Shown: positions 1 to 48,302 of the stretch, one piece after another
Layout: every line of letters starts with the position of its first letter
Position numbering within the stretch: position 1 is the stretch's first letter
IMG/VR virus record: IMGVR_UViG_3300045988_153358
Reading direction: 5' to 3' (one strand)
Length of the DNA: 48,302 nucleotides
Origin: a virus
Taxonomy: Duplodnaviria; Heunggongvirae; Uroviricota; Caudoviricetes
Made by a program: the position numbers and the translations under genes
Notes under the pieces: model-generated
The model's database searches: none
The model's input: only the letters and a program-made list of their open reading frames with translations
What the model was told of the DNA's origin: nothing

Positions 1-119
1 GGGCGACTGGCGATTCTTTATTAGTGAGCCGGAAATTATTTCAGTTGAGGATTTACCTCCCGGCTGGGGATTACTTCACGTTGTTAACGGAAGAGTACGG
101 AAAGTACATGGATGGCCCA
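1..119. repeat. terminal direct repeat: bases 1-119 identical to 48184-48302; indicates circular or terminally redundant genome (likely assembly overlap)
   Basis: exact identity of the two window ends read directly. Confidence 0.9.
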
Positions 120-286
120 AGGGGAATTGCTGTTGGGGTAATCCTGACGATAAGCCATTTACTGGGAATAAGCAGGTTGAATGCGATTACATGTTATCTG
201 CATTAAGGCGCATGGAGCTAAGAGGACACCTTAATGAAATATATGACGGTGTAATTGTTAATAAGAAAGAAGGAAACGCGGCATGA
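2..286 (+). CDS. 3-prime portion of the wrap-around ORF that starts at 47954; hypothetical protein with PD-x12-EAK motif (possible PD-(D/E)xK nuclease)
   Basis: reading frame is continuous across the terminal repeat and stops at TGA 284-286. Confidence 0.45.
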   Translation, partial: GDWRFFISEPEIISVEDLPPGWGLLHVVNGRVRKVHGWPKGNCCWGNPDDKPFTGNKQVECDYMLSALRRMELRGHLNEIYDGVIVNKKEGNAA

Positions 287-690
287 CAACTTTAACCGAC
301 AAAGAAATGATTAAAGAAATCAAAGAGCGCATAGGCAGCCTGGACGTCCGAGACAATATTGAGCGCCGTGCTTATGAAATTGCACTGGCATCACTGGAAG
401 CAGAGCCGGTAGCGTGGGAATGCGGTGAAAACATAATCCTGTTTAACCCTGACACAGTTGAAGCATACGCAAAACGTGCGGAAATATCACCTAAACCTCT
501 ATTCTCCGCGCCGCCAACGGTGGTAGTGCCGGATGATGGGCGCGAAAAGTTCGAAGCACTTGTCAGGTTTCATGCGGGTGATAAAAACCATGAAACATTA
601 TTGATTCGTGCCAACGAAGGGATGAATTACCAGGACCCGAATGTTGATCTGGCGTGGATATTCTGGAAGTCCAGTCGTGAACATATATAA
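283..690 (+). CDS. hypothetical protein (135 aa)
   Basis: ORF track; AGGAA Shine-Dalgarno upstream of ATG. Confidence 0.55.
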   Translation: MTTLTDKEMIKEIKERIGSLDVRDNIERRAYEIALASLEAEPVAWECGENIILFNPDTVEAYAKRAEISPKPLFSAPPTVVVPDDGREKFEALVRFHAGDKNHETLLIRANEGMNYQDPNVDLAWIFWKSSREHI

Positions 691-1031
691 GCTGTAGTGA
701 GAATCCATGCGATTACGAGCAGTATTCAGATATTCAGAGCGGGTAATGAAGCACATACAACCGAAAACATGGCAGAAACTGGACTCTATGGGAGCTAAGT
801 TGGAGAAGATTACTCAACTTAAGCAGTGGCATATCGGCGAATATTATGGAAGTCCTGGTCGGGATGTTCGGTTGGTAAAAAGTTGAACATTGTTTTTTTA
901 TTGATCGATTAACCACGATATGAAGGTTTTTTTTATGGAAAAACCTTGTTTTAGATGGTAACTGGGTGTAGTGTTTCATTTAACGTAGTAAAACTGCGTT
1001 AAGCGATTACCGCGTAATTTGTTGCTTTATG

Positions 1032-1063
1032 AAGCCCTGCCTTTTTCGGCGGGGCTTTTTTTT
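1032..1063 (+). terminator. Rho-independent terminator-like hairpin immediately upstream of the lysis genes
   Basis: 10-bp GC-rich stem AAGCCCTGCC/GGCGGGGCTT (one mismatch) followed by a T-run. Confidence 0.6.
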
Positions 1064-1076
1064 AACGAGGATTTCA

Positions 1077-1472
1077 ATGTCAGCAGAACCAATTTCCGGT
1101 ACGGCCGTTGCTGCTGGTGGCCTGATGGGTGCCAGCGTTTTTGGTATTGCAACTGGTATTGATTACGGCGTTGTATTCGGGGCATTTGCTGGCGCTGTTT
1201 TCTATGTTGCTACAGCGGTGAATATTAGCCGTCTCAAGCTGATTGGCTATTTCTTTACATCGTTCATTGTTGGAGTGATTGGAGCGCCGTTAGTTGGCTC
1301 ATTTCTTGCCAAATGGACCAGCTACAACGATCGACCTCTTGATGCGCTTGGTGCGGTTATTGTGGCTGCATTGACAATTAAAATCCTCACGTTCGTAAAC
1401 AGCCAGGATCTCGGTAGCATCTTTGGAATGCTTTCCCGCTTACGTGGAGGGGGTTCAAATGGTAAGCAGTGA
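1077..1472 (+). CDS. putative holin (131 aa, about 4 hydrophobic segments)
   Basis: internal ATG with ACGAGGA Shine-Dalgarno after the terminator; hydrophobic helices; position before endolysin. Confidence 0.6.
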   Translation: MSAEPISGTAVAAGGLMGASVFGIATGIDYGVVFGAFAGAVFYVATAVNISRLKLIGYFFTSFIVGVIGAPLVGSFLAKWTSYNDRPLDALGAVIVAALTIKILTFVNSQDLGSIFGMLSRLRGGGSNGKQ

Positions 1473-1755
1473 CCCGTCAGCACTGATTAATGCGGTGCTT
1501 TGCACAGTAATAGTAATGGCGCTGATGCTTTATCAACGGAAAGACTCCAGGCATCGTCCATTTGTTTCCTTTCTGGCTTATATCTACGTCATTGTATACG
1601 CCAATGTTCCCTTCCGTTATGTGTTCGGTCTTTATCAAGAATCCCACTGGCTGGTGGTTATTGGAAATCTGATTATCTGCATCGTTGTTCTGTATTTCAG
1701 GGGCAATCTGGCGCGGATAGTTGACGCATTAGGATTTAATCATGACCAAAGATGA
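1459..1755 (+). CDS. putative second holin or antiholin-like membrane protein (98 aa)
   Basis: ATG with GGAGGG Shine-Dalgarno; hydrophobic segments; overlaps neighbours in the lysis cassette. Confidence 0.5.
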   Translation: MVSSDPSALINAVLCTVIVMALMLYQRKDSRHRPFVSFLAYIYVIVYANVPFRYVFGLYQESHWLVVIGNLIICIVVLYFRGNLARIVDALGFNHDQR

Positions 1756-2284
1756 GATTTTTAACAGCATTCTTGGAAAAGAGGGCGGCTATGTGGATCA
1801 CCCTGACGACAAGGGAGGCCCAACAAAGTGGGGCATTACTCAGAACACTGCCCGTGCTCATGGATACCGTGGCGATATGCGCGATTTAACCCGCGAACAG
1901 GCACTAGAAATCCTTGAGGCTGATTACTGGTACGGACCACGCTTTGATCAGGTGGCCGCATTATCCTCTGATATTGCCGCAGAGCTGTGTGATACCGGTG
2001 TGAATATGGGGCCAACAGTGGCGTCCAAAATGCTTCAACGCTGGCTGAATGTGTTCAATCTGCGTGGGAAGCTGTATCCCGATTTGGATGCAGATGGACG
2101 AATCGGTCCACGTACCATTAATGCGCTGCGTGCTTATCTTGGGAATCGGGGAAAAGACGGCGAACGGGTGATGCTGACGTCGCTGAACTGTACGCAGGGC
2201 GAACGCTATCTGGAGCTGGCGGAGAAGCGCGAGGCGAATGAGTCGTTTGTCTACGGCTGGATGAAAGAGCGAGTGGTGGTATGA
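1742..2284 (+). CDS. endolysin, GH108-type muramidase with peptidoglycan-binding region
   Basis: EGGYVDHPDDKGGPTKWGIT signature typical of GH108 lysozymes. Confidence 0.8.
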   Translation: MTKDEIFNSILGKEGGYVDHPDDKGGPTKWGITQNTARAHGYRGDMRDLTREQALEILEADYWYGPRFDQVAALSSDIAAELCDTGVNMGPTVASKMLQRWLNVFNLRGKLYPDLDADGRIGPRTINALRAYLGNRGKDGERVMLTSLNCTQGERYLELAEKREANESFVYGWMKERVVV

Positions 2285-2559
2285 CTGGTTTGAAGGCCGT
2301 TTTGTCATTTATTGGCACAATTATATTGGTTGCATTCGGCGCGTTTGGTTTTGGTCGTATGAAGGGGCGAGAAAAGGCCGAAGATGAAGCTGAAAAGCAG
2401 CGCATAAATGAGAATGCAGCCGCCGTAAAAGCCACTGCGGAGCGGCGTATAGAAGTGACAAAAGAGGTGGGCAATGTACAGCAGAGTGTTAACCATATGG
2501 CTGATGACGATGTTGATCGCGAGCTGCGGGAGTCGTGGAAGCGTCCCGGTGGTGGTTGA
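2281..2559 (+). CDS. i-spanin (Rz-like), N-terminal transmembrane helix
   Basis: N-terminal hydrophobic helix then charged coiled region; position after endolysin. Confidence 0.65.
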   Translation: MTGLKAVLSFIGTIILVAFGAFGFGRMKGREKAEDEAEKQRINENAAAVKATAERRIEVTKEVGNVQQSVNHMADDDVDRELRESWKRPGGG

Positions 2560-2683
2560 TACTGCCTGTGATTGGGTAAAGCCCATCTACCTGACTGATC
2601 ACGATATCGATGTTATGGACCGCCAGACAAAGAAAGATATTCTGGCTCATAACAGGGCATGGGAAATCAACTGCCCCAAGTAA
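2474..2683 (+). CDS. o-spanin (Rz1-like lipoprotein), overlaps the i-spanin in another frame
   Basis: signal peptide with lipobox-like LIASC; overlapping architecture typical of spanin pairs. Confidence 0.6.
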   Translation: MYSRVLTIWLMTMLIASCGSRGSVPVVVDTACDWVKPIYLTDHDIDVMDRQTKKDILAHNRAWEINCPK

Positions 2684-2852
2684 TATATATTTCTATAATT
2701 ATATAAATATATAGTTACAACATTCTATGCGCTTTTCTCATGGGCGCACGCATCAACCATGTTTGTCTGATATGCCGCCGCGCCCAAAAATCCTGAATTT
2801 ATTGGCTGGGATTTTCGTGCGCGGCGCCACACCAGACAAACAGATCAAATAT

Positions 2853-2928
2853 GGCCCCTTAGCTCAGTGGTTAGAGCAGGCGACTCATAATCGCACGGTC
2901 ATCGGTTCAAATCCGGTAGGGGCCACCA
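2853..2928 (+). tRNA. tRNA with anticodon CAT (Met elongator type, or Ile if lysidine-modified), includes 3-prime CCA
   Basis: cloverleaf folded by hand: 7-bp acceptor stem GGCCCCT/AGGGGCC, D-arm GCTC/GAGC, anticodon loop CTCATAA, T-arm ATCGG/CCGGT with TTCAAAT loop. Confidence 0.85.
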
Positions 2929-3236
2929 ATTCACTCTCACACATAAAGATAAGCGCGGTGGAGTTACTTCCTTCGTGCTCATCTTTATGCGTGCCTGGTG
3001 CGCATTTCGGGCGAACGTGGGGCTAAGTTACAGGCAGGGCCTGTTATCCGCAAAGGGGTAAAAGCTGGAGCGGCACGGAACTGTAGCCGTGTTACCAAAA
3101 CAGCGTTGTCGGGCGATATCCGGCACACAACAGGCAAGGGCATTAATCAGTCTGGTTAGTGCCCTTTTCGTTGCGTCTGCTGTAGAGCTGGCCAGCGTTA
3201 TGACTGCCGGAGATAAGCGCCGGAGGCACAACTAAC

Positions 3237-3824
3237 ATGGAGGCAATTGCATTGTTTAATCTGATTTATGCAGATCCCCCCTGGGAATACAAAGATAAGT
3301 GTAAGGATGGGAATCGTGGAGCTGGTTTTAAGTATCCAACGATGAAAGCTGAGGATATTGCTCGTATTCCTGTCTGGCAGCTTGCTAATCCTGAATCGTG
3401 TTTGTTGGCCATGTGGTGGGTTCCGACTCAGCCAGAAGAAGCGTTGCTGGTGGTGAAAGCATGGGGATTCAGGCTTATGACCATGAAGGGCTTCACATGG
3501 AACAAATGTGGTAGCCGACAACCAGATAAGCTGGTGATGGGGATGGGGCATATGACTCGTGCAAACAGTGAAGATTGCTTGTTTGCGGTAAAAGGCAAAT
3601 TGCCGACCCGCCTTGATGCGGGGATCATTCAGTCGTTTACATCGCCTCGTCTGGAGCATTCTCGGAAGCCTGATGTGGTTCGTGACAAGCTGGTAAGGCT
3701 GTTAGGTGATGTTCCTCGTATTGAGCTGTTTGCTCGCGGTGATTTACCTGATGGTTGGCATGGCTGGGGCAACCAGTGCAATGGAGGTATCCAGTTGCAT
3801 GATGCTCTCTGGCAAGTGGCATAG
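3237..3824 (+). CDS. MT-A70 family N6-adenine DNA methyltransferase
   Basis: DPPW catalytic motif (IYADPPWEY). Confidence 0.8.
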   Translation: MEAIALFNLIYADPPWEYKDKCKDGNRGAGFKYPTMKAEDIARIPVWQLANPESCLLAMWWVPTQPEEALLVVKAWGFRLMTMKGFTWNKCGSRQPDKLVMGMGHMTRANSEDCLFAVKGKLPTRLDAGIIQSFTSPRLEHSRKPDVVRDKLVRLLGDVPRIELFARGDLPDGWHGWGNQCNGGIQLHDALWQVA

Positions 3825-3936
3825 AATTATATAATTATAGATTTATATAAAAAGTGCTTTACAGGTGGGAAAAAATTTCCTATGGTTATACCCGAAACCG
3901 AGCGATACCCGCCCTGGTTAAACCGGAGATAACCCG
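3821..3936 (+). promoter_or_regulatory. promoter-leader cassette copy 1: AT-rich upstream element, TTTACA, 17-nt spacer, TATGGT, conserved leader with GGAG ribosome-binding site
   Basis: 118/119 identical to 35286-35404 and about 100 nt identical to 44816-44918. Confidence 0.7.
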
Positions 3937-4206
3937 ATGAAAGTACAAGACCGTGAAGTAGTAAAAAACCTCCTGCAATACCTGACCTCAAAAAACCTGA
4001 CGGGCAGCGTTGAGTTCCGTGAAGCGTTAAAACATTTCAACGTCACTACGGTTTATCGTTGGGAAAACAAACATTCTGAAAGACCGTATGTGGTGGATGT
4101 TTTTGCGCCTGATATTGAGTGCGGTTTTGAGCGCCATTCATTCAAAAAGAAACATTCCGCTGATGTTTTTTGTGAGGTTGTATGTGCGGCAGGAGATGAT
4201 GAGTGA
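3937..4206 (+). CDS. hypothetical protein (89 aa), first gene after cassette copy 1
   Basis: ORF track; conserved leader and ribosome-binding site. Confidence 0.6.
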   Translation: MKVQDREVVKNLLQYLTSKNLTGSVEFREALKHFNVTTVYRWENKHSERPYVVDVFAPDIECGFERHSFKKKHSADVFCEVVCAAGDDE

Positions 4207-4403
4207 TGCGTATTTCCTTCAAACGTGCGACTGAGCAGCAACGCAAAGAGTTCCTGGCTGATGATGTTGCGGCCGTTTATGACCTCATGAAAGAGGTTGT
4301 GGAATCAGGAAACTACACGGCGGCAAAGATGCTTAAACTGCAATTCTTGCTGGGCGACCTGAAATACAAATCCGAAGTTGTCGCCGGACGACGCGAGCAT
4401 TAA
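4203..4403 (+). CDS. hypothetical protein (66 aa)
   Basis: ORF track; start overlaps upstream stop. Confidence 0.5.
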   Translation: MMRISFKRATEQQRKEFLADDVAAVYDLMKEVVESGNYTAAKMLKLQFLLGDLKYKSEVVAGRREH

Positions 4404-4426
4404 ACCGTAACGATAACGAACAACGA

Positions 4427-4452
4427 GCCTCGGCAATTGCCGGGGCTTTTTT
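4427..4452 (+). terminator. Rho-independent terminator
   Basis: GCCTCGGC/GCCGGGGC stem then TTTTTT. Confidence 0.6.
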
Positions 4453-4477
4453 ACATCCAGACAAAGGAGAACATGGG

Positions 4478-4933
4478 ATGCCTTCGACAAGCACCAAAAA
4501 AGAAATGGCGGTTAGTGATGTGCTTTACGCGCTTTCGACTATATGTGACGGAGCAATGATGAGGATGAAAGTCCTCCATGAAGCATACGGAAAAAGTCAC
4601 GATGAGGCAGCTAAAGAATGCCTGAATGAGATTGTGGACTTCATTGATAGCCATCGGTCGCTGATAGCTCTCGATAACCATCCGCAAGCCGAAGAATGCC
4701 AGAAGCGCGAGTATAAAACGATATATGGGAATAAGTTCTTCTGTCTAAGCGAGTTGGCTGCAAAGGTGGCCGACATTCTGGAGAACAACGGCGGTCGAAT
4801 GCATCAGGTTAGCTATCTGGCTGAATATGAATCTCTAATCATGTTAGTTGATCATTTAGTTGATACAGGAGCTTTACAGCTCAACTGCCTAAGGCTATCT
4901 GGTCACCCGATAAAAATGAATGGAAGGATATAA
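4478..4933 (+). CDS. hypothetical protein (151 aa)
   Basis: ORF track; AGGAG 8 nt upstream of ATG. Confidence 0.6.
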   Translation: MPSTSTKKEMAVSDVLYALSTICDGAMMRMKVLHEAYGKSHDEAAKECLNEIVDFIDSHRSLIALDNHPQAEECQKREYKTIYGNKFFCLSELAAKVADILENNGGRMHQVSYLAEYESLIMLVDHLVDTGALQLNCLRLSGHPIKMNGRI

Positions 4934-4935
4934 CC

Positions 4936-5142
4936 GTGGACTTGCCTGGTGATTTGTTCTGGTTACCGCTTCCAATAAGAGATTTGTTGGTATTTCTGGC
5001 TGGCGCTTACGTCTGGAGAAAAGCGAAAGACACCTCGTTATCTTTGAGGTTTGTCTTGGCTATATCGATAGGAAACGCAATTGGTACGGCGTATCTCTTG
5101 ATATTACTGGAGGTATTCATTGGAAAATGGATAGTTTCATGA
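4936..5142 (+). CDS. small membrane protein (68 aa), GTG start
   Basis: GGAAGGA Shine-Dalgarno; two hydrophobic segments. Confidence 0.45.
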   Translation: MDLPGDLFWLPLPIRDLLVFLAGAYVWRKAKDTSLSLRFVLAISIGNAIGTAYLLILLEVFIGKWIVS

Positions 5143-5291
5143 ATGGTGTTGGCATTTTTCTGATGGTTGTGGCCGTGTGTTTTTGTATCTCGCTGGTGGT
5201 TATCGCTGGTGTCCTGTGGCGCATCTTAGTGGCGCAGAGGGCTTTTCGGCTTAAGCGGGAGCAAATGCGCCTTGATTTATATCGAAAGTAA
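5139..5291 (+). CDS. small hydrophobic peptide (50 aa, one transmembrane helix and basic C-terminus); below the ORF-track cutoff
   Basis: ATG overlaps upstream TGA (ATGA); translation MNGVGIFLMVVAVCFCISLVVIAGVLWRILVAQRAFRLKREQMRLDLYRK; terminator follows. Confidence 0.4.
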   Translation: MNGVGIFLMVVAVCFCISLVVIAGVLWRILVAQRAFRLKREQMRLDLYRK

Positions 5292-5299
5292 CTCTTACA

Positions 5300-5325
5300 G
5301 CCTCGCGGTGTCGCGGGGCTTTTTA
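5300..5325 (+). terminator. Rho-independent terminator
   Basis: GCCTCGCG/CGCGGGGC stem followed by TTTTT. Confidence 0.6.
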
Positions 5326-5340
5326 TTTTCAGGTGATGTT

Positions 5341-5751
5341 ATGGAAAAGAAAGAAGATAAACCGATTGCCATTGGTGCAGAGTCTGTTCCGTTTAAGTTT
5401 GAATTATCCCAACTGGTAACAATGCGTATCAGTGAAGAGTGGGGAGAAGTTCAAGCCCGTGCTCAGTATGCAAATGGCGAAAACCAGTATCTGATTCACT
5501 ATCAGGCGGCTGATGGCCGTGCTACCACAGAGTGGTTCGGTGAGTCGATGCTGATTGCGATGGAGGATAAACGTCATCCTGGCTGCCCTGTTTTTGCCTG
5601 TATTGATTTGCCAGAAGGCGCGGTACTTGAAGACGACAAAGAAGAATGGTCGCCTGATGGCGAACTTGTCATTACCGGAATCGTGGATGGTAAGCCGGAA
5701 TATTCCCGTATTGAGGTAAATAACGGCCACATCTGTTTGATCCCTGCGTAA
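5341..5751 (+). CDS. hypothetical protein (136 aa)
   Basis: internal ATG with AGGTGA Shine-Dalgarno downstream of the terminator. Confidence 0.55.
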   Translation: MEKKEDKPIAIGAESVPFKFELSQLVTMRISEEWGEVQARAQYANGENQYLIHYQAADGRATTEWFGESMLIAMEDKRHPGCPVFACIDLPEGAVLEDDKEEWSPDGELVITGIVDGKPEYSRIEVNNGHICLIPA

Positions 5752-5985
5752 CGCATTACAGCAGCTCTTGTGCTAATCAGGGGCTGCGATAATGCGCAAA
5801 CCAAAGCTGCCTCATTAACTCCAGCTCGCTGTGGAGTTAATGCTGGTGGCTTTTTTATTACTGGAAGGTGGGCGACCGCCGTCAGTTGCGACCTGACGAC
5901 AGTCATTCATACCCACAGGGTGCCGTGGATACAAACCGAGGCCCACTTGCTTGCACAAGCGAGGGGATTTTAGCGGATAAACGGC

Positions 5986-6609
5986 ATGACAAAACATCTT
6001 AATGTGGTTTCTTTACCACTTTCTGTGTTGATTGGTTATGAAAAGAACGCTCGCACACACTCCGTGGAGCAGGTAGATCAGATTGTTGCCAGCATACAGG
6101 AGTACGGATGGACTAATCCGATCCTGATAGACGAGAACAACGTTGTAATTGCTGGTCATGGTCGAATTGCTGCGGCCACTCAGTTGGGGATGGATGATGT
6201 TCCCTGCATTGTTCTGGCTGGGCTAACGGAGAATCAGAAGAAGGCATATCGTCTGGCCGACAACCGTATTCCGCTGAATGCTGGTTGGGATGAAGAGTTG
6301 TTAAGCGCGGAGCTTGCAGATCTTGCGGCCGATGATTTTGCTCTGGACTCAATTGGTTTTACTCAGCGCGAACTGGATAACTTATTGAGTGCGGCGGTCT
6401 ACGATGACACAGAGGGTATGGATATCCCATTTGAGAAGGATGAGGCCAAATCAGGCGTAAAAGTTCAGTACCTGTCATTTGGAGGTCATAAAATCCCGGC
6501 AACGGATGAGGAAGCGGATCGTTTTGACTGCGCGGTGTCTCGTTATGTTGATGATAATGGCAGCTATATCGGATTTGTATCCGCATTGCTGGCTGGGGAG
6601 GTGTGCTGA
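5986..6609 (+). CDS. ParB-like nuclease domain protein (copy 1)
   Basis: ParB N-terminal domain motifs (IAGHGR, KKAYRLADN); paralog of 9275-9865. Confidence 0.75.
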   Translation: MTKHLNVVSLPLSVLIGYEKNARTHSVEQVDQIVASIQEYGWTNPILIDENNVVIAGHGRIAAATQLGMDDVPCIVLAGLTENQKKAYRLADNRIPLNAGWDEELLSAELADLAADDFALDSIGFTQRELDNLLSAAVYDDTEGMDIPFEKDEAKSGVKVQYLSFGGHKIPATDEEADRFDCAVSRYVDDNGSYIGFVSALLAGEVC

Positions 6610-7982
6610 TGCTTCACCTGAATTACGACATAACGCACCTACGCGGCGCGGAATATAACCCGCGTTTTATCGGTGAGGATGATCTTGCGAGGCTGGCGGA
6701 AAGCGTCAGGGAGCTGGGGCTTGTGAAGCCATTGATAGTGCGCGGCGATTTGCTGGTGGCGGGACACCAAAGGACGAAGGCGCTACGTAAGTTGGGAATA
6801 ACGCGTGCTGCGGTGTATGTGTTGCCCTGTGAAACGACGGTATACGACGAAGTACGGTTTAACCAACTGCATAACGGAACGGATTTTGATAGCGGAGATG
6901 AGCGTTGCAGGGTGTCCGGTCTGGAAGATAAGCATGGTTTTGTTCAGGTATCGGCAAGCCAGATCTCAGGCAATATGCGCGCGAAAATGGCATATGTTCG
7001 AAAGAACATAGCGGAACTGGTTATCAAGTATGGTCCGTGGGGTGGTTGTGTTGCTACTCAGTCTGGTGAGGTTATTCACTGTGCTCAGTATGCATTAGCA
7101 GCGAAAATGACGCGCACACCGCTAACGGTGTTTGTGATCCCTGATGTTGAGAAGGAAAAATACCAAAGTTATCTGAATAAAACTTATGGTGTATTTGAGT
7201 ATTCTCATCTGGAGAAAACAACATACATCCAGACGTATGCGCAGCTTATGCGGTTGCGTAATGGTGGCAGCCTGAAATCAAACCTGTATGAGTCGTTGAT
7301 CCTCCCGATCATTGCCAAGACGCCAAGAGGAATTGATTTTGGTTCGGGGCAGGGAGACTACGCGCGAATGCTCAGGGCAAAGGGATATAACCTGCATGAT
7401 CTCGAGCTTTTCCGCCGTAAGGGCGCTGGAAACACTCTGGATAGGACCGCAACAAACCGGATGATTGATACGCTGGTGGACGACTTAAAAACGCGAGGGC
7501 GTTACGACTACGTGATTTGCGATAGCGTTTTGAACTCGGTCGATAGTGTCGAGGCTGAATGGTCTGTTCTGACGGTTCTGAAAGGCCTGTGTAAAGCTGG
7601 TGGGTCAATATTCTTTTCTGGTCGTAGCCGTGGAGAGCTGGAAACAGTCCTGAAGCAAACACAAGCGGCGAGTTCCAAAAGCCGGCTTTATTTTATTGAT
7701 CATAACGGTTTTACCGCGTTGTACCGGAAGGGGCACTGGTTTTACCAGAAGTTTCACTCTGATGATGAAGTGAAGCAGTTGTGTCGTGTACATGGTTTCA
7801 GGATTAAGCGGTCAATATTCAACTGTAAGAGCTGGTATTTGCACGTCATTAACGATGATTCCCTTAGTTGGGCGAGTCTGGAGAAAGCTGTTCGTTTTGA
7901 GTTTGAGTTGCCGTTGCCTGGTGGTTCAACAATCGGACGATCTGATGATGTGCTGGCGGCTTTCCGGCCGCTGATTAAGTAG
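6609..7982 (+). CDS. ParB-like N-terminal domain fused to a class I SAM-dependent methyltransferase-like domain
   Basis: N-terminal LVAGHQR ParB-like motif; downstream DFGSGQG, DYVICDSVL and LCKAGGSIFFS resemble methyltransferase motifs I-III; no DPPY/NPPY motif. Confidence 0.6.
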   Translation: MLHLNYDITHLRGAEYNPRFIGEDDLARLAESVRELGLVKPLIVRGDLLVAGHQRTKALRKLGITRAAVYVLPCETTVYDEVRFNQLHNGTDFDSGDERCRVSGLEDKHGFVQVSASQISGNMRAKMAYVRKNIAELVIKYGPWGGCVATQSGEVIHCAQYALAAKMTRTPLTVFVIPDVEKEKYQSYLNKTYGVFEYSHLEKTTYIQTYAQLMRLRNGGSLKSNLYESLILPIIAKTPRGIDFGSGQGDYARMLRAKGYNLHDLELFRRKGAGNTLDRTATNRMIDTLVDDLKTRGRYDYVICDSVLNSVDSVEAEWSVLTVLKGLCKAGGSIFFSGRSRGELETVLKQTQAASSKSRLYFIDHNGFTALYRKGHWFYQKFHSDDEVKQLCRVHGFRIKRSIFNCKSWYLHVINDDSLSWASLEKAVRFEFELPLPGGSTIGRSDDVLAAFRPLIK

Positions 7983-7998
7983 TGTGTAGGAGGCGCTG

Positions 7999-8718
7999 GT
8001 GGCTGACAGAATTGAGATAAAGATGGATTTTTCTTCTCAGGATATTCAACGGCAACTCCAGCGCATTGAAGAACGCGAATTGCCGTTCGCAATGGCGCTT
8101 ACAGCAACCAGAACGGCAAAGGCTTCTCAGGCTGCGATTAAGGATGAAATTAATCGGGTATTTGACAGGCCCACGCCGTGGATTCAGAACTCTACTTACG
8201 TTTTAGCCGCAAAGAAGAGTGATCCTACAGCCATTGTGTATGCTCGTGAATGGGGTGGAACGCCAGCCCCTGTAACGTTGACTCCGCAAATCGAAGGCGG
8301 CCAACGACAGTACAAACGCTCAGAAGGGGCGCTAAGGGCTGGTGGATATTTGCCTAACGGCTGGCAGCTTGCTCCTGGTCCCGGCGCAAAGCTGGACAAA
8401 TACGGGAATATTTCGCGGGGGCAATTACAGCAGGTCTTATCTGGCCTAAGAGTTCAGCGAGATGCGCATCAAAATCGCCGTCAGGGCAAGCCTACGGAGT
8501 TTTTTGTTGTTCGACCTGGTACAAGTAACCCGCTTCAACCAGGCGTCTGGCAGCGCGTTGGGCGGCGTCCTACGTTGATCCTTACGTTCATCCAGCAACC
8601 TAACTATTCGCAGCGTCTTGATTGGCATGGCGTGGCGCTGCGTGCTGGTGAGGATGCGTTTGCTGATGAAGTCACAAAGGCTATTGATGACATCCTTTCT
8701 AAGACGTTCTCTCGTTAA
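7999..8718 (+). CDS. hypothetical protein (239 aa), GTG start
   Basis: ORF track; TAGGAGG Shine-Dalgarno. Confidence 0.55.
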   Translation: MADRIEIKMDFSSQDIQRQLQRIEERELPFAMALTATRTAKASQAAIKDEINRVFDRPTPWIQNSTYVLAAKKSDPTAIVYAREWGGTPAPVTLTPQIEGGQRQYKRSEGALRAGGYLPNGWQLAPGPGAKLDKYGNISRGQLQQVLSGLRVQRDAHQNRRQGKPTEFFVVRPGTSNPLQPGVWQRVGRRPTLILTFIQQPNYSQRLDWHGVALRAGEDAFADEVTKAIDDILSKTFSR

Positions 8719-9274
8719 TCATCGTGTGGTTGATGGTGTTGTTATGCAGGGTGTATTCACTGTGTTCTGTAGCGTCGCTCGCTGGCTGTCTGTGGGGGAG
8801 CACGAGCATCGTTTCATCGTCCGGCAGAATTGGGTCCTTCTGGCCAAAAGCGTTGGATGCGGGTCATTCGAACCCCGATATTCGGCTAGCTAAACGTGAA
8901 AAAAGTTAGGTTAAAAGTTGCGGTAAAAGAAATTTACTCATCTCATTGAAAAATATCGGGAAAACGTGATTTTTTCTGTATTTGTGCTGGTAAAAAGAAA
9001 GTGGAAAATTTTCTTTTAGATCATCAAGATACGCGCAGATCTTTAACCAATGTGATGTTGTTCTGATAAAAATCGTTATAAATCATGCAAATACATCCAA
9101 TCTTTTAACCAAAACACCATCGCAAGATCCTTTTTACTTATAAAAACTTAATAAAATCAGATAATTATGCTGGTTTGTGTGATTTTTCATGAGTAAAAAG
9201 ATCGTCATTTTTCTCTTTTAGTATCAATAAGTTAAACAGTTTTCTTTAACCTGTTGTGTTATGGCGGTTAAAAA

Positions 9275-9865
9275 ATGGCTCTAAAAATCGAATATTTACC
9301 AGTCGGTAAGTTGCTCAGATATGCCAAAAATTCACGGACTCATTCAGATGAGCAAGTTGAACAGTTGGTGAACAGTATCCGTGAGTTCGGTTTCACTAAT
9401 CCTGTGCTGATCGATGAAAAGAATGAACTGATTGCGGGGCATGGGCGGCTTGCAGCAGCCGAAATTCTGGAAATGGATAAAGTTCCGGCGATTCGGTTGA
9501 GTAACCTTTCTGAAAAACAGAAGAAGGCTTACAGGATTGCAGATAACAAGCTGGCTTTAAATGCTGGCTGGGATATGCAGCTTCTGGCCGAAGAAGTCAA
9601 AGAGTTAATGGATGATGATTTTGATATTGATCTGCTTGGGTTTAATGATGCAGAGCTTGACGAAATGTTAAGCGATGAACAGCCGCAGGAAGAAGACGAT
9701 AATTCTTCCCCTGTTGTTCAAATTAAGTACCTGGCTATTGATAAAGAACGTATTCCCGCGACGGATATGGAAATTGCATTGTTGCTGGATGTTTATCGTC
9801 AGTACCACGACGCGCATGAAACGCATGAGGGATTTGTTCAGTATCTTGCTAATGGTTGCAAGTAA
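9275..9865 (+). CDS. ParB-like nuclease domain protein (copy 2)
   Basis: same motif layout as 5986-6609 (NSRTHS, IAGHGR, KKAYRIADN, LNAGWD). Confidence 0.75.
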   Translation: MALKIEYLPVGKLLRYAKNSRTHSDEQVEQLVNSIREFGFTNPVLIDEKNELIAGHGRLAAAEILEMDKVPAIRLSNLSEKQKKAYRIADNKLALNAGWDMQLLAEEVKELMDDDFDIDLLGFNDAELDEMLSDEQPQEEDDNSSPVVQIKYLAIDKERIPATDMEIALLLDVYRQYHDAHETHEGFVQYLANGCK

Positions 9866-10416
9866 TGGCCATCGTCAGTAAGTCAGAGTTTGCCCGCCGG
9901 AAAGGTATTTCTCCGGCAATGGTTACGAAGCTCTGTCGTTCCGGTCGCATTCCAGTGCTGAAAAGCGGCAAGCTGGATTTTGATAAAGCCAGTGCGGCTT
10001 ATGAAGCGAGCCGACAGGTTGGTCGTGAGGTATCTGCTGAAAATGGAAAAAGAGGGCATGGGATATCTTCGGAACAACCAGAGTTACCCGCTGATGATGC
10101 CGGATTAGCTGGTGGTACTTCCGGTGTTGCGGTGCAATTCAACAAGGCTAAGACCGCAGAAAAAATTTATCAGGCAAAGCTGAAACGCCTTGAATTTGAA
10201 GAAAAGGAAGGCTCTCTCATCGCTAAAGATGCGGTCAGGGATGATGCATTTCTGGCAGCTAATGAATTGCGTAGCCGCTTATTTAGTATTGCTCCAAGAG
10301 CAGCTCCCCGTTGTGAAGGCAAAACAGCCAGGGAGATCGAGCGCATTATTGAAGACGAGATTAATTTTGCGCTTCAGGCGCTCCAGGAATCCCGATTTAT
10401 TAAGCAGGAAGAATAA
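9865..10416 (+). CDS. terS: terminase small subunit
   Basis: N-terminal HTH-like SKSEFARRKGIS motif; directly upstream of TerL; ATG overlaps upstream stop. Confidence 0.65.
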   Translation: MAIVSKSEFARRKGISPAMVTKLCRSGRIPVLKSGKLDFDKASAAYEASRQVGREVSAENGKRGHGISSEQPELPADDAGLAGGTSGVAVQFNKAKTAEKIYQAKLKRLEFEEKEGSLIAKDAVRDDAFLAANELRSRLFSIAPRAAPRCEGKTAREIERIIEDEINFALQALQESRFIKQEE

Positions 10417-10421
10417 ACCTC

Positions 10422-12278
10422 ATGGGCGAAACAGTATGGAGCACCGCTTTTTTCCGTGCGCTTCGCCCTAAATCACGGCTAACTGTTTCCGAATGGGCTG
10501 ATAAGTATCGTCATGTAGCGCCGGGAACGTCTCCAGAGCCAGGGCCGTGGCGTACAAGCCGAGTGCCATATTTGCGTGAACCAATGGATGTTATTGGTGA
10601 CGCTGATACAGAAACAGTAGTGATGCAATGTAGCTCGCAAATTGGTAAATCCGAATTACAGCTAAATGTTATGGGTTACTTTGCAGATCAGGAGCCATCT
10701 CCTCAGTTGATGATTTATCCAACGGTAGAGGCGGCTGAGGCTTTTTCAAAAGAGCGTATTGATCCGACGTTCAAATATTCCCCTGGTTTGAAACACAAGC
10801 TGCATGAAGGGAAAGAGGGGCGCGGTGCAGCCAAAAAGTCCAGCACGACTATACGTATGAAGCATTACGCTGGTGGATATATAGCACTTGTTGGTGCTAA
10901 TTCCCCAGCAGGTCTTGCATCCAGGCCAATTCGAATACTGTTAGCTGATGAGATTGATCGTTACGGTGTGACGCAGGAGGGCGACCCACTAAAACTAGGT
11001 ATTCAGCGTACTACCAACTTTCATAATCGTAAGAAAGTTTTTGTTTCTACTCCTGTTTTGGAGGAAACAAGCAAAATCCACAAGTGGTTTAAGCTCTCCG
11101 ATCAGCGTTACTACCATGTTCCTTGCCCATGTTGTGGCACCATGCAGGTGATGAAATGGTCGCAAGTCAGATGGGATAAGAGCGATTCAGGTGAGGCGTT
11201 ACCGGAAACGGCCAGATATGAGTGCTGTGAGTGCGGCGGGATTATGCGCGGATCTGGTAAACCAGACGTTGATTGGTTGGCGAAGGGGGTATGGATAGCT
11301 GAACATACTGGAGTTAAAGGTATTGTTGGTTTTCATATTAACAGTCTTTACTCCCCGTGGGTTGCATTGTCAGAGCTGGTTGAAGAATTTACGGAAGCAA
11401 CCAGAAACCGCGATAAAAATGGATTAATGGAGTTTATTAACCTTAAGCTGGGTGAGCCATGGAAAGAGGATGCTAAAGACGATATCGATCCTGAATACTT
11501 GTTGCAACGCAGAATAAGGTTTGAAGAGTTTTTACCAGATGATGTTTTATTGTTAAGTGCTGGTGTTGACGTACAGGACACGTATTTAGTTTGTGAATTG
11601 GTCGGTTGGGGAAAAGGTAAGGAGTCATGGGGGATAGAATATAAAATATTCCCAGGTGATCCCGCACAAGATGTTGTCTGGAAACAACTTGATGAATACT
11701 TACTCCGTAGCTGGTCATTCCGTGACGGTCGAAAATTACAGATTTCTTCCGTTTGTATTGACTCTGGTGGGCATTTTACGACAGAGGTATATCGCTTTAC
11801 TAAGCCGAGAGAATCAAGGCGAATATACTCTATCAGGGGGCGTGGTGGGGTAGGTTTACCATTTATAGGAAAGCCAAGTAATAATAACCGTGTGGGTGCT
11901 ATGTTGTTTAATTTGGGGGTTGATGATGGTAAAGGGACCATCATGGCAAGAATTAAACTACATGATCCTGGTCCTGGTTATATGCATTTCCCATTAGATT
12001 CTGACAGAGGATATGATACCGAATACTTTAAAGGATTATTATCAGAGAAAAAAATATTTGAATATAAAAATGGGCAGACAAAAGAAAAGTGGGTGAAAGT
12101 CTACGAGCGTAACGAGCCTCTTGATTGCCGTAACTATGCAACTGCCGCGATGGAAATTCTGAACCCTAATTTTAACTGGCTTGCCGAACAGGAAATGCGA
12201 GGTAATGTGTATGTGCAGAACTCGTCAGGTATACGTAGAAGACGCCGTAGAGTTATAAGTAAAGGCGTAACCATATAG
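10422..12278 (+). CDS. terL: terminase large subunit, lambda GpA-like
   Basis: 618 aa; GpA-family N-terminal pattern (TVSEWADKY, PGPW, PYLREPMD); gene order. Confidence 0.85.
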   Translation: MGETVWSTAFFRALRPKSRLTVSEWADKYRHVAPGTSPEPGPWRTSRVPYLREPMDVIGDADTETVVMQCSSQIGKSELQLNVMGYFADQEPSPQLMIYPTVEAAEAFSKERIDPTFKYSPGLKHKLHEGKEGRGAAKKSSTTIRMKHYAGGYIALVGANSPAGLASRPIRILLADEIDRYGVTQEGDPLKLGIQRTTNFHNRKKVFVSTPVLEETSKIHKWFKLSDQRYYHVPCPCCGTMQVMKWSQVRWDKSDSGEALPETARYECCECGGIMRGSGKPDVDWLAKGVWIAEHTGVKGIVGFHINSLYSPWVALSELVEEFTEATRNRDKNGLMEFINLKLGEPWKEDAKDDIDPEYLLQRRIRFEEFLPDDVLLLSAGVDVQDTYLVCELVGWGKGKESWGIEYKIFPGDPAQDVVWKQLDEYLLRSWSFRDGRKLQISSVCIDSGGHFTTEVYRFTKPRESRRIYSIRGRGGVGLPFIGKPSNNNRVGAMLFNLGVDDGKGTIMARIKLHDPGPGYMHFPLDSDRGYDTEYFKGLLSEKKIFEYKNGQTKEKWVKVYERNEPLDCRNYATAAMEILNPNFNWLAEQEMRGNVYVQNSSGIRRRRRRVISKGVTI

Positions 12279-12289
12279 AGGAAATATAA

Positions 12290-12529
12290 ATGAACAATGA
12301 AGCATTTTCTCTGACTGAAGCCAGAGAGATGTTATCTGTCTGGCGGGAAGCATATCGCGCTATTGCTATTGGCGGTCAGTCATATAAATTTGGTACGCGG
12401 CAGTTAACTCGTGCGGATTTATCAGAAGTCAGAAAAGAGATGGATTACTGGCGTAATGAAGTAGAAAGATTATCAGCAGGTGTACGCCGAGGCCCACGAA
12501 TTAAACGAGTGGTGATAAGAGATTTATGA
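12290..12529 (+). CDS. gpW-like head-tail joining protein
   Basis: 79 aa between terminase and portal, as in lambda. Confidence 0.6.
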   Translation: MNNEAFSLTEAREMLSVWREAYRAIAIGGQSYKFGTRQLTRADLSEVRKEMDYWRNEVERLSAGVRRGPRIKRVVIRDL

Positions 12530-14100
12530 ATATTCTTGATCGAGTTATTGCGCCGTTTTCACCTCAGAGGGCATTAAATCGAGCTTTGGCAAGAAAACGG
12601 TTAGAAGCACTTGAAGGTATTAATAACCTTGGATATTCACGTCATGGTGCAAGCACTCATAAAAAATCATTAAGGGGTTGGTTTAGTAAAGCTGGTTCTC
12701 CTGATGATGATATTGTTAAAAATATAGATAAATTGCGTGAGCGTTCTCGTGATCTCTTCATGGGAAACCCGCTATCTGTTGGCGCAATAAAAACTATCAG
12801 GACAAACGTTGTTGGTTCCGGTTTAAAACTAAATGCGAACATTGATGCCGATTTCTTGGGGATGACGCAGGAAGAAGCGCGAGCATGGGAAAAGCATGTT
12901 GAGCGTGAGTTTAGATTATGGGCTGATTCTCCAAATTGTGATGCATCAAGAATGTGTACTTTTGGACAATTGCAATCATTGGTCCAAATATCTGCGTTAA
13001 CATCTGGCGATATATTTGCTGCGCTACCAGTTATTAAGCGTAAGGGTGTTATATATGATTTGTGCGTCTATTTAATTGAAGGTGATCGTGTTTGCAATCC
13101 AGAGGATCGTTTTATACCAAATCTTTACGGTGGCGTAGAGGTTGGTGAATTTAGCGAGCCTGTGGCGTACTGGGTTGCAAAACATCACCCAGCCGGGACT
13201 TCTGGTTTTGTAACCCGCAAGTGGGAACGTATTCCCGCATATGGGAGTAAAACAGGAAGAAGAAATATTCTGCATGTCATGCAGGATTTTGAAAGGCCTG
13301 GGCAACGCCGTGGCGTTCCTGTCCTTGCTCCTGTAATTGAAGCATTGAAGCAGTTAGGACGATACACCGATGCTGAATTGGTTGCTGCGGTTGTGTCAGG
13401 GATGTTTACTGTCTTTATTAAAACAGACGCTCCTGATGGGCCAGTCGGTGAATCGGGTATCCCTCAGTACGAGCAGATCGATAACCATGATAATAACACC
13501 CAAGAAATGGGGAATGGCTCCATAGTAAGTTTGGGTGAAGGTGAGTCGATAGATACAGCAAATCCCGGGCGACCAAATACGGCATTTGATGGTTTTGTTG
13601 TCGCCATATGCCGTCAAATTGGGGCTGCTTTAGAACTCCCTTACGAACTCTTGGTAAAGCATTTTACAGCAAGTTATAGCGCAAGCAGGGCCGCATTACT
13701 TGAAGCCTGGAAAATGTTCCGTATGCGACGTGACTGGATGGTTCAGTCATTTTGCCAACCGATCTATGAGGAATGGTTGGCCGAAGCCGTTGCTAAAGGT
13801 CGTGTTATTGCCCCTGGTTTTTTTTATGGGCCTGAATATCGCGCTGCATGGAGTGGCGCTCAATGGTATGGCCCATCACAAGGCCAATTAGATCCCCTTA
13901 AAGAAGTCAAAGCTGCAAAACTGCGTGTTGAGGAAACATTCTCTACCCGTGAAAAAGAAGCGGCTGAAATGTCAGGTCTTAACTGGGAAGAAACCGCACA
14001 AATCTGTGGCAGAGAAGAGAATGCTCGCCGTGAGTTGGGGCTTATTACACCTCCTGTTTCTGAGGTAAATGAACAAAATATGGAGACTGATGATGCCTAA
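12526..14100 (+). CDS. portal protein (lambda B-like)
   Basis: 524 aa; position after terminase and gpW-like gene. Confidence 0.8.
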   Translation: MNILDRVIAPFSPQRALNRALARKRLEALEGINNLGYSRHGASTHKKSLRGWFSKAGSPDDDIVKNIDKLRERSRDLFMGNPLSVGAIKTIRTNVVGSGLKLNANIDADFLGMTQEEARAWEKHVEREFRLWADSPNCDASRMCTFGQLQSLVQISALTSGDIFAALPVIKRKGVIYDLCVYLIEGDRVCNPEDRFIPNLYGGVEVGEFSEPVAYWVAKHHPAGTSGFVTRKWERIPAYGSKTGRRNILHVMQDFERPGQRRGVPVLAPVIEALKQLGRYTDAELVAAVVSGMFTVFIKTDAPDGPVGESGIPQYEQIDNHDNNTQEMGNGSIVSLGEGESIDTANPGRPNTAFDGFVVAICRQIGAALELPYELLVKHFTASYSASRAALLEAWKMFRMRRDWMVQSFCQPIYEEWLAEAVAKGRVIAPGFFYGPEYRAAWSGAQWYGPSQGQLDPLKEVKAAKLRVEETFSTREKEAAEMSGLNWEETAQICGREENARRELGLITPPVSEVNEQNMETDDA

Positions 14101-15157
14101 TTGGTGGGAAATAAAAAATAGCACGGGTGAAGATGACTCTCCGGCTGAACTTTTAATTTACGGGTATATTGGTGAATTTGATGAGGTTTCTTCTTCTGAC
14201 ATAGTTAATAAATTAAAGGATATTTCATCAAATACTATCAACGTAAAAATTAATAGTTATGGTGGTTCTGTTTTTACTGCTCAAGCTATTCTTTCATCAT
14301 TAAAGCGTCATAAGGCGAATATTACGGTTTATATCGACGGGATTGCTGCATCGGCTGCAACTATTATTGCAATGGCGGGTGATAAAATTATTATCCCATC
14401 TAATGCTATGATGATGATCCATAATCCGTGGATATTTGCTGCTGGCGATGCGGATGAATTGCGTGATATTGCTGAGATGATGGATAAGATACGCAATAGT
14501 ATTTTATCTGCATATAAGGAGAAAACAGGGCTTTCTGAGGATAAATTAATTGAACTAATGGATCAGGAAACATGGCTAAATGCAGAAGAGGCTGTAGAGC
14601 TTGGATTTGCTGACGAAGTTGAAAAACCAATACGCTTATCCGCTTCTATAAAGGAAGGGATGCTTTCGCTTAATGGAATAACTTTTGAAGCATCAAGGTT
14701 TTCAAAATTACCTGATTCACTCGCAAAGTTGCCGCAAAATAAAAATGAGTTATCTACTGAATCAAATGAACAAAATGAGGACGATATTGTGACTCTTGAT
14801 GAATTAAAAAATAAACATCCAGAATTATACAATCAGGTTTTTAATGCTGGTAAAGACGAGGGCGTTAAATCAGAACGCGAGCGCATTGAAACAATCGAGA
14901 ATAGCGTGATTCCTGGTCATGACGACCTGGTTAAGAATGCAAAATTCAAAACAGGAGTTTCTGCGGCTGAACTTGCTTTGGAAATTATGAATGCAGAGCG
15001 AGCGCGTAACAAAAACTTTCTTAATCAACGGCAAGAAGACGCAAGTGAGGTGAATGATTCAGTTGATGTTAATCAACCAGAAAACAACGGCAACAAACAG
15101 GCTGAAGCAGTAAAAAATGTTATTGGGTCAGTATTTAAAAACCGCGATAAAAATTAA
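14069..15157 (+). CDS. head maturation protease (ClpP/S49-like) with C-terminal scaffold-like region; start uncertain (14069, 14090 or 14093)
   Basis: protease-like core (NSYGGSVF, IDGIAASAATIIAMAGD); coiled acidic C-terminus. Confidence 0.7.
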   Translation: MNKIWRLMMPNWWEIKNSTGEDDSPAELLIYGYIGEFDEVSSSDIVNKLKDISSNTINVKINSYGGSVFTAQAILSSLKRHKANITVYIDGIAASAATIIAMAGDKIIIPSNAMMMIHNPWIFAAGDADELRDIAEMMDKIRNSILSAYKEKTGLSEDKLIELMDQETWLNAEEAVELGFADEVEKPIRLSASIKEGMLSLNGITFEASRFSKLPDSLAKLPQNKNELSTESNEQNEDDIVTLDELKNKHPELYNQVFNAGKDEGVKSERERIETIENSVIPGHDDLVKNAKFKTGVSAAELALEIMNAERARNKNFLNQRQEDASEVNDSVDVNQPENNGNKQAEAVKNVIGSVFKNRDKN

Positions 15158-15166
15158 GGTGAGTTT

Positions 15167-15550
15167 ATGCGAGAGTCTTTTTCATTTGAACCAGATAATC
15201 TGATTATTTCTGGTGGTATGCCAGCAATTCCAGCAAGTATTAAACTTGCCAGCGGTAAAGTAAAACGGGGTGAGTTACTTGCTTTTGTCAGTATTGATCA
15301 GACAACAAATGTTGTCACTGTGGCGCCAATAAATCTCTCTGGTGAAGGGGAGGCAAAAGAACCGTATTGTATCGCTCAACACAATATTGATGCGACTGAT
15401 TCAGCGCAAGTCGGAACAGCATGGCTGACCGGAATGTTCAATGCACATGCGGTTATCCTTCCTGAATCAGCAAAAGTTGCCGATGTATATCTGGCTTGCC
15501 GGAAGGTTGGAATATTCCTTAATACCGCACAACAAAATCCATCTGCATAA
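15167..15550 (+). CDS. putative head decoration protein (gpD-like position)
   Basis: 127 aa between protease and major capsid gene. Confidence 0.45.
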   Translation: MRESFSFEPDNLIISGGMPAIPASIKLASGKVKRGELLAFVSIDQTTNVVTVAPINLSGEGEAKEPYCIAQHNIDATDSAQVGTAWLTGMFNAHAVILPESAKVADVYLACRKVGIFLNTAQQNPSA

Positions 15551-15570
15551 TATAAAGAGGTCGTATTTTT

Positions 15571-16614
15571 ATGCCGAATATTGATATTTTTGAACGACGT
15601 ACGATGCTTGAGCCTGTTATTCAGAATTTCAAGGCTCGTCGTTTTCTTCTTCGTACCTTTTTTCCTGGTGTTCAGACCTTTAATACAAAGAAAGTTGATC
15701 TGGATTTTGTTCGCGGTGGCCGTACTATGGCTCCGTTTGTTGGTAAAGGTTTTGGCTCAAAAACCGTTGAGCGACGCGGCTTTGTAACGAGAACTCTGGA
15801 GCCACCACTTGTTGCACCTGATTTGGTAACAACAGCCGAGCTGCTTTTAAACAGGCTTCCGGGTGAGAATATTTACAACGCAAAATCGCCAGCAGAACGA
15901 GCCGCCGAGCAATTAGGTAAAGATTTGCTTGAGCTTGATGAAATGGTTAACCGCCGTGAAGAATGGATGTGTGCACAAGTCTTGTTTACGGGGCAGGTTG
16001 ATATTGTTGGTGAAGGAGTGGATGACACAGTTTATTTTTGGCCTGAAGAGGAAGGAGATAAACCATATCTTGAACTGACAGGTGATGATTTATGGAGTGC
16101 AGCAAAATCAGATCCGTTAGTCAATGTTCGCAACTGGAAACGTCGGGTATCACTAACTTCAGGTTTTACACCTCGTGTTGCCGTAATGGGCGCAAAAGTT
16201 GTTGATGCCTTCGTTAAAAATGAAGCAGTAACTAAATATCTTGATAATCGCCGAAAAGAGCTTGGGTATATTGAGCCTAAAGAGTTAGAAGAAGGCGTAA
16301 CTCATTATGGCAATCTTGAAGGTGTCGATTTTTATGGTTACGACGAACTTATTCGCAATGATAAAACAGGAAAACCTGAACCATTAGTACCGGAAGATAA
16401 GATCCTCTTTGGCTCTCCTGGTCGAGGAACGATGCTGTATGGTGCTGTAGAGCTTGTAGATGACGCCGAAAAGACTCTAACGATTGTTGAGTCACCACGA
16501 GTTCCAGACACTTGGGTAACTCGTAAGCCGGCTGGCCGTTATGTTGCCATGAAGTCATCTCCACTGCCTAATCCTGGTGTGGCTGATGCCTATCTGGTGG
16601 CTAAGGTGGTTTAA
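15571..16614 (+). CDS. major capsid protein (lambda E-like)
   Basis: 347 aa; size and position; C-terminal pattern resembles E family. Confidence 0.8.
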   Translation: MPNIDIFERRTMLEPVIQNFKARRFLLRTFFPGVQTFNTKKVDLDFVRGGRTMAPFVGKGFGSKTVERRGFVTRTLEPPLVAPDLVTTAELLLNRLPGENIYNAKSPAERAAEQLGKDLLELDEMVNRREEWMCAQVLFTGQVDIVGEGVDDTVYFWPEEEGDKPYLELTGDDLWSAAKSDPLVNVRNWKRRVSLTSGFTPRVAVMGAKVVDAFVKNEAVTKYLDNRRKELGYIEPKELEEGVTHYGNLEGVDFYGYDELIRNDKTGKPEPLVPEDKILFGSPGRGTMLYGAVELVDDAEKTLTIVESPRVPDTWVTRKPAGRYVAMKSSPLPNPGVADAYLVAKVV

Positions 16615-17007
16615 ATGGCCAGACTGATTAAAAACATTGATACGATAAGCCACGGCTCGCTAAAAGCGGGCCGTTTGCTTAATGGGCTAATGGATAACTC
16701 CAGAATTGCCGAACTGATTGCGTCAGGACATGCTATTGCCACCGAAGAGGATGGTGATTTGGCATCGGCTGGGGGCTATGATGCTGCTAAGTTAGCTTTT
16801 GAGCATGGATACGCATCTGCTGTTAATGATGCTGTGGACGCGGGGTTGATTACGCGAACGGAGGCGGGTAGCTGTGTATTCGAGGTTGAGTTTGAGGATG
16901 ATGGCGGCAATGAGGAAATGGTTGCTGATGATTCATCTGAATCTGTAGCTACTTCTGATACCAGTAATGCGAAAAAATCAACGCAAAAAAAAGGTAATAA
17001 GAAGTAA
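16615..17007 (+). CDS. hypothetical head-associated protein (130 aa, acidic C-terminus)
   Basis: ORF track; position in morphogenesis module. Confidence 0.5.
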   Translation: MARLIKNIDTISHGSLKAGRLLNGLMDNSRIAELIASGHAIATEEDGDLASAGGYDAAKLAFEHGYASAVNDAVDAGLITRTEAGSCVFEVEFEDDGGNEEMVADDSSESVATSDTSNAKKSTQKKGNKK

Positions 17008-17351
17008 TGAACTCCTTCAAAGAGGTTATAGCGCAAGATATTTCTGCAATATTCCTCAATGAAAAAGAGTTTGCCGATACATATAACATAGACGGCAAGG
17101 ATATCCTTGCCGTTATTGATACAGACCTTATTCATGAGCGGAATAAACGCTCATATGCTGAGTTTGCAGAGGGAATAAATCAGGGGCAAATAATATTATT
17201 TGTTTCAAGAAAAGATTTTCCTGTTCTCCCTGTCAAAGACCAGTCAATGAAAATCAACGGTAAAAATTATATTGTTGATGAAGTATCAGATAATGTTGGT
17301 GTATTGGAAATAACTCTCACTGTTAATACTAACAGAGGAATGCCGATTTGA
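17007..17351 (+). CDS. hypothetical head-tail connector or completion protein (114 aa)
   Basis: ORF track; position. Confidence 0.5.
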   Translation: MNSFKEVIAQDISAIFLNEKEFADTYNIDGKDILAVIDTDLIHERNKRSYAEFAEGINQGQIILFVSRKDFPVLPVKDQSMKINGKNYIVDEVSDNVGVLEITLTVNTNRGMPI

Positions 17352-17833
17352 TTAATCTTTTGATAGATGCAATAAAAAATCGGTTGGAACATGAGGTTTT
17401 CCATGATTTATTAGTGCAGGGGCCTCCTTATGATGAAACAGACAGCGATATTAAATTGTTTGTTCCAACAATATTTAAAGGGTACTTGCCTCCTAAATCA
17501 CAACCATCTCCAGATAAACCGCCAGAATTTCCTCATGTGATTATCAGGCCCACGGAAGGAGGAATGCAGCCTGAAACGGATGAAGTTAAGGTTAAGTTTC
17601 TTCTAGGTGGTTTTTGTGAGGACCATACTGGATATGAATGGGTAATGGCTCTTCTTGAAAGGATGATGTTTCATTTTCAGGAGAAGCCTTTACTTGAAGA
17701 GAAATTTCTCTTTCAGGGTGATATCAGATGGCGAATGTTTGATGATCAACCATATCCATATTGGATAACGGAAGCAACTGGAACGTGGCTAGTATTAAAG
17801 CCTCAGAATATTCAGTCTCAGGAGTTTATCTAA
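17348..17833 (+). CDS. hypothetical tail completion protein (161 aa)
   Basis: ORF track; position. Confidence 0.5.
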   Translation: MINLLIDAIKNRLEHEVFHDLLVQGPPYDETDSDIKLFVPTIFKGYLPPKSQPSPDKPPEFPHVIIRPTEGGMQPETDEVKVKFLLGGFCEDHTGYEWVMALLERMMFHFQEKPLLEEKFLFQGDIRWRMFDDQPYPYWITEATGTWLVLKPQNIQSQEFI

Positions 17834-18124
17834 ATGGCTAATAAGAAAAGTAGTAAAGAAGATATAGAAAAGAAGGAAGATGTTGCTCAAACATTTGTAT
17901 ATATAGGGCCAACAATCCCTCAACTCTCAATTTTGAAGCATAAACTATTTAAGAATGGCTTATCTCCAGAGTGTGAAAAATTAATATCACATATTCCTGG
18001 TGCAAAGTGTTTGTTTGTGGCAACCAGTGATTTTTCAGATGCAGAAAAAAGACTTTCTGATAAAACCAGTGTCGAGTATGTAATGTACTCTAGAGTTTCT
18101 TCTTCTATCATGGAGATTAAATAA
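17834..18124 (+). CDS. hypothetical protein (96 aa)
   Basis: ORF track; position before sheath. Confidence 0.45.
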   Translation: MANKKSSKEDIEKKEDVAQTFVYIGPTIPQLSILKHKLFKNGLSPECEKLISHIPGAKCLFVATSDFSDAEKRLSDKTSVEYVMYSRVSSSIMEIK

Positions 18125-19587
18125 TGGGATATCGCCACGGTATTTATATATCTGAGCTGGCTACATCTATAACTCCTCCAGTACAAGTTAGTGCTGGGTT
18201 GATTGTCGCATTTGGTACAACTCCTGTTAATCAGTTAGAAGATCCAGCCTCAGCGGTAAATAAACCTATCATTGCTTATACATACGCAGAGGCCGTATCT
18301 AAAATAGGATATAGCACAAACTTCGAGAAATATACTTTAAGCGAAGTAATTAAAGTCGCATTTGGAATATATGGTGTTGCGCCAGTTGTATTTATCAATG
18401 TGCTTGATCCAGCAAAGCATAAGAAAGACGTAACTGATGAGGTAGTAAAACTTTCTGGCGGGAAAGGTACGCTCTCTAACGATGGTGTCTTATATAAATC
18501 TGTTGTTGTGAAAAAAGCAGATGGTGATTCTCCAGGGTTAACGGTTGATACAGATTATGTACTGGCGCTGGATGATAATGGCTATACGGTCATTACCGCT
18601 ATTAGCGGAGGAAAAATTACTGAAAAAGACGCCACTCTTAAGGTTAGTTATACGCATCTTGATCCCGGGGCTGTAACTAAAAACGATATTATTGGTGGTG
18701 TGGATTCCAACACTAAAGCGAATACGGGGCTTGAGTTACTGTCGGATGTTTATCCCCGCTTCAAACTAGTTCCAGGACAAGTGATTGCGCCTGGATTTAG
18801 TTCTGATAGTGAAGTTGGCCAGCTAATGGCGGCTAAAGCTGCGCTGATTAGTGAATTGTTCAAAGCAGAAGCTATCACCGATGCGCCGACTGATAAATCT
18901 ACTATCAGTGATTATTCTGCTGTTCCTGAATGGAAGCAGAACAATAATCATATGGCAGCTAACCAGACAGTGTGCTGGCCGATGGTGAAACTTGGTGACA
19001 ATATTTACCATCACTCAACCCATTTAGCGGCAGCAACATGCTTGCTGGATAGTCAGTATGGTGATATTCCATCACGTTCTCCGTCAAATATAAAACTACA
19101 GATGGACGGTGCTGTACGTAAAGATGGCAGTGAGGTATGGCTTAACATTAGCCAGGCAAACTACTTAAATGGACAGGGGATTGTAACAAGCCTTAATTTT
19201 GATGGTTGGAAATCATGGGGAAACCGTAATGCTATTTATCCAACATCTACAGACCCCAAAGACGCATTTCGTGTTTGCCGACGTATGTTTAACTGGGTGG
19301 GTAATACGTTAATTCTTTCGCATTGGTCAAAAATAGACAATCCTGCAAACCGTCGATTAATTGAATCGATTGTTACTAGTGCGAATATTTGGCTTAACGG
19401 CCTCACTGGTAATCAGGATATTGCAGGTGGTGTTGTTACCTTTGATCAGTCTGAAAACACGATTACGTCATTGATGGACGGGATTGTTAAATTCCATGTG
19501 AAAATGACACCATTCTCACCTGCCAGAGATATAGAGTTCGTCATGGAATATAATCCTGATTATCTGCTGAACTTGTTTTCTGAATAA
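18124..19587 (+). CDS. contractile tail sheath protein
   Basis: 487 aa; N-terminal HGIYISE pattern like P2 FI/Mu L sheaths; followed by tube gene. Confidence 0.8.
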   Translation: MGYRHGIYISELATSITPPVQVSAGLIVAFGTTPVNQLEDPASAVNKPIIAYTYAEAVSKIGYSTNFEKYTLSEVIKVAFGIYGVAPVVFINVLDPAKHKKDVTDEVVKLSGGKGTLSNDGVLYKSVVVKKADGDSPGLTVDTDYVLALDDNGYTVITAISGGKITEKDATLKVSYTHLDPGAVTKNDIIGGVDSNTKANTGLELLSDVYPRFKLVPGQVIAPGFSSDSEVGQLMAAKAALISELFKAEAITDAPTDKSTISDYSAVPEWKQNNNHMAANQTVCWPMVKLGDNIYHHSTHLAAATCLLDSQYGDIPSRSPSNIKLQMDGAVRKDGSEVWLNISQANYLNGQGIVTSLNFDGWKSWGNRNAIYPTSTDPKDAFRVCRRMFNWVGNTLILSHWSKIDNPANRRLIESIVTSANIWLNGLTGNQDIAGGVVTFDQSENTITSLMDGIVKFHVKMTPFSPARDIEFVMEYNPDYLLNLFSE

Positions 19588-19603
19588 ATAATAGGAGGTT
19601 GCT

Positions 19604-20125
19604 TTGAGCAATCAAATTCCTGAGAGACTTATTAACTTTACAGTATACGGTGAAGGAAACCGTATTATCGGTGTTGCTGACGCAAAGCTGCCATCAATTG
19701 AGATGATGACAGAAACTGTTAGTGGTGCAGGTATTGCTGGAGAGCTTGAGAGCGGAACGCTGGGGCATTTCAAACCAATGACCGTCTCTCTTAAATGGCG
19801 AACCCTAACCTCTGCTGGTACAAAATTATTTTTATCCTCATCGCATCAGGTAGATTTTCGTGGTAGCCAGCAGGTTTATGATGCCGGAACAGGAAAATAT
19901 AAAACGGTTCCCATTCGGGCTTCAATGAAGCTAAACCCTAAAAAACTGGATTTAGGTTCGCTACAGGTGGCAAAGGCTACTGATTCAGAGAATGAATTTG
20001 AAGTTCTCTATATCAAATTATTTATTGAGGGAAAAGAAGTCCTGGAAATTGATAAATTGAACTTTATTTGTATCTTCGATGGTGAAGATATATTAAAAAG
20101 CGTTCGTGATGATTTAGGTTTATAA
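19604..20125 (+). CDS. tail tube protein (P2 FII-like), TTG start
   Basis: 173 aa; C-terminal VLEIDKLNFI pattern like FII; AGGAGG upstream. Confidence 0.8.
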   Translation: MSNQIPERLINFTVYGEGNRIIGVADAKLPSIEMMTETVSGAGIAGELESGTLGHFKPMTVSLKWRTLTSAGTKLFLSSSHQVDFRGSQQVYDAGTGKYKTVPIRASMKLNPKKLDLGSLQVAKATDSENEFEVLYIKLFIEGKEVLEIDKLNFICIFDGEDILKSVRDDLGL

Positions 20126-20134
20126 GGTGACAAA

Positions 20135-20416
20135 ATGGAAACCGTTAAATTAAGTAAAGAGTATCGTTTTGAAGACTTCGAGCCGGTGACTGAACTCAAC
20201 CTTGATTTAGACAACCTAAAAGGCAGCGATATTTTAGAAGTATCGGACTTACTGCAATCTCAAGGGCATGTTACAGTTCAAACATCACTTGATCATAAAG
20301 TCCACGTTGCTCTGGCTGCTCGCTGTATTGGCCGTCCGATAGAGTATCTGAATGGATTGCCAGCGAAAGACTTTGTTAAAGTTTGCCAAAAGGTACAGAA
20401 TTTTTTGCTCTCGTAG
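20135..20416 (+). CDS. tail assembly chaperone (P2 gpE-like), zero-frame product
   Basis: 93 aa between tube and tape measure; slippery heptamer T_TTT_TTG at 20401-20407. Confidence 0.7.
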   Translation: METVKLSKEYRFEDFEPVTELNLDLDNLKGSDILEVSDLLQSQGHVTVQTSLDHKVHVALAARCIGRPIEYLNGLPAKDFVKVCQKVQNFLLS

Positions 20417-20565
20417 GTTTTGATGAGCAAAAACCTATTGATAAGCAAATAATGAGGGCCGCGAGTTCTCTATCTCAATCATCTCAATCAACACCTATAT
20501 CCTACTGGCTTTCTCTTCGGTTGAGGCGAATTGTCGCATGGATTGATGTGTTTAATGAGGATTAA
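20135..20565 (+). CDS. tail assembly chaperone extended product made by programmed -1 frameshift at 20401-20407
   Basis: canonical X_XXY_YYZ slippery site; -1 frame stays open to 20565, just before the tape measure gene. Confidence 0.6.
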
Positions 20566-20570
20566 TACTA

Positions 20571-23363
20571 ATGGCCAGCAATAAGAACTTTAAGCTGGCT
20601 TTTGAAATTGGCGGCAAAGTTGCCGCCTCTCTCCCCAAAAGTTTTACTACAGCTAATCAGGCTGTTGCTAAATTAAATGCCGAGCTTGCTGGATTAACGA
20701 AAGAACATGGGGAAATTCAAAAGCTACAATCTGTAAAAGTAAAGGTTGGACAGACTGCCCTCGAATATCATAAAGCTGCCGCTCGCGTTGAAGAGTTACA
20801 GAAGCAAATAAAAAACACGGCCAATCCAACCAGAGCGATGCTTCGTGACTTTGAGAAGGCAAAAACACATTCATCGAATTTACGAGCATCACTACGTTCT
20901 CAGCGTGAAGAACTGGCCGCTTTAAAGTCTGCCTATCAGGGAGCTGATACATCTGCCAGAGCTTTGGCTTCAAGAGAGAAAGAGCTTAAAGCCAGCATTG
21001 ATCGTAATCGTGAGGCTCAGGCCCGTAGCGTTGAGCAGGTTAACCGCTACAGAACGGCTTTGGCTTTAGCCAGAGCAAATGTTCAGCAAGTGAAAAAACA
21101 GCAGGAGGAACTTAACCGGGCATTAGAAAAACAACGTATTGATAAAATTAACAGCTATAAAAATGCGTTGGCTGAAGCACGGAAAAATGTTCTTGCAGTA
21201 AAACGTGCTCAGGAGGAGTTAAACCGCGCGTTGGAAAGGCAGCGTGAATTGAAGCGAGAGCATCTTGGTGAGGCAAAGAGTCAACTTGTAAGGTCAGGAT
21301 TACAAACTGGTGCTGTAGCTGCTGGTGCATTTGCTGCTGCTAACAATGCAGCAAATTTTAATCGTGAAAACAAAATGATTGGTCTTACGGCAGATATGAA
21401 GCCGGAAGAAGTTCAGGCGATGGGGCAGGCGATGCTTGTTACCGGAACGGCTACCAACCAGTTTGCATCTGATATTCAGGCCGCTCAGGGTTTTCTCGTC
21501 GCTGCTGGGCAGGATTATAAAGAGGCTCAGGCGAATCTACTAACTATTGGGCGAACAGCTACAGCTACTGGCTCTGATATCCTCGATGTCTCGAAAGCAT
21601 CATTTACATTAAGTGACTCATTGAAGATTGATCCATCTCAAATGAAGTCTGCAATGGGGATTCTGGTTCAGGCAGGGAAAGAGGGAAACTTTGAATTTAA
21701 AGATATGGCCAAAAATCTTCCTGTGCTTGGTGCCCAGTTCCAGGCATTAAAAATGGGAGGTAAAGAAGCCGCCGCGACGATGGGGGCAGCTTTGCAGATA
21801 GCTCGCAAAGGTGCTGCAACTTCGGATGAGGCTGCTAATAATATGAACAACTTTTTGGCGAAAATACTTTCCCCTGAAACACTAAAAAAAGCAAAGAAAA
21901 ATTTCGGTGTAGATTTATATAAAATTGTCACAACAGCGCAGAAAAAAGGGAAGAATCCATTCGAAGCTGCAATGCATTCTGTCATGAAAATGACTAAGAA
22001 CGGAGATCAGAAGTTACTTGGTGAGCTATTTGGCGATATGCAGGTTCAGAACTTTGTTCGTCCGATGATTCAAAACTGGAAGGAATACCAGAGAATCAAA
22101 GCAACATCTATTGGTGCTGGAAGTGCTGTTATTGACCGCGATTTTGCCAACATAACGAAAGACAATGCGGAGCGATTGAAACAATTACGTATTCAGGCTA
22201 GCAATGCATCATTAAGTTTTGGTCAGGCCTTGCAACCTGCTTTGAATGCCGCGCTTAGTGTTTTGGTTCCGCTGATTACAAAAATTAGTGAATTTGTAGC
22301 TAACAACCCCAATTTTGTGTCTCAGATTGTGATGGCGGCAGGTGCGTTTCTAACCATGAAAAGTGTGGTTATAGCGTGTAGGGTAGCTATGCTGGCTTTA
22401 TCTGTAGCGACAAAGCTAACACCCTTCGGGTGGATTCAGATGGCTATATCTGCGCTGGTTGCCGCAGGAATATTGCTCTATCAGAACTGGGATAAGATCA
22501 GAGATTATGCTGTCAGAGTTTGGCCTTCTGTTAAGGAATATACAGTTAAATCGTTTGAAGCTATAAAAAACTTTATCTTAAACTTTGATCTCAATGGATG
22601 GATTATATCTATGTTTGGTAAAGCATGGGATTATCTTTCCAACATAAACTGGAGTTCGGCAGGAGTAAGAATTTACAGTACATTAATTAGTGCTTTTAAA
22701 TGGATGTCTCCGCTTCCGTTCTTAATTAAAGCATTTAAACTTACAACAAATTACCTTTCTGGCATTAACTGGAGCGAAACAGGAAAGAAAATCATAGATA
22801 CACTGGTATCTGTTTTTATGCGTTTTTCACCAGTTGGACTCTTTATAAGAGCATTCCAATCTGTAACGGCTTATTTGTCTGGAATAAACTGGAGTGAGTC
22901 AGGCGCAAAAATAATTGAGACGTTAATCACTGGGATAAAATCAAAAGCAAATGCTTTAATTAATGAAGTGAAAGGCGTTTTTTCTTCTGTACGTGAGTAT
23001 TTACCGTTCTCTGATGCGAAAAAAGGTCCATTCTCACAGCTAACAAAGTCAGGTAGTGCAATAATGACTACTCTGGCATCTGGTGTTAGCAGAAATAACA
23101 GCTTACAGAATGCAATCGCAACCCAGTTCGGGCAATCAAATTTATCACCTCACGGGATCTCTGCTGCCGGGAGTTCTGGACCTCGCCAGAACGTTAACGC
23201 AGTGACTGGTGGGATAACCTATTCGCCTGTAATCAATCTTCCGGCTGGCTCACCAAAGGAAACTGAGGCGGCAGCTAAAAGAGCATTAGATGCGGGATAT
23301 TCTGATTTTGAGAAGAAATTGAGTGCTCATATGTTCCAACAACGGAGATTAAGTTTTGGATGA
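20571..23363 (+). CDS. tail tape measure protein
   Basis: 930 aa, coiled-coil rich, tandem about 40-aa repeats, hydrophobic segment; position. Confidence 0.85.
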   Translation: MASNKNFKLAFEIGGKVAASLPKSFTTANQAVAKLNAELAGLTKEHGEIQKLQSVKVKVGQTALEYHKAAARVEELQKQIKNTANPTRAMLRDFEKAKTHSSNLRASLRSQREELAALKSAYQGADTSARALASREKELKASIDRNREAQARSVEQVNRYRTALALARANVQQVKKQQEELNRALEKQRIDKINSYKNALAEARKNVLAVKRAQEELNRALERQRELKREHLGEAKSQLVRSGLQTGAVAAGAFAAANNAANFNRENKMIGLTADMKPEEVQAMGQAMLVTGTATNQFASDIQAAQGFLVAAGQDYKEAQANLLTIGRTATATGSDILDVSKASFTLSDSLKIDPSQMKSAMGILVQAGKEGNFEFKDMAKNLPVLGAQFQALKMGGKEAAATMGAALQIARKGAATSDEAANNMNNFLAKILSPETLKKAKKNFGVDLYKIVTTAQKKGKNPFEAAMHSVMKMTKNGDQKLLGELFGDMQVQNFVRPMIQNWKEYQRIKATSIGAGSAVIDRDFANITKDNAERLKQLRIQASNASLSFGQALQPALNAALSVLVPLITKISEFVANNPNFVSQIVMAAGAFLTMKSVVIACRVAMLALSVATKLTPFGWIQMAISALVAAGILLYQNWDKIRDYAVRVWPSVKEYTVKSFEAIKNFILNFDLNGWIISMFGKAWDYLSNINWSSAGVRIYSTLISAFKWMSPLPFLIKAFKLTTNYLSGINWSETGKKIIDTLVSVFMRFSPVGLFIRAFQSVTAYLSGINWSESGAKIIETLITGIKSKANALINEVKGVFSSVREYLPFSDAKKGPFSQLTKSGSAIMTTLASGVSRNNSLQNAIATQFGQSNLSPHGISAAGSSGPRQNVNAVTGGITYSPVINLPAGSPKETEAAAKRALDAGYSDFEKKLSAHMFQQRRLSFG

Positions 23364-23574
23364 TTATAGAACGGTTCAAGGGGACTCATGGGATAGCATC
23401 GCGTTAAAGTTGTATGGTAATGAGTACCTGTCTTATCTTCTTATTGATGCTAATACTGAGCACCGCTTTACGGTGCTTTTTTCTGCGGGAATTATTCTTA
23501 AAGTTCCTGATGCTCCGGTTATGCCAATATCAGTAAACAATTTGCCTCCGTGGAGACGCAATAGTGTTACGTAA
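23356..23574 (+). CDS. tail protein X-like (LysM-like), TTG start
   Basis: 72 aa with VQGDSWDSIALKLYG LysM-like pattern as in P2 gpX; GGAG Shine-Dalgarno. Confidence 0.7.
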   Translation: MDDYRTVQGDSWDSIALKLYGNEYLSYLLIDANTEHRFTVLFSAGIILKVPDAPVMPISVNNLPPWRRNSVT

Positions 23575-24565
23575 AACGCTTTTTGATGTTATATATCAGA
23601 ATGTAAATATTACCGCTCATATGTCACCTGATGTTTTGTCAATGTCTTATACAGATAATGAAGATGGTCAGGTCGATGATATTTCTATTATATTAAAAAA
23701 TGATGATGGGAAATGGTCTGGAGACTGGACACCTAAAAAGTGTGATTTTATTGATTTGAGCTTTAAGCCTATAAATCAAATCGTCCTTGAGTGCGGGAAA
23801 TTCCAGGTGGATGGCATAACTTGCTCTGGACCACCTTCTGTTGTTGAGGTGACTGCTGTTTCTGTTCCTGTTTCATCAGGCATTAGACGTGATTTAAAAA
23901 GTAATGCATGGGAAAAAACAACTCTTAAAGATATAGCGACTTCTATAGCTAAATTAGCTAACCTTGAACTGTTGTTTCTTATTGATGGTGATAGTAATCC
24001 ATATTATGCGCGTGAAGATCAAATGGAGGAAAGCGATTTAAAATTTCTCCATCGACTTTGCCAGGATGAAGGGGTGTCGTTAAAGGTCACTGATAGCCAA
24101 TTAATAATATTTGCTCAAGAGATGTTTGAGCAAAAAGATCCTATCGCTACGCTTACGTTAGGTATTGATGAGATAATCAGATATAGCTTTAGCACACAAT
24201 CTACAGATTTGTATAAAAGTTGCACGTGCAAATATCGCGTACCTAAAAAAAGAAAATCGCTTTCGTATACTTGGGTAGATCCATCCGTAGAAGAAGGGGC
24301 GAATCTTAAGATAAGAAAACTGGTAGCTAATTTAGATGAAGCAAAACGTAAGGCAAAGGCTGCTTTGCGGCTTAAAAATAGATATCAAAATACCGGATCT
24401 TTAGTTTTGGTTGGAGACACCAGATTGGTAGCTGGTGTAACTATAAATCTGGACGGATTTGGTTCATTTTCTGGAAAATATCTTATATCGAAAGCTGTGC
24501 ATTCAATTGGGGCTAGTGGTTATACCACCTCGATTGATGTCCGAAGAGTAATTAATGGGTATTAA
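23564..24565 (+). CDS. tail protein D-like (P2 gpD / Mu gpP family)
   Basis: 333 aa; position and pattern. Confidence 0.65.
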   Translation: MLRKTLFDVIYQNVNITAHMSPDVLSMSYTDNEDGQVDDISIILKNDDGKWSGDWTPKKCDFIDLSFKPINQIVLECGKFQVDGITCSGPPSVVEVTAVSVPVSSGIRRDLKSNAWEKTTLKDIATSIAKLANLELLFLIDGDSNPYYAREDQMEESDLKFLHRLCQDEGVSLKVTDSQLIIFAQEMFEQKDPIATLTLGIDEIIRYSFSTQSTDLYKSCTCKYRVPKKRKSLSYTWVDPSVEEGANLKIRKLVANLDEAKRKAKAALRLKNRYQNTGSLVLVGDTRLVAGVTINLDGFGSFSGKYLISKAVHSIGASGYTTSIDVRRVINGY

Positions 24566-24567
24566 TT

Positions 24568-25188
24568 ATGAATGATTTAGAAACATTATTACGTCAGACT
24601 ATAAGAGTTGGCGTTGTTTCTGATATTGATGATGGTGATGTTACAGCAAGAGTTACTTTCGATGATCAGGATAACGTCACTTCGGCAAAGTTATCAGTTA
24701 TTGTGAAAAATACAGATAAGAATGCTGATTACTGGATGCCAGATATTGGTGAGCAAGTTTTGTGTATCTTTCATCCCGCAGGGCCGCAACAAGGTTTTAT
24801 TCTTGGTAGTTTTTATGATGAAACACAGAAGCCGCCATCTAATACTGTTAATAAACGCGTAATTAGATTTAATAACGGAACTCGTATTGAGATAGACAGA
24901 GAATCTAATTTACTCCTTGTTGATGCTGTCGGAGATGTAACCGTTAAGGCTACAGGAACCGTAACTATTGATGCTCCAGAAACCATCATTACCGGAAATG
25001 CTACAGTTGAAGGATTACTAACCTTCAAAGGTGGAATGAAAGGATCTTCTGCTGGAGGTGTTGCAGCTACAATTTCTGGGAATGTTAAGGTTGTTGGTGG
25101 TGATATAGATGTTGATGGGATTAAATCTAAAGGCCACCATCACACAGCTCAGGGGGAATACGCTCCGACAACGGAGGCTCAGGCATGA
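24568..25188 (+). CDS. baseplate assembly/spike protein V-like
   Basis: 206 aa; IGEQVLCIF and C-terminal GHHHT pattern like P2 gpV. Confidence 0.75.
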   Translation: MNDLETLLRQTIRVGVVSDIDDGDVTARVTFDDQDNVTSAKLSVIVKNTDKNADYWMPDIGEQVLCIFHPAGPQQGFILGSFYDETQKPPSNTVNKRVIRFNNGTRIEIDRESNLLLVDAVGDVTVKATGTVTIDAPETIITGNATVEGLLTFKGGMKGSSAGGVAATISGNVKVVGGDIDVDGIKSKGHHHTAQGEYAPTTEAQA

Positions 25189-25652
25189 TTGTGGGTATGC
25201 TTGGTACAATGCCTTTTGTTGCCTCATCAATAGTAGTGAATACGTTCAACAATTTTAAAAGGACGTCAAAGCGTCGTGTAGCGCGCCATGATGTTATTGG
25301 GCTTAAACCTGTTCTGGAGGATATAGGTCCAGATCTGGATGAAGTTAGTTTTAATATGCGGTTGGATACAACACTTGGCATTGTTCCATTGGCTGCGCTT
25401 TCATTACTTAGGACGATGCAATCAATTCAGGAAGTAAATCCTGTTGTAATTGGTATTCAGTATTTTGGTAATTTTATAATTACAGATATAGAGGAATCAT
25501 GGACTTATTTCGGTCCAACTGGGAATCCGCGAGTGATTATCGTCGGCATTAAATTACAGGAAGTCGGACAGACCTCTCTGAAAGAAGCATTAGTTGATAT
25601 TGCTGGCAATATAGAGTCAAAAACTAGAAGTGCGTTAGGTAAATTATTATGA
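25185..25652 (+). CDS. tail or baseplate protein (tentatively P2 gpU-like)
   Basis: 155 aa; weak recalled resemblance only. Confidence 0.4.
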   Translation: MIVGMLGTMPFVASSIVVNTFNNFKRTSKRRVARHDVIGLKPVLEDIGPDLDEVSFNMRLDTTLGIVPLAALSLLRTMQSIQEVNPVVIGIQYFGNFIITDIEESWTYFGPTGNPRVIIVGIKLQEVGQTSLKEALVDIAGNIESKTRSALGKLL

Positions 25653-25969
25653 ATAATACGTTTACCATATTATCAACTTCTTACTCGATTGATTGGTCGC
25701 CCAAAACAGTTGTAGAAGAAGTTTTGCAAAATGTCTCTACTATTATTAACACTCAGATTGGCACTGTACCATATGCCAGAAAATTAGGAGTTAATTCAAG
25801 TCCTGTTGATAGCCCCAGTCCAATTTTTATTGCTACAGCAACACGAGAAATAATTCAAAAAATTAGTGAGTTTGAGCCTAGAGCGATTATCCATTCTGTT
25901 ACTTTTGAAAGAACGGACGTTTCTGATGGTTTTATTAGGCCAAAACTTGTGATAGGAGTTAGAGAATGA
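25649..25969 (+). CDS. baseplate protein W-like (gp25 family)
   Basis: 106 aa; position before J-like gene. Confidence 0.7.
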   Translation: MNNTFTILSTSYSIDWSPKTVVEEVLQNVSTIINTQIGTVPYARKLGVNSSPVDSPSPIFIATATREIIQKISEFEPRAIIHSVTFERTDVSDGFIRPKLVIGVRE

Positions 25970-27090
25970 CGTTGCCGCGTGGTGGTTTGCCAGATATTAC
26001 TTTCGCAGATTCTAACCCGACTGATATAACAACTCGTTCAATCAGGGCTTTTGAGAGTATAACAGGTGAAACATTAGCACCTGCTGATCCACGTAGATTA
26101 TTCATCTTATCATTGTGTGAGATTATTATACAGCAAAGAAAAGCTATCGATTTTTCTGCAAAACAAAACCTTCTTACATATGGTGAAGGTGAATATCTCG
26201 ACCATATAGGCTATCTGACGGATACGCCTAGGCTGGAAGCTCAATCTGCCTTGACTACATTTGAGTTTAATCTGTCAACAAAATTATCGGGGATATATAC
26301 AATACCTGCTGGCACTCAAGTTTCAACTGGAAATGGTGTTATTTTCCAAACAGATATTTTGTTGGAAATACCTGCTGGGAAAACAGTTGGTACAGTCTCA
26401 GGATATGCTGTTATACCTGGTTTATCTGGGAATGGCTTTTTACCAGGGCAAATAAATGAGTTGGTGACTCCGTTGCCGTATGTTTCCAGCGTAAGGAATG
26501 TAACAACATCTAATTCTGGTGCTGATACGGAGTCAGATGATAATTATGCTGAAAGAATAAAACTGTCGCCGGAAAAACTGTCTACAGCAGGGCCGGAGGA
26601 TTCTTATAAATATTGGACAAGAACAGCCAATCAGAATATAAAAGATGTGAATGTATATACACCATCGCCCGGAATTGTAGAAATCCGTTCTTTGTTAGAG
26701 AACGGAGATATACCTTCTAATGAACTATTAGAGCAGATAAATAGCGTTCTCTCTGCAACTAATATTCGACCATTCACAGATAAAGTTCTTGTTAAGAAAC
26801 CAGAGAGCATTGAATACGATATAATAATTAAATACTGGATTAACTCATCGGACAAAAACAGAACAACTTTAATTCAAAGTGAGGTTGAGAAAGCTATTGA
26901 TGAGTATAAACAATGGCAACGTTCGGTTATGGGAAGAGATATAAATCCAGATGAAATTATTCAACGTTTAAAAAATGCTGGGGCTAAAAGATTAGAAATA
27001 TCAAGTCCTGTTTTTACTGTGATTGGAGAGACACAGGTCGCCAGAGAGAGAAATATAAATTGCCAGTATGCGGGGTTAGAGGATGGCTGA
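25966..27090 (+). CDS. baseplate protein J-like
   Basis: 374 aa; position and pattern. Confidence 0.75.
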   Translation: MTLPRGGLPDITFADSNPTDITTRSIRAFESITGETLAPADPRRLFILSLCEIIIQQRKAIDFSAKQNLLTYGEGEYLDHIGYLTDTPRLEAQSALTTFEFNLSTKLSGIYTIPAGTQVSTGNGVIFQTDILLEIPAGKTVGTVSGYAVIPGLSGNGFLPGQINELVTPLPYVSSVRNVTTSNSGADTESDDNYAERIKLSPEKLSTAGPEDSYKYWTRTANQNIKDVNVYTPSPGIVEIRSLLENGDIPSNELLEQINSVLSATNIRPFTDKVLVKKPESIEYDIIIKYWINSSDKNRTTLIQSEVEKAIDEYKQWQRSVMGRDINPDEIIQRLKNAGAKRLEISSPVFTVIGETQVARERNINCQYAGLEDG

Positions 27091-27664
27091 TATCTTTAAT
27101 GTTAGCTTGTTGGATGTTTTACCTCCTAACTTAGCTAGCGATCCCAACGTGATAGCTATGTCGAAAGCTATTGATGATGAACTACAAGCAATTAACAATT
27201 TAATATATAAGACAGAAATATATAGCGTTGTTGATAACCTGGACTCAGTTGTTCTCGATCATTTAGCTTGGCAATGGAATGCTGATACATGGAGGGATAG
27301 TTGGCCTGTATTGTTAAAGCGTTCTGTTTTTAAATCAATAATACGAACAAAGCGAATAAAGGGTACAAGGGCAGCGGTTGAAGATGTAGTAAATAGCTTG
27401 GGTGGAGAGGTAAACATAACAGAATGGTTTGAAACATCACCACCTGGCGAACCATATACAGCCTCAATTGTTGCTTCGATTAACTCTTTTGATGGTGCTG
27501 TTCCTTCGAAAGAGATGTTGGAGGATACGTTAAGAAGTATCAAGAGTGCAAAGTCGGCAAGAACACTATTTACATTTTCGCAAGCAACCAATGTTTCAGG
27601 TGGTGTTGGTATTGTCGGTGCTTTCCAGCCTGTGTCTTATGTACGATTAATTGGTGAGTGCTAA
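27083..27664 (+). CDS. tail protein I-like
   Basis: 193 aa; position between J and tail fibre. Confidence 0.7.
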   Translation: MADIFNVSLLDVLPPNLASDPNVIAMSKAIDDELQAINNLIYKTEIYSVVDNLDSVVLDHLAWQWNADTWRDSWPVLLKRSVFKSIIRTKRIKGTRAAVEDVVNSLGGEVNITEWFETSPPGEPYTASIVASINSFDGAVPSKEMLEDTLRSIKSAKSARTLFTFSQATNVSGGVGIVGAFQPVSYVRLIGEC

Positions 27665-27694
27665 TTTGCGATTTGTTAATCCAAGGAATTAAGC

Positions 27695-30541
27695 GTGAGT
27701 AAATTATTATTTACGATGACTGACGCCGGGCGTAAGGCGCTGGTTAATGCCAACAAGACTGGAACAAATAAAGTTGAGATCGTTTCTGTTGGTTTAGGTA
27801 GTAGATATTATGCCACATCAACCACACAAACAAAAATAACAGATGAAATAAAGCGACTTACCACAATAGGAGGCAAAGTCGTTTCTCCTGATACCATTCA
27901 TGTAACTGCGAAGGATGATAGTAAAGATGAGTATGTTGTCCATACAATAGGTTTGTATACAAATAAAGGAACATTGTTTGCTGTATACTCGCAAGAACAA
28001 GTAATAATAAATAAAGCATCTTCTACAATTGCTTTAATATCAAGTGATATAGCAATTAAAAATCTTGATACTAAAAACATTACATTTGGTGATGTTGAGT
28101 TTATTAACCCTCCCGCAACCGAAACTGTTGTTGGAGTAGCAAGATTTGCTAATGAACAAGAAATTGATGCAGGTACAGATGATTCCCTGGCTGTTTCAGC
28201 AAAGCGGCTTAAGCAAGCTATTGTAAAACATGAGCAATCACGTAATCATCCTGATGCAACTTTAACATCAAAAGGCATTGTTCAACTCAGTAATGCCACC
28301 AATAGCACGTCTGAAAAGCTCGCAGCGACGCCTAAGGCTGTTAAGGCTGCATATGACCTGGCTGACGGAAAATATACCGCCCAGAATGCCACCACGGCAC
28401 AAAAAGGGATAGTTCAGCTCAGTAGTGCCACTAACAGTACGTCTGAAACGCAGGCGGCAACGCCAAAAGCGGTCAAGGCAGCAAATGACAACGCAAATTC
28501 ACGTCTGGCGAAAAATCAGAACGGTGCAGATATCCAGGATAAATCAGCTTTTCTGGACAATGTTGGCGTTACCAGCCTGACGTTTATGAAAAACAATGGC
28601 GAAATGCCGCTTGATGCTGATCTGAATACGTTTGGTCCTGTTAAGGCTTATTCAGGTATCTGGTCTAAAGCAACATCCACCAACGCAACACTGGAGAAAA
28701 ATTTCCCGGAAGATAATGCTGTCGGTGTGCTTGAGGTTTTTGCTGCCGGCAATTTTGCAGGTACGCAACGCTTTACCACGAGAGACGGCAATGTATACAT
28801 GCGTAAACTCGCCAATAAGTGGAATGGCACTGATGGTCCGTGGGGCGTATGGCGTCACACTCAATCTGCTACCCGCCCTTTGAGTACGACTATAGACCTG
28901 AATACGCTTGGAGCCGCCGAGCATCTTGGTTTATGGCGTAACAGTAGCTCAGCTATAGCTTCATATGAACGCAATTATCCAGAGGAAGGCGGCTTTGCTC
29001 AGGGGATGCTTGAGATCCTCGAAGGCGGAAATTATGGAAGAACGCAACGTTATACCACTCGCCGTGGAAATATGTATGTCCGCTGTCTTGCGGCAAGCTG
29101 GGATGCATCAAATCCGCAGTGGGAACCGTGGTTAAGAGTCGGTCATCAGTCAGAGAGTCGTTATTACGAAGGTGATTTGAATGATGTAACCTCACCAGGT
29201 ATTTACAGCGTTACAGGTAAAGCGACCAACGGTCCAGTACTGGACGGAAACGGCGTGACTGTACTCGGCATTCTGGAAGTGTTGAGGCGGTTTGATGGTG
29301 TTAATGTATGGCAGCGTTATACAACTGCCGGAACAGGTACAACCCTTAAAGGCCGCACCTTTGAGCGCGTCTTTACCGGCAGCTCATGGAGCGAATGGCG
29401 GGAAGTCTACACCTCGTATTCACTTCCCCTGAATCTAGGTATCGGCGGTGCTGTGGCAAAGCTCACCAGCCTGGACTGGCAGACCTACGATTTTGTGCCG
29501 GGCAGTCTGATAACCGTTCGGCTTGATAACATGACCAATATTCCCGACGGTATGGACTGGGGCGTCATTGATGGCAACCTGATAAACATCTCAGTCGGTC
29601 CGAGTGATGATTCTGGTTCGGGACGCTCAATGCATGTATGGCGCAGCACTGTAAGTAAAGCCAACTACCGCTTTTTTATGGTTCGCATTTCAGGAAATCC
29701 GGGAAGCCGCACGATCACGACAAGACGTGTGCCAATTATCGACGAAGCTCAGACATGGATGGCGAAACAGACATTCAGCGGTGGTCTTTCAGGCGAACTA
29801 TCCGGCAATGCTGCTACAGCAACAAAGCTGAAAACGGCAAGGACAATTAACGGCGTAAAATTTGACGGCTCGGCAAATATTGAAGCGTTTCCGCCAGGTG
29901 TTCCGCTGCCGTGGCCATCAGATACGCCACCTGCAGGTTATGCAATCATGCAGGGGCAGACGTTTGATAAGGCAGCATATCCGAAACTGGCTATTGCCTA
30001 TCCTTCTGGTGTTATTCCAGATATGCGCGGCTGGACAATCAAGGGCAAACCCGCCAGTGGTCGGGCCGTATTGTCTCAGGAACAGGATGGCATTAAATCG
30101 CACACCCACAGTGCCAGCGCATCCAGTACGGATTTGGGTACGAAAACCACATCGTCGTTTGATTACGGTACTAAATCAACGAATAACACAGGTGCACATA
30201 CCCACAATGTATCTGGTACTGCAAATAGTGCTGGCGCACATACTCATACCGTTCCATTAAGGAGACCAAACAGTGGCGGTATGAATTTCGACTGGCTGGA
30301 TGGTTCATCAAGTGGCACGGTGGTGGGGAATGGAACTGTGCCTTCTTCTGGCGCACATACCCACTCAGTATCAGGTACCGCTACAAGTGCTGGGGCACAT
30401 GCACACACTGTTGGTATTGGCGCTCATACGCACTCTGTTAAGATTGGTTCACATGGACACACCATCACCGTTAACGCTGCTGGTAACGCGGAAAACACCG
30501 TTAAAAACATCGCATTTAATTATATTGTGAGGCTTGCATAA
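27695..30541 (+). CDS. tail fibre protein (start GTG 27695 or ATG 27716)
   Basis: 948 aa; tandem [23 protein letters not shown] repeats; C-terminal GAHTH repeats. Confidence 0.85.
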
Positions 30542-31158
30542 TGGCATTCAGAATGAGTGAACAATCACGTACCGTAAAAATTTATAACCTGCTGGCCGGA
30601 ACTAATGAGTTTATTGGTGAAGGTGACGCATATATTCCACCTCATACAGGGCTGCCAGCTAATTCTACAGATATCGCCCCACCGGAAATTCCTGCTGGCT
30701 TTGTGGCAGTTTTTAACAGTGAAAATGAATCGTGGAATATTGTTGAAGACCATCGTGGTAAAACGGTCTATGACGTGGCGTCGGGGGACGCATTGTTTAT
30801 TTCTGAACTCGGACCGCTACCAGAGAATGTCACCTGGTTGTCGCCAGCAGGGGAGTATCAGAAGTGGGACGGCGTATCCTGGGTGAATGATGAGGAAGCA
30901 GAAAAACTGTTTCGGATACGGGAAGCGGAAGAGAAAAAGGCAAGGTTGATCCAGGAAGCAACAGATAACATCGCAATTCTGCAGGATGCAGTTAATCTTG
31001 AAATAGCAACAAACGAGGAAAATTCACAACTGGATTCCTGGAGAAAATACAGAGTATTAGTGAGTAGAATTGACACCAGTACAGCTCCGGATATCGTATG
31101 GCCAGAGCTGATGAATCAGGGTTATGTTCGGGAGGACGAGCAGATAACTTCAGACTGA
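30541..31158 (+). CDS. tail fibre assembly protein
   Basis: 205 aa directly after tail fibre gene; typical N-terminal pattern. Confidence 0.8.
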
Positions 31159-31685
31159 AATTTAGTGATGAATGTTGAATCATCAGGAATATCATGCAAT
31201 ACCAATGCATGAGCACCTATTGTGACATTGTTTCCTATACGCACTTTGCCACCAAGAATGGTGGCATTACAACCAATGGTCACATTATGCCCTATAACAA
31301 TATCCATATCATTAAATTCCCCGCGAAGTCCAATAGTTACTCCGGGCTTAATTGAACAATTTTCACCGATTGTTACTTTGTGACCGATAACAACACTGTT
31401 GAGATAAGAAATATCAAAGCCTTTCCCTATATTTACAGTTAAAGGGACTGTTACATTATATTTATCAAGAATGAAACGTTCTATTTTTCCCGCAATCTTC
31501 CGACAGTATCCGCCTTTATCAAAAAGGTATTTGGCTATGCGCCACCAAAATAAATAACGAACCCTTCTATGTTTTATTGCGCGAACAATTGCCTTTCGCC
31601 AGGAGAAAGGACGCTCGCTACCGATTACTTCATAGTGAATACAGTCTTTAAGTTCATTAATATTCATATCTTTATTATTCAGCAT
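31122..31685 (-). CDS. hexapeptide-repeat acyl/acetyltransferase (left-handed beta-helix family)
   Basis: repeated [LIV]-G-x-x-x-x hexapeptides ([43 protein letters not shown]). Confidence 0.75.
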
Positions 31686-32155
31686 AAGATAATCATGTGA
31701 CCAATTATTGTAATAATTTTAATGGTATGTTTCTACTGGCTATCCAGCGTGTCTGATATCCAGTAACAAATCGTCAACACGGGTGCAATCAAATGGTGAG
31801 TGTTAAGACTGACCACTTATTACCAGGTATGAGTGGCCAGCATTAAATCAGAACAGCCCTTTAACTGAACTGGCCGCGCTGTTAAGGGATGATGTCACCT
31901 TATCTTTGAAGCCGGACAGCATATTGCTGAACGATGAGTTTACCGCAGGTTTCTGGCTGGGAATCATTGACTGGAGTTAGGCCAGTAGTATGATGCTCGC
32001 AAAACGAGATCCAATTTAGATCCTTTTACTGGTGGATTATCGTTCGATCAGTGAGAGACTTCGTGCATGACCGAAAGTGTTGTGGTAGAGTTCTCTTAAA
32101 ACCACGTAACGTGGTTATGATTGTGGGTGTCTGGTTGGAAAGTGACCAGATATGG

Positions 32156-32268
32156 AAACAAAAAGCCCGCAGATAAATCTGCGGGCTTCTTGCGACATCC
32201 ACGGAAAACCAACAATTAACCATGGGCGCCTCGACAACTCCCATTATACGTTGGTTTTCCGTGGACGC
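32156..32268 (-). ncRNA. candidate CopA-like antisense RNA region for repA control
   Basis: 16-bp perfect inverted repeat 32198-32213 / 32250-32265 with about 36-nt loop; 10-bp hairpin 32163-32188 followed on the minus strand by a U-run. Confidence 0.45.
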
Positions 32269-32280
32269 AAGAGCGAACAT

Positions 32281-33129
32281 ATGGATAGACCAATGCCGTC
32301 TCTACGTTCAGCTTACGTTTGTAATTTGTCGCCGGAGTTCCAGCGTCCAAAGCACCATACGCACAAGCTGCCGCTGGTGTTATCTGATGCTTTACAGCGC
32401 ATTAATGGGCGTGATCTTACGTGTGAGGTTGCGTTCTACGTTAATCAACCGTCAGAGCGGAAGCGCCGGATAAACGAGCATCGTCGTCGGGCGATTAATG
32501 CTGTGATCGCTGCGATTTTGCACCATGTAAACATCATTTCTAAGCGGGTTCTGGCTAGTGCTGAGGCGTTGGCTGATTTTTGCGGCCTGTCTACCGTATC
32601 CGAAGCTGGGAACAAGTCTATAACGCGCTGTACAAGGGCGTTGTCGCAACTGAAAGCGTTAGGTTTTATTGATTATGAACGTCGCTGGGATCGGGTGAAT
32701 AAACAGTATTGGCCAGCGAAAATAGAGATTCGTGATCAACTGCTGGAAACCGTTGGTATTACTGAACAAGCATGGAGACGTGCGGTTAGCCAGAAACTTA
32801 ATTACTTCAATGCGAAGAATAGCGAACGGCTTAAAAAAGCGATAACGGAGGCTGATTATAAGCGTATTGTTATTCAGGAGCAGATGGAGAATGTATGGCG
32901 TCAGAGGAAGACGGCCAGAGAGATAAAGGCAAAACAGAAAGCAGCGGAGAGAGCTGCGCGTCTTGTTCGGGAAAAGGGAGAGGCCGAACTTCGTCATCAA
33001 ATCACCAGAGAGGTTAGTCAGGAATTTGCTGATGGCATGTATCCTGGTGCTGACCTTGCATATTTACGATCCCTCGTTGAGCAGCGTTATAACAGGTTAA
33101 GAAAGACCTGGAAATCACTCCAACATTAA
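32281..33129 (+). CDS. repA: plasmid replication initiator RepA, IncFII RepA1-like
   Basis: central region (GLSTVSEAGNKSITRCTRALSQLKALGFIDYE) closely resembles R100/R1 RepA1; ORF extends upstream to 32152 but that stretch holds the stem-loops. Confidence 0.75.
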   Translation: MDRPMPSLRSAYVCNLSPEFQRPKHHTHKLPLVLSDALQRINGRDLTCEVAFYVNQPSERKRRINEHRRRAINAVIAAILHHVNIISKRVLASAEALADFCGLSTVSEAGNKSITRCTRALSQLKALGFIDYERRWDRVNKQYWPAKIEIRDQLLETVGITEQAWRRAVSQKLNYFNAKNSERLKKAITEADYKRIVIQEQMENVWRQRKTAREIKAKQKAAERAARLVREKGEAELRHQITREVSQEFADGMYPGADLAYLRSLVEQRYNRLRKTWKSLQH

Positions 33130-33400
33130 CCCACCTGAATGATGAATCCGGTTTTACCGGAGGATTATCTACGTCGCAATAAAATATCTGTTCAAAAAAC
33201 AATCTAAATTAATTTTCTCTAAACCTGAACACAGCAAAAATATCGCCTTTACAGGCATCGGCTAATAAAGTTATCCACAGTTCTGATATGTATATGCAAA
33301 TGGTTTTTTATAATAGATGCACTAAACAAATAAATGCAAAATCACTTTCTTTTATTAAGACTTTCTTTATTTAACTTACGCAGGCTTTGCCTGTGAATAT
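33130..33400. other. putative plasmid-type replication origin region
   Basis: AT-rich tract directly downstream of repA with a perfect DnaA box TTATCCACA at 33271-33279. Confidence 0.5.
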
Positions 33401-33772
33401 GTTCGCCCTTGCAGCGAGCTAAAGCTCGCGCCGGTTCGAGTCGCTACGCTCAAATATACCTCCTCCGGCACTTGCCGGAGGCATGGAGCAGCCTGATCAT
33501 CCTTTTCGAAACGGCACGTTTCGAACTATACAAAATCAATTTATATAAGGCCGAAATAAGGCCTACGGCCGGGCTTTGCAGGAGGAAGGGGCGAGCCTTA
33601 TCAATAAACGTCGATAAATACGCACACAGTAGCCATCAGAACGCGATAAAATGTAAGAAACATCATTTCCTATTAGACATAGAAAACTTGTCTTATACGC
33701 AATGTAGTAAATTTCTATTGCCACATAGGAAAAGATTTCCTACCATCGTAGATATAATAAATGGAGATGGTT

Positions 33773-34060
33773 ATGGATAAAGATACTGTTTTAAAAATGT
33801 TGAATCCGGCTTGTTTAAAAAAAGCGGATGAATGGGAATCTCCTACATGTGGAGAAGTTCGGGCAGTCATTGGCCTGACCGGAATGAGCGGCTCGCAGTT
33901 AGCCAAAAAACTAGGCTTAAAAGATAGTCGCAATGTTCGCAACTGGCAGATGTTAAAGGAGTCCACATCCAGATCCAGCATTCCGTATGCAGCCTGGGCG
34001 CTGCTGTGTTACTTCGCTGGGTTAGGGTTAATCTTCATTGATAACAAAACAGATGTTTGA
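33773..34060 (+). CDS. hypothetical HTH protein with C-terminal transmembrane helix (95 aa)
   Basis: HTH-like GMSGSQLAKKLGL, hydrophobic IPYAAWALLCYFAGLGLIFI; GGAG Shine-Dalgarno. Confidence 0.5.
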   Translation: MDKDTVLKMLNPACLKKADEWESPTCGEVRAVIGLTGMSGSQLAKKLGLKDSRNVRNWQMLKESTSRSSIPYAAWALLCYFAGLGLIFIDNKTDV

Positions 34061-34083
34061 AACATGCAAATATGAGGTTTGTT

Positions 34084-34347
34084 ATGGAACTTGTACGCAA
34101 AACACGCAAAGAGTTCTTGGACCTGTATCGCATGGGAGCTTTCACTTGTGTTGTGGCTACCCAGGACGAAGTGACAAAAAGCTGGCGGCTTTTTGCTCTC
34201 AATAAAAAAGGGATTGCCGTTTTCATTGAAAAAGCCCGTGGTGGTATCCGCGAATGGGCGGGATTGAATTATGTGGCTGATTTTTGCGCAGCTATGGGGA
34301 TTCGTCGCTGGGAAGTCCATATGCCAGGAGTAAAGTCACAAAAATAG
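34084..34347 (+). CDS. hypothetical protein (87 aa)
   Basis: ORF track; internal ATG with GAGG Shine-Dalgarno. Confidence 0.45.
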   Translation: MELVRKTRKEFLDLYRMGAFTCVVATQDEVTKSWRLFALNKKGIAVFIEKARGGIREWAGLNYVADFCAAMGIRRWEVHMPGVKSQK

Positions 34348-34535
34348 GGCTTTCGCGTCGAAAATGAGGCGAAACTGAAAACGAGATTTCATTAACAAAT
34401 AAGCAACATAAAAAACGGTGGAAAACGCCCAGGAAAACATGATCTTTTGAGCGGATTTTTTAGATCCGACAATGAACGGTGATCCGGTGGTGCCGATAAC
34501 GTCCATTATGTTAAATAGCCCCGTTTTTCTTGAAA

Positions 34536-34581
34536 TTATAACTCACAGGTTATATAGTTAGTGATATAAACTACAGGTTAT
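34536..34581 (+). promoter_or_regulatory. two dyad-symmetric operator-like sites upstream of the toxin-antitoxin operon
   Basis: TATAAC-N6-GTTATA at 34536-34553 and TATAAA-N6-GTTATA at 34564-34581. Confidence 0.5.
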
Positions 34582-34591
34582 AGGATTGAGC

Positions 34592-34939
34592 ATGTGGACG
34601 GTACTTTTTAGCCAGCGATTTGACGACTGGCTAAATGAGCAAGAAGACGCTCTTCAGGAAAAGGTTTTGGCTGATTTGAAAAAGCTACAGGTTTACGGAC
34701 CTGAGTTACCCAGGCCATATGCCGATACCGTAAAAGGTTCTCGGTACAAAAATATGAAAGAGCTTCGCGTTCAGTTTTCTGGCCGTCCGATAAGAGCCTT
34801 TTATGCGTTCGATCCGATTCGCCGGGCCATCGTTCTTTGTGCAGGAGACAAAAGTAACGATAAGCGGTTTTATGAAAAACTGGTGCGTATAGCTGAGGAT
34901 GAGTTTGCAGCACATCTGAACACACTGGAGAGCAAGTAA
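34592..34939 (+). CDS. type II toxin, RelE/ParE superfamily (gp49/HigB-like)
   Basis: 115 aa; MWTVLF start, ELPRPYADTVKGSRYKNMKELR and VLCAGDKSNDKRFYE patterns; upstream of HTH partner. Confidence 0.75.
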   Translation: MWTVLFSQRFDDWLNEQEDALQEKVLADLKKLQVYGPELPRPYADTVKGSRYKNMKELRVQFSGRPIRAFYAFDPIRRAIVLCAGDKSNDKRFYEKLVRIAEDEFAAHLNTLESK

Positions 34940-35238
34940 TGAGAACATTAGATGAGGCGATTGCCAGCCGTTCACCTGAAAGCCAGGCGCGAATTAAAGA
35001 AATGGCAGATGAGATGATTCTTGAGGTCGGCTTGCAGATGATGCGTGAAGAACTCCAGTTATCACAAAAACAGGTTGCTGAGGCGATGGGTATAAGCCAG
35101 CCAGCAGTAACAAAGCTGGAGCAGCGCGGAAATGATTTAAAGCTGGCGACATTAAAGCGTTACGTTGAAGCTATGGGAGGCAAATTAAGCCTGGATGTTG
35201 AGCTTCCCACAGGAAAACGAATAGCGTTTAACATCTGA
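34939..35238 (+). CDS. HTH (XRE-type) antitoxin
   Basis: 99 aa; HTH LSQKQVAEAMGISQPAVTKLE; ATG overlaps toxin stop. Confidence 0.75.
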   Translation: MRTLDEAIASRSPESQARIKEMADEMILEVGLQMMREELQLSQKQVAEAMGISQPAVTKLEQRGNDLKLATLKRYVEAMGGKLSLDVELPTGKRIAFNI

Positions 35239-35252
35239 TCAGAACGAATGAT

Positions 35253-35280
35253 AAGCCCCTGTTGCAAAGGGGCTTTTTTG
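35253..35280 (+). terminator. Rho-independent terminator
   Basis: AAGCCCCT/AGGGGCTT stem followed by TTTTTT. Confidence 0.7.
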
Positions 35281-35285
35281 CGCTC

Positions 35286-35401
35286 ATAGAATTATATAAT
35301 TATAGATTTATATAAAAAGTGCTTTACAGGTGGGAAAAAATTTCCTAAGGTTATACCCGAAACCGAGCGATACCCGCCCTGGTTAAACCGGAGATAACCC
35401 G
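35286..35401 (+). promoter_or_regulatory. promoter-leader cassette copy 2
   Basis: 118/119 identical to 3821-3939; the single mismatch is in the candidate -10 (TAAGGT versus TATGGT). Confidence 0.7.
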
Positions 35402-35782
35402 ATGAGCATGATTAAAATCCGCAAAAACGCTTTCCTTAAAATTCAAACTATCCTGGCTGGTTCTGTTGGCGTGATTTGCCGTTCTTCTTCAAGCCGCATC
35501 GATGACGGCTACGATGATGAGTATCGTTTGTCCTCGTGCGATGAGGCTTTAACCTGGCTGAAGGAGAATCAGGAACGTGCCCAGGTATATCTGGAAACAG
35601 AGAACGGCAATCAGATGCTCCGTATTAGCGGTCGTTATGGATTTGAAACCACATTCATGGCCTATTTTAATCAGGCTTACTTTGACAAGGAGTTGGCCTG
35701 GTACACTGATCGCATGAGCAAAAGCGAGCCAGCCCCGATTACACCGCCGAACGATAAACCATTTTTATTCCTCGTTAAGTAA
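35402..35782 (+). CDS. hypothetical protein (126 aa)
   Basis: ORF track; conserved leader and ribosome-binding site. Confidence 0.6.
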   Translation: MSMIKIRKNAFLKIQTILAGSVGVICRSSSSRIDDGYDDEYRLSSCDEALTWLKENQERAQVYLETENGNQMLRISGRYGFETTFMAYFNQAYFDKELAWYTDRMSKSEPAPITPPNDKPFLFLVK

Positions 35783-35790
35783 ACACAATG

Positions 35791-35817
35791 CGCAAAGTGT
35801 CAAAATGACACTTTGCG
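35791..35817. other. 12-bp perfect hairpin between convergent genes (possible bidirectional terminator)
   Basis: CGCAAAGTGTCA-AAA-TGACACTTTGCG; no clear U-run on either strand. Confidence 0.4.
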
Positions 35818-35885
35818 AGTGTTAATATAGGGGGCGTTTGAAGATAGATAACTTATTGTGGGGCAAGCCGATAACTTACATTGGG

Positions 35886-36311
35886 TTAGCTTGAATAGGT
35901 AGTTGGTATTTTGAGCATATGGCCAATCTCTTCGAGATGCTTAGATGGATTCTCCCCAGTCTTACCTTCATGTATTGACGCTATATAGTTCAAATTTTGA
36001 GCTGCCCCAAGAATCTCGGTGGCTGATGGAACAAGACGAAAGCCGATATGTAACTTTTTGATATAGAAAGGTAAAGTGGAATATTTCGCCATTAACTGTG
36101 CTGCGGAATCTTTTAGATCATGAATGATTTCTGGCTTTAAGTTCGAGCCAGGATTCACTATTTTTGCTTGGTTACACAATAACAGATTGGATATTTTCCC
36201 TAGCTGTTCCCTGAATGAAATGTAAGGCTCAATAGCTCCTTTGACGATGAGTTGGCCTAGAACAAAAACACTTACACCAGTGACCACGGTGACAAAAGCA
36301 GATGAACTCAT
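35886..36311 (-). CDS. hypothetical membrane-anchored protein (141 aa) in an AT-rich moron
   Basis: N-terminal helix AFVTVVTGVSVFVLGQLIV; own flanking hairpin and promoter region. Confidence 0.55.
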   Translation of the reverse strand: MSSSAFVTVVTGVSVFVLGQLIVKGAIEPYISFREQLGKISNLLLCNQAKIVNPGSNLKPEIIHDLKDSAAQLMAKYSTLPFYIKKLHIGFRLVPSATEILGAAQNLNYIASIHEGKTGENPSKHLEEIGHMLKIPTTYSS

Positions 36312-36412
36312 TTTTTACCTAAAGCCTAAAGATTGGATTGTTAATACATCTTATTTTGTCGTGAGTGGCTATGTCTAATTTATTGAATATCTAGGGAAAG
36401 GTAGAGGATGTA

Positions 36413-36673
36413 ATGACGGGTTACGAATTGAAATTATGGCGTCGTGGGATGAACTGGACGCAGGAGCGAGCCGCCGAAGAGTTTGGGATATCGTTGGCTA
36501 CATATAAGCGATATGAGAAGGGTGAGCCGCCGAGGGTCATTGAGATGGCCATTCGCGTTCTGTCGTTTGACGATATGGTTAAGGATCTTTCACACCTTGA
36601 TAAAGATGTGATTCTGTTAAGGCTGCAAACCCTTGTATGGGAAAAGGTTAAAGTGTCGTCAGAATTGGAATAA
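36413..36673 (+). CDS. HTH (XRE-type) transcriptional regulator
   Basis: 86 aa; HTH WTQERAAEEFGISLATYKRYEKGE; divergent from the membrane protein. Confidence 0.65.
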   Translation: MTGYELKLWRRGMNWTQERAAEEFGISLATYKRYEKGEPPRVIEMAIRVLSFDDMVKDLSHLDKDVILLRLQTLVWEKVKVSSELE

Positions 36674-36734
36674 GGGATCAAATGATCCTTTACGGATCGT
36701 TTTATGGTGGTGTAATGTAAGCGCCAGAAAGACA

Positions 36735-36758
36735 AAAACCGCCTTGCCGGGCGGTTTT
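36735..36758. terminator. bidirectional Rho-independent terminator
   Basis: AAAACCGC/GCGGTTTT stem flanked by A- and T-runs. Confidence 0.6.
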
Positions 36759-37295
36759 CAGTCTGAAATTTAAATCTTGCTTGGTAGGCTGGATTTAAAA
36801 AGACACCTCTTGATTGGGGCGGCTTTCTTGCGTCTAAAGATAATCAAATCTTTTTGCGCCTGCAACCCCTTTTTTACTGGTGCCCATTTCAGACTCACGC
36901 TCGCGTCGTTGTCTTTGCCACTTCGTTGGGTTCGGTGTTTTTGGGCGAAGTGGCGCGCGGGTATGCGTACAAGGGGAAAGTGTGCTGACGCAAGCCAGGA
37001 ACAGCGATCTAAACTAAGTCGAGTCTGAGAAAGGCAGGAGTGCGACAACTCGCCTGTGCTCTATGAGCAGAAGAAGGTATATCAGACGACCAATGGCATG
37101 ATTGTGGGCCACAGGGCGCACACGGCGGCGAAGCATTGGAAACGATGTGGAGCTATCTGGTGGCATGAGTTCCGGTACTCGATCTCGAGCTTTTTTTGAT
37201 GCTTTTGAGAAGGGGCCGGAACTCCGGTAAAGGGCACCCTGTATGGGGGGAGGGGGGGTTGTGTCTGAAGGGTGGTTATCGGTTATGGTGGAATT

Positions 37296-37484
37296 ATGAT
37301 GCGTAGAAAAGCGAGTTTGCTGCAAGCTGTTGGGTCCATTATTTCTTTGTTTCCGGCAGTTGATCATTTTCGTCATATGGCGACACGTTCCAGTATGGGC
37401 TTAGCGCGTGATGCTGACGCTATTCGAAAGGATTTTCAGAAAGTCTCTGGCGTTGATAAGAGAGAAAAGAGTAAGGGGCCGTAG
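37296..37484 (+). CDS. possible small protein (62 aa)
   Basis: ATG with GGTGGA upstream; stop lies in the hairpin 37473-37490. Confidence 0.3.
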   Translation: MMRRKASLLQAVGSIISLFPAVDHFRHMATRSSMGLARDADAIRKDFQKVSGVDKREKSKGP

Positions 37485-37494
37485 CCCCTTGTAG

Positions 37495-38694
37495 TTATGG
37501 TCTGCTCTTCTGTGCCAGCTTATCAGCACATGTTTTTATCAGATCCTGTAGTGTCCTGGCTGGCAGGTTTGCATCCAGTACGCTGAGTATGCTGTTGTGA
37601 TCTGCTTGGTCGACTACTTTGCCTGTCGGTGGTAGTAGCTTGAGCTGAGGATTCAGGTTTTCGTCAAAGCTGATAAGTGCTCTGGCGTTTCTGAGCAGAT
37701 CAAGAAGTAAGGCTGATATCACATTTTCCTGAGTCATTGCTGACAGATTTAGCGCCGCTTTGGTTTTCCCTGTTGCCTTGTCAAACTCCTTGATTAGTTC
37801 CTTCCTGTAGTTCGGTTCCGTTAATAGCCGATTATGCTCTGTTGCCGCGCGGATAATCGTTTTTTCCTGGTACAGTCGTTTAGCCAGATCACGCTCGTAC
37901 TGTGTTTTTAACACGCTGCTGATAGCGTTAAAGGCTTCAATGTAGGCCAGCTTGATATCTTTCACGCCTGGACCGTCGATACTTTCCATGAGCAAGGTAA
38001 ATCCGTCTTTTGTCATGCGATAGATTGTTATTTCGCGGTCGCTTCCTTCCAGCGGTCGTTGCTCTTTAAAGAAATGACGTGCCGCAGCTGTGCGAGGAAT
38101 GCGTAACGCATCGATGGCCATAACGATGGAATTGTTTGTGGTGCTGAATGCCTGGGCAACATCGGCTGAGGTTGTGAGTGGCTCGTTGTTGCACACCTTA
38201 ATGTAAAACATCGGTTTGGCGTTGAGCGTATCGACAACCTCACGAGCATTGTTTGGCGAGACGGTTACGGTCGCGGCCGTTTGTGTGTTCTGGCTGAAAT
38301 AGCAGTCTTCCAGCCGTTCGAACACATCCCAAGCCTGATCGGTTTCAAGCATTTTGGCGTGACGTGCAGCCCCGCGTTCTGTCCAGAGAATGAGGGAGCG
38401 GGCTTTCGGGGAAATTTGTAACCCTCTTAAAGATGGTTGCACATTTTGTGAGTTACTTAAAGTAACCCGCAAATTTTGTGAGTGACTTAAAGTCACTCGC
38501 AAAGTTTTTAACTCATCGCCAGCCACTTTGAAAAAATGCTTTCCTTCAATAAAGCGGTTTGCGTTACGTGAGTAATTTTTTTTGATGTTATCAACGTCTG
38601 TGCCGTATAGCTTTGCCAGTAGTTCAGTAGTGATAACGGGGATCTGGTTATGCAGGATAGGCTGTAGGGTGTTAACGGTCGGAAGCGTTTTCAT
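37495..38694 (-). CDS. antirepressor-like protein (ORF6N/KilA-type N-terminus, Rha-like C-terminal part)
   Basis: ITTELLAKLYGTDVDNIKKNYSRNANRF motif; downstream of a small overlapping ORF and structured RNA region. Confidence 0.65.
   Translation of the reverse strand: MKTLPTVNTLQPILHNQIPVITTELLAKLYGTDVDNIKKNYSRNANRFIEGKHFFKVAGDELKTLRVTLSHSQNLRVTLSNSQNVQPSLRGLQISPKARSLILWTERGAARHAKMLETDQAWDVFERLEDCYFSQNTQTAATVTVSPNNAREVVDTLNAKPMFYIKVCNNEPLTTSADVAQAFSTTNNSIVMAIDALRIPRTAAARHFFKEQRPLEGSDREITIYRMTKDGFTLLMESIDGPGVKDIKLAYIEAFNAISSVLKTQYERDLAKRLYQEKTIIRAATEHNRLLTEPNYRKELIKEFDKATGKTKAALNLSAMTQENVISALLLDLLRNARALISFDENLNPQLKLLPPTGKVVDQADHNSILSVLDANLPARTLQDLIKTCADKLAQKSRP
38443..38502. repeat. two tandem 30-bp dyad-symmetric repeats inside the antirepressor gene
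   Basis: ATTTTGTGAGTTACTTAAAGTAACCCGCAA then ATTTTGTGAGTGACTTAAAGTCACTCGCAA; arms GTTAC/GTAAC versus GTGAC/GTCAC. Confidence 0.8.
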
Positions 38695-38882
38695 TTTGCA
38701 CCTCCCATAACTACTTTGGTTACGAGGGAGATTTTTGCGTCAGAAACAGCGTTATCGTTGCTGGCGATGCGCATAGCTTCGCGCTCGATGATTTCAGCCA
38801 GGCGGAATTTATCGGCGTATGAGGCTTTCTTGAGAAGGATCTTTACGAGGTTGACGTAATAGTCATGGGGTAGGTTTGTCAT
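38691..38882 (-). CDS. small ORF (63 aa) overlapping the antirepressor start; icd-like position
   Basis: 4-nt overlap with downstream gene; AGGGA Shine-Dalgarno. Confidence 0.45.
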   Translation of the reverse strand: MTNLPHDYYVNLVKILLKKASYADKFRLAEIIEREAMRIASNDNAVSDAKISLVTKVVMGGAK

Positions 38883-39046
38883 TGTGATGATTCCCTTAAA
38901 GGTTAAGGATACTCACCACCGTCAGGTTCCAATCATTGGGTGGTGAGACGTGCAGGGTTGGAACTACCGGACACAATGACGAACCGGCGAGTCTTACGAC
39001 TCCCCCGCACGCCCCACCATAATTTGGGTGTAGCAGTGCTTTACGC

Positions 39047-39150
39047 ATAAAAAAACCGCTAACGCGGTATGCGCCATTGTGTCTACGGGGTTCCAATCCC
39101 GACCGTAGATTTTGCTACGGCTCGGAAAGTGTCCACCAATGGCGCATTCA
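39047..39150 (-). ncRNA. candidate c4-like antisense sRNA (5-prime end not determined)
   Basis: minus-strand hairpin ACCGC-GUUA-GCGGU plus U7 at 39049-39068; stem CCGUAG/CUACGG; GAUUGGAACC element repeated in the leader at 38925-38936 and complementary to 38954-38964. Confidence 0.35.
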
Positions 39151-39638
39151 TGTCAATACGGCGGGATTTTAACAGAGACAACCACATAGCGTGGGTTTAT
39201 TGGTAGGCAGAAACAAAAAAACCGCCCTATTGAGGACGGTTCTTTCGTGCTGATCGGATTCGCGGTCCTTTCAGCATAACGTCGTTGTATAAACAACCAC
39301 GCAAGCACAAGCAGCAAGTTAATTTTACCCAAAAGGTAATAATAGTCCACTATTATGCTTCAAAAAATTGTGGTTCTTGTTGTGCCTGCAAACTCACAGA
39401 TTGTGGGTAGGTTACTGATTTTGTGAAAATAAACGAGTTTTTTCGTTTAATTTCTTTCCTATTACTAATCTTAAAATAATCGTAAAATACCTGTGGACCT
39501 TCCCGCCGATTCGCACCCGGGCACCGACTTTAGGGGAGGATTCTCCGTTGCCGTACATGCAAGCACAAGCAGCCGTGCTTGCTCTCGCGTTGTTTTCGTC
39601 GGTGGGGATGCCGTGAAACGGCCTGTAAGGGCCATACA

Positions 39639-39761
39639 ATGAAAAAATACTGTATGTGTATTTTTATCGTTGTTACTGGGGCTTTGTTTACGCCACATGG
39701 GGAGGGTTGGAAGATTACTGATAACGCTCTGAATGTGACGATAAACATTAGCAGCAAGTAG
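39639..39761 (+). CDS. possible small hydrophobic peptide (40 aa)
   Basis: AAGGG Shine-Dalgarno 8 nt upstream; translation MKKYCMCIFIVVTGALFTPHGEGWKITDNALNVTINISSK; strong terminator follows. Confidence 0.3.
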   Translation: MKKYCMCIFIVVTGALFTPHGEGWKITDNALNVTINISSK

Positions 39762-39766
39762 CGATT

Positions 39767-39790
39767 AGGCCCCTTCGGGGGCCTTTTTTA
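39767..39790 (+). terminator. Rho-independent terminator with UUCG tetraloop
   Basis: AGGCCCC-TTCG-GGGGCCT followed by TTTTT. Confidence 0.75.
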
Positions 39791-40010
39791 TGGTTGAATT
39801 TAAACGCTGGAGCGCTTAAGCCTTTCAGAACTGCTTCACGTACCCATTCTGGCCTGGTGGATAGCAGGGCAAATAAGCGACCAGCTTGCAGCCGTTTGAG
39901 GTCGGTTAGACGAGTTTTCAGTAACCGTGTATATTGTTGCTCGGACATAACAAATTCCCCTTGTTGTGTCGCGACGGCCAACAGTTGGCGCTGGAGGCCG
40001 TCACCTTCTC

Positions 40011-40259
40011 TTACTTCTGGTTGTATTGAGCCTTGAGTAACTCAAAAGATTTTGTCAGCACTTCTTTCAATGACATATCCATTGAGCTGGCGAACGTTTT
40101 GTACTCGCGTTTAAATTCAGGGTCGACGTTAAACGCCATTTGTGCCCCACCTGATTTGGTTCTGGTTGGCGTTTCAGTCGGGTCGAAAACCTGCGGTTGT
40201 TCGATCGATGGCGGTACGCCTTTGCTGTTCTTCTTTGGTGGTTTTGATGGTCCGGCCAT
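40011..40259 (-). CDS. ParG-like ribbon-helix-helix partition/centromere-binding protein
   Basis: 82 aa; disordered basic N-terminus, C-terminal RHH-like segment; adjacent to ParA. Confidence 0.55.
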   Translation of the reverse strand: MAGPSKPPKKNSKGVPPSIEQPQVFDPTETPTRTKSGGAQMAFNVDPEFKREYKTFASSMDMSLKEVLTKSFELLKAQYNQK

Positions 40260-40302
40260 GTGTATCCCCTCTTATATAAATCTATAAATCTATAATTATA
40301 TA
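40260..40302. promoter_or_regulatory. AT-rich repeat motif between parA stop and parG start
   Basis: tandem TATAAATC units; same motif family as other intergenic sites. Confidence 0.5.
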
Positions 40303-40956
40303 TTACGCGGCAGTAGTCAGAGCCTCAAGCTGGTTGATAATCCCCTGAATAACGTCGTCTGCCTTTTTGCGTGGCGCAACGTATGAGCATTCAATGAGGC
40401 TTAAGCCCTTATCCTGAGCTTTGCTCAGAGCTGGCTTGTGGGGAATGTACTTATCGACAACAAAGTATGGCGTATTAGCCAGGTACTCTTGGGCTTCAAT
40501 GTAGTCGGCTTCGTTTTCAGCCGCGCCTGAGAACACCATGCAAATTTTCTTGATTGGCACACCCTTTTTAACGATGCCGTGAGCTGTGTTAACGGTGGTT
40601 TCTAGGTCATCGGTAGAGAATCTGGTTGGCAAAATAACCATATCCAGAAATTCAGAGAGCTTCGGTACTGATTCAGATGCGTAGGCACCGCCATCGACGA
40701 TAACCAGGTCGTATACTTCTGATTCGATGATTTTCTGGACTTGTGATGGCGTGCCGCACGGCTGCGCCGCGATTGCAGGTTCGATATTGTTGGCCATTCT
40801 GCGTTGTACCCAACGCGTTACCGTTCCGTTAAGCACATCCATATCGATCAGGCATACATTCCAGCCGGCCTTTGCATAAGCAACTGCTAAAGCACGGGCA
40901 ATTGTTGATTTGGTTACGCCGCCTTTTCCGTTGAAAATACCTACAGAGATAGTCAT
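40303..40956 (-). CDS. parA: ParA/MinD-type partition ATPase
   Basis: deviant Walker A GIFNGKGGVTKST; start at second ATG chosen because of GGAG Shine-Dalgarno. Confidence 0.8.
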   Translation of the reverse strand: MTISVGIFNGKGGVTKSTIARALAVAYAKAGWNVCLIDMDVLNGTVTRWVQRRMANNIEPAIAAQPCGTPSQVQKIIESEVYDLVIVDGGAYASESVPKLSEFLDMVILPTRFSTDDLETTVNTAHGIVKKGVPIKKICMVFSGAAENEADYIEAQEYLANTPYFVVDKYIPHKPALSKAQDKGLSLIECSYVAPRKKADDVIQGIINQLEALTTAA

Positions 40957-40974
40957 TTGTCGAGACTCCATGTG

Positions 40975-41080
40975 TTTGGTTATATAATTCTATAAATCTA
41001 TATTTATAGAACGAGGTAAGCATAACCAACTTTTTGGCGGATGAAAAGCGTTTTATATAATTATATAAATCTATAATCAT
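40975..41080. promoter_or_regulatory. parA upstream region with two further copies of the AT-rich motif
   Basis: 40981-41010 and 41053-41077 carry TATATAATT...TATAAATCTATA-type elements. Confidence 0.5.
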
Positions 41081-41106
41081 GTAAGCGGGCGTTAGCCCGC
41101 TTTCAG

Positions 41107-41481
41107 TCAGAGGTCAGCTATCGTTGATATCAGTTGATTTGCTAGCTGTCGCTGTTTACGTGAGAGGGTGAGAGCAGCTTCTGAGCGGTCGCTAAGAGGG
41201 GTGTTTTCATCAAGAATCATGAGGCATACAGAAATAATAGCCCTGTTATATGCCATCAATGGCTGGCACAGCTTCGATATCGCTGGCACATCGTATTGTA
41301 AGGCCGTTTTGAGGCAGACTTTTTGTTCTGATGCCAGATGAAGGATAGATTCTATCCAGTCGATATCTTTCTCATTATCAATGATTTGGCATAACATACA
41401 CTCAATCGCTATGTTCAACGCTTGGATTTCGATTCCAGCAGTGATCAGAGTTTCGTTTTTATTGGCTGTATGTAATTCCAT
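41107..41481 (-). CDS. hypothetical protein (124 aa) between repressor and par locus
   Basis: ORF track. Confidence 0.5.
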   Translation of the reverse strand: MELHTANKNETLITAGIEIQALNIAIECMLCQIIDNEKDIDWIESILHLASEQKVCLKTALQYDVPAISKLCQPLMAYNRAIISVCLMILDENTPLSDRSEAALTLSRKQRQLANQLISTIADL

Positions 41482-41517
41482 GCGTAGCCTCTTTTATACT
41501 TTTACATGTTGTCAAAA

Positions 41518-41530
41518 CCACAAAATGTGG
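41518..41530. promoter_or_regulatory. operator-like dyad CCAC-N5-GTGG downstream of the repressor gene
   Basis: CCACAAAATGTGG, same pattern as the sites in the cI-cro intergenic region. Confidence 0.45.
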
Positions 41531-41573
41531 TTTTTTTGAGCGTAGAAATGCACGGCTTTCGCCGTGCTGTGTA

Positions 41574-42230
41574 TCATAACCAGTTGACAACACTAACTAC
41601 GCGGCCAAGAACTTTATAACGCTTAAATTCCTCGTTATTCAGATGCTTAGTGTTCATTTCAGCATCCCTTTCGGTTGACAGCATAACAGCATTGTCACCC
41701 GGTATGACTCTACAGTGCCTCAAAACAACCAGGCCATTTCTGTCTTCAAGGGCATAGATCCCCTCATGAATCTCTGTATCGTCTGTATTAATCAGGACTT
41801 GGGAGCCAGGGGATATTGTTGGTGACATTAACTCATCGTTGCTCTGGAGAACTGACAGAGACGATGGGTTGATGTTCTTGCTTCGTAGAATCTCCTGTTC
41901 TATCGCCAGCACTGGCTTTTCTCCGGCGTGCGATGCTATGTCATTTTTTATAGCTACAAGCCCAGGAATAACAGGAGCGTTAGTATTCTGGGGTGGGAAC
42001 GGGTTATCTGTTAAGCACGCGATATAAGGCGCTGATGCTTTCAGGGCGTGCGCGATTTTCTTGATGGCAGGTATAGATGGTTGTCTTAATCCGGCCTCAT
42101 AGTTCTGCAAGGTGCTTAAGCCTATTCCAGTGACTTGCTGGAGATCTCCGGCAGTCATGCCGGATTGTTTCCGTAGAGTCTGAATGCGCAGACCTATTTC
42201 TTTCTTGATGTTCTCGTCGTTGCTTTTCAT
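41574..42230 (-). CDS. CI-like repressor (N-terminal HTH, C-terminal S24/LexA-like peptidase domain)
   Basis: HTH GMTAGDLQQVTGIGLSTLQNYEAG; S24-like C-terminal region; divergent from cro-like gene. Confidence 0.8.
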   Translation of the reverse strand: MKSNDENIKKEIGLRIQTLRKQSGMTAGDLQQVTGIGLSTLQNYEAGLRQPSIPAIKKIAHALKASAPYIACLTDNPFPPQNTNAPVIPGLVAIKNDIASHAGEKPVLAIEQEILRSKNINPSSLSVLQSNDELMSPTISPGSQVLINTDDTEIHEGIYALEDRNGLVVLRHCRVIPGDNAVMLSTERDAEMNTKHLNNEEFKRYKVLGRVVSVVNWL

Positions 42231-42404
42231 GTCTCATCAATCGTGAATGGTGGGTTATTTATACATTACCACATTTAGTGGTTTTCACATGGTAAGACGA
42301 GAGGTGGACCACAAATAGAAGGTTATTTTTTGTTTCGCCCATTGAAAAACTCACGATATGTGGTTTTAATACCACATATCGTGGTTTTGACTGGAGTTCG
42401 TTAA
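42231..42404. promoter_or_regulatory. cI-cro intergenic switch with three CCAC-N5-GTGG operator-like sites
   Basis: CCACATTTAGTGG 42269-42281, TCACGATATGTGG 42351-42363, CCACATATCGTGG 42372-42384. Confidence 0.6.
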
Positions 42405-42899
42405 ATGACCTTTCAGGAGTGGGTTGACGAAAATGGAGGCCAAATTGGTGTTGCCAGAAAGTTTGGCTTTACGTCATCACTGATTGGTGCCTGGTATCGC
42501 TTCGAGAGATTCCCTCGTGCGGATAACCTGACGCTGCTGGTGGCGTATTCGGAAGGCCGGATTAACGTCCAGCAATGGGCGGCAGATTTTGCCGAACGTC
42601 AGCGCCAGCGTAGCGATGGCACATCGGTTCGGCAGAACAAGATCAAAGGGAATCTCCCTGTTAACTGCTTATCAAGGCTGAAAGCGGTTTTCTCTGAGCT
42701 GGGGATGCCTGCGGAGCGTTGCAATCTACGCGGTCCGCGATTCATTGCTCGCTGGAAACACTCACATGTAACCGTTTCAGAGGTTCGTGATGCGATTACC
42801 GTGCTGGAGCTTAAGAATAAAGATTCCAGCGATATCGAGCTGATTCATAAGGAGATTAGCAACGCCCGGCGTTCAGCACTTGGGAGGCTTGAGGAATGA
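42405..42899 (+). CDS. Cro-like regulator with extra C-terminal domain (164 aa)
   Basis: divergent from cI; N-terminal Cro/YdaS-like region. Confidence 0.5.
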   Translation: MTFQEWVDENGGQIGVARKFGFTSSLIGAWYRFERFPRADNLTLLVAYSEGRINVQQWAADFAERQRQRSDGTSVRQNKIKGNLPVNCLSRLKAVFSELGMPAERCNLRGPRFIARWKHSHVTVSEVRDAITVLELKNKDSSDIELIHKEISNARRSALGRLEE

Positions 42900-43411
42900 T
42901 GATTCTGGCCTTCTTTGGTGATAATCACCAGATTCAATCGCAGGTGGTGCACTACCTTGATCAAACGATTAAAGGATTTGTTATCGATCATATTGATAAC
43001 GATAGCAAACGTCTATCTGTAGAGCAGAAAATTGGAGGTGTGCAGCGACTGGTTGCCAGCCGTAACAGACGTGACACCGTAACAGTCGTTACGGGGATTA
43101 CGGAGGTCATGGAGTACCAGATGTTGCTGCATCGTGGAGCTGTTTTCTGCGTTCTTCCTGGTATTCTGCCAGCAATTCTTGCTCGTGGTTTTGTCCCTAT
43201 TGATGAGTCGTTCTTATATGTAACCCCAAGCCGTTCCCTTCTGGATACGGAGGCGAAGCGTCGCATTTATATGATGCCGGACGAGGCATTTTCTGAATGT
43301 TACCGCCGTGAAATGAGGTTGGGTAAACGAGAAGTGTCTGTTGTTCGTGATGGCAGGTTTTTAAGAAGCCGCACGGTGAAAAGCACCAGAAATGACGGGG
43401 GCCATCAATGA
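42896..43411 (+). CDS. hypothetical protein (171 aa)
   Basis: ORF track. Confidence 0.5.
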   Translation: MMILAFFGDNHQIQSQVVHYLDQTIKGFVIDHIDNDSKRLSVEQKIGGVQRLVASRNRRDTVTVVTGITEVMEYQMLLHRGAVFCVLPGILPAILARGFVPIDESFLYVTPSRSLLDTEAKRRIYMMPDEAFSECYRREMRLGKREVSVVRDGRFLRSRTVKSTRNDGGHQ

Positions 43412-43641
43412 GTAGTTATGTTCGCGGTGCTGCGATGCATTGCCAGAATCCCCAATTCTGGCGCTTTCTGGCCAGTAAAACAGGGAAGAACGTTTCAAAC
43501 AGTTCTGAGGCCTCTGTGATTCTGCGTGAGTTTTGCGGGATCTCATCCCGTAAAGAGCTGGCAAAGAACTACGCGGCCAGAAGCATGTATGTCCAGTTAA
43601 TCAACGAGTTCAACCTCTTTATCAATGGTAAGGGGCGCTGA
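43408..43641 (+). CDS. hypothetical protein (77 aa)
   Basis: ORF track; overlapping start/stop. Confidence 0.45.
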   Translation: MSSYVRGAAMHCQNPQFWRFLASKTGKNVSNSSEASVILREFCGISSRKELAKNYAARSMYVQLINEFNLFINGKGR

Positions 43642-44045
43642 TGAACGGACGTACACCAACGAAGAAAGAGAAACTTTATATACAAGCGGTGCTCACTCAC
43701 GTGGGTTGCATAGCTTGCATTATTGATGGCCGTGAAATTGAGAATCCAGAGCTGTGGACGGAGCTACATCACGATCCTGATTACGGCAGCGTTGATGAGA
43801 ATTGCCACTTCCATAGCTTTGGGTTGTGCGCACCACATCATCGCGGTGTTGTGCCTGGTGGTGGGCGTGTGCCTCCGCATATTGCCGTTCGTCACCCTCC
43901 CCTGAGTAATTGTGCTCGCTTTGTTGAGCGTTATGGCACAGATGAATTTTTGTGTGCGCAGACGTGGGAGCTGTTGCCGCAGTCAGTTAAAGACGAAATT
44001 GGGTTTGATCTTAGTCTTGGTGAAGTACCAGGGGATACCAAATGA
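43641..44045 (+). CDS. hypothetical Cys/His-rich protein (134 aa), possible metal-binding nuclease-like
   Basis: clustered Cys and His (CIACI, CHFHSFGLCAPHH). Confidence 0.45.
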   Translation: MNGRTPTKKEKLYIQAVLTHVGCIACIIDGREIENPELWTELHHDPDYGSVDENCHFHSFGLCAPHHRGVVPGGGRVPPHIAVRHPPLSNCARFVERYGTDEFLCAQTWELLPQSVKDEIGFDLSLGEVPGDTK

Positions 44046-44374
44046 GATATACCGGCTTTCGCAAACCAGCGACAAGGAAAAGCAAATACGGCAATAAAAA
44101 AACGGTTGTCGATGATATCGCTTTTGATAGCAAAAAAGAGGCTGATTACTACTGCGAACTGAAGCTACTGAGAAAAGCTGGCCGCGTTGTGACGTTTCTT
44201 ATGCAGGTGCCTTTTCATCTGCCAGGTGGTGTCGTTTATAAACTTGATTTCATGGTGTTTTATGACGATGGGACGATTGATTGTGTCGACACTAAAGGTG
44301 TGCGAACAGACGTCTACATCATGAAGAAAAAGCAGGTAGAGGCGCTTTATCCCGTCACGATACGGGAGATCTGA
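44042..44374 (+). CDS. DUF1064-like phage protein (110 aa)
   Basis: N-terminal KYGNKKT...DSKKEADYYCELKLL pattern recalled for this family. Confidence 0.5.
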   Translation: MRYTGFRKPATRKSKYGNKKTVVDDIAFDSKKEADYYCELKLLRKAGRVVTFLMQVPFHLPGGVVYKLDFMVFYDDGTIDCVDTKGVRTDVYIMKKKQVEALYPVTIREI

Positions 44375-44377
44375 ACA

Positions 44378-44755
44378 GTGAGACGCGATCTGGATAGCTT
44401 GTTTGAGCTATGGGCGCTGTGGGTGCGCAATGGCTGCAACGCCCGTAGCGGTTTCGCGTCGATGTTAGAAATGATGATGGTTACGCGCTGCCAGTTTACC
44501 GGAGGGGGCGGCGCACCAAATGACTCACTGGAAACCAGTATAGAGGGAGCGGTGACGGCCCTCACGGTAGTTGATGAGACTGCGGCGCTGGTTGTCCGAA
44601 TTGAATACGGGGCGTGGGAGATTCGGGGCCTCGACATAAATGCACCGCATATTGATAAAGCCCACGCCCTTTCTCTTAGCCTCAGACAGTATCGCCGGAA
44701 GCTGGCAAAAGCCAGGGCGTATGTTGTCGACTATTTGAAAAAGCGAAGAGAGTAA
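44378..44755 (+). CDS. putative late-gene regulator, antitermination Q-like (PF06530-type), GTG start
   Basis: LFELWALWVRNG and downstream pattern resemble recalled Q-like family; lies directly upstream of cassette copy 3. Confidence 0.45.
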   Translation: MRRDLDSLFELWALWVRNGCNARSGFASMLEMMMVTRCQFTGGGGAPNDSLETSIEGAVTALTVVDETAALVVRIEYGAWEIRGLDINAPHIDKAHALSLSLRQYRRKLAKARAYVVDYLKKRRE

Positions 44756-44807
44756 AAGTGTCATTTTGAGCTGTTTTGATGGTGTGTAGACATCGGGAAC
44801 ATCGAAA

Positions 44808-44924
44808 ATCTATAAATATATAATTATAGATTTATATAAAAAGTGCTTTACAGGTGGGAAAAAATTTCCTATGGTTATACCCGAAACCGAGCGATACCCG
44901 CCCTGGTTAAACCGGAGAAATCTG
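44808..44924 (+). promoter_or_regulatory. promoter-leader cassette copy 3
   Basis: about 100 nt identical to copies 1 and 2, diverging only in the last 6-7 nt before the ATG. Confidence 0.7.
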
Positions 44925-45992
44925 ATGAATAAACAAGTAATTATTTCTGACTGGATCAACAACCCTAACAGCCTGTTAAGCACTGATACTGGCTACCTAT
45001 TACGCCATGTTAATGGTCGTATGGTCAAAAGCGATGAGCACGAAACCTTTTTCTTTGTTGAAGACGATGGGCGTATCTATGAGGATGGTTACTCTTATGA
45101 AGCCCAAACTGGTTGTATCCCTGCGGAGCTGGTGGATGTAACAGAAGATCTGCGCAAAGCATGGCTTGAACAGCAGCAGCGCGGAGATGATTACGTAAAC
45201 ACCTATCAGGAACGCCAGAACGCGCGTCTTGCCCGATATATTGCTCGTGCAGAAAAAGCCAGAAAAGAAGGTGCGGTAGCGCATAAGCGAGCGCATGACC
45301 TGTTGGATGTGATCCCGTTAGGCCAGCCGATTTTAGTTGACCATTATAGCGCGAAAGGCCATCGCCGCCGTTTGTCTAAAGCTGATGCGTTATTCAGAAA
45401 AGCGTTTGTTGAATGCGAAAGTAAAGCATCACACTACGAGAGCAAAGCCGCAGGTGTTGGTCGTAATGGAATTTCGTCTGATGATCCTGATGCGCTATTT
45501 AAGTTGCTTCGTAAGCTGCAAGGCTGCATGAAGTCACACGTCAAAATGAAGGCCGCAAATAAGGCCATTCGCAAATACAAAAAAGACCAAATACAGCAGC
45601 TTTCTGCATTAATCGATCTCAGGTTTACAGAAAGCGAAGCCAAAGAGTTACTGGCCGGAGATTTCTGTGGGCGCATCGGATTCCCTTCATACGCACTGAG
45701 CAACAATAACGCCGAAATCAAACGACTACAGAGCCGTATTAAGGAGCTTGAATCGGTCAAGTCTGTAACAGGAGCACAGCGCGAAGAATACGACGGCTTT
45801 TCTATGGAGATAGATCCAGAGGATAACCGCATCCTGTTTTATTTCCCTGGCAAACCAGAGGCAAACATTCGTTCGCTGCTTAAATCACGCGCCTTTAAGT
45901 GGAGTCCAACCCGTAATGCATGGGTTCGCAAGATTACTCCAAACGCCCTGGCTGATGCCCGATATCTGAAAGAATCGCTATTGAAAGCCTGA
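44925..45992 (+). CDS. hypothetical protein (355 aa), first gene after cassette copy 3
   Basis: ATG at 44925 at the same leader position as the other copies; the track ORF start at 44871 lies inside the promoter. Confidence 0.6.
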   Translation: MNKQVIISDWINNPNSLLSTDTGYLLRHVNGRMVKSDEHETFFFVEDDGRIYEDGYSYEAQTGCIPAELVDVTEDLRKAWLEQQQRGDDYVNTYQERQNARLARYIARAEKARKEGAVAHKRAHDLLDVIPLGQPILVDHYSAKGHRRRLSKADALFRKAFVECESKASHYESKAAGVGRNGISSDDPDALFKLLRKLQGCMKSHVKMKAANKAIRKYKKDQIQQLSALIDLRFTESEAKELLAGDFCGRIGFPSYALSNNNAEIKRLQSRIKELESVKSVTGAQREEYDGFSMEIDPEDNRILFYFPGKPEANIRSLLKSRAFKWSPTRNAWVRKITPNALADARYLKESLLKA

Positions 45993-46069
45993 CAGTAAGC
46001 CTACGGCGGGATGTCTCCCGCCGTATATAGAATTATATATTTATATAAATGTATAAGGACGCCTCGACA

Positions 46070-46351
46070 ATGAAACGCAAAATTATTAACCCCCAAGATG
46101 TGATTAATTTCCTGACCGATCACCCATGTTCAAAAGTGGACGTAATCGCGGAGCACATTGGTGTGTCGCAGAACTCTATGCGTTGCAGACTGAGAAGCAT
46201 GGTTGCCGAAGGACAGATAACAACCAGGAAAATAAATGGTTGCCTGTACTACTCCGCTAAACCGGAATTGCCATTTGGCATGAATCCTAACTCCATGTTG
46301 TTTAACACCTTATTAGCCAAAGTTAAGCCGTTGAGAGGGGCTGTGGCATGA
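46070..46351 (+). CDS. hypothetical protein (93 aa), possible winged-helix DNA-binding
   Basis: internal ATG with AAGGA upstream; track start 46049 lies in the AT-rich motif. Confidence 0.45.
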   Translation: MKRKIINPQDVINFLTDHPCSKVDVIAEHIGVSQNSMRCRLRSMVAEGQITTRKINGCLYYSAKPELPFGMNPNSMLFNTLLAKVKPLRGAVA

Positions 46352-46713
46352 GCATCAAAACACATACCGGAATAATCATTACCAATGATGGTGAGAAAAA
46401 AGTGAAGTTGCGCGAGACGCCGACAACCTGGTGTGTTGGTCCGAAAGAAACATATCGCAAGGAAGATGGCCGTCGTTGTGGGGCACCACTTTCCCGCCGT
46501 CGCCTCCTTTTGAGCACGATAAAACCTATCGGGCAGGTTGAGCAACCAACGACTCCGGTAACGAAGATTTCAGACAAGAGTCTGGCAAACCTGATCGCCG
46601 ATGCGGACAAGGTGCTGGAGCGGAACACCCCCGTTGCAGATGAGGAATGGTGGCAGGATTTCCGAGCCGCAATGCTAGAGCTTCAGGAACGTCGTCGGGA
46701 GGAGTTGAAGTGA
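46348..46713 (+). CDS. hypothetical protein (121 aa)
   Basis: ORF track; GAGAGGGG Shine-Dalgarno. Confidence 0.5.
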   Translation: MSIKTHTGIIITNDGEKKVKLRETPTTWCVGPKETYRKEDGRRCGAPLSRRRLLLSTIKPIGQVEQPTTPVTKISDKSLANLIADADKVLERNTPVADEEWWQDFRAAMLELQERRREELK

Positions 46714-46901
46714 GCAAGAAAAATGCCGGATGGGTCAGGCCAATGAAGGCGAATAAACATCATTATTTTAATGAAGGTGAAGTAACCAGCATTTGCGGCC
46801 GTTGGATGTATTTTGGTGATTACCGTGAGCCAGACACTTTTGAGAGTCCTGATGATTGCGTGTCTTGTCGCCGGAAATTGAACAAGGTGGCTTCTAAATG
46901 A
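46710..46901 (+). CDS. small Cys-containing protein (63 aa, CxxxxxC ... CxxC), GTG start
   Basis: GGGAGGAG Shine-Dalgarno; overlaps upstream stop. Confidence 0.4.
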   Translation: MSKKNAGWVRPMKANKHHYFNEGEVTSICGRWMYFGDYREPDTFESPDDCVSCRRKLNKVASK

Positions 46902-47518
46902 AAGAACGTGGTGTTGTTTTTAATGACGATATGGTTAGGGCCATCCTCGAAGGAAGGAAGACGCAGACTCGCCGACCTGTAAAAAATGTCAGGGCCGATA
47001 ACTGCCTGGTTATCCGTAAACCGACAAAGAAACGCAATGGTGTCTATACCCACGTTATGGATGCACCGGAACATGGTTTATGCCCGTTCGGTAACGTTGG
47101 TGATCGCATATGGGTCCGTGAAACATTCAACGCTTTTTGGCTGGATAACGATGTCATTCAGGAAATCAAAGATGGTGTCTCTCTGGCTTCTGAACTGTGT
47201 GATTACAAGGCTGATTACTCAGATAGTAGCAAGCCAGCTGAGGGCTGGACCCCGTCGATTCACATGCCGCGCTGGGCTTCGCGTATTTTGCTGGAAATTA
47301 CCGACGTGCGTGTGGAACGGCTGCATGACATGAGCGAGGCAGATGCTAAAGCGGAAGGCGCATCTCCGGCGACGTACAAGATTACACCGCCGGAAGCGGT
47401 TTATCGCGTTGGCTTTGGTGATATCTGGCGCGGTATTTACGGGCAAGAGAACTGGCTATCTAACCCGTGGGTATGGGTAATTGAGTTTAAACGTATTCAG
47501 GGGGCAACCAGTGAGTAA
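46898..47518 (+). CDS. hypothetical protein (206 aa), possibly ASCH-like
   Basis: N-terminal MVRAILEGRKTQTRR pattern. Confidence 0.5.
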   Translation: MKERGVVFNDDMVRAILEGRKTQTRRPVKNVRADNCLVIRKPTKKRNGVYTHVMDAPEHGLCPFGNVGDRIWVRETFNAFWLDNDVIQEIKDGVSLASELCDYKADYSDSSKPAEGWTPSIHMPRWASRILLEITDVRVERLHDMSEADAKAEGASPATYKITPPEAVYRVGFGDIWRGIYGQENWLSNPWVWVIEFKRIQGATSE

Positions 47519-47768
47519 TTCCGCACGGCTACAGCTTGGTTTTTCACCGCTATCAAAAACCATCGTGTTGGCCAAAATGCGCGATTTAGGTGACGGAACA
47601 AAACGCCGTGTAGGCAATGATCGCGGTCGTGATGTAACCAACGAGGCCGCACAACTCGTTTGGCATCTTGTCATGGCAGAAGGCGGTGAAATCAATTGGG
47701 AGCTGGATGATGGTTCTCGCATGGTGTTAAGGGCAGAAAAGCAGGGGGCAAACGATGAAAAACCGTAA
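47511..47768 (+). CDS. hypothetical protein (85 aa), GTG start
   Basis: GGGG upstream; overlaps upstream stop. Confidence 0.4.
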   Translation: MSNSARLQLGFSPLSKTIVLAKMRDLGDGTKRRVGNDRGRDVTNEAAQLVWHLVMAEGGEINWELDDGSRMVLRAEKQGANDEKP

Positions 47769-47952
47769 AGCAAAGATGCTAATTTCCCGTGTATACAGAC
47801 TTTGCTACCCCAGCCAGTGGTTGAGAGTTAGCAATCGCCGTGTGGTGTTGTTCTCATTTTCTGGAATTGCCAGAGAGGGAGTCAAAGATAAGCGTAGCGC
47901 GGTGCAAAACCGCTGGAAAAACCACTGTTATCTGCGCACTAAAGGAGAGTGA
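47755..47952 (+). CDS. hypothetical protein (65 aa)
   Basis: ORF track; overlapping start. Confidence 0.4.
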   Translation: MKNRKAKMLISRVYRLCYPSQWLRVSNRRVVLFSFSGIAREGVKDKRSAVQNRWKNHCYLRTKGE

Positions 47953-47953
47953 G

Positions 47954-48302
47954 ATGGCGTTAACACACCGCGAACTCTGTCAGATTGCGTACAAGTTCCT
48001 TAAGCGCAACGGGTTCAAGGTTTGCTTTCATGACCGCTTTATAGCTGTAACCAGTACCGGAGAACAGCCAGATGCTATGGGATTCAGAAATTCAGCATCA
48101 TGCTTGATAGAGGCGAAGTGTTCTCGTGCTGACTTGTTGGCAGATAGAAAAAAGCGTTTCCGTAAAAATCCCTCACTTGGCATGGGCGACTGGCGATTCT
48201 TTATTAGTGAGCCGGAAATTATTTCAGTTGAGGATTTACCTCCCGGCTGGGGATTACTTCACGTTGTTAACGGAAGAGTACGGAAAGTACATGGATGGCC
48301 CA
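47954..48302 (+). CDS. 5-prime portion of wrap-around ORF (171 aa in total, continues at 2-286)
   Basis: ATG at 47954; no stop before window end; PD-x12-EAK motif. Confidence 0.45.
   Translation, partial: MALTHRELCQIAYKFLKRNGFKVCFHDRFIAVTSTGEQPDAMGFRNSASCLIEAKCSRADLLADRKKRFRKNPSLGMGDWRFFISEPEIISVEDLPPGWGLLHVVNGRVRKVHGWP

Follow-up and report, generated by a model that had tools for sequence, protein, structure and literature searches.

The region directly upstream of repA raises the question of how synthesis of this replication initiator is controlled, and whether the control is of the CopA/CopT type that limits RepA1 translation in IncFII plasmids, as the initial annotation had suggested. 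The window, by which we mean the whole analysed stretch of 48,302 nt, carries at this position two conspicuous inverted repeats next to each other. We consider it rather probable that they belong to the copy-number control element of an IncFII_repA-type replicon, in which an antisense RNA and a refolding leader would act together to shut off translation. The evidence for this reading, and for the alternatives, is given below.

The repA gene and the hairpins of its leader

The gene, its promoter and the large hairpin between them have the following positions:

31967–31994, plus strand: predicted repA promoter (TTGACT, 16-nt spacer, TATGAT; 10/12 matches in the promoter scan)
32189–32271, plus strand: ON-state hairpin of the repA mRNA, with a basal helix (32189–32194/32266–32271) and a 16-bp helix (32198–32213/32250–32265)
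32293–33129, plus strand: repA, initiator of the IncFII_repA family (Pfam PF02387, E = 3e-43)

Group A relatives have conserved the repA promoter; at about 60% RepA identity, relatives carry TTGACG-17-TAGAAT at the same place. From this promoter the mRNA is predicted to start near 32001, which gives a leader of about 280–290 nt. Among 15 aligned RepA homologues, most have their start at the equivalent of 32293 (MPSLRS...), and ATG 32293 is probably the conserved start of repA. The structures had been described as lying just upstream of a repA ATG at 32281; this location is correct, but the start conserved in the homologues is the one at 32293. ATG 32281 is situated 12 nt upstream of it and in frame with repA in the window and in lineage L036. 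In the remaining group A lineages its equivalent does not share the repA frame. This variation led us to reject a leader peptide starting at ATG 32281, and one of 83 amino acids from ATG 32222 was rejected as its ATG is lost in lineage L037. Public annotation (PGAP) lets a RepA of 326 amino acids begin at the equivalent of ATG 32152, and this frame is open in the window. We rejected it as coding: the N-terminal extension is not conserved, being missing in homologues from Salmonella, Klebsiella and Citrobacter and frameshifted in 4 of the 8 E. coli loop alleles described below. A start at 32293 would thus correct a common mis-annotation of repA.

Both a repeat finder and direct reading confirmed the perfect inverted repeat that had been noted at 32198–32265, with correct coordinates. 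Its arms (32198–32213, TCCACGGAAAACCAAC; 32250–32265, GTTGGTTTTCCGTGGA) comprise 16 nt each, are 100% complementary and enclose a loop of 36 nt. The stem is extended by a basal helix of 6 bp, formed by CTTGCG (32189–32194) and CGCAAG (32266–32271). The 10-bp hairpin reported at 32163–32188 is likewise present and represents the perfect core of a longer G+C-rich hairpin (32159–32192), whose 16-nt arms are 94% complementary. On the minus strand this second hairpin is followed by the U-run TTTTTGTTT (32162–32154), as had been stated, and on the plus strand only by CTTCTTGCG. Folding of the minus strand from 32150 to 32300 yielded –75.7 kcal/mol (z = –8.1), which none of 200 dinucleotide shuffles attained, and the plus strand from 32001 to 32300 reached a z-score of –7.8 against such shuffles.

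The hairpins are maintained in relatives. On alignment A3 the ON hairpin and the smaller hairpin have 97.5% of their cells paired, compared to 30–44% for slid controls. A lack of covariation in homologues had been named among the observations that would speak against the structure; covariation is present, and its score was reached by 0 of 500 shuffles in the compensation test on the same alignment. Changes on both sides occurred in four pairs in all for the two hairpins, three of them within the 16-bp helix. Group B/C relatives possess an equivalent mRNA hairpin with arm sequences unrelated to those of group A.

A predicted antisense RNA and its variable loop

On the minus strand, the sequence of the same region can be read as a complete small transcription unit:

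32265–32270, minus strand: candidate –35 element TTGCGT (16-nt spacer; 3/6 consensus positions)
32243–32248, minus strand: candidate –10 element TATAAT, perfect consensus, within the apical loop of the mRNA hairpin
32154–32238, minus strand: predicted antisense RNA of about 78–85 nt, with a single-stranded 5' tail, stem-loop I (SL-I) and stem-loop II (SL-II), the latter being the terminator with its U-run
32194–32230, minus strand: SL-I, predicted recognition hairpin with the stems GGCG/UGUC and CCAUGG/CCGUGG and an apical loop at 32205–32219
32159–32192, minus strand: SL-II, predicted rho-independent terminator (U-run 32162–32154)
32214–32219, no strand assigned: hypervariable stretch, AATTAA in the window, single-stranded in the loop of antisense SL-I and in the apical loop of the mRNA

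The ends of this RNA were placed from the positions of promoter and terminator. An opposite-strand promoter and an intrinsic terminator thus bound a small structured RNA, as is general for countertranscripts, and the predicted RNA overlaps the leader of an IncFII_repA-family initiator gene. The block TATAAT(G/C)GGAGTTGTCGAGGC is kept in every homologue of both leader types, even though the flanking arms are wholly different in sequence. Together with the –35 motif CTTGCRT, which is found at the same place in both types (TTGCAT in group B/C), this minus-strand block is conserved in 26 distinct sequences. The automatic scans missed both signals, the promoter for its weak –35 element (3/6 positions) and the terminator for its loop, which is too short for the rule of the scan. 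Because of these two misses, the automatic promoter and terminator scan was not used as support.

The antisense RNA alone is predicted to fold with –41.1 kcal/mol (z = –6.8), and the arrangement of tail, SL-I and SL-II was predicted in 22 of 22 distinct homologue sequences. Its RNAalifold consensus consists of SL-I and the terminator with four covarying pairs. In the terminator stem a single pair varies, from A-U to G-C in 3 of 15 sequences and with full compensation; group B/C carries GGCCCGCTAAC/GTTAGCGGGCC at this position. SL-I is predicted in every lineage, and its pair 18:41 (RNAalifold numbering) is GC in seven, AU in two, GU in two and UG in one of the sequences, the U-G and G-U pairs being valid on the minus strand alone. 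In lineage L003 both arms of the large hairpin changed together with the SL-I partner, from CCACGG (5' arm)/CCGTGG (3' arm)/CCATGG (SL-I) to CCACAG/CTGTGG/CTATGG.

From these sequence features, an antisense RNA which ends at the minus-strand terminator and controls RepA synthesis appears to be the best explanation of the region, and we infer its existence, its ends and the use of its promoter. The end of the antisense RNA at the smaller hairpin, as proposed initially, agrees with this, but its length would be about 78–85 nt instead of about 100 nt if the RNA starts from the conserved loop promoter.

The stretch at 32214–32219 is the most variable part of the element. E. coli plasmids which are otherwise more than 97% identical have eight alleles of differing length here, among them AATTAA, as in the window, and AACAACAAT. 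Further alleles occur in Salmonella, Klebsiella and group B/C, where the hypervariable stretch also falls within the apical loop of antisense SL-I. Since the stretch is single-stranded in both the antisense SL-I loop and the mRNA loop, it is likely the specificity or kissing determinant. A recognition loop that varies between related plasmids is what would be expected of an incompatibility determinant.

A proposed switch at the repA start

We propose that repA is transcribed from the promoter at 31967–31994 with a leader of about 290 nt, and that the opposite strand would constitutively give rise to an antisense RNA of about 80 nt. The latter would start at about 32235–32238, just downstream of TATAAT (32248–32243), end at the terminator hairpin and U-run (32192–32154), and consist of a free 5' tail, SL-I with an apical loop hypervariable from plasmid to plasmid, and SL-II as terminator. 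Without antisense RNA the leader would form the hairpin of 16+6 bp between 5' arm and 3' arm, so that the repA start stays open and RepA is translated. Pairing of the antisense RNA would begin at the apical loop of the mRNA and proceed into the 5' arm, thereby releasing the 3' arm, which would refold onto UAUGGA...AGACCAAUG and bury the ribosome-binding region and the start codons of repA. As copy number rises, RepA synthesis and hence replication would decrease.

32249–32295, plus strand: predicted OFF-state hairpin, in which the 3' arm (32249–32263) pairs with UAUGGA (32280–32285) and AGACCAAUG (32287–32295)

This predicted hairpin covers both ATG 32281 and ATG 32293 and includes a mini-hairpin CGC-AAGA-GCG (32266–32275). 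When the antisense target was masked in silico, the start region of the window became less accessible (probability of being unpaired 0.15, compared to 0.54 unmasked), and a drop was obtained in 7 of 7 group A lineages. The shape of the OFF hairpin recurs in the same number of group A lineages (7/7; z = –2.2 to –4.8) with different partner sequences. For group B/C, masking gives a modest predicted drop in the accessibility of the Shine-Dalgarno sequence, with no drop in 2 of 11 sequences. The switch is thermodynamically plausible. As the fully formed ON hairpin is far more stable than the predicted OFF hairpin, the kinetics of invasion matter. Owing to the missing U-run and the covered start codons, the effect of the induced hairpin would be translational. 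Distances of about 45 nt (ATG 32281) and about 57 nt (ATG 32293) separate the start codons from the 5' end of the antisense RNA, a spacing that does not fit steric blocking of the R1 type and does fit induced refolding. We infer from folding predictions that the 3' arm would refold onto the repA start region.

Genetic data on close relatives of the window are relevant here. We found 62 matching plasmids in PLSDB, 59 with 95–100% identity to the repA region and three Salmonella plasmids with about 75%. All of them are classified as non-mobilizable, and nearly all have 44–52 kb, with two exceptions of 32 and 94 kb. E. coli ATCC 25922 is a further carrier, with a member of 48,488 bp. CP032086.1 (94,204 bp) is among these matches and is also named in a recent preprint on p-p47 phage-plasmids (bioRxiv 10.64898/2026.08.19.745698). 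On account of this common element we assign the window to the p-p47 family of 47–49 kb (described elements 42–56 kb, E. coli). Membership in the pSLy3 group of phage-plasmids was considered and rejected, as p-p47 does not cluster with pSLy3 (bioRxiv 10.64898/2026.08.19.745698).

In the p-p47 family, 14 of 15 sequenced high-copy mutants had SNPs or a 3-bp deletion 58–86 nt upstream of repA, the changes comprising six SNPs and this deletion (bioRxiv 10.64898/2026.08.19.745698). Mutations just upstream of repA led to beta-lactam heteroresistance and increased the copy number by as much as hundreds of fold, while the repA transcript level of the high-copy mutants was unchanged (bioRxiv 10.64898/2026.08.19.745698). 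Counted from an ATG of the 32281 type, positions –58 to –86 correspond to TCCACGGAAAACCAACAACAACAATCCAT, which comprises the 5' arm, the hypervariable stretch and the CCAT of the loop. Counted from the start of the long annotated ORF (32152 type) they correspond to 32066–32094, off the structure. The copy-up mutations thus probably match the structure found here, provided that the preprint uses the 32281-type ATG as repA start. SNPs in the 5' arm alone should weaken the ON hairpin; their copy-up effect would therefore have to come from damage to the antisense RNA or to its binding.

The preprint speaks of "predicted CopA/CopT" RNAs and interprets its mutants by the R1 model (bioRxiv 10.64898/2026.08.19.745698). 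Indeed, the same antisense RNA could act without any helix exchange, either through RNase III cleavage of the duplex and mRNA decay or by hindering ribosomes or the start of a leader peptide, the large hairpin being incidental or serving to present the target. The antisense elements themselves, which such an action shares with our proposal, are well supported, and in group B/C the stop codon of a leader ORF overlaps the repA ATG (ATGA) as in tap-repA. We nevertheless judge this action to be unlikely. No conserved short ORF is present between target and repA, the frame of the first ATG differing between lineages, and the distance to the start codons given above is too long for a steric block. 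The unchanged repA transcript level in the preprint also speaks against it, and the recurring OFF hairpin, whose partners change with pairing kept, would be left unexplained.

Closer to the picture of the initial annotation would be a longer antisense RNA of about 120–150 nt, with a promoter within the first repA codons, which would include the 16-bp hairpin in full; the minus strand indeed folds this hairpin very well. The cases of a single mismatch in the large hairpin conflict in this respect: the sole stem mismatch of lineage L039 reads as a U-G wobble in minus-strand RNA and as C-A in plus-strand RNA, whereas lineage L004 has the opposite wobble pattern, valid on the plus strand only. However, neither the promoter scan nor direct reading found a convincing minus-strand promoter downstream of 32271, the region 32272–32300 is poorly conserved between lineages, unlike a promoter, and the perfect conserved TATAAT and its –35 element sit inside the repeat. 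A longer RNA thus seems quite improbable to us.

That the region encodes no regulatory RNA at all, and is instead a bidirectional terminator with a protein-binding site or chance palindrome, or N-terminal RepA coding sequence in the open frame from ATG 32152 as annotated by PGAP, is hardly credible and appears already largely refuted by the starts of the homologues, the covariation, which follows a pattern of RNA pairing, the SL-I consensus and the frameshifts in the loop alleles, in addition to the copy-up mutations of the preprint, which fall here on 32281-type numbering. The conserved loop block was also rejected as a repeated protein-binding site; its motif occurs once in the window and is not iteron-like.

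Relation to CopA/CopT and other replication control systems

Antisense control of a PF02387 RepA, the core of the suggested likeness to IncFII plasmids, is retained in our proposal as the best explanation, but the element of the window is not a member of the CopA family. The Rfam scan that had been suggested for CopA-type families gave no CopA match (RF00042), neither in the whole window at the gathering threshold (60 bits) nor in 31900–32500 at E ≤ 10, while the IncFII plasmid pMEX01 scored 98.3 bits as positive control. A permissive Rfam search returned only sub-threshold matches driven by the terminator (Thr_leader with 31.9 bits against a cut-off of 55, a CsrC tail and others), which we do not consider meaningful. 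RepA of the window and classic IncFII RepA share only about 32% identity, in an alignment that covers a part of the protein.

As in the CopA/CopT system of R1/NR1, a small antisense RNA, here predicted, arises from within the repA leader and would exert negative control on translation of an IncFII_repA-family initiator. Further similarities are the two stem-loops, the 3' one of which doubles as terminator, copy-up mutations in the loop if counted from the 32281-type ATG, and an oriR with DnaA box downstream of repA. In contrast, there is no homology of sequence or structure. The motif UUGGCG/CGCCAA is in neither loop of the predicted antisense RNA. No conserved short ORF that could represent the tap leader peptide was found between target and repA in the window, whereas pMEX01 carries an annotated tap, and a search for copB (repA2) revealed no same-strand ORF of at least 25 amino acids between 31700 and 32050. 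The major recognition loop of CopA is part of the long 3' stem-loop SL-II; in the window the variable loop is in SL-I, and the terminator loop is of an invariant UUUA type. Moreover, the 16-bp inverted repeat is not simply a CopT target, as the predicted antisense RNA covers no more of the repeat than the 5' arm, and the loop of the repeat harbours the antisense promoter. For R1 a steric block of tap applies, while for the window, with a target ending about 45–57 nt from the start codons, we propose an exchange between three elements. Borrowing the CopA/tap model of R1 for the p-p47 family would thus be mechanistically unsafe.

The closest mechanism is that of RNAI of pSK41 from the staphylococcal RepA_N plasmids (Kwong et al. 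2004/2006). This antisense RNA of about 83 nt consists of two stem-loops preceded by a 5' tail. The part of the rep leader with which it can pair is situated far ahead of the start, and a stem-loop formed in response to its binding has been proposed to mask the ribosome-binding site (PMC5703833). The logic is the same as that predicted here, and RNAI shows it to occur in nature, but the initiators (RepA_N versus IncFII_repA) differ, the pSK41 host is Gram-positive and the two share no sequence similarity. If our proposal is true, the window would provide a Gram-negative case, within the IncFII_repA family, of antisense-induced start-site sequestration, a logic documented mainly for staphylococcal plasmids of the pSK41 type. 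Three competing segments are also known from the attenuation systems of pT181 and pIP501, in which the antisense RNA captures segment 1, so that segment 2 becomes available for pairing with segment 3 (PMC5703833). There, however, the induced hairpin is a transcription terminator, whereas the one predicted for the window covers start codons, and the constant repA transcript level of the p-p47 mutants is unlike an effect of such a terminator.

Initiators related to IncFII_repA are also under antisense control in the systems with Inc RNA and pseudoknot (IncB, IncI-alpha, IncL/M; PK-repBA, RF01089). In contrast to these, the window has neither a UUGGCG loop nor a short leader peptide of the repY/repB type. 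PK-repBA gave no match in the window, in lineage L043 or in group B/C, and inspection by eye for an IncB/IncI-type pseudoknot revealed no convincing complementarity of the repA Shine-Dalgarno sequence to the conserved loop block. The PK-repBA module is present in close RepA relatives, namely L005 (37% identity; 56.7 bits) and L035 (63%; 49.3 bits).

The p-p47 preprint deals with the same replicon family and, provided that it counts from the 32281-type ATG, probably with the same region. It supplies genetic evidence that the mutated region sets the copy number and assumes the R1 mechanism and names. Absent from it are the loop promoter, the hypervariable loop alleles, the helix-exchange model, the status as a distinct family and detection of the transcripts. 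On our reading, the copy number of a widespread E. coli phage-plasmid family would be set by this element; by specifying strand, loop and helices the reading predicts copy-up mutations, new incompatibility types and neutral mutations.

Beyond the window, we tentatively put forward, with somewhat more doubt than confidence, that these elements constitute a distinct, so far undescribed family of control RNAs for IncFII_repA-type initiators. In this family the apical loop of the leader hairpin would harbour the antisense promoter, and an exchange of three helices, triggered by the antisense RNA, would bury the repA start. The recognition loop would be a mutational hot spot, including changes in the length of AAC repeats, which could let co-resident phage-plasmids escape each other's control and generate copy-up variants of clinical relevance (heteroresistance). 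Two forms may exist, a compact one acting directly on repA, as in the window, and one with a coupled leader ORF, as in group B/C, and the module may have been exchanged with modules of the PK-repBA type among closely related repA genes.

The coupled leader ORF of the group B/C relatives is long, and its stop overlaps the repA ATG in the manner of tap-repA mentioned above. The control region of group B/C gave no match in a plasmid database. A scan of genome contigs turned up a Buchnera relative alone, with an AT-rich leader that is not comparable. The upstream neighbour of the replicon is a hexapeptide transferase gene on the opposite strand or, in relatives, a hin/pin invertase.

Paired elements in the repA leader and a predicted antisense RNA

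The two stem-loops initially annotated upstream of repA were recovered both by sequence reading and with a repeat finder. The perfect 16-bp inverted repeat consists of 32198-32213 (TCCACGGAAAACCAAC) and 32250-32265 (GTTGGTTTTCCGTGGA) with a spacing of 36 nt, and its stem (the big hairpin) is lengthened by a 6-bp basal helix (32189-32194/32266-32271). The G+C-rich hairpin 32159-32192, with a perfect core at 32163-32188, is followed on the minus strand by the U-run TTTTTGTTT, on the plus strand by CTTCTTGCG only. Compared to shuffled controls, the minus strand (-75.7 kcal/mol, z = -8.1) and the plus-strand repA leader (z = -7.8) fold far more stably, and the two hairpins are not due to chance.

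Protein and pattern searches for comparison leaders revealed three kinds. Group A has the window-type leader and includes E. coli plasmids of >97% identity together with Salmonella, Klebsiella aerogenes and metagenomic relatives (RepA identity 81-85%; ~60% for locus L036). In group B/C (Citrobacter and others; RepA identity ~60%) a homologous control module is located 200-600 nt upstream of repA and precedes a leader ORF of up to 162 aa, the stop of which overlaps the repA ATG as ATGA. The third kind carries PK-repBA.

Covariation was looked for in the homologues and is present for both hairpins (group A alignment). In group A 97.5% of the alignment cells are paired and four pairs are altered on both sides; the covariation score exceeded that of 500/500 shuffles, and slid controls reached 30-44% pairing. 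The terminator hairpin is kept by compensated changes (GCAGAT/ATCTGC, GCGGAT/ATCCGC; GGCCCGCTAAC/GTTAGCGGGCC in group B/C). The most conserved block of groups A and B/C is minus-strand TATAAT(G/C)GGAGTTGTCGAGGC (window 32248-32228), with CTTGCRT 16-18 nt upstream of TATAAT on the same strand. The big-hairpin arms flanking this block are unrelated between group A (TCCACGGAAAACCAAC/GTTGGTTTTCCGTGGA) and group B/C (CATTGTCAGCC..GCCACAC/GTGTGGCCCTGGCTGACAATG), while pairing is kept in both.

Since a perfect minus-strand -10 element lies in the hairpin loop and a terminator with its U-run on the minus strand only follows ~80 nt downstream, an antisense RNA is predicted at ~32238-32154. Its predicted fold comprises, in every lineage, an unpaired 5' tail, one stem-loop (SL-I) and the terminator. 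RNAalifold returned the same consensus with four covarying pairs, and several of its U-G/G-U pairs are legal on the minus strand only.

A further leader hairpin, AACCACGT-A-ACGTGGTT (32100-32116), is kept across group A with a differing loop, and group B/C has another hairpin sequence, GCTACAAAACGTAGC, at the equivalent place. In one variant (L020, metagenome contig SKES01003805.1) GGGCTTTTTGCG replaces GGGCTTCTTGCG at the position equivalent to 32190. As this gives the terminator hairpin a plus-strand U-run too, repA transcripts could be partly terminated there.

Probable recognition loop, repA start and a proposed switch

Adjoining the 5' arm on its 3' side, positions 32214-32219 of the window (AATTAA) represent a stretch of 6-9 nt, for which eight alleles of differing length were counted among E. 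coli plasmids >97% identical elsewhere (e.g. AACAACAAT, AACAAT, AACTAA, AAAACAAT, AACAATAT, AAACATAT, and one more with a 5-nt duplication). This stretch is part of the apical loop in the antisense SL-I and of the single-stranded loop that caps the mRNA hairpin; its hypervariable counterpart in group B/C is likewise found in the predicted SL-I apical loop. A hypervariable loop on a conserved scaffold is the classic mark of an antisense specificity or incompatibility determinant.

In the public annotation (PGAP), repA begins with the ATG that corresponds to 32152 (326 aa; locus L001 4253-5233). This ORF passes through the terminator and the big hairpin and is absent in relatives from other genera. 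Since its frame is shifted in four of the eight E. coli loop alleles, the long RepA is an annotation artefact. In most homologues the start codon corresponds to ATG 32293, 12 nt downstream of the in-frame ATG 32281.

A recent preprint on the p-p47 plasmid family already puts forward antisense control and supports it genetically (bioRxiv 10.64898/2026.08.19.745698), the RNAs in that study being RNAfold predictions only. Of 15 sequenced high-copy mutants of a p-p47 member, 14 had either a 3-bp deletion or one of six SNPs (G/C to T/A), located "58 to 86 nucleotides upstream of repA", and the repA transcript level was unaffected (bioRxiv 10.64898/2026.08.19.745698). Counted from the 32281-type ATG, positions -86 to -58 of the commonest allele read TCCACGGAAAACCAACAACAACAATCCAT. 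This interval coincides precisely with the 5' arm, the hypervariable (AAC)n loop and the beginning of the SL-I partner. The mutations thereby probably map onto the 5' arm and loop.

The predicted antisense 5' end is ~45 nt from ATG 32281 and ~57 nt from ATG 32293, and no conserved leader peptide was found between antisense target and repA among the group A lineages compared. The mechanism of R1, steric block of tap, is therefore a poor fit. Of the two big-hairpin arms, the predicted antisense RNA would span the 5' one only. For the 3' arm (32249-32263), complementary stretches are UAUGGA (32280-32285) and AGACCAAUG (32287-32295). In partition-function folds, masking the antisense target reduced the mean unpaired probability of the window repA start region from 0.54 to 0.15; a decrease was seen in 7/7 group A lineages, with a lowest masked value of 0.09. 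The predicted start-burying hairpin keeps its shape across the seven lineages (z = -2.2 to -4.8), although its 3' partners differ by lineage (AGACCAAUG, GCCAGCG, UUCAAC, CCAAC, GAAUUCAACG). The three segments co-vary: CCACGG/CCGTGG/CCATGG in the window, CCACAG/CTGTGG/CTATGG in L003 and CCACCGG/CCGGTGG/CCAATGG in L036. For group B/C, pairing of the released 3' arm is possible with the leader-ORF SD and the first codons of that ORF; the predicted masking effect is modest there, and none was seen in 2/11 sequences.

From sequence and thermodynamics we propose that repA is probably controlled by helix exchange. By default the leader would adopt the big hairpin (ON); the antisense RNA would capture the 5' arm and set the 3' arm free, which in turn would bury the repA start site (OFF). 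The closest mechanistic precedent is RNAI of pSK41, where antisense binding ~100 nt upstream of the start site was proposed to induce an RBS-sequestering stem-loop, and pT181 and pIP501, with their pre-emptor logic, are related cases (PMC5703833).

Relation to CopA and PK-repBA modules

The likeness to CopA/CopT that was initially suggested holds in kind, as antisense control of RepA translation, but not in family or structural detail. The system proposed for the window resembles CopA/CopT in function (countertranscript copy control). It differs from CopA by the covariance model, by the loop (where it lies and which motif it has), by the absence of tap, and by the absence of copB among same-strand ORFs of 25 aa or more at 31700-32050. 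In neither the window nor group B/C did the Rfam scan match CopA or PK-repBA, while the positive control pMEX01, a genuine IncFII replicon with CopA adjoining an annotated tap, scored 98.3 bits. Membership in PK-repBA likewise failed for the window. PK-repBA (RF01089, IncL/M-type) was matched by Rfam in two relatives, where it replaces the window module:

L035, 1369-1489: PK-repBA; RepA 63% identical to the window
L005, 1855-1969: PK-repBA; RepA 37% identical to the window

Closely related initiator genes have thus traded control regions. Beyond the published proposal, we add a promoter in the loop, SL-I as hypervariable recognition element and a three-helix switch, all predicted, as well as a corrected repA start and evidence for a module distinct from CopA and, among related RepA genes, interchanged with PK-repBA modules.

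The group B/C arrangement recalls the coupling seen with tap, here through a leader ORF of unusual length. The 162-aa form of this ORF (1016-1504 in both L040 and L043) has a weak IncFII_repA Pfam match, and its terminal ATGA overlaps the start of repA. In this group the repA SD is held in a small hairpin with compensated changes.

The replicon and its phage-plasmid

The ORF downstream of the hairpins encodes an IncFII_repA-family initiator (PF02387, E = 3e-43), which shares ~32% identity with classic IncFII RepA over part of the length only. The only perfect DnaA box of the window (33271-33279, TTATCCACA) lies ~140 nt past the repA stop, followed by AT-rich DNA. This downstream layout is similar to IncFII, and the site is probably oriR in an IncFII-like position.

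The 1.4-kb repA region matched 62 PLSDB plasmids from Escherichia, Salmonella and Klebsiella (59 at 95-100% identity, three Salmonella plasmids at ~75%), all non-mobilizable and nearly all 44-52 kb in size (exceptions 32 and 94 kb), and also three Yersinia myophages. Gathering-level Rfam matches in the window were:

38936-39024, minus strand: C4 antisense RNA (77.8 bits)
39049-39121, minus strand: isrK (67.7 bits)
39493-39789, plus strand: ryfA-like RNA (141.8 bits)
2853-2925, plus strand: tRNA

The adjoining C4 and isrK suggest a P1/P7-type immI immunity region. Together with the repA-region matches and the tail-fibre genes present in the window, the C4/isrK region identifies a phage-plasmid. 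It is a member of the p-p47 family, defined in August 2026 (bioRxiv 10.64898/2026.08.19.745698); the repA-region match CP032086.1 (H70; 94,204 bp) is also named there.

The gene directly upstream of the repA promoter varies among family members. In the window (31122-31685, minus strand) and in L001 it encodes a hexapeptide-repeat transferase; many other members have a hin/pin-type DNA invertase there, beside alternative tail-fibre segments (L002 3478-4032, L004 919-1506). Directly after the predicted repA mRNA start, 32008-32023 contains two GATCC sites 11 nt apart, and GATC clusters are located equivalently in the leaders of group B/C and of L005, the relative with PK-repBA. Control sensitive to Dam/SeqA, or a site for a protein, may account for them.

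Follow-up and report, generated by a model that had tools for sequence, protein, structure and literature searches.

A KorC-like gene at the presumed replication origin of an Escherichia coli phage-plasmid and its predicted four-promoter regulon

What are the two short genes, here denoted A and B, that lie next to the presumed replication origin of a phage-plasmid, and do they belong together? The window (the whole stretch of DNA analysed here, 48,302 nucleotides) is a ~48-kb E. coli phage-plasmid that combines P2-like tail genes with an IncFII-type replicon; its gene content includes P2-type tail, baseplate, capsid and lysis genes along with the IncFII/LM-type RepA. The region matches about 60 non-mobilizable plasmids of 46-51 kb at 99-100% identity, among them the 48.5-kb plasmid of the reference strain E. 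coli ATCC 25922, and it is found in the Yersinia phages vB_YpM_39, 41 and 44 at 99.4% identity. Among 5,426 complete E. coli genomes, the region is present in 71 (~1.3%), on a plasmid every time and never on the chromosome. An earlier note, made from the letters of the window, had placed the gene pair downstream of the origin and upstream of a toxin-antitoxin pair, and this position, 3' of the IncFII-type repA and the presumed origin, is confirmed here (Table 1).

Table 1. Genes and predicted regulatory elements of the window discussed in the text
Feature	Position	Strand	Details
Cassette 1	3820-3939	+	-35 TTTACA 3858-3863; predicted operator TGGGAAAAAATTTCCTA 3866-3882; -10 TATGGT 3881-3886; leader of about 50 nt with hairpin and GGAG; ATG of 89-aa ORF (3937-4206)
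RepA, IncFII/LM-type	32152-33129	+	context; presumed origin downstream
DnaA box	33271-33279		TTATCCACA, perfect; in presumed origin 3' of repA
Predicted sigma-70 promoter of the gene A-gene B operon	33718-33746	+	from promoter scan and geometry; -35 TTGCCA 33718-33723; 17-nt spacer; -10 TACCAT 33741-33746
Predicted operator O1	33726-33742	strandless	perfect 17-bp palindrome TAGGAAAAGATTTCCTA; arms TAGGAAA and TTTCCTA around AGA
Gene A	33773-34060	+	95-aa predicted KorC-family HTH repressor; WP_000356589; phrog_8351
Gene B	34084-34347	+	87-aa basic (pI 9.9) alpha/beta protein; WP_000424604; phrog_4595
Promoter of the toxin-antitoxin pair	34530-34558	+	its own promoter, TTGAAA-17-TATAGT
Twin inverted repeats	34537-34582		at the toxin-antitoxin pair
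Gp49/HigB-like toxin	34586-34939	+	context; downstream of gene B
HTH_3 antitoxin	34939-35238	+	context; pairs with the Gp49/HigB-like toxin
GC-rich hairpin	35254-35279	+	arms AGCCCCT and AGGGGCT around GTTGCAA, then T6; read from the sequence by eye
Cassette 2	35285-35404	+	-35 35323-35328; predicted operator 35331-35347; -10 TAAGGT 35346-35351; drives 126-aa ORF (35402-35782) just 3' of the toxin-antitoxin pair
Cassette 3	44809-44927	+	-35 44847-44852; predicted operator 44855-44871; -10 44870-44875; drives DUF3560 protein (ATG 44925, to 45992), first of an early-gene run

Both open reading frames proposed in the earlier note are genuine genes: RefSeq calls the same two coding sequences, each labelled hypothetical protein, and both are under purifying selection as judged by comparison with the Citrobacter relative (pN/pS 0.09/0.78 for gene A and 0.11/0.65 for gene B). 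The ATG of gene A follows a GGAG by 6 nt, the start of gene B follows a GAGG by 6 nt, and the two genes are 23 nt apart, in agreement with the initial estimate that the second start follows within about 25 nt. Scans of gene A against Pfam, NCBIfam and PADLOC returned nothing above threshold, with weak sub-threshold matches to an ECF-sigma and to a "mobile mystery protein A" HTH; the PHROGs search assigned genes A and B to families of unknown function only, and no paper was found in a literature search with their accession numbers and PHROG identifiers.

The affinity of gene A is revealed by comparison with the annotated KorC of plasmid R772, to which it is 51% identical over 80 residues (BLASTP, E 4e-23; phmmer, E 5.5e-21). 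The alignment spans the full length of the two proteins, including the C-terminal motif IPYAAWA(L/I)LC..AGLG.I. A further homologue (P0015, 52% identical to gene A) is encoded directly 3' of klcA-klcB in IncP-1-like contigs, which is the korC position, and a tblastn search of plasmids with gene A matched 3,928 records, in several of which the relative is annotated as korC. By sequence, gene A is homologous over its full length to KorC, the global repressor of IncP-1 plasmids. The assertion that neither protein is recognisable accordingly fails for gene A but stands for gene B.

Gene A is preceded by a predicted promoter the spacer of which, together with the first 2 nt of the -10 hexamer, is filled by the palindrome O1. 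The upstream block TTGC.A..TAGGAAAA.ATTTCCTACCATC is invariant in relatives of gene A at 65-87% protein identity, and in the same relatives synonymous sites are saturated (pS 0.78-0.88). O1 is predicted to be the autoregulatory site of the gene A protein. Two imperfect inverted repeats nearby (33666-33686 and 33712-33735) that were considered as operators are unconserved in relatives and were discarded. The -10 hexamers (TACCAT, TATGGT) are weak matches. The GC-rich hairpin that follows the antitoxin gene is likely the terminator for rightward transcription from the promoters of gene A and of the toxin-antitoxin pair; the terminator scan itself gave solely the minus-strand version of this hairpin.

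The role of gene A would extend well beyond its own locus, with the predicted operator recurring at three distant promoters. A search of the window for O1 with up to 2 mismatches yielded 4 sites in 48 kb against 0.25 expected, and none of 100 shuffles reached 4. The three distant sites are identical to each other and differ from O1 by one mismatch (TGGG for TAGG). The geometry is the same at all four promoters: each operator begins 2 nt past the -35 and reaches 2 nt into the -10. Each of the distant sites is embedded in one of three near-identical cassettes of ~120 bp that consist of an AT-rich upstream sequence, the -35 TTTACA, the operator, the -10 TATGGT (TAAGGT in cassette 2), a leader of ~50 nt, GGAG and ATG. 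An AT-rich palindrome is also seen upstream of the -35 in each cassette. The 89-aa ORF behind cassette 1 is the first in a series of small unknown genes and ParB/Srx-like genes that lies upstream of the packaging genes, and the operator located after the toxin-antitoxin pair occupies the equivalent place in the Citrobacter and K. aerogenes relatives. The in silico search thus found more than one operator on the element (4 sites), as for a global regulator, although the cassettes could be under the control of another regulator.

KorC proteins are DNA-binding global repressors in RP4 and RA3 and, in IncP-1 and IncU plasmids, form part of the circuits for central control and stable inheritance (PMC7314908, PMC7414963). 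For comparison, IncP-1 operators were taken directly from the R772 sequence and from one IncP-1-like contig (L002). In R772, klcA and kleA are each preceded, at a distance of 56 bp, by such a site (TAGGACATTTTGCCCTA and TAGGGCATTTTGCCCTA, respectively), and in the IncP-1-like contig TAGGGCATTATGCCCTA is found upstream of klcA; the TAGG-N9-CCTA operator design is common to these sites and to those of the window (in silico). A Serratia phage-plasmid contains three TAGGA-N7-TCCTA sites, one of them in front of an unannotated korC-like ORF that is placed between repA and a gene B homologue. Moreover, klcAp and kleAp of R772, the Serratia sequences and the cassettes of the window align along their whole length, in the order AAAGTGCTT(G/T)ACA, operator, GC-rich hairpin and then ACCGGAGA...CCGATG at the translation start. 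The inner arm bases of the operator alone vary between lineages (GCA/TGC, AAA/TTT and AA(A/T)/AGT), as expected if the repressor and its operator diverged together. Judging from these alignments, the cassettes of the window are homologous to the IncP-1 klcA/kleA promoter-leaders, and the element appears to carry a KorC regulon of the kil-kor type.

The resemblance to the IncP-1 systems (RK2/RP4, R772) accordingly comprises the protein itself, which is ~50% identical from end to end, the hydrophobic C-terminal helix included, a 17-bp TAGG-N9-CCTA palindrome at the promoter, multiple operators per element, and the homologous -35 context, leader hairpin and start region. The differences are also substantial. 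The IncP element is a conjugative plasmid whereas the window is a phage-plasmid with an IncFII-type replicon, and the inner operator arms are GCA/TGC in the former as opposed to AAA/TTT in the latter. In IncP-1, korC is the last gene of the klcA operon, whereas gene A has its own promoter directly after the origin. The window lacks KorA operators, and klcA, klcB, kle, korA and korB are all missing from the element, so that the canonical IncP-1 context of klcA-klcB-korC, kle operons and co-regulation by KorA/KorB is absent; the regulated genes are unrelated to klcA/klcB/kle, with no similarity detected between gene B or the cassette-driven proteins and KlcA, KlcB, KleA, KleE, KleF or KorA of R772. 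Gene context does not define the KorC protein family, but it does set the system of the window apart from the IncP-1 regulon.

KorC of the IncU plasmid RA3 likewise acts globally: its operators are spread over several modules of the backbone, and its gene shares a bicistronic operon with kfrC (korC-kfrC; PMC7414963). In the tblastn search with gene A, RA3-type plasmids matched more weakly, at ~30% identity. Unlike korCp of RA3, which is reported to be weak and constitutive, the promoter of gene A contains the operator, and whereas the product of the downstream kfrC is alpha-helical and partition-related, that of gene B is an alpha/beta protein.

The HTH that had been noticed at the outset in gene A is borne out by profile matches, structure prediction and structure comparison alike. 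In the PDB, a profile of the small gene A family matches AcrIF24 in its C-terminal HTH domain (E 1.7e-7) as well as Aca3 (E 2e-3), which relates gene A to a validated Aca regulator, and the detectable homology to the AcrIF24 HTH includes the W-x-x-PT and (I/F)-AAW motifs. The AlphaFold (AF2) model of gene A (pLDDT 84, pTM 0.77) consists of six helices, and a Foldseek search with it retrieves AcrIF24 at the top (82 aligned columns, 33% identity), followed by Aca1, Aca2, HipB and HigA2.

The same data bear on the C-terminal transmembrane helix that had been attributed to gene A. The stretch is hydrophobic (Kyte-Doolittle 19-residue maximum 1.77, residues 71-89), but in the model residues 72-84 form a 13-residue helix, the last one of the HTH domain, which packs within that domain (mean pLDDT 92 for residues 71-80) and is followed by a low-confidence C-terminal tail. 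The profile alignment runs across the supposed membrane segment and pairs IPYAAWALL of gene A with ISFAAWHYL in the last helix of the soluble AcrIF24. The equivalent segment of R772 KorC, ILCDQAGLGVIW, contains D and Q and has a hydropathy maximum of 1.18; three of the four other members tested (R772 KorC, Enterobacter and Serratia) stay below 1.6, and P0015 also reaches 1.77. A simple sum on the Hessa scale is positive (+1.6 kcal/mol). Neither the model nor the hydropathy of the homologues reveals a conserved transmembrane helix of ~20 residues in the gene A family. A membrane anchor is rejected on account of the 13-residue helix in the HTH core, the sub-threshold hydropathy of homologues and the nature of KorC as a DNA-binding repressor, and the gene A protein, as modelled, is soluble.

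Gene B is more elusive. Its AF2 model is confident (pLDDT 89.5), with a beta-alpha-beta-beta-beta-alpha-beta topology, and yields in Foldseek searches of the PDB only chains of eukaryotic large-subunit ribosomal proteins (TM ~0.5, E ~0.01), which we judge uninformative, and in BFVD only uncharacterised phage proteins. No match of gene B was found in Pfam, NCBIfam or PADLOC, PDB profile searches with 5 and 14 sequences were empty, and so was the Pfam scan of 14 family members. An exhaustive HMMER search of 1.84 billion representatives identified 27 relatives, all of them small and unannotated, with several frameshifted or alternative-start gene calls among them (including P0017, P0018, P0025 and P0031). 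The family shares the motif ARGG(I/V)REW-GL--LA-F---GI--WEVH, which is also common to the proteins of phrog_4595 from lambdoid early regions that are 45-55% identical to gene B (Salmonella phage SPN3UB, Klebsiella phage ST405-OXA48phi1.2). Unlike gene B, which is located behind a korC-like gene at a plasmid origin, these homologues reside among ead/Ea22-like, Ref nuclease and methyltransferase genes.

The distribution of the two genes across relatives does not support the notion, put forward in the earlier note, of a fixed two-gene module. Gene A is found without gene B in the Enterobacter and K. aerogenes relatives; in K. aerogenes, the toxin gene directly follows gene A, with the same intergenic spacer of ~240 nt. 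Conversely, a KorC-like ORF is present within 3 kb of a gene B homologue in only 9 of 80 viral loci, 7 of which are this same element, and is missing in the other 71, and gene B homologues without a KorC-like neighbour are also found in Klebsiella and Photobacterium plasmids. The remaining viral loci are lambdoid early regions with a few recurring neighbour genes, and in a Klebsiella phage-plasmid the annotated neighbours are ead/Ea22-like and Ref nuclease genes. All A-B pairings checked on the upstream side (this element, Citrobacter, Serratia and L023; the ninth viral locus, L045, was left out of this check) are located just 3' of an IncFII-type repA/origin, and the pairing looks like a single historical arrangement. 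Given that gene B is missing beside gene A in some relatives and occurs mostly in lambdoid early regions without a KorC gene, it appears to be an optional cargo rather than an obligate partner. By analogy, its function is most likely an early or establishment accessory one.

Taken together, homology, the predicted fold, conservation and geometry of the operators, and gene presence and absence across relatives make it likely that gene A is an autoregulated global repressor of the KorC type and that gene B is an optional cargo on the same promoter. From these lines of evidence we infer DNA binding and repression by the gene A protein, the co-transcription of A and B, and the role of gene B. By analogy with KorC and AcrIF24, a dimer of the gene A protein probably binds 17-bp T(A/G)GGAAA-N3-TTTCCTA palindromes and would thereby repress four sigma-70 promoters, namely its own and those of the cassettes at ~3.9, 35.3 and 44.9 kb. 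Upon entry into a naive cell, where no repressor is present, all four units would fire, and as the repressor builds up, expression would drop to a low, autoregulated level. The logic would be that of zygotic induction of the IncP-1 kil-kor regulon, with RP4 klcA as the model: this gene is the most strongly induced one on recipient entry (~220-fold), which has been attributed to escape from KorA and KorC repression (PMC7314908). Gene B has a Shine-Dalgarno sequence of its own. The short spacing and the lack of a terminator between the two genes suggest that they probably share one transcript, and gene B would be expressed from the gene A promoter, being neither required by the repressor nor part of a membrane-associated system.

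A narrower version of this scenario, compatible with it and refining it, is an anti-defence operon similar to aca-acr, in which gene A would be an Aca-type repressor and gene B a novel anti-defence protein, an anti-CRISPR or another kind, made in an entry burst. In Aca systems, an HTH dimer acts on an inverted repeat to repress a strong promoter (PMC9638941), and the same logic is proposed here for gene A, the closest solved relatives of which are the Aca-type domain of AcrIF24 and Aca3, with AcrIF24 and Aca1 among the best structural matches and Aca2 also related by fold. Gene B is small and adjacent, its family is confined to phages, prophages and phage-plasmids, and the KorC-controlled klcA of IncP-1 is an anti-restriction gene (PMC7314908). 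Nevertheless, we consider this version distinctly unlikely. The usual acr-aca order is reversed, gene A has no known acr gene next to it and lacks the Acr domains of AcrIF24, and most homologues of gene B belong to lambdoid early regions rather than to the vicinity of Aca-like genes. Gene B has no match by sequence or fold to any solved Acr or anti-defence protein or to an annotated family, carries no functional label from PADLOC or PHROGs, and has its best PDB fold among ribosomal-protein-like structures at TM ~0.5, so that an operon with a validated anti-CRISPR gene is not seen here. AcrIE10, which was also considered as a KorC-like protein, is a ribbon-helix-helix protein and was dropped for this reason.

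Gene A might, alternatively, be the main lysogeny or immunity repressor that holds the lytic operons off, given that the operators precede rightward operons leading into early genes and into the gene cluster upstream of the packaging genes. Against this very improbable possibility, the element encodes other candidate regulators, namely a 190-aa HTH regulator, a 220-aa HTH protein and Rha/ORF6N antirepressor-type genes, the protein family and the cassettes originate from conjugative plasmids, which lack a lytic cycle, and in every relative gene A stays linked to the replicon.

Even less credible is the idea that the two genes form a type II toxin-antitoxin pair, in which gene B would be a small basic toxin and gene A the autorepressing HTH antitoxin. 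An antitoxin-like HTH protein is indeed encoded first and a small basic protein second, another toxin-antitoxin pair is located next to them, and gene A also resembles, more weakly in fold, the antitoxins HipB and HigA; however, the obligate co-occurrence of A and B that would be expected of such a pair is not observed, a toxin would not be expected to occur, as gene B does, without a KorC-like neighbour in most viral loci and in two plasmids, gene A is retained in relatives that lack gene B and has three further operators far from the pair, and gene B matches no toxin family or fold in Pfam, NCBIfam, PADLOC or the PDB. Least probable of all is a membrane-anchored HTH protein acting with a soluble partner in maintenance or superinfection exclusion, which is favoured by the hydropathy maximum and the location beside the replicon but is contradicted by the placement of the short helix in the HTH core, by the polar residues and lower hydropathy of homologues, by the established DNA-binding role of KorC and by the separability of the two genes. 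Of the maintenance or exclusion role suggested in the earlier note, maintenance is supported in a broad sense, as a plasmid-backbone function beside the replicon, in keeping with the involvement of the KorC family in stable-inheritance circuitry.

The KorC-type repressor reading is more ordinary than an unrecognisable HTH-membrane module, yet it exposes a clean, testable regulon. Gene A represents a known family in an unreported setting: no paper was found that ties KorC to phage-plasmids, and the literature search on KorC with anti-CRISPR or with phage-plasmids found nothing relevant. The comparison also ties KorC of broad-host-range plasmids by sequence to Aca-type regulators, a link that was not found in the literature search either.

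For the phage-plasmid, which also occurs as an infectious phage on Yersinia pestis, the analysis defines a predicted regulon of four promoters and turns two hypothetical proteins of ~1.3% of the complete E. coli genomes into a testable regulatory circuit. Gene B and the cassette-driven genes are probably switched on for a short time only, when the element enters a cell, and it is in genes of this kind that anti-defence and establishment functions usually turn up. A more far-reaching proposal, which we put forward as a doubtful one, is that P2-like phage-plasmids of Enterobacteriaceae took over the whole IncP-1 kil-kor expression system, that is KorC, operator, promoter and structured 5' leader, and use it to fire uncharacterised genes in an entry burst. 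If this is true, gene B and the three proteins encoded first behind the cassettes (89 aa, 126 aa and DUF3560) would represent new effectors of establishment or anti-defence, and the conserved hairpin of the leader might provide additional, post-transcriptional control, by analogy with Aca2, for which such control has reportedly been described.

The element contains three dispersed promoter-operator-leader cassettes, each about 120 bp long and nearly identical to the others. Each drives an operon of its own; these operons encode, in window order, ORFs of 89 aa and 126 aa and a DUF3560 protein. Upstream of the -35 box, all three cassettes contain a perfect AT-rich 12-bp palindrome, AATTATATAATT. 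The matching position in the IncP-1 promoters is occupied by GTTTAGCTAAAG, which we take to be the KorA operator; the palindrome of the cassettes may serve as an UP element or be bound by a second regulator.

A hairpin that would partly cover the Shine-Dalgarno sequence is predicted in the leader of each cassette (-16.3 kcal/mol, z -3.7). Cassettes from IncP-1, Serratia and E. coli (eight sequences) share the inner stem of this hairpin, and four of the eight pairs in this stem show G-C to A-U exchanges in which both sides are changed. Paired exchanges among only eight leader sequences are suggestive, but no proof, of conservation of the inner stem.

Features of the element and of the compared loci (L006, Serratia phage-plasmid locus; L015, another compared locus)
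Feature	Location	Context
Cassette	3820-3939	89-aa ORF operon
Cassette	35285-35404	126-aa ORF operon
Cassette	44809-44927	DUF3560 protein operon
AT-rich 12-bp palindrome AATTATATAATT	3825-3836	also present in the other two cassettes
Leader segments compared	window 3884-3945; L015 2988-3048, 5331-5391; L006 4298-4356, 6638-6695	also the leaders of the other two cassettes
korC-like ORF	L006 3655-3942 = NZ_CP074139.1 ~16328-16615	Serratia sp. JSRIV006 plasmid pJSRIV006_2
Perfect DnaA box TTATCCACA	33271-33279	between repA and gene A
Miscalled gene B proteins P0017, P0018, P0025, P0031	overlap window 34038-34347

In the Serratia locus, a korC-like ORF (95 aa from the ATG at 3655) has repA on one side and the gene B homologue on the other and is preceded by a predicted operator, TAGGATAAAAAGTCCTA; no gene is annotated at the position of this ORF in the public record. 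In public databases, several calls of gene B itself either start at the upstream TTG (MFETCKYEV...) or are frameshifted. These miscalled proteins make the family look more diverse than it is and were left out of the family alignment.

The origin had been placed upstream of gene A in the earlier note, and the perfect DnaA box between repA and gene A is consistent with that location. Among the relatives (compared loci L012, 3417-7469, and L009, 3379-3786), the slot that follows gene A or gene B carries variable cargo. In the window it holds a Gp49/HigB-like toxin and HTH antitoxin pair, in Enterobacter a HicB-like antitoxin, and in another relative an opposite-strand block encoding FRG-domain and TPR proteins. 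The Gp49/HTH pair has its own promoter (TTGAAA-17-TATAGT), and two copies of TATAA(C/A)(T/C)(C/T)ACAGGTTATA, probably the operator of the antitoxin, overlap it; promoter and repeats together span window 34530-34582.

Public records of the element include plasmids of E. coli as well as infectious phages of Yersinia pestis (OR545053-OR545055); it is therefore a functional phage-plasmid that can infect hosts from two different enterobacterial families.

What the first reader, a model, noticed from the sequence alone, without database searches (positions are those of the whole stretch)
34536..35238. RelE/ParE-family toxin with HTH antitoxin in toxin-first order and paired dyad operators
The toxin precedes the antitoxin (HigBA-like order) with an ATGA-type overlap. 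Two palindromic sites (TATAAC-N6-GTTATA and TATAAA-N6-GTTATA) lie 30 bp apart upstream, the expected autoregulatory operators. This is a likely addiction module for the episome and possibly an abortive-infection function.
Basis: partly seen in the sequence, partly recalled or inferred. Interest (0 to 1): 0.4.

Follow-up and report, generated by a model that had tools for sequence, protein, structure and literature searches.

The report
HigBA-type toxin–antitoxin cassette on phage-plasmid
This is an ordinary, already annotated two-gene toxin–antitoxin "addiction" cassette of a well-studied family, with its own promoter, two repressor-binding sites and a terminator, carried on a 48-kb E. coli phage-plasmid and nearly identical to a cassette on the plague plasmid pPCP1.

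Summary
A 115-aa Gp49/RelE-superfamily toxin (34592-34939) is followed by a 99-aa Xre-HTH antitoxin (34939-35238). Two dyads, TATAAC-N6-GTTATA (34537-34554) and TATAAA-N6-GTTATA (34565-34582), lie on the only sigma-70-like promoter. Two details need correcting: the gene junction is TAATG (1-nt overlap), not a 4-nt ATGA overlap, and the dyads are 28 bp apart, not 30.

The window is a circular ~48.2-kb E. coli phage-plasmid, and the cassette lies 1.5 kb from repA. Homologues at 55-59% identity (A. baumannii HigBA, IncC HigBA) have been shown experimentally to be RNase toxins, autorepressed operons and plasmid-stabilising modules. The toxin model has a RelE/HigB2 fold.

Across 80 related loci, the same 6-N6-6 dyads recur at about -55 and -29 from the start codon: 162 observed, against 47 in shuffles and 25 in coding DNA. 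The two arms change in a compensatory way, and the half-site type tracks one residue of the antitoxin recognition helix (K59 here). M. tuberculosis HigA3, a solved homologue, has the identical TATAAC-N6-GTTATA site at its -10 box.

Verdict: a functional, autoregulated HigBA (Gp49-type) addiction module, and a new member of a known kind. Nothing supports an abortive-infection role. Interest is low.

The parts
34503..35228 (+). Extent of the mobile cassette: the stretch shared at 95.3% identity with Y. pestis pPst/pPCP1
   Evidence: blastn of the window against L002/L007. Homology begins 27 nt upstream of the -35 box and ends 10 nt before the antitoxin stop codon. The flanks are unrelated.
34530..34558 (+). 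Sigma-70-like promoter: TTGAAA (34530-34535), 17-nt spacer, TATAGT (34553-34558)
   Evidence: It is the only promoter-like site found in 34300-35450, matching 10 of 12 positions. The same -35 / dyad / -10 layout appears in most related loci.
34537..34554 (.). Operator dyad 1, TATAAC-TCACAG-GTTATA. It fills the promoter spacer and overlaps the -10 box.
   Evidence: In pPCP1 the arms are conserved while the 6-nt spacer differs. A dyad occupies the equivalent position, about -55, across homologues.
34565..34582 (.). Operator dyad 2, TATAAA-CTACAG-GTTATA. It lies between the expected transcription start and the Shine-Dalgarno sequence.
   Evidence: A dyad occupies the equivalent position, about -29, across homologues.
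34582..34585 (+). Shine-Dalgarno sequence AGGA of the toxin gene, 6 nt before the ATG
   Evidence: Read from the sequence.
34592..34939 (+). Toxin gene, 115 aa, Gp49-type RelE/ParE-superfamily (HigB-like)
   Evidence: Pfam PF05973 at 81.3 bits against a cut-off of 23.9. AlphaFold model with pLDDT 88. Foldseek matches to RelE, HigB2 and HigB1 at probability 1.0. All family-invariant residues are present, as is G64, which is nearly invariant (90% or more). Comparison with L008 gives 53 synonymous against 9 non-synonymous codon changes.
34927..34930 (+). Shine-Dalgarno sequence GGAG of the antitoxin gene, inside the end of the toxin gene
   Evidence: Read from the sequence. Together with the TAATG junction it makes translational coupling plausible.
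34939..35238 (+). Antitoxin gene, 99 aa. The N-terminal ~30 residues are followed by an Xre-type HTH (residues 32-83), with the recognition helix around S53-Q62 including K59.
   Evidence: Pfam HTH_3 at E 3.9e-10. PDB sequence matches to M. tuberculosis HigA3 6lty (E 4.8e-5), HigA2 7ewc and S. pneumoniae HigA 6af3.
35253..35279 (+). Intrinsic terminator: 8-bp G+C-rich stem, 7-nt loop and a T run
   Evidence: RNA fold of -14.9 kcal/mol, z-score -2.6. The simple scan listed only the hairpin on the opposite strand, so the + strand terminator rests on the fold and on reading the sequence.

Best explanation
This is a self-contained type II toxin-antitoxin operon of the Gp49-type HigBA group (the same group as A. 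baumannii HigBA1/2, IncC HigBA and M. tuberculosis HigBA2/3).

One promoter drives toxin then antitoxin, and a terminator ends the unit. The toxin is most likely a ribosome-dependent mRNA endonuclease with a RelE fold. The antitoxin most likely neutralises it by direct binding. Its HTH dimer, alone or with the toxin as co-repressor, most likely binds the two TATAA(C/A)-N6-GTTATA dyads. These cover the promoter spacer and -10 box and the transcription start region, so the operon represses itself.

On this low-copy phage-plasmid the cassette most likely acts as a post-segregational killing (addiction) module. Cells that lose the prophage-plasmid lose the labile antitoxin and are arrested by the remaining toxin.

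Shown here: gene order, family, fold, promoter and operator anatomy, conservation of the operators and their co-variation with the antitoxin, and replicon context. Inferred from characterised homologues: toxicity, RNase activity, neutralisation, repression and stabilisation.
For: - **Family and fold.** Pfam Gp49 at E 5.4e-23 and HTH_3 at E 3.9e-10. The AlphaFold model has pLDDT 88.3. Its best PDB matches are RelE, V. cholerae HigB2 and M. tuberculosis HigB1/RelE, all at probability 1.0.
- **Antitoxin.** It matches solved HigA3, HigA2 and HigA by sequence.
- **Transcription unit.** There is a single promoter, the two dyads occur nowhere else in the window, and a terminator follows.
- **Operators across homologues.** In 80 non-redundant homologous loci, 6-N6-6 dyads number 162, against a shuffle mean of 47 (maximum 63) and 25 in coding controls. 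They cluster at about -55 and -29.
- **Compensatory arm changes.** Arm position 5/14 is complementary in 115 of 118 dyads, almost all as A·T or G·C (T·A in 2). Position 6/13 is complementary in 89 of 118, using four pair types.
- **Half-site tracks the recognition helix.** G at position 6 goes with Q in 39 of 40 loci. C goes with K or R in 12 of 14. A goes with A in 12 of 13 (the remaining locus has an alignment gap at this residue). A phage contig outside the set also pairs K with TAGAAC.
- **Solved homologue.** The M. tuberculosis HigA3 promoter carries TATAAC-CTAGAG-GTTATA around its -10 box. HigA3 was crystallised on DNA containing that half-site (PMC7340258), and it has K at the position equivalent to K59.
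- **Experiments on homologues.** A. baumannii HigB2 is an RNase neutralised by HigA2. Its promoter is repressed by HigA2, and more strongly by the complex, and the locus stabilises an unstable plasmid (PMC5906591). IncC HigB is a ribosome-dependent endoribonuclease, G64V abolishes its toxicity, and the operon is an effective addiction module (PMC8265657). G64 is present here.
- **Selection.** Purifying selection is evident.
- **Context.** The window is a circular phage-plasmid. The cassette lies 1.5 kb downstream of repA and a few kb from parA. Matches are on plasmids in 257 of 260 places in E. coli genomes. Its frequency (78 records at 95% identity or more) is similar to that of the backbone: repA in 71 genomes and terminase in 72.
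Against: - No experiment exists for this copy or for the 98%-identical pPCP1 copy in the literature I could search.
- The toxin has no sequence-level match to any solved structure, whether searched as a single sequence or as a profile. Catalytic residues therefore cannot be assigned by homology.
- Dyad 2 is imperfect, with 5 of 6 arm pairs, and its left arm has decayed in pPCP1.
- In the M. tuberculosis HigA3 study, the oligonucleotide carrying the complete palindrome did not shift in EMSA. Only the one carrying the left half plus the centre did (PMC7340258).
- The correlation between helix residue and half-site is not corrected for phylogeny.
- Phage-plasmid relatives that lack the cassette were not specifically sought.
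Confidence: 0.85

Rival explanations
1. The main role of the cassette is anti-phage defence (abortive infection or superinfection exclusion) for the lysogen, rather than maintenance of the plasmid.
For: Some type II TA modules do defend against phages (established knowledge). The element is itself a prophage, which would benefit from excluding competitors. The toxin gives a partial PADLOC match to NsnC at E 6e-7, covering profile positions 190-290 of 294.
Against: The PADLOC match covers only the RelE-like domain of a longer protein, and no defence system is recognised. The close homologues that have been characterised were shown to be stabilisation modules (PMC5906591, PMC8265657). The cassette sits beside repA and par, not in a defence island. 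It also sits on the small non-phage plasmid pPCP1.
Confidence: 0.08
2. The toxin is a ParE-like gyrase poison rather than an mRNA endonuclease.
For: RelE and ParE share one fold, and RefSeq names the protein only as 'RelE/ParE family'. Over-expression of IncC HigB causes cell elongation, and ciprofloxacin induces the operon (PMC8265657).
Against: The best structural matches are RelE, HigB2, HigB1 and YoeB, which are RNases. The single ParE-labelled hit (6n90) ranks 34th. Two homologues at 55-59% identity were shown to cleave RNA (PMC5906591, PMC8265657).
Confidence: 0.04
3. The HTH protein is primarily a phage regulator of the Cro/CI type that controls other genes of the phage-plasmid, and the upstream ORF is incidental.
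For: Small Xre-type HTH proteins are common phage regulators, and the window encodes several others.
Against: The dyad motif occurs nowhere else in the window. The two genes and their promoter travel together as a unit between unrelated replicons. They also co-occur in the related loci examined: a downstream antitoxin-sized ORF in all 85, all but two aligning as HTH antitoxins. The protein matches HigA antitoxins specifically.
Confidence: 0.02
4. The cassette is an inactive remnant, with a toxin attenuated by mutation, kept only as an anti-addiction or neutral passenger.
For: Attenuated TA copies are common. A. baumannii HigBA1 is described as less active than HigBA2, and antitoxins of the two variants cross-neutralise each other's toxins (PMC5906591).
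Against: Both ORFs are intact. All family-invariant residues, and the nearly invariant G64, are retained. Synonymous changes far outnumber non-synonymous ones. The promoter, operators and terminator are all intact.
Confidence: 0.05

Closest known systems
Acinetobacter baumannii plasmid HigBA1/HigBA2 (pAB120 higBA2; PMC5906591)
   Same: Gp49-domain toxin first, then an Xre-HTH antitoxin of about 100 aa. The toxin is 57-59% identical to an A. baumannii plasmid copy. A TATA-type 6-N6-6 dyad lies in the promoter (TATAGA-N6-TCTATA). Experiments showed RNase activity, autorepression by the antitoxin and more strongly by the complex, and plasmid stabilisation.
   Different: The Acinetobacter loci usually show one dyad, downstream of the -10 box, rather than two. 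The half-site is TATAGA and the helix reads KQPSLSAIEN, against TATAAC and SQPAVTKLEQ here. The host replicon is a small plasmid, not a phage-plasmid.
IncC (IncA/C) plasmid HigBA, also called the tad-ata-like system (PMC8265657)
   Same: The toxin is 55% identical, and G64, which is essential for toxicity, is conserved. The gene order is the same. Two TATAGG-type dyads lie in the promoter. Experiments showed a ribosome-dependent RNase and an addiction module.
   Different: The two dyads overlap (16 bp start to start), against 28 bp here. There is a 4-nt intergenic gap instead of an overlap. The operator half-site and the recognition helix differ.
Mycobacterium tuberculosis HigBA3 (Rv3182/Rv3183) and HigBA2 (Rv2022c/Rv2021c); HigA3 and HigA3-DNA structures 6LTY/6LTZ (PMC7340258)
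   Same: The antitoxin matches HigA3 at E 4.8e-5 and HigA2 at E 2.5e-4. The higBA3 promoter contains TATAAC-N6-GTTATA around the -10 box, which is the same half-site as dyad 1. K occupies the position equivalent to K59. The N-terminal ~34 residues of HigA3 are not involved in DNA binding.
   Different: These loci are chromosomal and in an actinobacterium. One palindrome was reported rather than a pair. HigA2 uses a different site (ATATCAC-N6-GTGATAT) located inside higB2 (PMC11205783).
Vibrio cholerae HigB2-HigA2 (5JA8, 8A0X)
   Same: The toxin fold is similar (Foldseek probability 1.0, TM 0.57-0.71). The toxin comes first, and the antitoxin has an Xre domain that binds operator DNA.
   Different: Sequence identity is only about 15% and there is no sequence-level match. 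I did not test which Pfam family V. cholerae HigB2 belongs to.
Addiction modules of other phage-plasmids: P1 Phd-Doc, and the N15 gp49/gp48 and Tad-Ata systems
   Same: The proposed biological role is the same, namely post-segregational killing that stabilises a plasmid prophage. N15 gp49 gives its name to the Pfam family that the toxin belongs to.
   Different: Phd-Doc is an unrelated family with the antitoxin first. N15 gp49 is too distant for tblastn to find at E 1e-3. Tad toxins are reported to be only about 20% identical to this HigB group (PMC5906591).

Membership tests
Pfam PF05973 (Gp49) within the RelE/ParE toxin superfamily | The sequence scores above the family's curated gathering threshold | tested here: met
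   81.3 bits against a cut-off of 23.9, E 5.4e-23, covering profile positions 1-89 of 90.
Pfam PF05973 (Gp49) within the RelE/ParE toxin superfamily | RelE-type fold: N-terminal helices packed on an antiparallel beta-sheet | tested here: met
   The AlphaFold model has pLDDT 88.3 and pTM 0.77. Foldseek against the PDB gives RelE 2khe/4fxe, HigB2 8a0x/5ja8 and HigB1 7awk, at probability 1.0 and TM-scores on the target of 0.6-0.8.
Pfam PF05973 (Gp49) within the RelE/ParE toxin superfamily | Residue shown to be essential for toxicity in a characterised member (G64 of IncC HigB) | tested here: met
   G64 aligns with G64 of the IncC protein and is nearly invariant in 35-37 homologues. The G64V result is from PMC8265657.
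Pfam PF05973 (Gp49) within the RelE/ParE toxin superfamily | Growth inhibition and ribosome-dependent mRNA cleavage | not testable with these tools
   This needs kill-and-rescue and cleavage assays. It has been shown only for homologues (PMC5906591, PMC8265657).
Type II TA, reverse-order HigBA group | Toxin gene immediately upstream of the antitoxin gene in one transcription unit | tested here: met
   There is a 1-nt TAATG overlap, a single promoter upstream and a terminator downstream. The same order is found in all related loci.
Type II TA, reverse-order HigBA group | Antitoxin with an Xre/Cro-type HTH domain related to known HigA antitoxins | tested here: met
   HTH_3 at E 3.9e-10. PDB matches to HigA3 6lty at E 4.8e-5, HigA2 7ewc at E 2.5e-4 and HigA 6af3 at E 4.6e-3.
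Type II TA, reverse-order HigBA group | Palindromic operator(s) overlapping the operon's own promoter | tested here: met
   The dyads lie in the promoter spacer and -10 box and at the start site. They are conserved and co-vary across 80 loci. Physical binding was not tested.
Type II TA, reverse-order HigBA group | The antitoxin binds and neutralises the toxin, and is proteolytically labile | not testable with these tools
Classical HigB of Proteus Rts1 / E. coli (HigB-like toxin Pfam family) | Match to that toxin family | tested here: not met
   Gp49 was the only Pfam family matched at E 0.01 or better. E. coli and Shigella HigB structures are only weak fold matches, with E 0.04-0.13. The name HigB applies here only in the loose sense used for Gp49 toxins (PMC5906591).
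Tad-Ata subgroup (pAMI2, SXT, N15 gp49/gp48) | Detectable pairwise similarity to N15 gp49 | tested here: not met
   tblastn of the toxin against 50,697 phage records at E 1e-3 or better returned 7 records, none of them N15. The two share only the Pfam family.
Known anti-phage defence systems (PADLOC) | Full-length match to a component of a defined defence system | tested here: not met
   There is only a partial match to the C-terminal third of the NsnC profile (E 6e-7), plus generic HTH matches.

The most novel reading that the evidence does not exclude
The family may carry a simple, evolvable operator-recognition code. One residue of the antitoxin recognition helix (K59 here) would set the base at position 6 of the TATAxx half-site: K or R with C, Q with G, A with A. 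A second helix segment (SQPA versus KQP[ST]) would track position 5, A versus G. The TATAAC/K59 cassette of this phage-plasmid and pPCP1 would then be transcriptionally insulated from the TATAAG, TATAGG and TATAGA cassettes of co-resident plasmids such as IncC. The K-with-C pairing recurs in at least four or five separate lineages: the window and pPCP1, Mannheimia, the TATAGC clade, a high-GC phage contig, and M. tuberculosis HigA3.
Probability: 0.45. Interest if true: 0.3.

Novelty: new member of a known kind. Interest (0 to 1): 0.15.

Why it matters
For the element itself, the cassette probably helps explain how a 48-kb plasmid prophage persists in about 1.3% of completely sequenced E. coli genomes, including the reference strain ATCC 25922. 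It also shows that the same cassette (95% DNA identity) sits on Y. pestis pPCP1, in the ~1.9-kb segment that also carries the plasminogen-activator gene pla (PMC4793686), so the module moves between very different replicons.

For the field it adds little. The family, its gene order, its RNase activity, its autoregulation and its stabilising role are already established.

The one modestly useful by-product is the comparative map of operator half-sites against the recognition-helix residue. It gives directly testable predictions for operator specificity and for cross-talk between co-resident HigBA cassettes.

Tried and rejected
- **Sequence searches of the toxin against the PDB.** Both the single sequence and a 35-sequence profile found nothing meaningful. 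The relation to RelE and HigB2 is visible only at the fold level.
- **First structure job.** I repeated it with alignment A2.
- **Naming the phage-plasmid group.** pSLy3 and pWPMR2 turned out to be SSU5-type elements unrelated to this myovirus-type element. I dropped the attempt.
- **Experimental work on the pPCP1 copy.** I found none. In the one pPCP1 paper read that mentions these two genes (PMC4793686) they appear only as a 'putative transcriptional regulator' and a 'hypothetical protein'.
- **The '3 places per record' in the BLAST tables.** This looked as though the cassette might be repeated. It is explained instead by an unrelated 121-nt repeat that starts 47 nt after the antitoxin stop.
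- **More distant homologues as tests of the helix/half-site rule.** The Deinococcus locus showed no clear dyad. The freshwater phage contig has R with G at position 6, which does not fit the rule. The Pannonibacter dyads fit on only one arm.
- **Rfam.** It finds no RNA family inside the cassette.
- **The simple terminator scan.** It missed the + strand terminator. I confirmed the terminator by folding.
Full report
**1. What is in the sequence**

Reading 34200-35500 and listing the ORFs shows two same-strand ORFs.
- The first runs from ATG 34592 to TAA 34937-34939 and encodes 115 aa. An in-frame TTG lies at 34586.
- The second runs from ATG 34939 to 35238 and encodes 99 aa.

The junction is GTAATGAG. 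The toxin stops at TAA, and the antitoxin ATG shares only one base with it (TAATG). True ATGA overlaps do occur in 18 related loci, and 7 loci share the window's TAATG junction.

Each gene has a Shine-Dalgarno sequence: AGGA at 34582-34585 and GGAG at 34927-34930.

- TATAAC-TCACAG-GTTATA at 34537-34554
- TATAAA-CTACAG-GTTATA at 34565-34582

They are 28 bp apart start to start. Their shared pattern, with two mismatches allowed, occurs nowhere else in the 48.3-kb window, against 0.13 expected.

The only sigma-70-like promoter between 34300 and 35450 is TTGAAA (34530), a 17-nt spacer, and TATAGT (34558). Dyad 1 therefore fills the spacer and touches the -10 box. Dyad 2 covers the expected start site and the leader up to the Shine-Dalgarno sequence.

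An 8-bp G+C-rich hairpin followed by a T run at 35253-35279 ends the unit.

**2. What the proteins are**

- The first protein matches Pfam Gp49 (PF05973, RelE/ParE superfamily) at 81 bits, E 5e-23.
- The second matches HTH_3.
- NCBIfam gives only sub-threshold TA-related matches.
- The toxin has no sequence-level relative in the PDB, as a single sequence or as a profile.
- An AlphaFold model built from 37 homologues is confident, with pLDDT 88. Its best PDB matches are RelE, V. cholerae HigB2, M. tuberculosis RelE and HigB1, and YoeB, all at probability 1.0.
- The antitoxin matches M. tuberculosis HigA3 (6lty, E 4.8e-5), HigA2 (7ewc) and S. pneumoniae HigA (6af3) by sequence.

**3. Where it sits**

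The window's first and last 119 bases are identical, so it is a circular element of about 48.2 kb.
- It is 100% identical over the cassette region to E. coli plasmid pMB9698_3.
- It is about 99% identical to the 48.5-kb plasmid of ATCC 25922 and to three "Yersinia phages", vB_YpM_39, 41 and 44.

The RefSeq annotation of pMB9698_3 shows a complete myovirus structural set together with repA, parA, ParB-like genes and an XRE repressor. That makes the element a phage-plasmid. The cassette lies 1.5 kb downstream of repA. It is annotated there as "type II toxin-antitoxin system RelE/ParE family toxin" plus "helix-turn-helix domain-containing protein". The phage records call the toxin higB2.

In complete E. 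coli genomes, 257 of 260 matching places are on plasmids. The backbone genes repA and terminase occur in 71 and 72 genomes. The cassette region occurs at 95% identity or more in 78 records. It therefore looks like a regular part of this phage-plasmid lineage, although I did not compute the overlap between the lists.

The stretch 34503-35228 is 95.3% identical to Y. pestis pPst/pPCP1, with unrelated flanks. This stretch runs from just upstream of the promoter to 10 nt before the antitoxin stop codon. The cassette is thus a discrete mobile unit.

Between these two copies the toxin has 6 synonymous and 2 non-synonymous codon changes. Against a 92%-identical Klebsiella copy the figures are 53 and 9. 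This indicates purifying selection.

**4. Related loci and the operators**

The toxin has more than a thousand relatives in the protein collection, all carrying PF05973. It also matches about 2,000 plasmid records, mainly from Acinetobacter and from IncC plasmids of Enterobacterales.

I fetched 80 genomic loci (52-98% identity) and several plasmid loci. In all 85 related loci analysed an antitoxin-sized ORF follows the toxin, and all but two of these ORFs align across the HTH segment.

In the 100 nt upstream of the toxin start, dyads of 6-nt arms separated by 6 nt (at least 5 of 6 pairs) were counted in 80 non-redundant loci:

| Sequence set | Dyads |
|---|---|
| Upstream regions | 162 |
| Shuffled upstream regions | mean 47, maximum 63 |
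| Coding controls | 25 |

- 78 of the 80 loci have at least one dyad, and 54 have at least two.
- The dyads cluster at about -55 and -29 from the start codon, the same positions as in the window.
- The usual layout is a -35 box, then dyad 1 whose right arm runs into the -10 box, then dyad 2 just before the Shine-Dalgarno sequence.
- The commonest spacing is 26-27 bp. The window's 28 bp is within the range.

Among 118 dyads selected for ATA/TAT cores on both arms, the variable arm positions change in a compensatory way:
- Position 5/14 is complementary in 115 of 118, almost all as A·T or G·C (T·A in 2).
- Position 6/13 is complementary in 89 of 118, with all four pair types.

Positions 2-4 are invariant by construction of that filter.

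In pPCP1 the arms of dyad 1 are unchanged while its 6-nt spacer differs. This is the pattern expected of a protein-binding dyad.

**5. Link between operator and antitoxin**

Aligning the antitoxins and sorting them by half-site shows that the recognition helix tracks the half-site.

| Half-site | Recognition helix |
|---|---|
| TATAAG | ..TQ[IL]EQRG (Q in 39 of 40) |
| TATAAC (window, pPCP1, a Mannheimia locus) | ..[TA]KLEQ |
| TATAAA | ..TAIE |
| TATAGA | KQPSLSAIEN |
| TATAGC | KQPT[LI]AKME (K or R in 9 of 11) |

The residue concerned is K59 of the window protein.

More distant loci tested outside that set gave mixed results:
- A phage contig at 45% identity pairs TAGAAC-N6-GTTCTA with K, which fits.
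- A freshwater phage contig pairs R with G, which does not fit.
- A Deinococcus locus has no clear dyad.

The strongest outside support comes from the literature. The M. tuberculosis higBA3 promoter contains AGATATAACCTAGAGGTTATACTG, that is TATAAC-N6-GTTATA, around its -10 box. HigA3 bound and was crystallised with DNA carrying that half-site (PMC7340258). HigA3 also has K at the position aligned with K59.

There is a caveat from the same paper. The oligonucleotide with the full palindrome did not shift in their EMSA, whereas the one with the left half and the centre did.

The association has not been corrected for shared ancestry.

**6. How it most likely works**

Established experimentally for homologues:
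- A. baumannii HigB2 degrades RNA and is neutralised by HigA2 in a large complex.
- The higBA2 promoter is repressed by HigA2, and more strongly by the complex.
- No separate antitoxin promoter is active in that system.
- The locus stabilises an unstable plasmid (PMC5906591).
- IncC HigB is a ribosome-dependent endoribonuclease that lowers AAA-rich transcripts.
- G64V abolishes its toxicity, and the operon is an effective addiction module (PMC8265657).

The window toxin is 57-59% identical to the A. baumannii plasmid copy compared here (L004) and 55% identical to the IncC protein, and it keeps G64.

The inference for the window is as follows. One promoter makes a bicistronic mRNA, and the antitoxin is probably translationally coupled to the toxin. 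Antitoxin dimers, with the toxin as co-repressor, occupy the two dyads and shut the promoter off. Loss of the phage-plasmid removes the supply of the presumably labile antitoxin and frees the RNase. I put this at 0.85.

**7. Rivals**

- **Defence or abortive infection.** There is no positive evidence, only a partial PADLOC match to the RelE-like end of NsnC. The cassette also sits on a 9.6-kb non-phage plasmid.
- **ParE-like gyrase poison.** This is unlikely given the RNase activity of the homologues and the ranking of fold matches.
- **General phage regulator.** This is unlikely because the dyad motif is confined to the cassette's own promoter.
- **Decayed remnant.** The intact signals, the conserved residues and the purifying selection all argue against it.

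**8. Comparison with what is known, and novelty**

The cassette belongs to the Gp49-type "HigBA" group, which includes A. baumannii HigBA1/2, IncC HigBA and M. tuberculosis HigBA2/3. It is not a member of the classical Rts1-type HigB family, since no such Pfam match was found. It is also not detectably similar to N15 gp49 at the pairwise level.

Public records already annotate the toxin gene as a toxin, but the antitoxin only as an HTH-domain or hypothetical protein. I found no experimental work on this copy or on the pPCP1 copy. In the one pPCP1 paper read that mentions them, the two genes are described only as a putative regulator and a hypothetical protein (PMC4793686).

It is therefore a new, uncharacterised member of a well-known kind. 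The operator and recognition-helix map is a modest addition.

**9. Verdict**

The feature is ordinary. Interest is 0.15.

Noticed in passing
window 3820-3940, 35285-35405, 44809-44929: A 121-nt repeat is present three times at 90-99% identity. It consists of an AT-rich array with 8-bp periodicity (TAGAATTA TATAATTA TAGATTTA TATAAAAA), an identical leader of about 90 nt, and a Shine-Dalgarno sequence with ATG. It sits directly in front of three different ORFs: one of 89 aa at 3937, one of 126 aa at 35402, and a DUF3560 protein starting near 44925. The leader is predicted to fold at -25.2 kcal/mol, z -2.7. It is probably a co-regulated promoter and leader set of the phage-plasmid. The copy at 35285 begins 47 nt after the antitoxin stop, which explains the '3 places per record' in the BLAST tables.
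   Followed up: partly
window 2675-2729, 40272-40302, 40980-41083, 46025-46055: There are further short arrays of the same 8-bp-periodic TATAA/TCTATAA-type repeats (family D1, 13 copies). They are possibly binding sites for the element's own repressor or replication/partition proteins. Their function was not examined.
   Followed up: no
window 38936-39024 (-), 39049-39121 (-), 39493-39789 (+): Rfam finds a C4 antisense RNA (77.8 bits), isrK (67.7 bits) and ryfA (141.8 bits), all above their gathering scores. C4 and isrK lie next to the Rha/ORF6N antirepressor-like genes. This suggests a P1/P7-type immI immunity region on this phage-plasmid.
   Followed up: no
window 34503-35228, compared with Y. 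pestis pPst/pPCP1 (L002 1413-2137): The cassette is 95.3% identical to the two genes of pPCP1 that lie in the same ~1.9-kb segment as the plasminogen-activator gene pla, and its flanks are unrelated. PMC4793686 reports that this pla-plus-two-genes segment is also shared with a Citrobacter koseri plasmid. In pPCP1 the left arm of dyad 2 has decayed (GGTAAG).
   Followed up: partly
L006 (NZ_JH976447.1, labelled Amphibacillus jilinensis Y1, 9631-bp scaffold): A 9.6-kb scaffold in a Bacillota genome assembly carries a toxin 98% identical to the window's, with the same upstream sequence as Y. pestis pPCP1. It has the size of pPCP1 and is probably contamination of that assembly.
   Followed up: no
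window 2853-2925 (+): A tRNA gene is present (Rfam tRNA, 67 bits). It is annotated as tRNA-Ile on the identical plasmid.
   Followed up: no
window 1-119 and 48184-48302: The two ends of the window are identical over 119 bases. The window is therefore a circular replicon of about 48,183 bp written with a terminal overlap.
   Followed up: yes

Follow-up and report, generated by a model that had tools for sequence, protein, structure and literature searches.

On the minus strand of the 48,302-nucleotide stretch of DNA analyzed here (the window), which represents a 48-kb E. coli plasmid-prophage, we identified an operon that very probably runs in the order promoter, IsrK, C4, orf63 and ant (Table 1). 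The window carries a phage RNA switch of a known type, made up of a C4 antisense RNA and an IsrK partner; no RNA annotation for this region was present in any examined record of the plasmid-prophage family. An initial annotation had described the region 37495-39150 as a P1 immI-like module. All features named there were found on reading the sequence, and the unit of antisense RNA, small ORF and antirepressor stands, but the roles of the RNAs had been mis-assigned and homology to Icd and Ant1 is absent.

Table 1. Features of the IsrK-C4-orf63-ant locus and its surroundings, in window positions
Feature	Position	Strand	Basis
Terminator-like hairpin AAGGGGCTACGGCCCCTT with T-rich tail	37473..37490	-	Terminator scan
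ant, antirepressor-like gene, 399 aa	37495..38694	-	Pfam, PHROG, homology
orf63, 63 aa, conserved; function unknown; occupies the place of P1 icd	38691..38882	-	PHROG 7886, dN/dS, overlap
orf63 translation-initiation region	38878..38910	-	Sequence, complementarity, duplex energy
Alternative a2-presenting hairpin (9-bp stem)	38912..38947	-	Fold and covariation
C4 antisense RNA (Rfam RF01695)	38936..39024	-	77.8 bits (GA 45), E=1e-13
IsrK sRNA (c4-a1b1 element with own terminator)	39049..39121	-	Rfam isrK, 67.7 bits (GA 50)
Putative sigma-70 operon promoter	39128..39156	-	Sequence reading; geometry and conservation
Candidate operator ACCACATAGCGTGGG (plus-strand letters)	39181..39195	.	Pattern scan

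The Rfam scan for C4 that had been proposed as a check was positive, scoring 77.8 bits where the gathering score is 45, and the 89-nt segment matched the model over its full length (positions 1-87 of 87). Its architecture comprises a 17-bp closing helix, hairpin 1, hairpin 2 with b' in the loop (GUCAUUGUGUC, 38980-38970), a single-stranded a' element following hairpin 2 (GUUCCAA, 38964-38958) and a CCACC tail. MFE prediction returned the same fold as the Rfam model; imposed on 22 loci, this fold was 97.8% paired, with compensatory changes at 13 of 27 pairs (0/500 shuffles; 39-49% in slid registers). The site at 38954-38964, previously interpreted as the target of a small RNA, is in reality the a' element inside C4. 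The literature on P1 and P7 describes C4 as an RNA of ~77 nt that RNase P cuts out of a precursor and that acts in trans to repress ant and give immunity (PMC5499578, PMC8546580); it also names C4 and CI RNAs as RNase P substrates (PMC5499578) and, for P1, reports repression of Ant synthesis by c4 (PMC8546580).

Upstream of C4, the isrK model (Rfam RF01394) was covered in full (positions 1-77 of 77), including its 3' terminator, whereas the overlapping c4-a1b1 model stayed below its GA (38.8 bits versus 46.7). The upstream small RNA had been taken for the c4-like antisense RNA, an identification that failed, as the Rfam match there is isrK/c4-a1b1. Its a1 element (UUGGAAC, 39096-39090) sits in a hairpin loop, b1 is GACACAAUG (39083-39075), and a consensus terminator scan revealed an intrinsic terminator with a 5-bp stem and U7 (39068-39049). 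This is one of two terminators originally attributed to the module; the other, a hairpin with U-run at 39212-39240, exists too but lies outside. It was rejected as a module part, as it ends a TimR-like sRNA of the neighboring ryfA/timP toxin-antitoxin unit (TimR/TimP-type). Sub-threshold Rfam matches to RNAI and Phe_leader at 39213-39336 were taken as chance matches driven by the terminator.

The putative promoter consists of a -35 hexamer TTGACA (39156-39151), a 17-nt spacer and a weak -10 hexamer GACACT (39133-39128), and the predicted transcription start, G39121, coincides with position 1 of the isrK model. The consensus promoter scan did not call it because the -10 hexamer, which is TATATT in Gifsy-1 and the lambdoid cassettes, matches at only 3/6 positions. 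It was placed instead from geometry, identical to that in Gifsy-1 and the lambdoid cassettes, and from conservation (-35 TTGAC kept in 19/19 loci). Centered ~67 bp upstream of the IsrK start lies an ACCAC-N5-GTGGT palindrome with one mismatch, which stays clear of the promoter hexamers. Perfect copies are found on either side of the CI-like repressor/early operon region and also precede repA and orf124, and the site is kept at -74..-60 among phage-plasmid relatives, including those with different flanks. It may serve as an operator.

In the leader downstream, the 9-bp stem reported earlier is indeed perfect: CUCACCACC (38947-38939) pairs with GGUGGUGAG (38920-38912), and the loop, which carries GAUUGGAAC, displays a2 (UUGGAAC, 38932-38926). 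The strand that forms the 3' side of the C4 closing helix serves as the 5' arm of this hairpin; therefore, the two structures are mutually exclusive. Across 21 loci the stem is 91% paired and includes 4 compensatory pairs (0/500 shuffles; 30-63% when slid), the compensatory changes occurring in the P1/D6/SJ46 clade and Klebsiella phage 48ST307. The choice between C4 maturation and a2 presentation might provide the transcript with a built-in timer or insulate it against self-repression. Further on, the orf63 SD AAGGGA (38897-38892) lies within a small hairpin (CCUUAA/UUAAGG), UCAUCAC in the orf63 leader (38890-38884) is able to pair with GUGGUGA, and b2 (CACAAUGAC, 38886-38878) covers the AUG (38882-38880). 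The predicted fold of the read-through RNA resembles 'structure A', with the orf63 RBS closed.

From its sequence, orf63 is a real, strongly conserved protein under purifying selection (dN/dS 0.06-0.13). It belongs to PHROG 7886 (unknown function) and is predicted to form three helices (AF2 pLDDT 82); a domain search yielded no Pfam or NCBIfam match, and Foldseek gave none against PDB and BFVD. As the initial annotation had stated, it overlaps the start of the 399-aa ORF, the orf63 stop sharing an ATGA (38694-38691) with the ATG of the latter. The same overlap joins icd (2670-2891) and ant1 (2888-3931) in P1. Although orf63 occupies the slot of icd, equivalence by descent was refuted: BLASTP produced no alignment to Icd, the two proteins have no Pfam, NCBIfam or PHROG family in common, and Foldseek gave no match. 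An assignment as 'Ash family protein' (PF10554) was also discarded, the match being confined to N-terminal extensions in some relatives. These extensions are the translated 3' half of C4 plus the a2 hairpin, and the corresponding frame is closed by a stop in the window. The 'Ash family' proteins in the records are annotation artefacts, translated through the C4 gene. The orf63 product might act on the host as a new effector, or be an obligatory partner of Ant released along with the antirepressor.

The ant product has an N-terminal ORF6N domain, a central Rha domain and a C-terminal region (Pfam: ORF6N, 4e-20; Phage_pRha, 4e-12) and was assigned to anti-repressor families in PHROG. Its ORF6N domain is 51% identical to Gifsy-1 AnrP (E=1e-50), whose expression induces the prophage (PMC4825925), and 76% identical to CP-1639 Ant. 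The earlier call of an antirepressor is upheld by this homology to AnrP and lambdoid Ant, but the protein is not of the P1 Ant1 type, with a best BLASTP value against Ant1 of only E=7.7. A separate SD, GGGAGG (38706-38701), lies inside the end of orf63; given its strength, strict translational coupling of orf63 and ant is not guaranteed. The hairpin directly after the ant stop is probably the end of the operon.

The recurrence of a short element had been pointed out before and was borne out: UUGGAAC occurs as a1 and as a2, and each copy is an exact 7-nt complement of a' (7/7). A second complementary set, which had been missed, is formed by the b elements, with b' matching both b1 and b2 at 9/9 positions. 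The predicted duplex of C4 with a1b1 reaches -35.4 kcal/mol and that with b2 -18.7 kcal/mol, and for both, 0/500 shuffles were as low; the energy of a2 alone was not separable from shuffles (55/500). Composite a+b sites matching C4 occur only at these two places in the 48 kb, and no further C4 targets were found elsewhere in the window.

These elements were compared across 21 loci from P1, D6, SJ46, lambdoid/Stx phages, P88-like phages, an N15-like Klebsiella phage and the plasmid family of the window. The set comes mostly from IMG/VR and GenBank phages because a scan of genome contigs with orf63 gave one locus only. Despite ~11 types of a', exact complements of its 7-mer were found at the same two positions in 21/21 loci. 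Pairing was longer in own than in foreign combinations, both for the a elements (7.0 versus 4.4-4.5 nt) and for b2 (8.3 versus 5.0 nt). Thus a'/a1/a2 and b'/b1/b2 co-vary across phage and plasmid loci, at fixed positions upstream and downstream, and the Gifsy-1 elements behave likewise. The pattern exceeds chance, as judged from the 21/21 complements of a', the stronger own pairing and the covariation of the 9-bp stem. Comparison of the window with its close relative L005 showed 17 substitutions in 311 nt, ~12 of which lie in b1, b' and b2 (L005-type set, CCAUGGUGA / UCACCAUG), and these changes constitute a coordinated three-site specificity switch. The analysis directly supports the RNA family membership, the folds, the complementarities with their covariation, the coding status of orf63 and the Ant-AnrP homology.

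We propose, with a probability of roughly 80%, that a three-component RNA switch keeps the prophage antirepressor off. Transcription would begin at ~39121, and most transcripts would end at the weak IsrK terminator, giving a 73-nt IsrK with a1 and b1. Read-through RNA would contain C4 followed by the orf63-ant mRNA, from which C4 is presumably cut out by RNase P, as in P1/P7. The b' element in the hairpin-2 loop and the neighboring single-stranded a' would then base-pair with the orf63 leader at a2 and b2 and, because b2 covers the AUG, block translation of orf63. Loss of translational coupling, Rho polarity, or both would in turn keep Ant from being expressed. IsrK, whose a1 and b1 have the same sense as the mRNA leader and which could therefore only compete for C4, is likely to act as a decoy (anti-antisense), since its a1-b1 site is contiguous and stronger for the same C4 surfaces; by titrating C4 it could relieve repression, as shown for Gifsy-1 IsrK. 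Ant, when made, would presumably inactivate the CI-like repressor (41574-42230) and lead to phage induction, and the variable a/b sequences would set immunity specificity. We infer the processing, the direction of regulation, the coupling and the target of Ant; processing, trans-repression and the decoy role of IsrK are carried over from P1/P7 and Gifsy-1.

For Gifsy-1, IsrK was reported to bind Hfq and to activate downstream translation in trans, and the authors favor remodeling of a cis-inhibited mRNA by IsrK, not titration of free C4 (PMC4825925). Applied here, the C4-like segment would form an inhibitory long-range helix with the IsrK part of the same mRNA and never be a free trans repressor, while short IsrK, as the sole trans-acting RNA, would open the structure for translation. 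In addition to the Gifsy-1 genetics of cis-inhibition and trans-activation (PMC4825925), the MFE fold of the 262-nt read-through RNA agrees with such a cis switch: it pairs a1-b1 with b'-a', closes the orf63 RBS and exceeds the summed stability of its parts, each folded alone, by ~14 kcal/mol. We nevertheless consider a pure cis switch improbable. It needs neither a2 nor b2, whereas in 21/21 loci these two elements co-vary with a' and b', and b2 is invariably placed on the SD or AUG of whichever gene comes first downstream. Moreover, the closing helix and CCACC tail of C4, the shape of an RNase P substrate, are conserved with 13 compensatory pairs, and a stable processed species, STnc1160, was detected from the C4 segment of Gifsy-1 (PMC4825925). 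The cis switch and repression by C4 in trans are compatible with each other.

Pairing of C4 with a2/b2 (and a1/b1) might instead cause mainly premature transcription termination, as with P4 CI RNA and seqA/seqC. In P1, translational repression of icd reportedly leads to Rho-dependent termination before ant (attributed to Biere et al. 1992). The target-RNA-target layout is also that of P4 seqA-CI-seqC; the Gifsy-1 authors drew this parallel (PMC4825925). However, the orf63 AUG itself is covered by b2, the minus strand has no predicted intrinsic terminator from C4 to the end of ant, and Rho polarity is a consequence of a translation block, not an alternative to it, which leaves this explanation very improbable. 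Scarcely credible is the polarity assumed at the outset, with the terminated sRNA at 39049-39121 as c4-like repressor acting on 38954-38964. The two do pair, and the sRNA has its own promoter-like region and terminator, but the C4 model matches 38936-39024, and 39049-39121 matches isrK/c4-a1b1, annotated as 'targets of C4'. Being same-sense with the leader, the upstream RNA cannot occlude the RBS, and the a1b1 elements of P1, D6 and SJ46 have no terminator of their own.

Icd and Ant1 are unrelated to the window proteins and Ant is homologous to AnrP; therefore, the closest characterized system is Gifsy-1 isrK-C4-anrP, here with a small upstream ORF as in P1. The Gifsy-1 locus of Salmonella, described as isrK-orf45/STnc1160-anrP (Hershko-Shalev et al. 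2016, PMC4825925), shares a terminated IsrK, a C4-family RNA ~25 nt further on ('orf45/STnc1160' is C4 by Rfam), an ORF6N antirepressor, the logic of a/b complementarity and the -35/TSS geometry. In contrast to the window, where orf63 intervenes, its antirepressor begins 55 nt after C4; orf45 reads through C4 itself, whereas no ORF is open through C4 in the window; and its b2 abuts the SD instead of covering the AUG. The window further differs in its weak -10 and CI-operator-like palindrome upstream and in its Ant, which is twice as long, has an added Rha domain and has no antQ adjacent.

The immI locus of P1/P7 (a1b1-c4-a2b2-icd-ant1/ant2) likewise belongs to a plasmid-prophage, with the same Rfam C4 family, targets on both sides, a targeted small-ORF initiation region and a small-ORF stop overlapping the antirepressor start. 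In P1, however, a1b1 has no own terminator and no isrK match, and b2 overlaps the SD. The P1 operon promoter is under the primary repressor (Op51); a possible counterpart in the window is the candidate operator with its one-mismatch palindrome. The isrK-C4-ant (or derepression protein) cassettes of lambdoid/Stx, P88-type and APSE phages (PMC7313666) carry co-varying a/b elements directly upstream of Bro-N/ORF6N/antirepressor genes, but they drive the cargo gene directly, without orf63, and the SD hairpin of the window leader differs. P4 CI RNA is also an RNase P-processed immunity RNA between upstream and downstream complementary sites (seqA/seqC), but it belongs to a different RNA family, works through transcription termination and has replication genes instead of an antirepressor under its control.

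The IsrK-C4-ant locus is hence an ordinary, previously unannotated example of a familiar system and not something new; RNA biology gains nothing fundamentally new here, the system type having been on record since 1990 (P1/P7) and 2016 (Gifsy-1). That the module is more than a copy of P1 or Gifsy-1 seems unlikely, the features that speak for it, both backed by their evolution, being the alternative a2 hairpin and the 63-aa protein in the icd slot. As far as could be found, the literature holds no description of the a2-hairpin fold switch or the orf63 protein, and a search on the Yersinia phage relatives or the immunity of the plasmid family returned nothing relevant. The analysis assigns a concrete lysogeny-control circuit to a plasmid-prophage family of ~48 kb that occurs in 84 of the 5,426 complete RefSeq genomes of E. 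coli and is represented among Salmonella, Klebsiella and Yersinia phages as well. One natural host is ECOR39, whose plasmid RCS82_pI is 99.9% identical. Near-identical plasmids differ by the coordinated three-site b changes, which predicts distinct heteroimmunity classes, and such classes would affect coexistence and superinfection among these elements.

A scan with curated Rfam thresholds identified two full-length RNA families on the minus strand of the module, the C4 antisense RNA and isrK, both above their gathering scores. With permissive settings, c4-a1b1, a model described in Rfam as "a1, b1 targets of C4", also matched the 5' two-thirds of IsrK, at 38.8 bits and below its gathering score of 46.7. 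Reading of the minus strand and an ORF listing confirmed four points of the initial annotation: a small ORF of 63 amino acids (orf63), its ATGA overlap with a 399-amino-acid antirepressor-like gene (ant), a perfect 9-bp leader stem whose loop holds GAUUGGAAC, and another copy of GAUUGGAAC upstream. The heptamer GUUCCAA exactly complements both UUGGAAC copies. The second terminator was recovered by a consensus scan. Two roles had to be reassigned. The upstream candidate sRNA, taken there for the c4-like RNA, matches isrK and is IsrK, which bears a1 and b1 and has its own terminator; GUUCCAA, regarded as the target site, is the a' element of C4, inside the Rfam match, and a2 is displayed by the stem-loop in the leader.

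Coordinates of the antirepressor module and associated features in the window
Feature	Position	Strand	Sequence or score
tRNA-Met gene	2853-2928	+	anticodon CAU
HigBA-like pair	~34593-35239	+
ant	37495-38694	-
Tandem duplication in ant	38443-38502	-	30 nt
orf63	38691-38882	-
orf63 AUG	38882-38880	-
b2	38886-38878	-	CACAAUGAC
Region matching the upstream extension of orf63 in relatives	38896-39024	-
Leader stem arms	38947-38939, 38920-38912	-	CUCACCACC/GGUGGUGAG
C4	38936-39024	-	77.8 bits (gathering score 45)
a' core	38964-38958	-	GUUCCAA
b'	38980-38970	-	GUCAUUGUGUC
isrK	39049-39121	-	67.7 bits (gathering score 50)
IsrK terminator	39068-39049	-
b1	39083-39075	-	GACACAAUG
Upstream copy of leader-loop element	39098-39090	-	GAUUGGAAC
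Inverted-repeat arms	39069-39079, 39137-39147		CAATGGCGCAT, ATGCGCCATTG
Putative IsrK -10	39133-39128	-	GACACT
Putative IsrK -35	39156-39151	-	TTGACA
Region of minus-strand sRNA	39212-39330	-
Its terminator	39240-39212	-
Its 5' end	39315-39301	-
ryfA	39493-39789	+	141.8 bits
Site in ryfA complementary to the sRNA	39559-39573
CI-like repressor gene	41574-42230
Operator-like palindromes	32101-32115, 41517-41531, 42268-42282, 42350-42364, 42371-42385		ACCAC-N5-GTGGT

An exact-complement scan revealed a second recognition pair that had been overlooked. The b' element in the hairpin-2 loop of C4 is complementary at 9/9 positions both to b1 in IsrK and to b2, which covers the orf63 start codon. No further composite a+b sites besides those of the module were found anywhere in the 48-kb window. 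Predicted energies of the duplexes with C4 were -35.4 kcal/mol for the contiguous a1-b1 site, -18.7 for b2, and -13.4 for a2, suggesting that IsrK may be able to titrate C4. In the predicted minimum free energy fold of the whole read-through RNA, a1b1 pairs with b'a' in cis and the ribosome binding site is closed, resembling "structure A" of Gifsy-1.

Loci for comparison were collected by a search with the adjacent orf63 protein, a query that does not select on the RNA, and by a DNA search at low stringency, in which 257 phage records proved to contain the cassette. In the compared phages (P1, D6, SJ46, several lambdoid/Stx phages, P88-type phages, an N15-like Klebsiella phage, cdtI, and Gifsy-1), Rfam detected C4 in every case; P1, D6, and SJ46 carry c4-a1b1 and lack an isrK match, and thus the terminator, while the remaining ones carry isrK, as in the window. 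The 7-nt core of a' has exact complements on both sides of C4 (72 to 85 nt before and 1 to 9 nt after it) in 21/21 loci, which comprise about 11 a' sequence types. Complements of b' average 6.8 nt (b1) and 8.3 nt (b2). Foreign C4/target combinations, for the a and b elements alike, average just 4.4 to 5.0 nt, and Gifsy-1 obeys the same a/b rule. The window and its close relative L005 differ by 17 substitutions over 311 nt, of which about 12 hit b1, b', or b2; the three elements were switched together. The C4 fold is 97.8% paired across 22 loci, with compensatory changes in 13 of 27 pairs, and was matched by none of 500 shuffles; slid registers were only 39 to 49% paired. The analysis thus shows to which families these RNAs belong, how they fold, and that their complementary elements co-vary.

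The 9-bp leader stem uses the 3' arm of the C4 closing helix as its own 5' arm, so that this stem and the mature C4 fold are mutually exclusive. In almost all loci a GGUGGUGA(G) box is located ~16 nt past C4, with a2 in the loop, and pairing of this a2-hairpin stem is 91% kept, with four compensatory pairs (0/500 shuffles). Loci of the P1 clade have changed to CCUGCCACC in the 3' arm of C4, which still pairs with an unchanged 5' arm via G-U wobbles, i.e., by one-sided changes, and the downstream box now reads GGUAGCAGG. Since this box follows the 3'-arm change with Watson-Crick pairing retained, the pattern argues that the alternative hairpin itself is under selection, a real but thin signal because only two independent lineages show the changes.

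The best-supported model merges findings on P1/P7 and Gifsy-1. Transcripts ending at the IsrK terminator would provide the a1b1 RNA, and read-through would yield C4 and the orf63-ant mRNA. C4 of P1/P7 is a hairpin-type RNase P substrate (PMC5499578), and we infer processing also for the window. C4 would pair with a2 and b2 and occlude the orf63 AUG; with orf63 untranslated, ant would probably stay silent, since the orf63 stop and the ant ATG overlap and the Shine-Dalgarno sequence (SD) of ant lies inside orf63. IsrK would present its contiguous a1-b1 site to C4. Trans-activation by IsrK was shown in Gifsy-1 (PMC4825925) and agrees with such a titration. The direction of regulation, the coupling, and an action of Ant on the CI-like repressor are likewise presumed.

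This type of system is well known. The c4 RNA of P1/P7 was reported by Citron and Schuster in 1990, as related in citing papers, the c4 and c4-a1b1 motifs were already described (PMC2864571), IsrK is known from Gifsy-1 (PMC4825925), and APSE phages harbor c4 and isrK upstream of BRO/ORF6N genes (PMC7313666). The window is a further, previously unannotated example, in which an IsrK with its own terminator is united with a small ORF upstream of the antirepressor, as in P1. The protein encoded by this ORF is uncharacterised and unrelated to that of P1. Furthermore, b2 lies on the start codon, whereas it overlaps the SD in P1 and abuts it in Gifsy-1.

The orf63 protein is a member of PHROG 7886 ("unknown function"); it matched nothing in Pfam or NCBIfam and is not similar to P1 Icd. 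Its homologues (59 to 98% identity) all comprise 63 amino acids with an invariant N terminus and dN/dS is 0.06 to 0.13, indicating a genuine gene. AlphaFold predicted three helices (pLDDT 82), for which Foldseek found no fold match in PDB or BFVD. Ant harbors ORF6N and Rha domains, with matches to several PHROG anti-repressor families in the N-terminal part. Its ORF6N domain shares 76% of residues with the Ant protein of the lambdoid phage CP-1639 and 51% (E=1e-50) with AnrP of Gifsy-1; Ant is unrelated to P1 Ant1. The RNA cassette is thus conserved and the cargo variable. Compared to CP-1639 Ant and AnrP, a tandem duplication in ant doubles ten ORF6N residues (LRVTLSHSQN/LRVTLSNSQN).

ORF calls of 95 amino acids in relatives (P0001, P0003, and P0008) extend orf63 upstream through C4 and are labeled "ash family protein". 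Their PF10554 (Phage_ASH) match is confined to the extension, which is the translated C4 3' half plus a2 hairpin, so that what PF10554 models seems to be, at least in part, an RNA gene in translation. A stop closes this ash-type frame through C4 in the window.

Some cassettes are mosaics. Locus L009 (2130-2530) combines a lambdoid-type promoter/IsrK identical to CP-1639 with the window family's C4 and orf63, and the orf63 leader of L016 is identical to a lambdoid ant leader (VT2phi_272) through GAGGGCGTCATAATGACAA; the RNA cassette thus seems to recombine with differing cargo right at the start codon. The L020 leader belongs with these cases. In L003, L004, and L006, the orf63 coding sequence is identical to that of the window and the leaders are only 83 to 86% identical. 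In two IMG/VR contigs, sRNA-Xcc1 (RF02221) occupies the C4 position (L013:2379-2464, 76 bits; L014:2376-2460, 70 bits), upstream of an orf63 homologue and a Rha protein. The hairpin-2 loop of this sRNA and the single-stranded stretch behind it are complementary to sequences on either side, upstream in front of an IsrK-like terminator and downstream on the SD. As both recognition pairs show compensatory differences between the two contigs, sRNA-Xcc1, placed outside the C4 clan in Rfam, looks like a C4-type immunity RNA.

The putative IsrK promoter has a 17-nt spacer and a predicted start at G39121, position 1 of the isrK model. Its -35 is kept in all loci; the -10 is TATATT in lambdoid and Gifsy cassettes and the weak GACACT in the window's plasmid family. 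A perfect 11-nt inverted repeat, with ATGCGCCATTG in the promoter spacer and CAATGGCGCAT within IsrK directly behind b1, brackets the transcription start with arms 57 nt apart and is limited to the close subfamily.

The CI-like repressor gene encodes an HTH and a weak S24 match. Operator-like palindromes, often followed by TTTGAC, lie in the divergent region between this gene and the early operon, and perfect copies are also found upstream of repA (37 to 51 bp) and just before the orf124/parA operon. This distribution suggests that a single repressor may govern both lytic and plasmid replication/partition genes. A one-mismatch copy at -74 to -60 relative to the IsrK start is kept in position in relatives with differing flanks and is absent from lambdoid cassettes. 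Together with the palindromes flanking the repressor region, it suggests, only as a lead, a repressor input at the IsrK promoter analogous to P1 Op51.

The 2-kb region of the window is 99.9% identical to E. coli plasmid RCS82_pI of ECOR39 and matches ~60 other non-mobilizable plasmids of 47 to 50 kb (94 to 100% identity) and Yersinia phages vB_YpM_39/41/44 (~96%). The window is a plasmid-prophage, as related records have phage genes alongside repA, parA, and a gene for a CI-like repressor; it also carries a tRNA-Met gene. Of 5,426 complete RefSeq E. coli genomes, 84 contain the 291-nt leader, mostly on plasmids, and no RNA annotation of the module region was present in any related record, these genomes included.

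A ryfA/timP-type type I toxin-antitoxin pair adjoins the module. The ryfA match is accompanied by a hydrophobic 39-amino-acid ORF (MKKYCMCIFIVVTGALF...). The hairpin with U-run initially assigned to the module as its first terminator is real but ends a separate, divergent minus-strand RNA of ~100 nt with a promoter-like TGGACT-16-TAAAAT. The 5' end of this sRNA is complementary at 15/15 positions to the ryfA/timP 5' UTR, at a site ~65 nt before the start of the toxin ORF. TimR/TimP has been described with this geometry (PMC7667032). ryfA stays beside the module in eight related loci, and the pair may serve plasmid addiction. A second addiction system would be a HigBA-like pair of a RelE/ParE-family toxin and an HTH antitoxin at a distance of a few kb, known from the annotation of the 99.9% identical plasmid; its coordinates are approximate, converted from locus L001.

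Follow-up and report, generated by a model that had tools for sequence, protein, structure and literature searches.

A conserved coding palindrome, tandemly repeated at 30 bp, in the ORF6N-domain antirepressor gene of a tailed phage

The ant locus and its repeat array

The window analyzed here is a 48,302-nucleotide stretch of a tailed-phage genome (IMG/VR record IMGVR_UViG_3300045988_153358). Its ant gene (Table 1) encodes what is, by sequence, an ORF6N-domain (PF10543) antirepressor, the antirepressor role being assigned by homology annotation. Pfam identifies ORF6N at residues 12 to 115 (4.3e-20; 72.2 bits against a cut-off of 27.8) and Phage_pRha (4.3e-12), PHROG anti-repressor families match Ant down to 1e-60, and the ant homologues carry Ant or ORF6N annotation. 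No sequence homologue of Ant was found in the PDB, and Foldseek gave no significant match. The stop codon of a 63-aa ORF overlaps the ant start (ATGA), so translational coupling of the two is probable. Upstream of this operon lies a C4-family antisense RNA gene, as in P1-type immI operons; a similar layout, with C4 antisense RNA ahead of a small ORF that is coupled to the antirepressor gene, is found in P1 immI itself (c4 RNA, icd, ant1/ant2).

In the AlphaFold model of Ant, a strand (residues 54 to 58) and a helix (60 to 78) are followed by a strand at 100 to 104. Confidence falls below a pLDDT of 50 at residues 75 to 91, the stretch into which the repeat peptide LRVTLS(H/N)SQN falls, and on this model the ORF6N loop encoded by the array is predicted to be permissive and poorly ordered. 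Residues 28 to 100 constitute a hypervariable mosaic segment that the window has exchanged with Yersinia phages YpM39 and YpM41 and that holds the putative helix-turn-helix helices as well as the palindrome.

Table 1. Features of the ant locus in the window
Feature	Position	Strand	Basis
ant gene, 399 aa: ORF6N domain, Rha domain, C-terminal region	37495..38694	-	ORF list, Pfam, PHROGs, homologue annotation
Rha-type domain segment (aa 174-258)	37921..38175	-	Pfam
ORF6N-encoding segment (aa 12-115), houses repeat array	38350..38661	-	Pfam envelope, AlphaFold model
Whole array, three 30-bp quasi-palindromic units, dyad centres 38429, 38459, 38489	38412..38507	.	sequence, TRF, folding, recoding test
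Unit 0, degenerate, peptide QPSLRGL, core 38420-38438 aaccctctt-a-aagatggtt	38412..38446	.	8/9 pairs, centre 38429
Unit 1, peptide RVTLSNS, core 38450-38468 gagttactt-a-aagtaaccc	38445..38473	.	8/9 pairs, centre 38459
Unit 2, peptide RVTLSHS, perfect 19-bp core 38480-38498 gagtgactt-a-aagtcactc	38471..38507	.	9/9 arms, centre 38489
63-aa ORF upstream of ant	38691..38882	-	ORF list, sequence, PHROG 7886
C4 antisense RNA gene, upstream of ant operon, P1 immI-like context	38936..39024	-	Rfam RF01695, 77.8 bits vs gathering score 45
isrK-like sRNA gene, upstream of C4, context	39049..39121	-	Rfam RF01394, 67.7 bits vs gathering score 50

Two 30-bp units stand head to tail at 38443-38472 and 38473-38502 (plus strand), and TRF reports a repeat at 38439-38508 with a period of 30 and 2.3 copies. 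A degenerate third unit adjoins them, so that the array comprises three dyads spaced exactly 30 bp apart, each an odd palindrome about one central base. An earlier, sequence-only reading of this DNA had recognized the two adjacent repeats, and the duplicated peptide LRVTLS(N/H)SQN is encoded as it claimed (the gene being on the minus strand), but it missed the third unit, and it placed the repeats between two domains when they lie inside the ORF6N match. The symmetry it described is present with longer arms than the 7 bp given, 9/9 pairs about a single centre base in unit 2. Where it counted two differences between units 1 and 2 there are three, at unit positions 12 (T/G), 22 (A/C) and 25 (C/T), all of them dyad positions. 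Positions 12 and 22 are mirror partners that stay complementary (T-A to G-C), and the change at position 25 mends an A.C mismatch to A-T, which bears out the idea that compensatory changes preserve the inverted repeat; a mirrored complementary pair among three random substitutions has P = 0.028.

The outer arms of unit 2 extend beyond its core with T.G pairs, and this unit type stands alone in alleles L056, L057 and L061. The unit 1 type is the commonest among the ant genes of Stx phages. Most E. coli alleles keep unit 0 as their final unit; perfect versions of it exist elsewhere, in L138 and L141.

Summed over the three units, the dyad score reaches 27.5; synonymous recodings of the same peptide give 13.0 +/- 1.8 (0/1000 as high). 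Codon choice is thus strongly bent toward complementarity: as had been supposed, the symmetry is upheld at the nucleic-acid level and not via the peptide, and the palindrome is far stronger than peptide and codon usage predict. Either strand of 38400-38520 folds into three hairpins, at a much lower energy than shuffled controls: -33.7 kcal/mol (z = -3.9) for the mRNA strand and -44.7 kcal/mol (z = -6.7) for the antisense strand. The two repeats are confirmed as real and as part of a three-unit array of hairpin-forming palindromes in a phage antirepressor gene.

The palindrome among ORF6N homologues

Prophages that are otherwise near-identical carry anywhere from 1 to 4 units. Between identical flanks, TRF scores three units in Stx2-1717, two in Stx1_9793 and no tandem array in CP-1639, with a degenerate terminal unit extra in each; the three thus differ by whole 30-bp units. 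One dyad per gene is found in 29 of 92 ORFs, two in 34, three in 22 and four in 7. With this copy-number polymorphism among near-identical genomes, the array is a minisatellite, or VNTR, and a ready-made typing marker. It is also a likely source of assembly breaks in prophages, since many database entries for Ant are partial sequences.

A palindrome exceeding synonymous recodings occupies the same loop-coding segment in 60/67 proteobacterial homologues and in 40/42 distant, apparently Bacteroidota-type, ORF6N genes. Its arms are between 6 and 16 bp long. Within the GKH..LWTE segment, the best dyad of 67 distinct homologues has a median score of 8, as opposed to 5 in 746 control windows (p = 1e-21). 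Units average 10.2/12 Watson-Crick pairs where 5.6 are expected. The arms covary, 88.7% of cells being paired (58.7% when shuffled, about 35% when slid), with 274 double-change cells against 106 (0/500 shuffles); since dyad score was used to pick the units entering these counts, the segment-versus-control and synonymous-recoding comparisons serve as the unbiased tests. Many double changes are pair flips (GC 38 / CG 28, AU 38 / UA 35). A closing C-G pair is retained in 69/77 units, and the dyad centres are AT-rich. No significant dyad is found by the recoding test in about 10% of homologues, and some 10-30% have a weak dyad or none. Across several bacterial phyla, the dyad of ORF6N genes keeps to one loop-coding position while its arm sequences differ.

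Domain and palindrome are inherited together in each context and phylum sampled, and the only context common to all carriers is the gene itself, the settings including the nin region of Stx phages, a P1-like immI operon and Bacteroidota-type loci. Of 5426 complete E. coli genomes, 503 carry the ORF6N family, at 683 places in all, Shiga-toxin prophages included, and among the E. coli matches listed the palindrome lies only under ORF6N or Ant genes. When IMG/VR was scanned a second time, using a Roseospira query, most of what came back were the enterobacterial loci already seen.

The symmetry belongs to the DNA and not to the peptide. Across homologues the peptide at the dyad changes (VTLSN, VTLSH, VALNY, LTLSK, LVLNE, LSLRE, VSLRH, PSLRG and others), and the complementary codon changes by which the arms covary are nonsynonymous. 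In this comparison of dyad and peptide it is the dyad that stays and the peptide that varies, the opposite of a kept peptide over a broken dyad. Indeed, L106 and L131 share 30/35 nucleotides that are read in two frames, and the palindrome blocks of a Mixta and an Acinetobacter homologue are 86% identical in nucleotides although their frames differ. This identity across frames hints at a constraint on the sequence besides symmetry. Some mismatches that synonymous changes could repair nevertheless remain, for example TCA in place of TCG (k = 10), CGG in place of CGA (k = 8) and CCA in place of CCC (unit 0).

Structured RNA, DNA palindrome or binding site

A strand-specific excess of G.U pairs was found on neither strand. 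One and the same unit combines mRNA-strand wobbles (k = 8 and 9) with antisense-strand wobbles (k = 10), non-wobble mismatches (A.G and T.C) are as frequent as wobble ones, and flips by transversion outnumber G.U intermediates. Moreover, the symmetry enters the centre. In the distant subfamily k = 1 and k = 2 are paired in 31/41 and 40/41, respectively. The central Leu codon of proteobacterial units is TTA in 30/31 cases, a codon used for about 18% of the leucines in flanking gene sequence. The missing G.U signal and the symmetry through an unpairable centre argue against a classical RNA stem. Of the features expected of a structured cis-regulatory RNA, covariation is present, and strand-specific G.U tolerance and an unconstrained loop are not; near-perfect symmetry beyond the needs of the peptide, centre included and without strand bias, is what is expected of a coding palindrome maintained by conversion. 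The RNA hairpin proposed in the sequence-only reading thus stands as far as the three hairpins formed by both strands go, and it is a possible function that the wobble and centre evidence does not favor.

Folding energy proved uninformative for assigning the strand: in 81/107 segments it is the antisense strand that folds more stably, yet this reflects one codon-constrained position (k = 10, CGN versus TCA), and k = 8 and k = 9 wobble the opposite way. An Rfam E-value scan of 38300-38700 gave a chance snoRNA match (E = 0.15) and no described RNA family. A scan of 36300-39900 for intrinsic terminators (G+C-rich stem plus U-tract) found no site at 38412-38507 on either strand, and no promoter was found at the array. 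As a -1 frameshift signal (A AAA AAT, spacer and hairpin) the element was rejected, the heptamer being present in some alleles only and missing from the window.

We favor, at a probability of roughly 40%, a coding palindrome minisatellite that maintains itself, by template switching and slippage, in a permissive ORF6N loop. Each 30-bp (10-codon) unit would be a hairpin-prone quasi-palindrome that folds back during replication, whereupon an intrastrand template switch would copy one arm from the other. A single-arm change would then be erased, or its complement installed in one step, giving 'compensatory' changes, G-C to C-G flips included, with no fitness valley to cross. The same hairpins, flanked by the short direct repeat AAAATTTGC, would favor slipped-strand events that add or remove complete units in frame, and the palindrome is proposed never to be wholly lost because part of it encodes conserved residues (NLR...SQ). 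Self-maintenance of this kind would need no sequence-specific partner. Its outcome for the phage would be an Ant loop variable in length and sequence, and the mRNA and DNA hairpins would be by-products that may dampen expression.

Both components have counterparts elsewhere. Perfect stems are documented to arise and persist by template switching, through one-step 'compensatory' changes without intermediates (Monttinen & Loytynoja 2022, PMC8794818); those stems are functional and lie in non-coding RNA genes, whereas the ORF6N stem lies under a protein-coding loop and its function is putative. Nematomorpha mtDNA (2019, PMC6649704) has near-perfect inverted repeats in translated sequence, mostly in one codon phase, with codon degeneracy optimizing the pairing, and its authors propose template switching as arm-to-arm conversion, with deletion barred by coding. 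The Nematomorpha repeats reach 284 bp, are spread over many genes and are gained and lost stochastically, whereas the ORF6N palindrome measures 13-33 bp (up to about 47 bp if mismatches are allowed), keeps a single fixed position in one domain family across phyla, and forms tandem 30-bp arrays.

Against self-maintenance, one fixed position across distant ORF6N subfamilies is much to ask of a neutral process, and no conversion by template switching was seen directly. The persistence of repairable mismatches implies that conversion is not efficient, and it is argued to be slow. The absence of the dyad from about 10% of homologues fits a dispensable element and is no proof of neutrality. Conserved covarying structure is usually a sign of function, and the general alternative is that ORF6N genes of several phyla carry a selected nucleic-acid element in the coding sequence of their DNA-binding domain, as its own binding site or as a hairpin or cruciform switch; this we regard as possible, at rather less than even odds.

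In the first of its forms, a cis-acting hairpin or cruciform would throttle antirepressor expression from within the gene, portable whatever promoter precedes the mosaic gene. At the mRNA level, stems of 12-17 bp could be RNase III or decay targets, or obstacles to elongation when translation is low; at the DNA level, perfect palindromes with AT-rich centres could extrude cruciforms that block RNA polymerase. Several observations speak for such an element: the conserved position across the family, with arms covarying above the level of peptide and codon usage, the folding of both strands of the array far below controls, the retained closing C-G pairs over AT-rich centres, the conservation of palindrome nucleotides across a frame shift, and the gene itself as the sole shared context. 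However, the lack of G.U excess on either strand with equally common A.G and T.C mismatches, and the dominance of transversion flips over G.U intermediates, are poorly suited to it, as are the symmetric central one or two pairs, which no hairpin needs. With arms ranging from 6 to 16 bp, weak or absent dyads in 10-30% of homologues, and neither a U-tract terminator nor an Rfam family found, we consider the throttle unlikely, if still to be reckoned with.

The second form, in which a dimer of the predicted DNA-binding ORF6N domain binds palindromes in its own gene for autoregulation or nucleoprotein assembly, is improbable. Binding sites inside the gene of their binding protein are familiar from the lambda O protein, with the ori iterons inside gene O, and from Spo0J, with a parS site inside spo0J. 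The lambda iterons are tandem dyad-symmetric repeats encoding a repeated peptide in a flexible segment, their copy number varies among related phages, and they have one recognition sequence, bound by O. The ORF6N array resembles them as a tandem set of coding dyads with a repeated peptide and variable copy number; moreover, the array is regular and iteron-like, domain and palindrome are co-inherited wherever sampled, and the putative helix-turn-helix helices lie together with the palindrome in the exchanged mosaic segment. Unlike the lambda iterons, however, its inner arms differ within one gene (GTGAC, GTTAC and CCATC in the window; L118 has four, all different) and show no coupling to the remainder of the protein, identical units accompanying very different N-terminal and helix sequences in Stx2-1717, CP-1639 and the window; and Ant is an antirepressor, not an initiator. 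Neither a common recognition sequence nor copies at promoters or covariation with the protein, as operators or iterons have, was found. No second copy lies near promoters or elsewhere, and in homologous loci the arm 8-mers have extra copies in 54 cases where about 47 are expected by chance, which is no excess. Nor does a helix-turn-helix dimer need a contiguous palindrome of up to 33 bp. HK022 Roi reportedly binds a site within its own gene, but HK022 and Stx Roi were rejected as a precedent, Roi being a Rha-N plus ANT protein and not an ORF6N protein.

The remaining proposals, both from the sequence-only reading, were that the dyads are operators for a CI-like repressor or mark an internal start giving a shorter Ant, as with P1 ant1/ant2; real dyads at a P1 immI-like locus (C4 RNA and isrK upstream, a small coupled ORF before ant) invite them, but they are already largely refuted and retain a very small probability, because these dyads are shared by Stx lambdoid phages and distant ORF6N genes whose repressors are unrelated, and because the in-frame ATG/GTG codons downstream of the dyads (residues 115, 124, 162 and 167) are preceded by no Shine-Dalgarno sequence and fall within conserved domain helices. 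Across the window, immunity and partition regions included, a search for the 15-mer dyad with up to 2 mismatches finds only the two known sites (0.22 matches expected by chance); with no second copy in the window, a CI-type operator is not supported. P1-type control, moreover, acts on the leader and via an internal start, whereas the window dyads lie about 190-280 nt inside the gene with no associated start, and dyads also occur in Stx-phage ant genes, in the nin region and not in an immI-like operon.

Implications for antirepressor genes

Literature searches on the repeat sequence, on ORF6N and on antirepressor palindromes returned no description of such a coding palindrome. A partial likeness is found in the Rickettsia palindromic elements, mobile repeats of 100-150 bp that stand in frame in many unrelated protein genes and decay over time. 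The ORF6N palindrome is likewise palindromic DNA translated within a host protein at a permissive site; unlike those elements, it stays symmetric and, among the E. coli matches listed, is found under ORF6N or Ant genes only.

Covarying structure in a coding region is usually read as a functional RNA element, and the ORF6N signal is very strong and family-wide. The symmetry of the centre, the lack of wobble bias and the pair flips are nonetheless better fitted by a self-maintaining DNA palindrome. Were this neutral reading true, ORF6N genes would offer a clean, tractable bacterial case of template-switch coding palindromes, and a warning for covariation-based RNA discovery. Were the element instead selected, it would provide mosaic antirepressor genes with a promoter-independent, portable self-control, of which the 30-bp arrays of E. 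coli prophages, Stx phages included, would be tunable multimers, and a large antirepressor family would have an undescribed built-in control element. Given the presence of the family in so many E. coli genomes, Shiga-toxin prophages among them, such a functional element could influence prophage induction and toxin release.

A palindromic array inside ant

The antirepressor gene of the window, ant, encodes a protein (Ant) that matches PHROG anti-repressor families. The sequence-only reading had placed two adjacent 30-bp units at 38443-38502, as both the sequence and TRF confirm; a degenerate third dyad (inverted repeat) precedes them on the plus strand, and the three centers are spaced at exactly 30 bp. 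Each unit is an odd palindrome with a single central base, and because the outer flanks (AAATTTTG...CAAATTT) add pairing, each amounts to a quasi-palindrome of ~29 to 37 nt. Units 1 and 2 had been credited with two differences, both compensatory. There are in fact three, at unit positions 12 (T/G), 22 (A/C), and 25 (C/T): positions 12 and 22 are indeed mirror partners, complementary in both units, whereas the change at 25 repairs an A·C mismatch. A mirrored complementary pair is expected among three random substitutions with P = 0.028, and the dyad scores of the three units sum to 27.5, compared with 13.0 ± 1.8 when the same peptide is recoded synonymously (0/1000). That peptide, TLRVTLSHSQN-LRVTLSNSQN-VQPSLRGLQIS, lies inside the ORF6N domain, not between two domains as first supposed. 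In the AlphaFold model of Ant (mean pLDDT, 77.5) it falls between the strands at aa 54-58 and 100-104, with pLDDT of <50 over aa 75-91.

Features of ant, its repeat array, and other loci of the window
Feature	Location	Strand	Details
ant	37495-38694	minus	399 aa
ORF6N domain	aa 12-115 of Ant
Rha domain	aa 174-258 of Ant
Whole three-dyad array	38412-38507
Tandem repeat	38439-38508		period 30 (TRF)
Repeat unit 1 block	38443-38472	plus-strand numbering	30 bp, head-to-tail with next
Repeat unit 2 block	38473-38502	plus-strand numbering	30 bp, head-to-tail
Unit 0 dyad (degenerate)	center 38429		aaccctctt-a-aagatggtt, 8/9 pairs
Unit 1 dyad	center 38459		gagttactt-a-aagtaaccc, 8/9 pairs
Unit 2 dyad	center 38489		gagtgactt-a-aagtcactc, 9/9 pairs
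C4 antisense RNA and isrK-like sRNA	38936-39121	minus	directly upstream of ant operon
ryfA-family RNA	39493-39789	plus
tRNA gene	2853-2925	plus	Rfam tRNA, 67 bits

Upstream, a 63-aa ORF ends in a stop codon that overlaps the start of ant (ATGA). With this ORF and the C4 antisense and isrK-like RNAs upstream, the operon resembles P1 immI, which places the antirepressor within an RNA-controlled, P1 immI-like module of a plasmid-prophage. The first ~119 bases (1-119) recur at 48184-48302, which indicates a circularly closed sequence with an assembly overlap, of about 48.2 kb (~48.18 kb); its relatives are the Yersinia phages vB_YpM_39/41/44 and a 49.9-kb E. coli plasmid. The element also carries a 121-bp direct repeat (3820-3940 and 35285-35405; 99% identical, 31 kb apart) holding an AT-rich, partly palindromic motif, ATAGAATTATATAATTATAGATTTATATAA; the copies may represent a duplicated promoter/operator or partition-type site. 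Arrays of the 8-bp repeats TATAAATC / TATATAAA (40273-40302, 40983-41002, and 41053-41077) border a parA-like gene (40303-40971) and an 82-aa ORF (40011-40259); they probably serve a small ParA partition system as its centromere/operator repeats.

Variation among close homologues

The window ant is identical to Yersinia phage ant genes except over aa 28-100. Comparison of 38400-38610 with vB_YpM_39 and 41 (loci L001 and L002) defines this region as a sharply bounded mosaic cassette in three unrelated versions: that of YpM41 holds just one palindrome in the corresponding position, perfect over 27 bp and of another sequence (TTGAAAATCTCTT-T-AAGAGATTTTCAA, peptide LKISLRDFQ), and that of YpM39 only a weak, wobble-containing dyad. 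The repeat region of Stx-phage ant genes is 84 to 89% identical to the window's, and among themselves these genes vary in whole units. TRF scores three units in Stx2-1717 and two in Stx1_9793 and finds no tandem array in CP-1639; all three additionally carry the degenerate terminal unit. Of 92 ORFs drawn from 85 loci and the window (86 sequences), 29 have one dyad, 34 two, 22 three, and 7 four.

The 40 distinct DNA versions yield many unit types, including GTT ACT TTA AGT AAC (VTLSN), GTG ACT TTA AGT CAC (VTLSH), GTA GCT TTA AAC TAC (VALNY), CTT ACT TTA AGT AAG (LTLSK), CTA GTT TTA AAC GAG (LVLNE), CTA TCT TTG AGA GAG (LSLRE), GTG TCT TTA AGA CAC (VSLRH), and CCA TCT TTA AGA GGG (PSLRG). Arm complementarity is kept through nonsynonymous, reverse-complementary codon changes, pairing V with N/H/Y, L with K/E, T with S, and S with R. 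Since each of the window's two unit types is also found by itself in other alleles, the compensatory change in the window is old variation in the unit pool rather than a recent event.

The 141-bp repeat segment at 38405-38545 is 100% identical to one in E. coli AR_0067 plasmid NZ_CP032259.1 (L167, 26621-27025), where the gene carries a pseudogene annotation, with an ORF6N portion that lacks its C terminus, a separate Rha-family CDS, and an IS21 just beyond. Many database entries of this Ant (P0003-P0012 and others) are "partial" proteins at contig ends, which suggests that the array or multiple prophage copies break short-read assemblies. Locus L025 and two further IMG/VR loci have a second ORF6N-type ORF (…GKHYFLLENEELREFKHSMSLRPSVKIARNVRSLILWTE) with its own dyad, CACAGCATGTCTTTAAGACCTTCTGTG; this ORF is distinct from the annotated Roi, a Rha-N plus ANT protein.

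The palindrome in the wider ORF6N family

When one genome was scanned per species, 80 homologues were recovered, belonging to Enterobacterales, Acinetobacter, Roseospira, Halodesulfovibrio, Chromatium, Accumulibacter, and Paraburkholderia. The highest-scoring palindrome within the GKH..LWTE segment has the same location in most of them: its center lies 55 or 61 nt downstream of the GKH codon, with arms of up to 16 bp, loops of 1 to 5 nt, and differing sequences. The median dyad score was 8, versus 5 in 746 size-matched control windows of the same loci (p = 1e-21), and 60/67 homologues exceeded the 95th percentile of synonymous recodings in a center-free test. Standard pairs filled 88.7% of pair cells in 77 distinct units (58.7% shuffled, about 35% slid), a percentage inflated by the choice of units on dyad score, which leaves the center-free and control-window tests unaffected; double-change cells in these units numbered 274 versus 106 (0/500). 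At the protein level, at least four reverse-complement-compatible residue pairs were present in 44% of 139 representative clusters (all those of the 150 best matches in which the GKH..LWTE segment is present), compared with 4.5% of shuffles. A Mixta and an Acinetobacter homologue share 30 of 35 palindrome nucleotides read in two frames (SLRLTNSQLQI versus EFATDLKSVANF), with in-frame flanks only 58 to 67% identical. The longest array seen, four consecutive units in an ORF6N gene of Candidatus Symbiopectobacterium (L118, match 601-1044), has all arms different (NRVSQRYSV / NKVTNSDFV / NGLTDSQLV / NSMSLRPSV).

A distant subfamily (...FMFQLT..NLKSQIVTSSWGG..YAFTEQG), apparently the Bacteroidota type, was fetched with a hand-written consensus query, to which the real loci are 58 to 78% identical. 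Its genes carry a palindrome in the equivalent loop (e.g., GTTTGAGGTCACAAATTGTGACCTCAAAC and TTTCGTGAAGTCGCAATTTGCGACTTCACGAAA), with a median dyad score of 11 versus 5 in controls, and 40/42 beat their synonymous recodings (p ≤ 0.01). The palindrome thus belongs to the whole ORF6N gene family.

Origin of the symmetry

Folding of 38400-38520 gives three hairpins on either strand, at −33.7 kcal/mol (z = −3.9) for the mRNA strand and −44.7 kcal/mol (z = −6.7) for the antisense strand, the latter being more stable in 81/107 segments. This advantage traces to one codon-constrained pair position, k=10 counted outward from the center (CGN against TCA); k=8 and k=9 wobble the opposite way, and wobble-type mismatches show no strand bias overall. 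A·G and T·C mismatches are as common as the wobble type, and pair flips (G-C to C-G, A-T to T-A) dominate. Moreover, the symmetry reaches the dyad center, where hairpin pairing is impossible: units of the distant subfamily show pairing at k=1 in 31/41 and at k=2 in 40/41 (roughly 0.2 to 0.35 expected from codon usage), and the central Leu codon of proteobacterial units is TTA in 30/31 cases. The lack of strand bias, the flips, and the central symmetry agree better with symmetry templated at the DNA level than with selection acting on an RNA stem.

Our preferred reading, at a probability of about 0.4, is that the element is a coding palindrome minisatellite that maintains itself within a permissive loop. 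The comparisons establish the DNA-level symmetry, positional conservation, covariation, copy-number variation, and permissive loop; we infer that template switching and slippage operate and that no trans-acting partner is involved. A unit would fold back during replication, and intrastrand template switching would copy one arm from the other, giving one-step compensatory changes and a near-perfect palindrome, while hairpins flanked by the direct repeat AAAATTTGC would promote slippage of whole in-frame 30-bp units. Stems created and maintained by template switching are documented (PMC8794818), and the process has been proposed for coding palindromes where coding bars deletion (PMC6649704). Against the minisatellite stand the depth of conservation, the persistence of synonymously repairable mismatches (TCA, CGG, and CCA), and the hint of sequence constraint across the Mixta/Acinetobacter frame shift. 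It is somewhat unlikely that selection maintains a hairpin or cruciform that acts in cis, from within the gene, to throttle expression of ant.

Sequence-specific sites inside their own gene are known from the λ ori iterons in gene O and from parS in spo0J. A comparable self-operator bound by Ant has the appeal that the domain and the palindrome are always inherited together, but the differing inner arms among units of one ORF6N gene, and the pairing of identical units with very different N-terminal sequences, make it improbable. Some probability goes to explanations other than those listed here. The CI operator or internal start first suggested is very improbable: the dyad 15-mer has no further copy in the 48-kb window, the element accompanies its gene into phages of unrelated immunity, and internal start control as in P1 ant1/ant2 was not borne out. 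An intrinsic terminator and a described RNA family were also rejected.

Full-text literature searches on ORF6N, the repeat sequences, and antirepressor palindromes found no description of the feature. Coding palindromes and their maintenance by template switching are already known; what appears to be new is a position-fixed palindrome of one protein-domain family across phyla, with variable 30-bp arrays in E. coli prophages.
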